Of a stretch of DNA of 43,206 nucleotides, positions 1 to 43,206 are shown piece after piece (the first letter of the stretch is position 1; every line of letters starts with the position of its first letter). The DNA is from an archaeon. Its GTDB lineage: Archaea > Asgardarchaeota > Thorarchaeia > Thorarchaeales > Thorarchaeaceae. The notes under the pieces were generated by a model. That model was not told the DNA's origin and searched no databases. It was given only the letters and a program-made list of their open reading frames with translations. The DNA lies in contig JAJRWI010000026.1 of the NCBI GenBank assembly GCA_024276825.1, forward strand, positions 1 to 43,206, written 5' to 3'. Made by a program: the position numbers and the translations under genes.

Positions 1-9600: not shown

Positions 9601-12275
9601 CTTGCAATTACTTTCCCAAGACTGCTTGTATCGTTAATCAGAGCCCAGACTACTGTATTATTTGTTTCAGCGTCAAAGTAATCACCAAGTGTGATCAAGG
9701 GGCCGTTAGTATCTAATGAGGGAGTTGCATATGAATATTCAATAACCTCGATAGTGAAGTATTCTACTGGATCATTTGGAGAACGATCACCATAAACAAA
9801 CTCATTAAATGAATCACCATCAACATCAAAAACTGCCGCCGACACTGCAGAGATAGCATGGCTGAGTGAAGGAAGGTTGGCATGAGCCACAAATGTACTG
9901 CCATTCCAATGCATTAAATATACTTGATATTCAGTAAGGATAAGAATATCATATTTATTTGTGGACACATTATAATAGCATGATATCCATCTTGTATTGG
10001 AGTCTAAGTCGGGACTGGTCCACTGAACTATTTGTGAGCCATCCCAGTCGTATGTATAGATTATTTTATATGATTTCCATCCAATAGTCACCAATTCATC
10101 AATGCCATCATTATCATAATCAATTGCAACCATGTTCCAAGCTGCGTCTTGATTAAGTGTTGTTTTATATGAAAAAGACGATCCAGTCCAGTCATAAAAT
10201 TCTATGTTTGAATATGAATTTGAAACTGCTAGTTCGATTTGGCCATCATTATCAATATCGAGAAACTCAAGCGACCCACCGAAGCATCCTCCCCAGTGCA
10301 CTGTCCATATTTGAACAAGTTGGCTTCCTGTATATCTATAGACAAACGCTGATGATTCATAGTATCCACATATCAAGCCTATTTCAAGAACTCCATCATT
10401 GTCGAGATCATAGAATTCAATATCATAAATTCCGTCTGCAAAAGTCAATGTGTTTGTTATTGGATATAAAGTTGAATCGATTTGGTGGCATACTACAAAA
10501 TTGATTGAGCCACTTGTAGTGGACTCGCGCCAATGGATTAAGTATTCAGGAATAGTGTCATTGTCCAAATCTATGACATTAACATACATATGGTAGGCTG
10601 AAAAATTGACCTGCAAAGTGTCTAATAGATTCCAATCCTTATTCTCATAGTTATATGAGTATACAAAGACCGAGTTATTTGGTAGATTGATGCGCTCGGT
10701 TAGAAATATCTCATTTGGGCCCAACCCATCATAATTATACATGAAGTATTCGTTATTTCTTACAAAAGTGTTGTTCCAGAATGCATCCTCTCTAAGCTCA
10801 AACGCATCCTTAGTTTGCGTCCAGTAGAACATTGTACGTTCGATCCAGTGATTTTCAAGGTCGATATCGGGAACCTCAGTGATTGTGCCCAATGATGAGG
10901 TAGAGCCATTGTAATAAACGCGATTGATTTCTCCAGTGAAATCGACCATTGTAAGATCTTGGTATCCATCTTTGTCAATATCGATGTAACTGTGTCCGTT
11001 CTCAGCGGTCACTAGCCAATAATATGGAGAAAGTGCTACTGAATCTATTGTGAACAATTGATTCCCTGTCCCCAGGTCTATTAGTGTTATCCCAGGGACA
11101 TCATTTCCCCCATAGTAAGAGAGTAATTCATAAGTGCCATCCTTATTTAGATCGAACACTCCTCCTGCTGGAAACAGACTGTTCCCGTTGATTGCTACTG
11201 CTGGAAACACATCCTCACCAGTGGTTGTGTTCAGCACATGAACATATTCTGTTGTGACCGAATAACTTCCTGTTCCTATCGCTACAAGTCCCTGACCCAC
11301 AAGCTCATCCACTATCAGGTAGTTTCCATCTGCGCTACCCTCTAGTGAAACACTCCATTTTACTGAATGGTCGGTTTCGTATAGCCGCCAATAGCTGCTC
11401 CCCCAGCCTCCAATAATCCATTCGGGTTGTCCGTCATGGTCGAAGTCTGCAATGTTTGAGTGAGACAGCCCCCAAGTGGGTACATAGAACTCGTCAAGGA
11501 TGACTTGATTGAAGTTCTTAAAACTTACCACCCTAAAGTATGTGTTAGTGTCGTCTGGCCAGCCATAGAAAATGACATCTCTGACTCCATCATTATTATA
11601 ATCATACATTATTGGATAAGACCAGAGTTTAGGGTTCCCCCCGTCATATTCCAGTATCGGAGTTCCATCAGTTGAGTTTAGAATCCACAGATATCGAATC
11701 GAGTTTTTGAATTGCTTACCAATTAATGCCTCGTATATCCCATCATTATTGAAGTCCTCAAACTGATAGAATCTATAATAGTCTGACTGGGTGTCATTTG
11801 ACCTGTATATCCACTCGATATCACCGGTCTGCTCATCGATTTTGTAAAAACTGAACTCGTAATATGATCCTTTTGGCTCAATGTACCATGCATAGACCTC
11901 AAGCGAACCATCTTGATCGGTGTCATTGATGCCTCCAAGACGCATGTCATTCAGATTCCACTCATAGTGAAATTTTCCATCATCCGAGTTCATTATGAAC
12001 TTTGCAATGCCAAAAGTACCATTCGTATACCGATAGCTAACTATCATCGCAGGCACTTCTTTTGTACTCTCAGAGAGAACATATCTACTAGGTAGATGAG
12101 TTTCTTCTTGAATATCAACAGATTTCACGTTATCATCAATCCTATCTGATTCACTCGCATCTGTCTGTACTATAGGAATTGATGAATTATGAATCGTTAC
12201 GAGTATTCCACCAACAAATAATAAGACTATTGCAACCACTATCAATCTATGAAAGACACCCTGCTCACGAGGCAT
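6630..12275 (-). CDS. Giant surface glycoprotein/adhesin: signal anchor, two FG-GAP-type propeller regions, 10 Ig-like repeats, C-terminal TM and short tail
   Basis: 1881-aa ORF with many D.D.DG..E loops in the N-terminal ~850 aa, ~95-aa repeats D..PP.I...LSYS.DGG.SWTNVSM...YKVYAED..GNW, abundant N-x-S/T sequons, and TM LILSVGITTLSFAVIIYFLI followed by KILKVRRR. Confidence 0.92.
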   Translation of the reverse strand: MPREQGVFHRLIVVAIVLLFVGGILVTIHNSSIPIVQTDASESDRIDDNVKSVDIQEETHLPSRYVLSESTKEVPAMIVSYRYTNGTFGIAKFIMNSDDGKFHYEWNLNDMRLGGINDTDQDGSLEVYAWYIEPKGSYYEFSFYKIDEQTGDIEWIYRSNDTQSDYYRFYQFEDFNNDGIYEALIGKQFKNSIRYLWILNSTDGTPILEYDGGNPKLWSYPIMYDYNNDGVRDVIFYGWPDDTNTYFRVVSFKNFNQVILDEFYVPTWGLSHSNIADFDHDGQPEWIIGGWGSSYWRLYETDHSVKWSVSLEGSADGNYLIVDELVGQGLVAIGTGSYSVTTEYVHVLNTTTGEDVFPAVAINGNSLFPAGGVFDLNKDGTYELLSYYGGNDVPGITLIDLGTGNQLFTIDSVALSPYYWLVTAENGHSYIDIDKDGYQDLTMVDFTGEINRVYYNGSTSSLGTITEVPDIDLENHWIERTMFYWTQTKDAFELREDAFWNNTFVRNNEYFMYNYDGLGPNEIFLTERINLPNNSVFVYSYNYENKDWNLLDTLQVNFSAYHMYVNVIDLDNDTIPEYLIHWRESTTSGSINFVVCHQIDSTLYPITNTLTFADGIYDIEFYDLDNDGVLEIGLICGYYESSAFVYRYTGSQLVQIWTVHWGGCFGGSLEFLDIDNDGQIELAVSNSYSNIEFYDWTGSSFSYKTTLNQDAAWNMVAIDYDNDGIDELVTIGWKSYKIIYTYDWDGSQIVQWTSPDLDSNTRWISCYYNVSTNKYDILILTEYQVYLMHWNGSTFVAHANLPSLSHAISAVSAAVFDVDGDSFNEFVYGDRSPNDPVEYFTIEVIEYSYATPSLDTNGPLITLGDYFDAETNNTVVWALINDTSSLGKVIASYSYDNVSWINVTMHFNRTCWIWSIDNSSNNTIYYYVKAKDAIGNWATSQMRIYGQSDTTPPSITMAHAPNEPQPDDDVTVSAEITDASPISQAIMSYSTDGGSTWTNVSMTLGINWTAQIPAQPVGTDVQYKVYAEDSAGNWGTSSVNSYVVVDTNPPTIVTSRSPLAPTYNDDVTVYANVSDASSINQAILSYSTDGGASWTNVSMGFTVNWSAIIPTQSSGTTVQYKVYAEDAGGNWGISATDQYTVDDVTPPDIYVFRDPINPTINDAVQIIAMVMDSSGSSEAILSYSIDAGITWINVTMTYIGYDNFTQIIDAQSAGTWVYYKVYADDSFGNWNVSITYSYQVIDKQAPNFVDIWQDTSAPFYNESLTVYANVTDDSGVNQVILSYSIDGGLSWTNISMTFNDIWNASIPPQSADTNITYFLYAEDGFGNWATSNQSWYVVLDYPYPEIIEVAISPNSPTELDEVSINLTISDTSLVIQVILSYSIDKGSTWTNTTMVYSTNYTANISPQTAGTTVQFMFYIQDTIGRWTYSVVYNYTVGSNDSSPPTVSTRISPSIPTSDDLVIVSANVDDPNGISQVILSYSTDSGSSWTNVSMNDLGNGTYTGIIPNQPDDTTVLYRVYAADAFGNWEITSIESYTVDDSYVSVDVIWSIADYGSQGFVTIVANITDGSQVSYATLFYTKNNWTAYFVVNYTYSQDTYTWTFWIQNNETILFKIVICETSGKTTTIEDGPIAYGDFEVPTILADFDQYIYIEDAYCSFIVTDLTEVDNVIILYSFDGDHWIQASVSFNGTGYLGELDDLSVGVTIYIRVEATDVYGNTAFLGPLEVIIAEQNPPNIVYIYHYPDPVYANETIMPIFEINDDTSLSEFYVIYSTDLTNWTRIDLVYNESLYYAEIPGKPAGTYIYFLGIAVDIFGNENRTEMVSIYVQEGTAIGNVDDWAQNLRLILSVGITTLSFAVIIYFLIKILKVRRRGHWASNFSNP
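6790..9715 (-). repeat. Ten tandem ~95-aa Ig/Fn3-like repeats with Asp-box-like SxDGGxxW loop
   Basis: Units begin DTNGP, DTTPP, DTNPP, DVTPP, DKQAP, DYPYP, DSSPP, DDSYV, DFEVP and EQNPP. Boundaries approximate. Confidence 0.88.
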
Positions 12276-12676
12276 TTACAAGACACCCCTCTGACTGCAT
12301 GGCTAATATCAGTTAATTATCTAATGGCTATTGAATATAAAAATAAACAGTTGATGTATCCCATTTTGCTAATTGGTAGCTTATTAGGTTTGCATTGATA
12401 TTTTATGATAGATATAACTTGCTAAAAGATATTGGTGCAATTGATATTATATAATCAGGTGAATTCATATTTGCCTATATTTCTATATTGCCATATTTCT
12501 ATTATTTATCCATTTAACGTCCAACGCAATTATTCGGCAATGACTGCAATCAAAGAAATATATTCTCAATGATGGAACCTGATGCATCACAAACCACACA
12601 TGAAATTGATTTATAATTGATTGATGCTAGTGTGAGATGTTGGATAATAAGGATTAGATAGAAAACCAAAAACTAC

Positions 12677-13762
12677 GTGCTTACAATTTGTACATCAGAC
12701 AGCCATGTAATGAGGCAGGATAGCATGAGCAGAGATAGAAGTGATTGGAAGCAAGAATTGAAGAGAATCAAGGTCATCGTGAATTTCATCATCAGTGCCG
12801 CCTTAGGCGTACCAAATCTTATTGATGTTCTTTTTACTGTGGGAGAATATCTAAATAAAAAGAAGCAAGAGAGAGGGACATTAACAAGAGTACATGGTTC
12901 AATAACTCATTCATGGAGCATATTTCAAACGCAAATGAAGGATATCAAAAGTATCTATTATTCCAAACTAGACAATGAATTTTGTGGACTTGCATTTGAT
13001 CGTGCTGATGAATTAAGGTATGAAACAATCCAGACTGGTTTTCGAGACATTCAGAGAGTAGTGCCACGAGATATTGATGGGAAATTATTGTCCCCAATTG
13101 TTGGCTATGCCTACTCGCTTTCAGTCTTGACAAAGGATTTTATCTATTCCGAAAGCGATTGCATTTCAATTGACATTGAAATGTTTGAACCAAAGGAATC
13201 AATGAAACAACTTGCTGAGTTAATGAAGGGAATATCAAATATTACGCGCGCTTTGGATAGTTTAAGAAATCTAAACAGACGCGACCTAAAGAGGACCAGA
13301 CCTGAAGATATTTTCAGGAACTATGTATTCATTGGAGATATTGCAAGACGTTTCATCCCAGCTATTGGATGGCATATTTCAAGAGAAGAGATTCCTCATT
13401 CTGACTACTTGGAACAGCCTGAGATTCTTCATCTGGTCTTTGACAGCATGACCAAACAAGTGCTTTCATCTTCAAGAGTAAATATGAGAATCGACCAATT
13501 TGCCAACCATCTGAATATCCCGAATTCCTTTGCTCAAAGGATTGTTTCAGACTTGATCAATGAAGGCGAACTAAAACTATTTCTTACAAACGACGGATTG
13601 CTGATTGATTGGACAACTGGGATGGACCATTTCACTGATCTCATCAGCAGTAACCCTGACAATATTAACAAAATCTTAATGAAATTTGGAATCAATGAGA
13701 ATCAGGCAATTGTGTTTATTCTTGATTCCATTAAACGAAAAATGCAGACTGTTTCTATGTAA
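12677..13762 (+). CDS. Hypothetical protein with a C-terminal PCI-like winged-helix domain
   Basis: 361-aa ORF; the true start is probably ATG 12710 or 12725. MRIDQFANHLNIPNSFAQRIVSDLINEGELKLFL fits a winged-helix/PCI pattern; hydrophobic segment near the N-terminus. Confidence 0.7.
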   Translation: MLTICTSDSHVMRQDSMSRDRSDWKQELKRIKVIVNFIISAALGVPNLIDVLFTVGEYLNKKKQERGTLTRVHGSITHSWSIFQTQMKDIKSIYYSKLDNEFCGLAFDRADELRYETIQTGFRDIQRVVPRDIDGKLLSPIVGYAYSLSVLTKDFIYSESDCISIDIEMFEPKESMKQLAELMKGISNITRALDSLRNLNRRDLKRTRPEDIFRNYVFIGDIARRFIPAIGWHISREEIPHSDYLEQPEILHLVFDSMTKQVLSSSRVNMRIDQFANHLNIPNSFAQRIVSDLINEGELKLFLTNDGLLIDWTTGMDHFTDLISSNPDNINKILMKFGINENQAIVFILDSIKRKMQTVSM

Positions 13763-13909
13763 TTAGGAAAAAATGAACATAAAGAATGTGTTTCCTAAGA
13801 ATCGTATCTTACAAATCTCACACAATTACAATCGGGCAGTCAAATTAACAGCACCAGTTCATCTTGATATTTTGAATACATTGATAGTCGATGGTCATGT
13901 AATTTGACA

Positions 13910-14539
13910 TTAGTATTTTCGACTTGCAACACTTACATCAATTAATATGATATTGTTTCTTCTCAAATCATCACTTATTGATTGCTTGATCATTTTCGAA
14001 AGTTCAAAATCTGGCAGGCTTTTGAATCGGGTCAGGTCAACACCAAGTTCGCTGAAAGTGATGTTGAGGTTGCTATTCAACACACTGTGTATTGGTCCTT
14101 CAAGAAAATCAAAATAATGTCTTTCAGAAATTTTTGAGTTATTTATGAAACCTCTATAAAACAACTCATGGTTATCAATCTCGATATTCAGTTTGATCGC
14201 CAGTCCAAAATGACTCGAATCTGCCAGTTGACCAACTTTATAGGGAATTCCAGAAGTTATTGTGCCACTCTTTCGTAGGAATGCCATTCTACCTGATGCA
14301 TTAATTGCTCTTTCAGTTACTTGCCATCTTTCAAGTTCGTTAAGAATAAAATGGGCTTGCATGTTCCCCGCGGTTAATGCAACAACCCAGTTTGGGTAGG
14401 TGCCTATTACAACTCCATTCACAGACTTTTCTAATTTGATTGACTTGTACCAGATGCTAGAAGATGGTTCCTCAAAATACATACTTCTACTTGTTTTTGA
14501 TGTGACATCTTTAAAATACTTTTCAACCGGCTCACTCAT
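13910..14539 (-). CDS. SPFH (band 7)-like domain protein, divergent
   Basis: 209 aa. FGLAIKLNIEIDNHELFY and ISDDLRRNNIILIDVSVAS resemble the SPFH2 core (YdjI-like). An AT-rich TATA-like box lies ~25 nt upstream. The family call is pattern-based. Confidence 0.55.
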   Translation of the reverse strand: MSEPVEKYFKDVTSKTSRSMYFEEPSSSIWYKSIKLEKSVNGVVIGTYPNWVVALTAGNMQAHFILNELERWQVTERAINASGRMAFLRKSGTITSGIPYKVGQLADSSHFGLAIKLNIEIDNHELFYRGFINNSKISERHYFDFLEGPIHSVLNSNLNITFSELGVDLTRFKSLPDFELSKMIKQSISDDLRRNNIILIDVSVASRKY

Positions 14540-14624
14540 GTGTTTAGCAAAGCATTTGTAATATTTATATTATTGCTGAGTGCCACTGCTCTTTTGAATT
14601 AAAGTGAAGACACAACTATTATGC

Positions 14625-17600
14625 TCAGGGGTTTGAAACTTGTGAGGTCCATTGAGTGGCTTTTCTCGCTTGAAGTATCTTTCTCAGGAAGTAGATGATT
14701 ATGATTAATGAAACCGATGTTATACCTATGGACAAGAGATTATAAGTCATGCCGTTAAGATCAATATTACCAGGTGGTTGTCCTTCCTGAACGTATACAG
14801 TGATCATCTCAGTCCTGTTCTCGTTGCCATAAATATCCACTGCAATGCCAATGAAGTAAACGTAGGTTCCAGCGTCTTGCCCGGGTATTTCTGCAGTGTA
14901 TAATGACCCATTGTAAACAAGATCAATCCGGGTCCATTGTGTCAAATCAACAGAATACAGGATATACACTTCTAACAGTTTGCTGTCATCTTCAGCTCTT
15001 ATGAATGGCCTAATTGTTTCATTTGCATAGACGGGCTCTGGAATGTAGAATAGATACTCTATTTCAGGTAGAATATGTTCACCGATTACTACCTCCACTG
15101 GCCCAAAGTTTTTGATGTTGCCATATACATCAGAGGCTGTGACAAGGATTTTTACAGCTACTCCGACTTGTCCATTTTCAATTTCTGCAATGTAGTATGT
15201 TCCATTGAACAAAACTGAAGCATGATTCCAATGTATGCTATCGAAGGAATACAAAATTGTAACATTCGTGACTTTTGTATTGTCTGTTATCAAGAAGACA
15301 CAGTAGGGTTCATCAATAAAGATGAATTCATTAAATGTGGCTTCAATCAAGGGGGTCTCAAAATCACCATATGTGATTGGCCCATCTTCAAGAAGTTTAC
15401 TTTTTCCTGTAGTTTCTTTTGCGACTATTTTGACTAATATTGTCTGATTGTTTAATATCCAGAAAGTCCATGTATAGCTTGATCTTGACTCTGTGTAGTT
15501 GATAACTTGATAGGAGGTCCAGTTGTTTGTGGTATAGAACAGAGCAACAAAACTCATCTCAGAATCATCAGTGATGTTTACTATGACTGTGACCAAGCCT
15601 CGGTCTCCATACTCCGCTACTGTCCAAATCAATTCAATCTCAGGTTCTGTATCATCGACAATGTATGATTTGGTTTCACTAATTGCCCAATTTCCATTCA
15701 AATCCAGTGCATAGACTCTGAAATAAACTGTTGTTCCATCAGCCTGCATGGGTAGCAAGCCAGTGTATGTTCCATTTCCAAGATCGGTCATTGACACATT
15801 TGTCCAAGTTGCTCCGCCATCCACAGAGTAGGATAGAATCACTGAGTTAATACCTTCGGCATCAAACACATTTGCTTGAACAAGCACCAAATCATCAGAC
15901 GTGGGACTATCAGGATCAATGCGGATATTAATTGTCGGTGGAGTGGCATCCACAAATGTAACAGTATAATTGTATATTGCAGAAATAGACCAGAGTCCTA
16001 TATTGTCCTCCATATAGATCTTGAATAAAACTTGAACACCTGCTGACTGTGTTGGAATGTCAGCTGTCCAACTTGCATTAAGAATCATTGTAATGTTTGC
16101 CCATGAAGCTCCACCGTCTATCGAGTATGATAGTATTGCCTGACTTATCCCAGACGTGTCGGTGGCATTAACTAGAATTGTGACAGGTTCGTGATCGTTT
16201 GGAACAACTGGCTCATATGCTATATTTTCAATAGTAGGAGGAGTATTGTCCACAATCAGATAGTAATATAGACTTGAAACAGCCCAGTTCCCCTCGTTAT
16301 CCTCTGCGTAAATCTTGTATGTGACATTGGTACCTGCTGAGTTTGGTGAAATCTCTGCGGTCCAATTGACATTCAGCGTCATTGAAACATTTGTCCATGA
16401 AACACCTCCATCTAATGAATATGAAAGAATGACTTGATTGACACCACTGGGATCTGTTGCACTGACATTAACAACGACTGACATTGTATCATCAGGATTG
16501 ATTGGTGTGTGTATGATGGTCAGCGTTGGGCCTTCCCCATCTCGAACAGTGTAGTTAAATGTTACAGAAACATTCCAATTGCCATATGTGTCATTAGAAT
16601 AGACTCTGTAGAAAACAAGTGTGTCAATACCTTGCTGTGGAATATATTCTTCGTAGTTGTCGTTTTCAATATGTATCATTGTAATGTTTATCCATGTTGT
16701 TCCGCCATCGGTGGAATATGACAGAACTGCGGTATCTATACCACTATTATCAGTTATATTAGCAACAATACGGACAGTGTCAAGATTGGTGGGTTCAGAT
16801 TGCTCACGCATAACATTAATCGTGGGTGGTTGGGTATCATCAACGGCATACTGTTCTGTTTCGCTTGTTCCCCAGTTTCCAGCAACATCTTCGGCATATA
16901 CCTTGTATTGCACAACCGTTCCTGATGACTGAGAGGGAATCGTTGCAGTCCAATTTCCAGAATAGCTCATTGACAGATTTGTCCATGAGCTACCGCCATC
17001 TACCGAATATGAGAGAATGACCTGGCTTATCGAGCTTGTATCATTTACATCAGCATATACGATTACAGAATCTGCAGAAGTTGGATTGATTGGATTACGC
17101 GAAGTAATTATATTTGGTGAGGTAGTATCATTTACTGTATAGTTTGTTATAGAACTCACAGCCCAGTTTCCTATTCCGTCCTCTGCATACACTTTGTAGT
17201 GGACAGTTGTACCAATCGGTTGAGCAGGGATGTCCGCAGTCCAATTAGTATTATGAGTCATTGATACATTGGTCCATGAGCTCCCACCATCTGTCGAGTA
17301 TGAGAGTATTGCTTGTGAAACATCGTCAGGATCGGAAATTTCGGCAGAAACTGTGACCGTATCATTTAAGGTTGGGTTGGAGGGACTATGACTTGTGTTA
17401 ATAGATGGACCCTGAGAGTTATCTACTGTGTATTGGGTTATACTACTTACGCCCCAATTTCCATTTGTATCATTGGAATAGACTTTATACATCACTATGG
17501 TTCCAGCACTCTGCTGAGGTATTGTTGCAGTATAATTGCCAATGCTAAATGTCATTGTTATATTTGTCCAGCTTGTTCCACCATCTAAAGAATAAGACAA

Positions 17601-20600
17601 TATTGCAGAAGACACGCCAGAAGGATCGGTTATTTCAGCAGAAACTTGAACATCATCAATATCTTTAGGAACAGCTGGCCGGTGTGATGTTGCTATATGT
17701 GGACCAACGATATCTATAGCATGCAATCTCCAATTAATCTGAACAACTAGATAATCAAAGAGCGAGGAGTTCAATGAATTTCTAAGTTTAAACACTACCT
17801 CGTAGCAATTATCATAGTCAATATCCCCAATTGAATTTGCCCCATAGACAGATGAAACATTCAATTGGAGTTCCACTGCTGATAGGACACTAAACCCACT
17901 TCCATTCCAATGGGTTATGAATATCCCATCTGATCGACATAGAATCAATTCATATTCTTGACTGAATTGATTATAAAAGACATTAAAACTATAGATTGTG
18001 GGGCCACTAGAACTACTCCATGAATTGAACTCAGTTCCTGTCCATTCATCAATGAAAATAATGTCACCTCCTCGTTCAGTTGACACAATTTCATTTTGTG
18101 TATCATTGTCAATGTCCACAATGAATAGCAATGAAGAAGTTGGTGTACGTGAAATTGATGCTTTGTACGTAAATGTTGATCCAGTCCAATCATACACATC
18201 AATACCAGCTGCTGAATGCGAGCAAATTAATTCTGGAAACGAGTCACCATCAATCTCGCCCACCCTAACTGATGCAACAAAACTAGATCCAAAATTCACA
18301 TTCCAAATTGATGATAATACCGATCCATCAAAAGAATATACATAGACACCACTATCAAAATATGCAGTTGCGATAACAATCTCAAGAATGCCATCGCCAT
18401 CAAAATCAAAAAAGTCAACATCATAAATATGGTCAGAAAATGTCAATCGATTAGATATCGGGACAAGTAAATTGCCCACACGATGACAGATTAATAAATA
18501 GGTTGTAGATGCTGACAATTCTGAATAAATAGTAATGTACTCGATTCTATTATCATTGTCTAGATCCTTTGGAATAATGTAGAAATTTTGGCCTACTTGT
18601 TCAAATGTAAGAGTGGTCAATATTGTCCATGAATGGTTATAGCGGTTATATTTGTAAATGCAAAATGTACCGTTATTTTCTTCAGGAGAAGATAAGATAA
18701 GTTCATCACCGGGAGTTCCATCAAAATCAAAAAAGAAATATTTCTTGAATCCATTTAGCTCGTAGGCAGTGGTGGAATCAATCCAACTGGGATTTGAATC
18801 AATTGTGAAGTTGTTGACTTGTGAAACACCTTGATTACCAGCAACATCAATTGCATACACTTTGTAGTAGACAGTCGTTCCCAAGCTCTGAGGAGGTATT
18901 GTTTGAACCCAATATGACTCATCCATATACATTGAACAATTCGTCCAAAGGGATCCATCCAGAGAGTATGATAAAATAACTTCATGTAAACTGGATTGGT
19001 CCTGAATAGAGGCCCAGATGGTTGCATTATCATATTCCGAGATATGTTCATGAAAATGCCCGATGTCAATTGTCGGTGGTGTATTGTCAGTAAGAGGGGT
19101 TCGGCTTGAGTATTCAAGTACGGTGATAATCATCCACTCAGCAGGATTATTTATATTATCTTGGTCAGAGATAATTATTTCATCACGGGCATCATTATCA
19201 ATATCAGACACAGTAATACAAGGTGCGTTAATATATGTCATCGCCAAGCTTTCATAGGTTTGGAAGTTGCTTCCATTGGATTCCATCAAGTAGGCTCCAT
19301 TGGTAGTTATTGTAAACAAGTCCCATTTTTTAGTTATGGTATTGAAATATCGTTCTATGTTTTTGACATCATTTGACATAACTGCTCCGATTGATTGACT
19401 AATTGAGGTTCCGTCCCAATTATACACATAGATATTTCTTTCATTATGTTCGGACCAACCACATGCAACAAGCTCATCGACTCCATCAAAATCATAATCT
19501 ATACAAACCATATTCCTTGCAGCATCTTGGGCAAATGAACCCATTAATGAAAAAGTAGAACCTGTCCATTCATAAAATTCTAATTGAGAAAGAGCATTAG
19601 AAACAACAAATTCGACTTGACTGTCATTGTTAATATCAATAAATTTACATGAACCTAGAAAACAACTTCCATAATACTTGGTCCAGTTAAGTACTAACTG
19701 GTTATCTACCCATTTGTAAACATAAGCGGAAGAGTCGTAATAGCCAGTTACAAGCCCAATTTCCATAATTCCATCATCATCGACATCAAAGAAATCCATA
19801 TCATAAATGCCATCAGAAAATTGTATCGAGTTTGATACTAGATAAAGCATTGAACCTTGTTTATGAAAGATCCCAAGATTATAATTTGATCCAGTTCCTG
19901 TATTGTATTTAATGATATATTCGAGTTGTCCATCATTGTCTAGATCATAAGTTATAGGATATCTCAGAGTTGTGTTAATATTCAGGTTTAAAGTATCTTG
20001 AGGTTTCCAAATATTATTGATATAGTCATATGATAGAATAAATACAGAATTATTATCATTGTATTTTGGGACTATTTCGTTGACAATTATTTCGGTTCCA
20101 CCTAGCAAGTCATAATTAAATGCATAGCGCCCAGTTCCAAATTGAATAGTGCAATTATAAAATGATACCTCACGTAGATTAAATGTTTCTTTGTTTCCAA
20201 TACTCGATGTGTAATTTGATTTAATGTTATCATAAATATTAGTACTGTCTTCCTGAAGATAGTCATGAATAGCAATGAATGAATGATGAGTGACAGTTTC
20301 GCCAGGATTTGGAAACGCTTCATTCACCATATAGTCATAATCTGGTGGCACGCTCGAATCTCCACCGTAATAAATCACAACTTGATTAGGCCCTGTGGTG
20401 CCATATACCATACCAATTGTTACAGCTTCTTGAGTATTGGGATCATATACCCGTGTATATGGATATTGCGAATCAAGGGCGTAATTGCGCCATCCAGTAG
20501 AGCCAGTCATATCAATATTACCAGTACCATATACATACATTATGTCATTTGCACAAGTTTCAGAGGGATAAACACCCTGTCCCAGTTTATATTTTATATT

Positions 20601-29441: not shown

Positions 29442-29932
29442 TCTTCACCGTCGAAATACTTTTTCTTAACCATCTTTACGAACTCATTGTTCCAGTGCAG
29501 ATCTCTATCAAGACCAAGTGCCTCTCTGTCATCTTCTATAAAGTCAGAAAATGCATCCTTCAGCATCCAACCATCAGTCAATATAATGTCCACCATCTTC
29601 TTGAACGCCTCAGGAGCATAGCCCTCACTAATTGCTAAATGACGCACAGCTTGAAAGATCTCAGCGGGACTGACACCTTCTTGACATCTTTCTTCACAAG
29701 TACGACAAGTCATACAAAACCAAGGAATGTCGCTTTTCAGAACTTCTTCGCGCTTGCCAATCAGAATCCACTGTATAAGTTTACGTGGCCGAAAGATGTT
29801 TGATGCAAATGCAACTGGACATGTCGCACTACAAATTCCACATTGTATGCATTTCTTAATGTCCTCGCCATTTGGAAATAGAGATATTTCTAAAGCAAAA
29901 GAAGAAGATGGTGAATGGAGTTCACGCGTCAT
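29438..29932 (-). CDS. hdrC: Heterodisulfide reductase subunit C (second tandem copy)
   Basis: CIQCGICSATCP and WFCMTCRTCEERC. Start moved to ATG 29932 (MTRELHSP), which gives 164 aa colinear with the paralog at 39108-39602 and has GGAG upstream. Confidence 0.92.
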   Translation of the reverse strand: MTRELHSPSSSFALEISLFPNGEDIKKCIQCGICSATCPVAFASNIFRPRKLIQWILIGKREEVLKSDIPWFCMTCRTCEERCQEGVSPAEIFQAVRHLAISEGYAPEAFKKMVDIILTDGWMLKDAFSDFIEDDREALGLDRDLHWNNEFVKMVKKKYFDGEE

Positions 29933-30551
29933 GGCGTCTTTTTTCTCCTTTATCACCAAAGCAGCCCTTGCGAAGTTACACATTACCTTCAGATACAAGG
30001 CGCTTCATTAGTCTTGTACCAATGATTGACTTACTTCTATTCTTCGTGTCATGATCATCTGCTGTAATCCATGCATTAAGTGATAATGTGAATCCTTTCC
30101 AAAGATTGCATGGTGCTGATATAAAGGGCTTAATCCCTCTATTCATCCACATAATTGGTTGTTAATGAATATAAGCTTTTGTCATTAATTGGAACGCTTA
30201 AATATTGTCGCATTCTATTTCATGTGTGAAATGCAAAATTCGCATTCATAGACCTGAAGAAAGCGCGATTTCAAAATATATTTGCGTTCCCTTTGTATCG
30301 ACTTAGGAATAAGACTGTCCTGCTATCATGCCTTTTCCATCTGACATTTGAATGCATGAATATTGTTGAATTATGAATTGCGAGTAATACTCTCACAAAA
30401 TCACTAAATAATTGTGAGGAGTGTAAATGGTCTCATCGGAAACAATAGCCTGAAACATGCACACTGCTGCTCGTGGGCGGACAGGACCAAAATGTCAAAC
30501 TTTGTCCAATTCACAATGAATGGTCAACAGTAATTAGAATTAAGCTGTATT

Positions 30552-30567
30552 GAAAACAGAAAGGGAA
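30552..30567 (-). terminator. Possible archaeal pyrimidine/U-rich terminator after the SECIS
   Basis: UUCCCUUUCUGUUUUC follows the hairpin directly, at the end of the operon. Confidence 0.35.
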
Positions 30568-30664
30568 GGAAGGAGAGTGCGATGACGCACCCGTGCAAGG
30601 TTGTCCAGCGTGGCCCTTCACTTTAAGCCACACCTTCATCCGCCGCCAGTCACCATCTCCTTCC
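30568..30664 (-). promoter_or_regulatory. Eukaryote-type SECIS element (selenocysteine insertion sequence) of vhuU
   Basis: mRNA reads AUGAA-GGUGUGGCUU-AAAGUGAA-GGGCCACGCU-GGAC. It has an AUGA/GA kink-turn quartet, a 10-bp helix II (with G-U pairs) and unpaired AAA 11 nt after AUGA. Lower helices: GCGG(C)GG/CCUUGC, UGGUGAC/GUCAUCG and GGAAGGAGA/UCUCCUUCC. Confidence 0.88.
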
Positions 30665-30788
30665 GTGCCAACTCGCGCCCCTCATCATCAACAATGACAA
30701 GATGAGCAGCGCATGATAGTCAGCAGTCATAGCACCGCACAACCATCTCGAGGAGGTTGAGCAGGCCTTCCGGAATTTCGTCAGTCAT
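30636..30788 (-). CDS. vhuU: Selenocysteine-containing [NiFeSe]-hydrogenase small peptide subunit (VhuU)
   Basis: Missed by the ORF track. Manual translation: MTDEIPEGLLNLLEMVVRCYDC-U(TGA 30722-30720)-LSCAAHLVIVDDEGRELARKEMVTGGG*. This is the L2 motif missing from the upstream large subunit. AAGGTG SD upstream and SECIS downstream. Confidence 0.93.
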
Positions 30789-30826
30789 TATTTACACCTT
30801 GTTTGTTTTGTTTATAATCCTCCTGT

Positions 30827-32143
30827 TTACGTCTTCACCAGTGGATCTGGTAGTTTGAGTTTTTCATGTCCCTTCTGTTCAAACACGAATCGTGCTGCAT
30901 CCATGAGGGACTTTTCAATTCCTGCAATGTTGTTGTTAGTAGCAACAATCAGGTTTGCTTTTGTGATGATTCCTTTCTCGTCGCACTCGTAGTTATGTAG
31001 AAGTGTTCCTCGTGGGGCTTCAACGATTCCCACGCCATTGCCAGCCTTAGGCTCGACATCTGAGAGTTTTACATCAGTGCTTACAATCTCGGGATCCTCA
31101 AGCAGAGTCTTGATCCATTCTGCTGCCTGAACCATCTCTATAATTCTGGCCCAATGATAGGCAAATGTGTGATGGCTTGGGCGTCCAACAACTTCACGCA
31201 TCTCCTTAAGTGCTTCATTTGCGAGAGGGGTAGCCATTTCATCAGCCACATTACATCTTGCTAGTGTATTTGCCCGCCAGATGCCATCCGGATAACCAGC
31301 AGGCTTGTAATAGATGTGAGTAGCGTAAGAATGTCCTGGAATGTGTTCGCCATAGTAGTTTGTGTAGTCCTTGGGTTCAAATTCAGCAACGGTCTTTCCA
31401 TCTGGATCCATTACTCGAACCTTGCCATCATAAATATCCAGCTTGCCATCATTCACAAGGCCAATGTAGTATGTGGGAGTCACAGCAACTTTGGTCACCA
31501 CATCGATATACATGTTAACAACATTCTTTGCTAACTCGACGGTCTTATTGATGTTTTCAAGCATCTCTGGGACTTTCTTTAACCATTCATCACGTTCATC
31601 CTCCTTCAAGGGTGACAGCATCCCACCTGGAATGGCAGTTGTCGGATGAATGGCCTTTGCTCCCACAGTTCTACAGAGCTCCTGACCAAATTCCATCAGC
31701 TTGATTGCTTGAACTGCCACATCGGGCAAGTGCTTCAGGACCGCAGCAACATTTCTCACTGAAGGATCTGCAAATGGTCCAAAGACAAAGTCTGGTGCTG
31801 CAAGTGCATAGAAATGAATTGCATGACTTGAGAGTTGCTTGGCCTCAATCAACAAACGTCGAAGTTTGACAGCAGCAGGAGGTGGAGTCACATCCCAAGC
31901 CGCTTCAACAGCCTTTACTGAGGCAAGATGATGTGGAATAGGACAAATACCGCAGATTCTCGGAGTGATTCTTGGGGCCTCCTCCATTGGACGTCCCTCA
32001 AGAAACTTCTCAAAGAATCTGGTTGAACCCACATTAAATTGCACATCTTTCACCTTACCATCCGAGCCAAGTTTGATGGTAAGTGCTCCATGTCCTTCAA
32101 GACGAGTGACTGGGTCTACTCTGATCACTTTATCATTTGGCAT
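30827..32143 (-). CDS. mvhA: F420-non-reducing (group 3c) hydrogenase large subunit, C-terminally split (VhuA-type)
   Basis: DPVTRLEGH, L1 motif RICGICPIPH, EAPRGTLLH, NLIVATNNN; ends without DPCxxC. Start set at the second ATG, 9 nt after GGAGG. Confidence 0.95.
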   Translation of the reverse strand: MPNDKVIRVDPVTRLEGHGALTIKLGSDGKVKDVQFNVGSTRFFEKFLEGRPMEEAPRITPRICGICPIPHHLASVKAVEAAWDVTPPPAAVKLRRLLIEAKQLSSHAIHFYALAAPDFVFGPFADPSVRNVAAVLKHLPDVAVQAIKLMEFGQELCRTVGAKAIHPTTAIPGGMLSPLKEDERDEWLKKVPEMLENINKTVELAKNVVNMYIDVVTKVAVTPTYYIGLVNDGKLDIYDGKVRVMDPDGKTVAEFEPKDYTNYYGEHIPGHSYATHIYYKPAGYPDGIWRANTLARCNVADEMATPLANEALKEMREVVGRPSHHTFAYHWARIIEMVQAAEWIKTLLEDPEIVSTDVKLSDVEPKAGNGVGIVEAPRGTLLHNYECDEKGIITKANLIVATNNNIAGIEKSLMDAARFVFEQKGHEKLKLPDPLVKT

Positions 32144-33065
32144 TCTTTGCATCCTCCCGCTTTATCCGCATATTGCCCAGATGGCTTGATGGATAGTCGA
32201 ATCTCCAGAAGTAGCCAATTGGATCCGGGACTTGTTCTTTTAATTCATCTGGAAGTAATGGTGCATATGAGCCAAGCATTGAGATTGATGCTGCACCATG
32301 GTCTTGAGTGATTGGTGGAGGCGGCCCAAAACATCCTCGACAAGTCACCCCCTTGTTCACACATTGGCCCTCACATAGCCCCCACGTAGCAGAGCCCAGA
32401 CAGATGTATCCTTGTTCCAAAAGACATCTATCAGGATCCGCATTGCCCTTGAAGGGTCTTAAAATCTCGGGAACTGGTGTTTCTTTCTTTTCTCGAGAGC
32501 AATAATGGCAGACCGTATGAGGGGGTAGTTCGATCTCCTTGCCCTCAATCAATGAAGTGAGAGCTGTGAGAATTAGTGAGGAGGTTGGCGGGCAACCTGG
32601 CAAATATACATCAAAATCGACATAATGACGGTTTGGTCGAACAATCGATTCAATGGGGGGAACATTCTCGCTAGGAACTTCGCCATCACTGAATGTCTTG
32701 TTGTTGCGAAACTTGACATCATAGCAATCCTCAATATCATAGAAGTTGGCCATGCCAGGAATTCCACCGAAGCATGAGCATGTACCAAAAGCAATGAGAA
32801 TCTTGCACTTGGCTCTCAATGTCTTCAGAAGATGAACATCTTCTTCAGTTCTAGCCATCCCTTCATAGACACCAACAGCAATTGATTTGTCGGGATATGA
32901 TTCAAGATCGCTGAGCTTGTAATCAACCACAGCTTGCCAATACTTGATATCAAGTAGTGGTAAAACATCAGCGAGTTTTAGATGAATATCAATAAGACTC
33001 TGAAAACATCCCCAACAACTTGAACCTTGTCCTAATGCAATAGAAACCTGCTCGGTCAAAATCAT
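32133..33065 (-). CDS. mvhG: F420-non-reducing hydrogenase small subunit
   Basis: CWGC, AFGTCSCFGGIPG, LPGCPP, CHYC, CLLEQGYICLG..C...C..CRGCFGP. Confidence 0.94.
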   Translation of the reverse strand: MILTEQVSIALGQGSSCWGCFQSLIDIHLKLADVLPLLDIKYWQAVVDYKLSDLESYPDKSIAVGVYEGMARTEEDVHLLKTLRAKCKILIAFGTCSCFGGIPGMANFYDIEDCYDVKFRNNKTFSDGEVPSENVPPIESIVRPNRHYVDFDVYLPGCPPTSSLILTALTSLIEGKEIELPPHTVCHYCSREKKETPVPEILRPFKGNADPDRCLLEQGYICLGSATWGLCEGQCVNKGVTCRGCFGPPPPITQDHGAASISMLGSYAPLLPDELKEQVPDPIGYFWRFDYPSSHLGNMRIKREDAKNAK

Positions 33066-33292
33066 TCCTCCTTTGATGCAAAGATTAGTTCTTGTTCACT
33101 CTCATGGATATCAACCTGGCCCCACCTAAGCATACCCAGCAAATTCCATAGAACGAGAGGCTTGTCCAGATTCAATTTCGATGCGATTTGCGACACTGAT
33201 AATTTTTCATCCTTCAAAAGCCCAAGTATTCTAGTCCTTTGCTTTTCAGTTTCACGTCTATTTTGATAGAAGAAATCAGTATAATGTTTCAT
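33062..33292 (-). CDS. Small winged-HTH protein inside the mvh operon
   Basis: 76 aa with ATGA overlaps on both sides; ILGLLKDEKLSVSQIASKLNLDKPLVLWNLLGMLRWGQV. Confidence 0.82.
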   Translation of the reverse strand: MKHYTDFFYQNRRETEKQRTRILGLLKDEKLSVSQIASKLNLDKPLVLWNLLGMLRWGQVDIHESEQELIFASKEE

Positions 33293-33732
33293 TCCCAGGA
33301 CCTCCTGATAGGACCAGCTTCCTTTACTTGCTCAACAAGTGTTCTAACACCATCTGCAAAAATCTGGGCCTCTGATGCGCTTGCCCACTGCAATCTAATT
33401 CTTCGTGGATCTATTCCCGCTTGCTCAATGGCTTTTTCGAAAAGGGCCCATCTGGCTCTCATCTTTAGATTTCCTGAAGTATAATGGCAATCACCTGGAT
33501 GACAACCAGAAACTAGGACTCCATCAGCACCAAGGTCTAATGCGGCAAGAATAAATTCAATGTCAATTCTGCCTGTGCAATTCACTCGTATAATTCTTGC
33601 ATTTGGTGGATATTGAATTCGGCTAGTTCCTGCCAGATCTGCTCCAGCGTAGCTGCACCAGTTGCAGCAAAAGGCCAGTATCTTGGGTTCCCATTCTTTC
33701 TCAGTTGTTTGTGTTTGAGCTTCTGTGCTCAT
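33289..33732 (-). CDS. mvhD: MvhD [2Fe-2S] subunit
   Basis: FCCNWCSYAGAD, NCTGRID, GCHPGDCHY, WASASEA; all-Cys form. Confidence 0.96.
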   Translation of the reverse strand: MSTEAQTQTTEKEWEPKILAFCCNWCSYAGADLAGTSRIQYPPNARIIRVNCTGRIDIEFILAALDLGADGVLVSGCHPGDCHYTSGNLKMRARWALFEKAIEQAGIDPRRIRLQWASASEAQIFADGVRTLVEQVKEAGPIRRSWE

Positions 33733-35480
33733 TGCACGCTACCTCCTTCACTCTCAGTCATAGGGCTGAGATATGCTTGTATCATTGATATGATCTGATC
33801 GTCTGTTGAATGCATCATGACAATTGCATTACTTGGACAAGCCGCAGCACATGTACCGCAGCCATGACATTTGGCTTCAGTAACAAGGGCTACTGGTGGA
33901 TCATGTGATTCATCCATTGAGATTGCACCATATGGACATGCAGTGATACATGTGTGGCAAGATGAGCAGAGGTCAGAAAGCACATGAGAAACAGTCGATT
34001 CAATCTCCACTTCGCCCCTTGCCATCAAGGCTACTGCTTTAGCGGCCGCTCCGCTTGCATCAATAACAGACTCAGAGGCATTCTTTGCAGCCTGTGCTGT
34101 TCCAGCAATCATAATTCCTGCAGTATGTGTTGTGACAGGAGCAAGTTTGATGTGCTCTGGATTAAAGAACCCATCAGCGCTTCTTGTCAAACTAAACAGC
34201 TTGGCGGTCTCCTCAATATCTTCTGGAGGAATCATTGCAGTAGCCAAGACAAGGATGTCAGGCTGGAAAATTAATTCCTCATCTGCAAATACATCCTCCC
34301 ATTTGATTGTAATTTTGCCATCGATAATCTCTACCGTGGGTTCTTTCTCAATCGGGTATCTTGAGAATATAACGAACTTTGATCGAGCTAATCGATGAAT
34401 ATCTTCATGCCCCTTGCCATATGTTCGAATGCTCTTGTATAGAATTAGAACTTCATCCATTTTATCACGCAAGTCTGATGCAGCCTTAGCAACTGCAGAG
34501 CAGCAATATCGTGAACAGTGTTCATGTCCCTTTTTGCCATACTCACGCGAACCCACGCATCCAATGAATGCAATTTTCTTTGCTTTTGTTTTATCACTGG
34601 GCTTTAGAAGGTCTTTTCGTGGGGGCATCATTTGTAATTCAGCAAGAGTGACGATGTCAGGATGCTCCCCATAACCAAAGTACCCGTATGGTTTGAAGGG
34701 AGTAAAACCAGTAGTCACGATGACTGCTCCAATATCAAACTCTTTCTGGTCGCCAGTCTTGATGTTCTCAATTGTAGCCTTGAAGTTGCCAATATAACCA
34801 TCAAACTCACGAACTTTTGAGCCCGTCAGTATTGTTATTCGTTTGTGTTTTCTGGCCTTTTCGATCATTGGATTAAGAACTTCAGGACCACTCTTATCAT
34901 CTGGAAACATATGAGTCCAATGTCTGACATGGCCACCCAGTTCACTGTCTTTGTCAACCAGAACAACTTCAAACCCTCTGTTAGCAATATCAAGTGCTGC
35001 CCTTAGTCCAGCAATTCCAGCACCTACAATCAATGTTCTTGGCTCAACCTTCACAGTCTTCAGTGGAAGTGCTTCTAGCCTCGCTGCCCTAGCCACTGAC
35101 ATTCTTACTAGATCTATTGCCTTTTCTGTTGCGGCGCCGGGCTCCCTCATATGACACCAGCTGACATGCTCTCGAAGATTTGCTTGTTCATACAGATATC
35201 TGTTAAGACCAGCCTCTTCAACGACTTTTCTAAATGTTGGCTCATGCATTCTGGGACTACAACTTGCAACAACAACCCGATTAAGGTTGTATTCTTTCAC
35301 TTTGTCTTTTATTAATTGTTGACCCGAATCAGCACACATGAACATCTCATCAGTTGAGAAGACCACATGCGGAAACTCTGCAGCAACCTTGGCTACTTTC
35401 TTAACATCTACAGTTCCAGCAATATTATGACCGCAATGGCAGATGAATACTCCAATTCTTGGTTCTTCAGCATCTGACAT
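33729..35480 (-). CDS. hdrA: HdrA-like flavoprotein with N-terminal and C-terminal Fe-S domains but no inserted ferredoxin domain
   Basis: Start moved to ATG 35480 (MSDAEEPRIGVFICHCG), just after the upstream stop. GAGIAG, CVGSR..CSRYCC, C-terminal CSSCHTC..CP and CHGCGTCAAACP. Confidence 0.92.
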   Translation of the reverse strand: MSDAEEPRIGVFICHCGHNIAGTVDVKKVAKVAAEFPHVVFSTDEMFMCADSGQQLIKDKVKEYNLNRVVVASCSPRMHEPTFRKVVEEAGLNRYLYEQANLREHVSWCHMREPGAATEKAIDLVRMSVARAARLEALPLKTVKVEPRTLIVGAGIAGLRAALDIANRGFEVVLVDKDSELGGHVRHWTHMFPDDKSGPEVLNPMIEKARKHKRITILTGSKVREFDGYIGNFKATIENIKTGDQKEFDIGAVIVTTGFTPFKPYGYFGYGEHPDIVTLAELQMMPPRKDLLKPSDKTKAKKIAFIGCVGSREYGKKGHEHCSRYCCSAVAKAASDLRDKMDEVLILYKSIRTYGKGHEDIHRLARSKFVIFSRYPIEKEPTVEIIDGKITIKWEDVFADEELIFQPDILVLATAMIPPEDIEETAKLFSLTRSADGFFNPEHIKLAPVTTHTAGIMIAGTAQAAKNASESVIDASGAAAKAVALMARGEVEIESTVSHVLSDLCSSCHTCITACPYGAISMDESHDPPVALVTEAKCHGCGTCAAACPSNAIVMMHSTDDQIISMIQAYLSPMTESEGGSVQ

Positions 35481-35481
35481 C

Positions 35482-38226
35482 TCATTCACGCTCCTTTGAC
35501 AGAACAATTGTGGCATGCATTGCTGCTGCACTGCCGGCAGTTACACTGTCAGGAATGTCTTTTGGACTATCACTGCATCCACACACATATACTCCTTTGA
35601 CACTCGAATCTACAGGATCAACGAATTGGTCTAAGACTTGAATATATCCATCCTCGTATAATCTCAAGTTCAATCCCTTCATGAATGGCTCAAGTCCTTC
35701 TGCAGGTATTATTCCTGGGCTTAGGATCACCATGTCATGTCTTGCCTCTCCAAGTCTGTCATTCACAATGTCCTCATAACTCACAATGAGATCTTGTGTA
35801 TGAGGATCTTCATCTATCTGACCAACTCGCCCTCTTATGAAATGCACACCAAACCGTCTTTTTGCCATTTGATAGAACTCTTCGAAGCCCTTTCCAAAAG
35901 ACCTCACATCCGTGTAATAGATTGTGACATCAATGTCAGGATGATGTTCTTTTGCCATGACAGCGTTTTTGATTGCATACATGCAGCATATACGCGAGCA
36001 ATAAGGTACGCCCATCTTTACATCTCTAGAACCAACGCATTGAACAAATGCAATTGACTTAGGGACCTTTCCGTCTGAGAGACGCACGAGATGTCCATGT
36101 GTTGGTCCAGCCGCATTGATCAAACGTTCGAACTGCATTGCATGAATGACATTATAATGTATACCAAAGCCAAGGCGTTCATACCTGCTCACATCGAACA
36201 GTTTGTATCCGGTTGCAATCACAATCGCGCCAACGTTCAGTTCAACGACTTCATCATTCATTGAGTGATCGATTGCCTCGCGTGTACAGGCTTTTACACA
36301 TTGCTCGCACTCACAACAAATACCGCATTCTATGCAGCGACCGGCCTCTTCCAGCACCTCTTCTTCGCTATAGCCTTGCTCAATTTCTTTGAATGAATCA
36401 ACTCTTATTGTTGGCTTCAATTTCTTTGGATGCACTTTCTCTTGCTTGGGAAATCTTGCCTTTGGAATATCTTCAGAGGGAATCTCTTTGAATTCCACTG
36501 GTCTTCCTTCAAACATATCTTGGCCCTGCAAGAATCGATGTATTGACTCAGCAGCCTCATGACCATGCGCAACAGCGTCAACCACAAGGCCACCACCAGT
36601 AACCACATCACCACCAGCAAACACGCAGGGATTACTTGTCTGATATGTTATTGGATCGACCACAGGCGTTCCCCAGGATGTCGTTTTCAATTCAGTATGA
36701 GGACCATCCTCACCAACGCGTTGTCCTATTGCAATTATGACATTATCAAGTTGGATGGTAAATTCTGAATCAGGAATTGGAATTGGACGTCTACGTCCTG
36801 ATTCATCAGGTTCGCCAAGTCGCATTCTGATACATTTGATGCCAGCCACTTTGTTCTTCATGGTCAGGATCTCAACAGGGTTTGCGAGTAGGACCAGTTC
36901 AATACCCTCATCCTCAGCATCACTAATCTCGCTCTTGATAGCAGGCATCTCTGCACGAGACCTTCTATAAATGATGAATACCTTATAGGCTCCTAGGCGC
37001 TTGGCTACTCGAGCTGCATCAATTGCCGCATTACCTCCTCCAATGACCGCAACATAGTTGCCAACTTCAACTTTTTCGCCACTATTCACTCGATCCAGAA
37101 ACTCAAGCGCATGAAAGACTCCCTCGGCATCCTCACCATCAACCTTTAGACGGCTTGAAACTGGAGCGCCAATTCCTAGAAACACTGCACTGAATCCCTT
37201 TTCCAAGAGGCTCTCTACAGACCTGATCTTCTTATTGAATTTGAATTTTACACCCAAATCTTCAACCATGGAGATCTCTTCATCCAGAATTTCTCGTGGT
37301 AGACGATACTCAGGAATGCCATATCGGAGCAATCCGCCAGGTTTCTCTCTTGCCTCGAAGACTGTCACTGGATATCCTAGCTTGGCCAGTTTCTCGGCAC
37401 ATGCAATACCTGCAGGACCAGCTCCAATAACAGCAACCTTCTTTTTCTTATCGGGCTTGACTGGTGTGGGAGTGTAAGTTCCCTGTTCACGCTCATAATC
37501 AGCAAGCCATCTGTGACTGTCTCGGATGTTAATTGGATTATCAATTAGACCTCGTTCACATTTCTCTTCACAGGGGGCAGGACAAACACGGCCCAGAGTC
37601 CCAGGGAATGGAATCGATCTTCTTACAATCTCAAGAGCATCATCATATTTGTGTTCTCGAATTAATGCCAAAAAGCCCTGACCATTAACATGAGCAGGAC
37701 AATTGATTCTGCATGCAGGATGTCCGCGCTTATCAATGGTATGAGTATTTGGTGTTGCTTGTGGGAACGGAACATAGATGGCCTTTCTAAATCCTAGTCC
37801 TTGGTCAAACTCGTTTGGGACTTCTGTGGGACATACTGGGACGCAGTCACCACAACCAGAACATTTTTCCAGATCAACATATCGTGCTTTCTTCAACACT
37901 TTGACTTTAAAATCGCCCGCTTTCCCCTTGATGTCTTTTACTTCAGAATATGTCAATAGTTCTATATTTGGATGATGAGCGACTTCACTCAATTTTGGTG
38001 TCAATATACAGGCACTGCAGTCAAGAGTGGGAAATGTCTTGTCCAGCATTGCCATTTTTCCGCCAATGCTAGAGGTCTTTTCAACAAGAAAGACCTTGAA
38101 TCCTTGATTTGCTATGTCCAGAGCAGCTTGCATTCCGGCCACTCCGCCACCCACAACGAGCGCACTACCTGGATCTCCCATTTTTACACTGCTGATCTTC
38201 TGGGCACTTTTTTCGACAGTCAACAT
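35482..38226 (-). CDS. hdrA: HdrA/HdrL-type protein lacking the N- and C-terminal Fe-S domains, with inserted GltD-like NAD(P)H module
   Basis: GGGVAG at about residue 26, DKTFPTLDCSAC, CRINCPAH..GRVCPAPCEEKC..GAGPAG..GGGNAAIDAAR..YRRSR, FERL, CVGSR..CSRICC, PKDIPDSV. Confidence 0.93.
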   Translation of the reverse strand: MLTVEKSAQKISSVKMGDPGSALVVGGGVAGMQAALDIANQGFKVFLVEKTSSIGGKMAMLDKTFPTLDCSACILTPKLSEVAHHPNIELLTYSEVKDIKGKAGDFKVKVLKKARYVDLEKCSGCGDCVPVCPTEVPNEFDQGLGFRKAIYVPFPQATPNTHTIDKRGHPACRINCPAHVNGQGFLALIREHKYDDALEIVRRSIPFPGTLGRVCPAPCEEKCERGLIDNPINIRDSHRWLADYEREQGTYTPTPVKPDKKKKVAVIGAGPAGIACAEKLAKLGYPVTVFEAREKPGGLLRYGIPEYRLPREILDEEISMVEDLGVKFKFNKKIRSVESLLEKGFSAVFLGIGAPVSSRLKVDGEDAEGVFHALEFLDRVNSGEKVEVGNYVAVIGGGNAAIDAARVAKRLGAYKVFIIYRRSRAEMPAIKSEISDAEDEGIELVLLANPVEILTMKNKVAGIKCIRMRLGEPDESGRRRPIPIPDSEFTIQLDNVIIAIGQRVGEDGPHTELKTTSWGTPVVDPITYQTSNPCVFAGGDVVTGGGLVVDAVAHGHEAAESIHRFLQGQDMFEGRPVEFKEIPSEDIPKARFPKQEKVHPKKLKPTIRVDSFKEIEQGYSEEEVLEEAGRCIECGICCECEQCVKACTREAIDHSMNDEVVELNVGAIVIATGYKLFDVSRYERLGFGIHYNVIHAMQFERLINAAGPTHGHLVRLSDGKVPKSIAFVQCVGSRDVKMGVPYCSRICCMYAIKNAVMAKEHHPDIDVTIYYTDVRSFGKGFEEFYQMAKRRFGVHFIRGRVGQIDEDPHTQDLIVSYEDIVNDRLGEARHDMVILSPGIIPAEGLEPFMKGLNLRLYEDGYIQVLDQFVDPVDSSVKGVYVCGCSDSPKDIPDSVTAGSAAAMHATIVLSKERE

Positions 38227-39104
38227 TTTACCTCCTGTAGAGCGTTAATGATAGGTTCGGGGCTGATTTTATTCAAGTCAAGACCCAGTGTTTCTTCATC
38301 AATACCGAATGCAATCCCCATTAGTTGGGGCAATTGCAAAACTGGGATTCTATCCTCTGATTTTAGATCGCCACCAAATTGAACTTGTGCTAATTGAATA
38401 TCACAGAAGCCGCAGGCAGTGACAATGCCTTGTCCACCAACAGACCGAACATTTTCTATCTTCTCCAATCCTATCCGATTGGAGGCCTCGGGATCCATTG
38501 CTAACAGCGGACCTCCACAACATCGAGTTTTCTCGGGATATTGAACTACAGTAGCACCCAATGCTTCAATCATATGGTCCATTATCATTGGATTTTCTGG
38601 ATCATCAATCTGGGCTAACTCCCAAGGACGGGTCAGGTGACACCCGTAATGAGTTGCTAGAACCAGACTTGGGTCAAAGGGCCTGACAACTGCATCTTTG
38701 ATCTTTTCAATACCCACATCATCTCTTAGGATCTGAATGAGATGAACAACTTTAGCAGCACCTGTGTATTCCAAATCCTCTTCTTTCAGAAGAGAGTTGA
38801 TTTCAATTCTTAATTCTTTATTATTGTCAAGCTCATGCTTTGCATGCTTCAATGAGTGGTTGCAGGCACCACAAGTCACACAGATATCCTTTTCAAACTT
38901 CTCAGCTAAGGCAAGAATTCTTCCAGACATTGCAACAAAAGCATTTGGACTTAAGGACTCCACATATTGAGCCCCACAACAGTTTGCATTGTGTAGATAG
39001 GACAGTTTGATTCCCAATTTGTCCAAGACCGCAATTGTGGAGGCTTCATATTGAGGCAGTCTTACTGGAGATGTACATCCGGGATAATAGAAATATTCTT
39101 TCAT
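38220..39104 (-). CDS. hdrB: Heterodisulfide reductase subunit B
   Basis: YYPGC..NCCGA..TCGAC and HYGCH..CCGG..ACGFC. Confidence 0.94.
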   Translation of the reverse strand: MKEYFYYPGCTSPVRLPQYEASTIAVLDKLGIKLSYLHNANCCGAQYVESLSPNAFVAMSGRILALAEKFEKDICVTCGACNHSLKHAKHELDNNKELRIEINSLLKEEDLEYTGAAKVVHLIQILRDDVGIEKIKDAVVRPFDPSLVLATHYGCHLTRPWELAQIDDPENPMIMDHMIEALGATVVQYPEKTRCCGGPLLAMDPEASNRIGLEKIENVRSVGGQGIVTACGFCDIQLAQVQFGGDLKSEDRIPVLQLPQLMGIAFGIDEETLGLDLNKISPEPIINALQEVKC

Positions 39105-39107
39105 TGC

Positions 39108-39602
39108 TTAGATGACCCCCTTGAAATACTTGGACATCAGACGTCTAGTAAATTCTTCATTCCATTCTAAGTTAGTGTCAAGATTCAAGTTCTCACGGTC
39201 TTCCTCAATAAAATCAGAATAAGCATCTTCCAACATCCACCCATCCAAGAGGACCGTTTTTGTTGCCTGCTTAAAGGCATCAGGGATGTAGCCCTCCTTA
39301 ACAGCCAATTGTCGTACAACATGGAAAATGTCTACTGGACTCGCACCTTCTTGACATCTGTCTTCGCAAGTTCTGCACATCATGCATAACCAAGGTAAAT
39401 CATCCTTTAGGACCTCGTTTCTCTCACCAATTAGGATCTTTTGTATGAGTTTACGAGGGCGATATTTATCAACGACTGATGCAACGGAACATGTCGCGCT
39501 GCAGATTCCACATTGAATACATTTTCTTATATCTTCCCCACCTGGTATTGATGCGATTTCCATCGCAAAACTTGATGTTGGGGAGTGCAATTCTTTGCTC
39601 AC
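39108..39602 (-). CDS. hdrC: Heterodisulfide reductase subunit C
   Basis: GTG start with AGGAGGT SD; CIQCGICSATC and WLCMMCRTCEDRC. Confidence 0.94.
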   Translation of the reverse strand: MSKELHSPTSSFAMEIASIPGGEDIRKCIQCGICSATCSVASVVDKYRPRKLIQKILIGERNEVLKDDLPWLCMMCRTCEDRCQEGASPVDIFHVVRQLAVKEGYIPDAFKQATKTVLLDGWMLEDAYSDFIEEDRENLNLDTNLEWNEEFTRRLMSKYFKGVI

Positions 39603-39891
39603 AAGCTTTTACCTCCTATCAAAGATGAGTTTTACATTCGGAGCTCTGGTTTGTTGATGATAGGATTCCGACATATTACACTAATTCAGTGTAACAAATC
39701 GCTAATCATCAATACATATTACATTCTGAAACTTAGCTCTTTGAGAAAGCAAACGCCTATATTTCTACTGAGTCGAATTCATTCAAGAAATTAACCATGC
39801 ATGAATGTAAACCGTACATTTATTGATAGGTTCATGCATCAATCCATGCATTTTTCCTATTGAACAAACATTACGTTAATTGTAGTAATGA

Positions 39892-41766
39892 TTATTGAAT
39901 TAAATCGTCTGGAGAAACATAGTCTCCAAATTGATCACATGCCTGAAGCAATCTCATATTTTGCTCTTCAAGAATCTTGAATACCTCTTTAGGAACAGCA
40001 TTTTGTAGATTATTATATTCATCTAGCATTCTCTTCACTTTTGCTAAATGTTCAGGTATCCTAACAGTGAACTGTTCCACATATTCTTCATAAGAATAGT
40101 CCTTTCCAAGATATAACTTGAATAATTCTGCCAAGTCACTATACTGGGGAATTAGACCTGTTGGAGTTTCGATGGCATTGACCTCCCCATGAATTCGCAA
40201 GTCCATCCATTGCAGCCAGACTCTCTTGTCTTCTTTGCCATTCAAGTAATTGCCATTATCATCTTGAAGAAAATAATTGACACTATAGATCTTTGGCACT
40301 TGTTTAAGTTCAGCAGCAAATCTAAGATGATTCTGGATGTAGTCACCTAACGGGATAGACATGAAGTCCATATTTGAGAATGGGTTGAATTTTCTTATGC
40401 CGCTGGGTCCGAGTGTTGCTGAAGTTGTGAGTGATTCCAGACTTGCACCCATTGTGACAATTCCATGATGCCAGTCAAAAGCCTCTTGGACTGGGACCCA
40501 AGTGTTTGGATCTCGTCCTCCATAGATGAATGCACCTACAACCACGCCTTGCGGATCATCCCATGCATCATCCAAGTTGGGCAGACCTTCTAGGGCAATT
40601 GTATAGCGAGCATTTTTATGAGCATGCAGGATTTCCTCTCCATTCTCATCGAGTTTTCCCTTAAACCAGGCACCAGAATGATTGATTCCTCTCTCTGGAA
40701 TTGGTCTACCATCGCCCAGCCAATAAGGCACACCCTCATGAACCAACACATTAGAGAATATCACAGGTTGATCGCTATGAAGAACTTTCCAAATCACAGG
40801 ATCGTCTTTTTCATTCACCGAACGAATTATTCCGAAGATGCCTTTCTCTACATTTACAGCTCTGGCTAATCCATCAATATTCTTAATATAGGATATATCA
40901 TCTCCAACAATACTTGCCCCTTGAATCATAGCCGTACTTGTCTTGCCGCACCCAGATGGAAAGGCTCCAGTCAAATAGGTCTTTCTTCCACTAGGGCCAT
41001 GGACTGCCATCAAAAACATATGCTCTGCAAGCCAACCTTCACGATGTGCCTTTCTGATAGCAAGGCGAAGTGCAAGTTTTTTCAGACCAATTGAGTTGCC
41101 AGCATACTGTGTGTTATAGCTGTAGACGGTGTTTGTTGAATAATCGATGGCAACTCCACGTCTCTGCCAGTCAATACTTGTGGCATGAATGAGTTTTCCT
41201 GAGGAATGAAGCATCCAGAATACTTCTTTGTCATCGGGCAAGTATTTGAAATAGTCATAACCACGGCGATAGAGAAGATCTTCGCTGTGCGCCACATAGA
41301 AGGAGTCTGTGATCTGAACAGCAGGAATTGAAAAGACTGAGTTAACAGGTCCAAGCACAAAGAATCTTACAACCATTTTTTTATTTCTCATGCTACCCTT
41401 CATTCTCTGTTTGACAAGTTTGAGACCCTCGTCTCTGTCCATCTGAAGTAAATGCTCACCCAGCGATTCGCCCTTAGGCACGAGATACATGGTTCGCTCT
41501 TTATCGCGCGCTTGATCAAAGTAGCCATCAAAATGAACGGTGTGATTAGGATTTGTAAGTTCGGTCTCCTCACCGCGAGCAATGGCAGTTCGCCTGATGT
41601 ACTCAACATCCATCTCGCTGTCATCACAGATGAACACCTTCATGGGCTCGCATAGTTCTATTGCTCTTGCAATGAAATCATGGACCCGTTTTGAGCGAAT
41701 TTTCAACAGCTTCAGAAGGTTTGCATCATTAAGATGCTGTTCAAGGATGGACATGGTGTCTTGCAA
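39892..41766 (-). CDS. pckG: Phosphoenolpyruvate carboxykinase (GTP)
   Basis: YAGNSIGLKKLALR, WLAEHM, AFPSGCGKTSTAM, VGDDI, NVEKGIFG, NARY, YGGRD. The start could be ATG 41754. Confidence 0.96.
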   Translation of the reverse strand: MQDTMSILEQHLNDANLLKLLKIRSKRVHDFIARAIELCEPMKVFICDDSEMDVEYIRRTAIARGEETELTNPNHTVHFDGYFDQARDKERTMYLVPKGESLGEHLLQMDRDEGLKLVKQRMKGSMRNKKMVVRFFVLGPVNSVFSIPAVQITDSFYVAHSEDLLYRRGYDYFKYLPDDKEVFWMLHSSGKLIHATSIDWQRRGVAIDYSTNTVYSYNTQYAGNSIGLKKLALRLAIRKAHREGWLAEHMFLMAVHGPSGRKTYLTGAFPSGCGKTSTAMIQGASIVGDDISYIKNIDGLARAVNVEKGIFGIIRSVNEKDDPVIWKVLHSDQPVIFSNVLVHEGVPYWLGDGRPIPERGINHSGAWFKGKLDENGEEILHAHKNARYTIALEGLPNLDDAWDDPQGVVVGAFIYGGRDPNTWVPVQEAFDWHHGIVTMGASLESLTTSATLGPSGIRKFNPFSNMDFMSIPLGDYIQNHLRFAAELKQVPKIYSVNYFLQDDNGNYLNGKEDKRVWLQWMDLRIHGEVNAIETPTGLIPQYSDLAELFKLYLGKDYSYEEYVEQFTVRIPEHLAKVKRMLDEYNNLQNAVPKEVFKILEEQNMRLLQACDQFGDYVSPDDLIQ

Positions 41767-41946
41767 GGTGGTCGCCTCTCAATACTTGCGTGATGACAAG
41801 GAGTTCGCTGGGCTACTTCTTTATATGTGCACCGACAGTTGCATATTCAACAAGAGTCTTTTCATTAATAGTAAAGAAGGTAAGACTCAAAAGTAACATG
41901 CGCCGCAACTGGCTCGTCAATTCCATTCACATAAGAACAGGAGAGA

Positions 41947-43206
41947 ATGGTCATGCTTAAGGAATTCAAATATGATATTCCACGGCTTGAGAAGGGATAT
42001 GCAAATCAAACATTGTATTTCAATCTAAGCAATTTAGAGATAAAGATCAAGCCTGTGGACGAAAAGATGAAAGAAACCTTTACTGGAGGCAAGGGTTTCG
42101 ATCTGTGGTTGATGTGGAACAGTCTTCCCAAAGACAAGATTGTAAAGTGGGATGATCCAGAGAATGAGATCTGCATTGCTGCAGGGCCTCTCGGTGCAAC
42201 CTCGCTGTATCCAGGAGCTGGAAAGTCCATAGTCACCAGCATATCACCTCTGACTGGTATTCCTATTGACAGTAATGTGGGAGGCTATTTCGGGCCCAAT
42301 CTGAAGGCTGCTGGTTTTGATGCAATGGAGATTCAGGGCATTGCAGAAAAGGACATTTACATCTTTATCGACGGTGATACTGGGAAGATTGAGATTCATG
42401 ATGCCACCGATCTCCCCAAGACTGCTTATGAGATAACACAGGTGCTCACTGAACGCCACACTGAATCTGGTGGTAGGGATATCTCAGTGGTTTCTACGGG
42501 AGTTGGCGCAGAGCATGCATACATGGCGTGTTTGAACTTCTCATGGTGGGATAACAAGAGAGATCACATAAGGTACAAGCAGGCCGGTAGAGGAGGCATA
42601 GGCACTGTATTCTGGCACAAACGCATCAAGGCCCTTGTTGCCAAGAAACAAAAGCTAAGTCTTGATCTCAACAACCCTGCAGATAGAGATGAACTGCTTC
42701 AAGTTGCAAGGGAGCACAGTAAAGAGATTATTGAGCTTGATCCCAAACAGAATAGAATGAGAGTCATCGGTACAGCTCATCTACCAAGCATAATGGATGA
42801 GTTCGATCTCCTGCCAACACGAAACTTCAGGACTGGTGGCGATCCTGAAGCCAAGAAGTTGTTTGGAGATGTCTGGGAAAAGACATTCACAAACACCGGC
42901 AAAGGCTGGGATGGTTGCTGGAGACCCTGTGCGATAAACTGCTCTCATTGCATAGAGGGCTTTGTTCCAAAGACAGGACCATTTGCAGGCAAGAAAGTGC
43001 TCGTTGATGGTCCAGAGTATGAAACCATTGCTGGTTGTGGTTCCAACATAGGAGTCTTCGATCCCCACTATGTTGCTGAGTTAAACTTCTACTGTGATGC
43101 TTATGGAATTGACACGATAAGTTTTGGAACGACAATGGCATTTGTGATGGAGCTCTTCTCGGAAGGATACATTGATGAGAAAGCAACTGGGGGACACAAT
43201 CTAGAA
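41947..43206 (+). CDS. aor: Tungsten-containing aldehyde:ferredoxin oxidoreductase family protein (runs off the window's right edge)
   Basis: Not in the ORF track (no stop in window). ATG 41947 follows AGGAG; motifs GGKG, SPLTG..DSNVGG, AGRGGIG, CWRPCAINC, GPEYET and CDAYGIDTIS. Confidence 0.93.
   Translation, partial: MVMLKEFKYDIPRLEKGYANQTLYFNLSNLEIKIKPVDEKMKETFTGGKGFDLWLMWNSLPKDKIVKWDDPENEICIAAGPLGATSLYPGAGKSIVTSISPLTGIPIDSNVGGYFGPNLKAAGFDAMEIQGIAEKDIYIFIDGDTGKIEIHDATDLPKTAYEITQVLTERHTESGGRDISVVSTGVGAEHAYMACLNFSWWDNKRDHIRYKQAGRGGIGTVFWHKRIKALVAKKQKLSLDLNNPADRDELLQVAREHSKEIIELDPKQNRMRVIGTAHLPSIMDEFDLLPTRNFRTGGDPEAKKLFGDVWEKTFTNTGKGWDGCWRPCAINCSHCIEGFVPKTGPFAGKKVLVDGPEYETIAGCGSNIGVFDPHYVAELNFYCDAYGIDTISFGTTMAFVMELFSEGYIDEKATGGHNLE

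Follow-up and report, generated by a model that had tools for sequence, protein, structure and literature searches.

The minus strand of the analysed Asgard DNA (a contig of 43,206 nucleotides; hereafter, the window) carries a gene, vhuU, which is almost certainly genuine and expressed as a selenoprotein in a Thorarchaeota-like archaeon, where it completes a split group-3c [NiFeSe] hydrogenase. The conclusion rests on the gene structure, its conservation, the SECIS fold and the selenocysteine (Sec) machinery of the genome. Asgard vhuU as a gene type, as well as a eukaryote-like SECIS element that holds its stop codon, have already been published; what had gone unremarked is limited to the Cys-Sec dyad, which is invariant, and to the conserved CUA next to the Sec codon. 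Ordinary gene callers overlook vhuU, and its recovery gives the hydrogenase of the operon back a catalytic subunit. Without it, the enzyme would be taken for inactive, and metabolic reconstructions of Asgard archaea would be distorted with respect to H2 cycling and Hdr-linked electron bifurcation.

A hydrogenase large subunit in two pieces

The translation of mvhA contains the N-terminal L1 motif RICGIC and ends with ...LPDPLVKT followed by TAA; the C-terminal L2 motif DPCxxCxxH is absent from it. The missing piece is encoded separately, by the short vhuU frame that follows 38 nt after the large-subunit gene and begins with the ATG at 30788 (Table 1). Within it, an in-frame UGA takes the place of the leading Cys in UxxCxxH, and LSC-AAH follows codon 23. 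If cleavage takes place after His29, mature VhuU comprises residues 1-29 and the extension residues 30-50. The length of 21 aa past His29 is conserved, and the extension sets the spacing from the Sec UGA to the stop UGA at 84 nt (first base to first base). A HycI-family maturation protease gene is located elsewhere in the genome (C47:1834-2154), and vhuU itself is present in one copy.

Table 1. Features of the vhuU locus and its SECIS element in the window
Feature	Position	Strand	Details and evidence
hdrA-like flavoprotein, Cys form	33729..35531	-	TGA stop; immediately upstream of mvhD; Pfam, translation
mvhD, all-Cys form	33289..33732	-	no in-frame TGA; Pfam PF02662, E 4e-51; translation
mvhG, hydrogenase small subunit	32133..33065	-	Pfam PF01058, E 4e-21
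mvhA/vhuA, [NiFe(Se)] large subunit, 441 aa	30827..32152	-	Pfam PF00374, E 9e-30
Intergenic spacer mvhA/vhuU	30789..30826	-	38 nt; Shine-Dalgarno-like AGGAGG and AAGGTG; direct read
vhuU	30636..30788	-	50 sense codons including Sec codon 23, plus TGA stop; translation, homologous ORFs
L2 nickel-binding motif R-C19-Y-D-C22-U23-L-S-C26-A-A-H29	30702..30737	-	vhuU residues 18-29
vhuU codon 19 (Cys)	30734..30732	-	TGC
vhuU codon 22 (Cys)	30725..30723	-	TGC
vhuU codon 23 (Sec)	30722..30720	-	TGA
vhuU His29 codon	30704..30702	-	
vhuU C-terminal extension, 21 residues	30639..30701	-	LVIVDDEG...TGGG; homologous to FrhA extension in 3zfs_A
vhuU stop	30638..30636	-	TGA
SECIS, Loki-type (eukaryote-like)	30582..30649	-	covariation, RNAalifold, covariance model R1
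SECIS lower helix (6 bp)	30649-30644 with 30587-82	-	5' arm in final vhuU codons
SECIS AUGA core	30639-30636	-	includes vhuU stop UGA; context GG-AUGA-A
SECIS upper helix	30634-30627 with 30614-30607	-	GGUGUGGC / GCCACGCU
SECIS apical loop		-	12 nt, UUAAAGUGAAGG
SECIS G-GA	30606-30604	-	3' of upper helix
SECIS second small hairpin	~30600-30589	-	3' side

The first-pass annotation had described this arrangement exactly, namely mvhA without L2, the 38-nt gap, the 50-codon frame and the 21-aa extension. Its reading of the frame as a VhuU-type selenoprotein that completes a split [NiFeSe] group-3c hydrogenase, with Sec at the first Cys of L2, is borne out by the conservation (TGA at codon 23 in 130/130 loci), the SECIS element and the Sec machinery described below. 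It had also called the gene invisible to annotation. This is true for gene callers; the family itself, however, has been published for Asgard archaea, Thorarchaeia included.

All genes of the operon are on the minus strand and follow the order 914-aa GltD/HdrA-like gene, hdrA-like gene, mvhD, small HTH gene, mvhG, mvhA and vhuU. Past vhuU, there is a gap of ~640 nt and then hdrC, hdrC, hdrB and an 1121-aa gene. The adjacent mvhD and mvhG, the hdrABC-type genes and a large subunit closest to MvhA/VhuA assign the enzyme to the Mvh-type, Hdr-linked group 3c. The translations of HdrA and MvhD of the operon have no in-frame TGA, and both are Cys forms; VhuU is the sole selenoprotein of the operon. 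The best PDB match of MvhA is VhuA of M. maripaludis (9sfi_g, E 7e-139), ranked above MvhA of M. thermolithotrophicus (5odc_F) and 9sw2_F. The MvhA of the window shares 77-85% identity with proteins from Candidatus Thorarchaeota MAGs. The HTH gene between mvhD and mvhG (33062-33292) encodes 76 aa with a weak, ArsR-like Pfam match, and its start and stop codons overlap those of its neighbours. The ~640-nt region between vhuU and hdrC (29999-30635) contains no ORF longer than 60 aa and has no Rfam match.

By analogy with the methanococcal Vhu enzyme, Sec would be inserted at codon 23, the extension would be cleaved and VhuU would take part in nickel ligation. The group-3c (Mvh/Vhu-type, Hdr-associated) large subunit would then be assembled from two products, with MvhA (441 aa) bringing the first metal-binding Cys pair and VhuU bringing the second, the first member of which is Sec. 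After Ni-Fe insertion, a HycI-type protease presumably cuts the 21-residue tail past His29, and the 29-residue VhuU peptide would stay on MvhA as its C-terminal segment. Sec23 would be the terminal Ni ligand and Cys26 the bridging ligand.

SECIS element and selenocysteine machinery

The layout of lokiSECIS, the Asgard eukaryote-like SECIS, is found at the 3' end of vhuU. In the window, the upper helix consists of eight Watson-Crick/GU pairs and a basal A.G juxtaposition. When the nine positions of this helix were followed through 68 aligned homologues, 91% of the cells were paired, compared with 17-48% in slid controls; all 9/9 pairs showed compensatory double changes, which amounted to 186 cells versus 56 in shuffles. 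RNAalifold, run on 69 sequences, recovered the lower helix, the upper helix and the second hairpin, with double changes in 15/17 pairs. Rfam at gathering thresholds matched zero families in the whole window. A pyrimidine-rich tract located 3' of the SECIS (30575-30545) resembles an archaeal oligo-T terminator region.

The double role of the AUGA core as a stop codon was reported by Mariotti et al. in 2016 for VhuU.1 of Lokiarchaeota (PMC4989117). Like VhuU.1, the window gene is an ORF of ~50 codons that follows a large subunit gene lacking its end, contains a single Sec and has its stop UGA in the AUGA core; its SECIS shares with lokiSECIS the AUGA, a helix of ~9 bp, an A-rich loop with G as its last base, and GA/AA. 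The differences are that the window copy is of the Thorarchaeota type, with a GC-rich upper helix and G-GA, and that its helix has 8 pairs and the A.G juxtaposition below a loop of 12 nt, whereas the published Loki consensus has 9 pairs and an 11-nt loop.

In the proposed mechanism, tRNA-Sec(UCA) and SelB would decode the codon-23 UGA as Sec under the direction of the SECIS starting 84 nt downstream. The stop UGA, being inside the AUGA core of the SECIS at zero spacing, would lead to termination and not to recoding. A weak-termination context, together with a distance of 84 or 96 nt to the SECIS, possibly lets the first UGA be recoded, but not the second one within the SECIS core; this corresponds to the minimal-distance model that has been proposed in PMC4989117.

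The assembly of the host genome (2.9 Mb, 82 contigs) is 98% complete. A lack of Sec machinery, together with Cys in all close orthologues, would have refuted the interpretation according to the first-pass annotation; the machinery was found. The genome contains tRNA-Sec (62.6 bits; identified by ARAGORN as SeC with anticodon TCA), SepSecS (E 1e-138), SelB (297 bits), SelD with one in-frame TGA of its own, and a PSTK-like kinase (E 2e-42; 145 bits, under the NCBIfam cut-off of 290 bits). Four of these genes form a cluster of ~4.3 kb (C4:30452-34676), with the PSTK-like gene on the plus strand and tRNA-Sec, SepSecS and SelB on the minus strand. The components of the archaeal/eukaryal Sec pathway (tRNA-Sec, PSTK, SepSecS, SelB and SelD) are thus represented, with a PSTK match that is below the cut-off and a gene that adjoins those of tRNA-Sec and SepSecS.

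A covariance model built from the VhuU SECIS (R1) was run against the same genome and returned the vhuU site only, with no second SECIS; SelD must therefore use a different SECIS form. SPS of Lokiarchaeota likewise has a different SECIS form (PMC4989117). A hand-written AUGA-helix-GA pattern found seven sites in the genome, vhuU included, and the other six have no obvious TGA-containing selenoprotein ORF upstream. The other SECIS elements of the genome, including that of SelD, were thus not found with R1 or with this pattern.

A coding hairpin around the Sec UGA (30690-30760) was also considered. It folds in the window (-21.5 kcal/mol, z -2.5); the 68 homologues show no covariation in it, with 3 double-change cells versus 30 expected from shuffles. 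Every measure is at or below the shuffles, and this hairpin was treated as a by-product of the conserved codons.

Conservation of the Sec codon and the neighbouring cysteines

From species-representative genomes, 80 related mvhA loci were retrieved; 69 of them contain vhuU in the retrieved locus, downstream of or near mvhA, which together with the window gives 70. A further 60 genome and metagenome loci bring the set to 130. The records belong to Thor-, Loki/Prometheo-, Hel-, Hod-, Odin-, Hermod- and Borr-archaea. Codon 23 is TGA in 130/130 loci (70/70 in the first set) and codon 22 is TGY in 130/130. Codon 19 is TGY in 129/130 (69/70 in the first set), the exception being Asn in a Helarchaeota record. 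All 60 additional copies read RC[YF]DCU with TGA. TGC and TGT vary synonymously at the Cys codons, and there is neither TGY at codon 23 nor TGA at codons 19 or 22 in any of the 130 loci. The tabulation of these three codons, suggested by the first-pass annotation, thus gives TGA fixed at codon 23 only. By these counts, Asgard VhuU as a family normally reads RC-Y-D-C-U, and the arrangement of codons 19, 22 and 23, judged from its sequence pattern, is a fixed state under purifying selection.

The surroundings of the motif are conserved as well. In the first set, the stop is TGA in 70/70 loci, with the ATGA context in 68/70 and A as the following base in 65/70 (T or G in the remainder); the extension is 21 aa long in 57 loci and 25 aa long in 13. 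In a phylum scan of 400 genomes, 293 match vhuU at E <= 1e-3, and the best 150 of these 293 matches have exactly one in-frame TGA each; the weak matches presumably stem from unsplit enzymes of the Cys type and their L2 motifs, as with the second hydrogenase of the host genome. The context of the Sec UGA differs from that of the stop: the base after it is C in 67/68 sequences, and the next codon is CUA (Leu) in 64/68 homologues (in the window, codon 24, 30717-30719). CUA is kept despite strong differences in GC content between Thor- and Loki-type genomes, while other Leu codons vary freely. This suggests that UGA-CUA is a nucleotide-level context constraint for Sec decoding.

The two cysteines preceding Sec23 were compared with 150 diverse group-3 large-subunit representatives, 82 of which retain the L2 motif. 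At position -4, these 82 have Ala in 43 cases, Cys in 13 and Ser in 11, and RC[YF]DPC occurs in 13/82; Cys19 is therefore unremarkable. At position -1, Pro is found in 80, Leu in two and Cys in none. Asgard VhuU has Cys22 in place of the Pro of the canonical signature D-P-C/U-x-x-C-x-x-H/R in 130/130 loci, and Pro is not required for VhuU. The pattern becomes CxxC-U-xxC (C19-x-x-C22-U23-x-x-C26). Of the pair of cysteines that the first-pass annotation had considered extra, it is the one at -1, replacing Pro, that stands out, as the Cys at -4 is not unusual in group 3. In this comparison, Cys22 beside Sec23 is an Asgard-specific and Asgard-invariant replacement of a near-invariant Pro, and it is neither polymorphic nor transitional.

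Two groups of large subunits in the comparison set end near this position. Some representatives end with ...RAYDP; they are presumably truncated at a Sec codon and, if so, Pro is kept there too. The distant representatives P0006 and P0025 end with ...RCFGW and ...RCFNW, where L2 should begin; they, too, may be variants cut short at a Sec codon, but with different residues in front of it. The phylum and metagenome scans for their relatives returned only ~45%-identical Asgard relatives.

The Asgard-wide change from Pro to Cys beside a Ni-ligating Sec could be a functional innovation. Cys22 and Cys19, as a CxxC, could act as a resolving or protective thiol pair for Sec23 through a reversible Se-S and then S-S bond. 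Such a selenenylsulfide/disulfide switch would protect, re-reduce or gate the [NiFeSe] site, whether by shielding or re-reducing oxidised Sec or by relaying protons or switching redox state at the Ni site. We regard this as a tentative idea that is rather unlikely in any of its variants, and that of an Asgard-wide innovation of this kind as equally speculative. The idea draws on the invariance of the Cys at -1 (130/130), as opposed to Pro in 80/82 other group-3 large subunits. No conserved partner cysteine for Cys19 or Cys22 was found in MvhA, whose universally conserved cysteines are the two of L1; a partner would have to come from VhuU itself. The Asp preceding position -1 belongs to the active-site canopy in Hyd-1 of E. 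coli, which would place position -1 in the second coordination sphere. In thioredoxin reductase, adjacent Cys and Sec residues are redox-active. A Cys-Sec relay has been proposed in HdrA of M. maripaludis (PMC13518236). Nevertheless, the conservation could reflect a structural need of the Asgard VhuU fold, and the host organisms are strict anaerobes. Should the Cys-Sec switch be real, the Asgard Mvh/Vhu would be a new [NiFe] active-site variant and not a plain copy of the methanococcal one. A literature search found no mention of the Pro-to-Cys change or of the CxxC-U-xxC motif; two Asgard selenoproteome papers and a soil-Asgard paper describe VhuU only as UxxC-type.

The first-pass annotation had suggested that Cys19 and Cys22 possibly represent an intermediate of a Sec/Cys exchange, in either direction, given that two additional thiols flank Sec where methanococcal VhuU has Ala and Pro. 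This is very improbable: among the 130 loci there are no DCC, DUC or DUU alleles, Asgard lineages that diverged deeply share one fixed arrangement in spite of the synonymous TGC/TGT turnover, and enzymes of the Cys type often have Cys at -4 as well. Even less credible, to the point of being negligible, is a broken pseudogene in which the TGA is a nonsense mutation or a sequencing error: standard gene calling does end at this TGA, with only tiny pieces on either side of it, but such an origin is excluded by the conservation of the same TGA across independent assemblies (130/130), and the frame, the UxxCxxH motif and the extension persist past it, followed by a covarying SECIS in a genome with the full Sec machinery. 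A fixed selenoprotein gene thus remains the preferred reading of vhuU.

Comparison with known hydrogenases

The vhuU product can be aligned to the VhuU chain 9sfi_M, which has 27 residues, and to the C-terminal ends of other group-3 hydrogenases of known structure. The structure 9SFI is the Hdr-Vhu-Fwd assembly of Methanococcus maripaludis (PMC13518236). VhuA and VhuU of M. maripaludis and M. voltae (PDB 9SFI/9T1S; PMC13518236) resemble the window proteins in the split large subunit, the Sec-xx-Cys-xx-His motif and a peptide that completes the Ni site, and the methanococcal Hdr-Vhu is similarly associated with MvhD/G and Hdr. The split is at a homologous site, as had been supposed: VhuA residues 4-417 align to MvhA residues 10-424, and VhuU residues 2-27 of 9sfi align to residues 5-30 of the window VhuU. 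The supposed substitution of two residues by Cys is confirmed too, since chain 9sfi_M reads RAYDP-U-YSCAAH, with Ala and Pro where the window VhuU has Cys and Cys. The methanococcal SECIS is of the archaeal GAA_A type, whereas that of the window is of the AUGA/GA type; in addition, the window host, unlike Methanococcus, is not a methanogen.

The VhuU of Lokiarchaeota is described as a protein of ~50 aa with a single Sec and a SECIS (Mariotti et al., 2016; PMC4989117). The statement in the first-pass annotation that it has multiple Sec residues is contradicted by this report, in which the multi-Sec proteins are VhuD, HdrA and PrxL, with two Sec in VhuD and up to four in HdrA. The Loki-type loci share the motif RC[YF]DCULSCAAH with the window. 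HdrA and MvhD of Lokiarchaeota are Sec forms that share one SECIS, whereas those of the window operon are Cys forms. According to Huang et al. (2024; PMC11227280), the FrhA/MvhA/VhuU selenoprotein family is present in 68% of Sec-using Asgard genomes, and these include Thorarchaeia.

The periplasmic [NiFeSe] hydrogenases of Desulfovibrio vulgaris Hildenborough and Desulfomicrobium baculatum (2WPN, 1CC1) are among the homologues of MvhA (E ~1e-28). In these enzymes, the terminal Ni ligand is a Sec that replaces the first Cys in the C-terminal motif; however, they belong to group 1, their large subunit is not split, the motif reads DPU, and the SECIS is bacterial and lies within the coding sequence. 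The second hydrogenase of the host genome (C2:11424-12722) has the same overall C-terminal motif as MvhA/VhuU, in the canonical form RAYDPCISCSAH, but it is only 28% identical, is encoded by a single unsplit ORF without Sec and is of the Cys type.

Differences in the position of vhuU relative to mvhA can be noted among the Asgard loci. Five Thorarchaeota loci (L051, L052, L053, L055 and L057) contain a paralogous truncated mvhA of 438 aa, ~70% identical and ending with ...LPDPMIK, and have no vhuU within the ~7-kb locus. Genomes with this vhuU-less mvhA also have a second mvhA with vhuU (pairs L045/L053, L049/L052 and L050/L057), and one small peptide may serve both in trans, or another may have its gene at a different place. 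In seven loci of the Loki/Prometheoarchaeota type (L068, L076, L085, L094, L095, L096 and L098), vhuU is located ~1.5 kb downstream of mvhA, with at least one gene between them.
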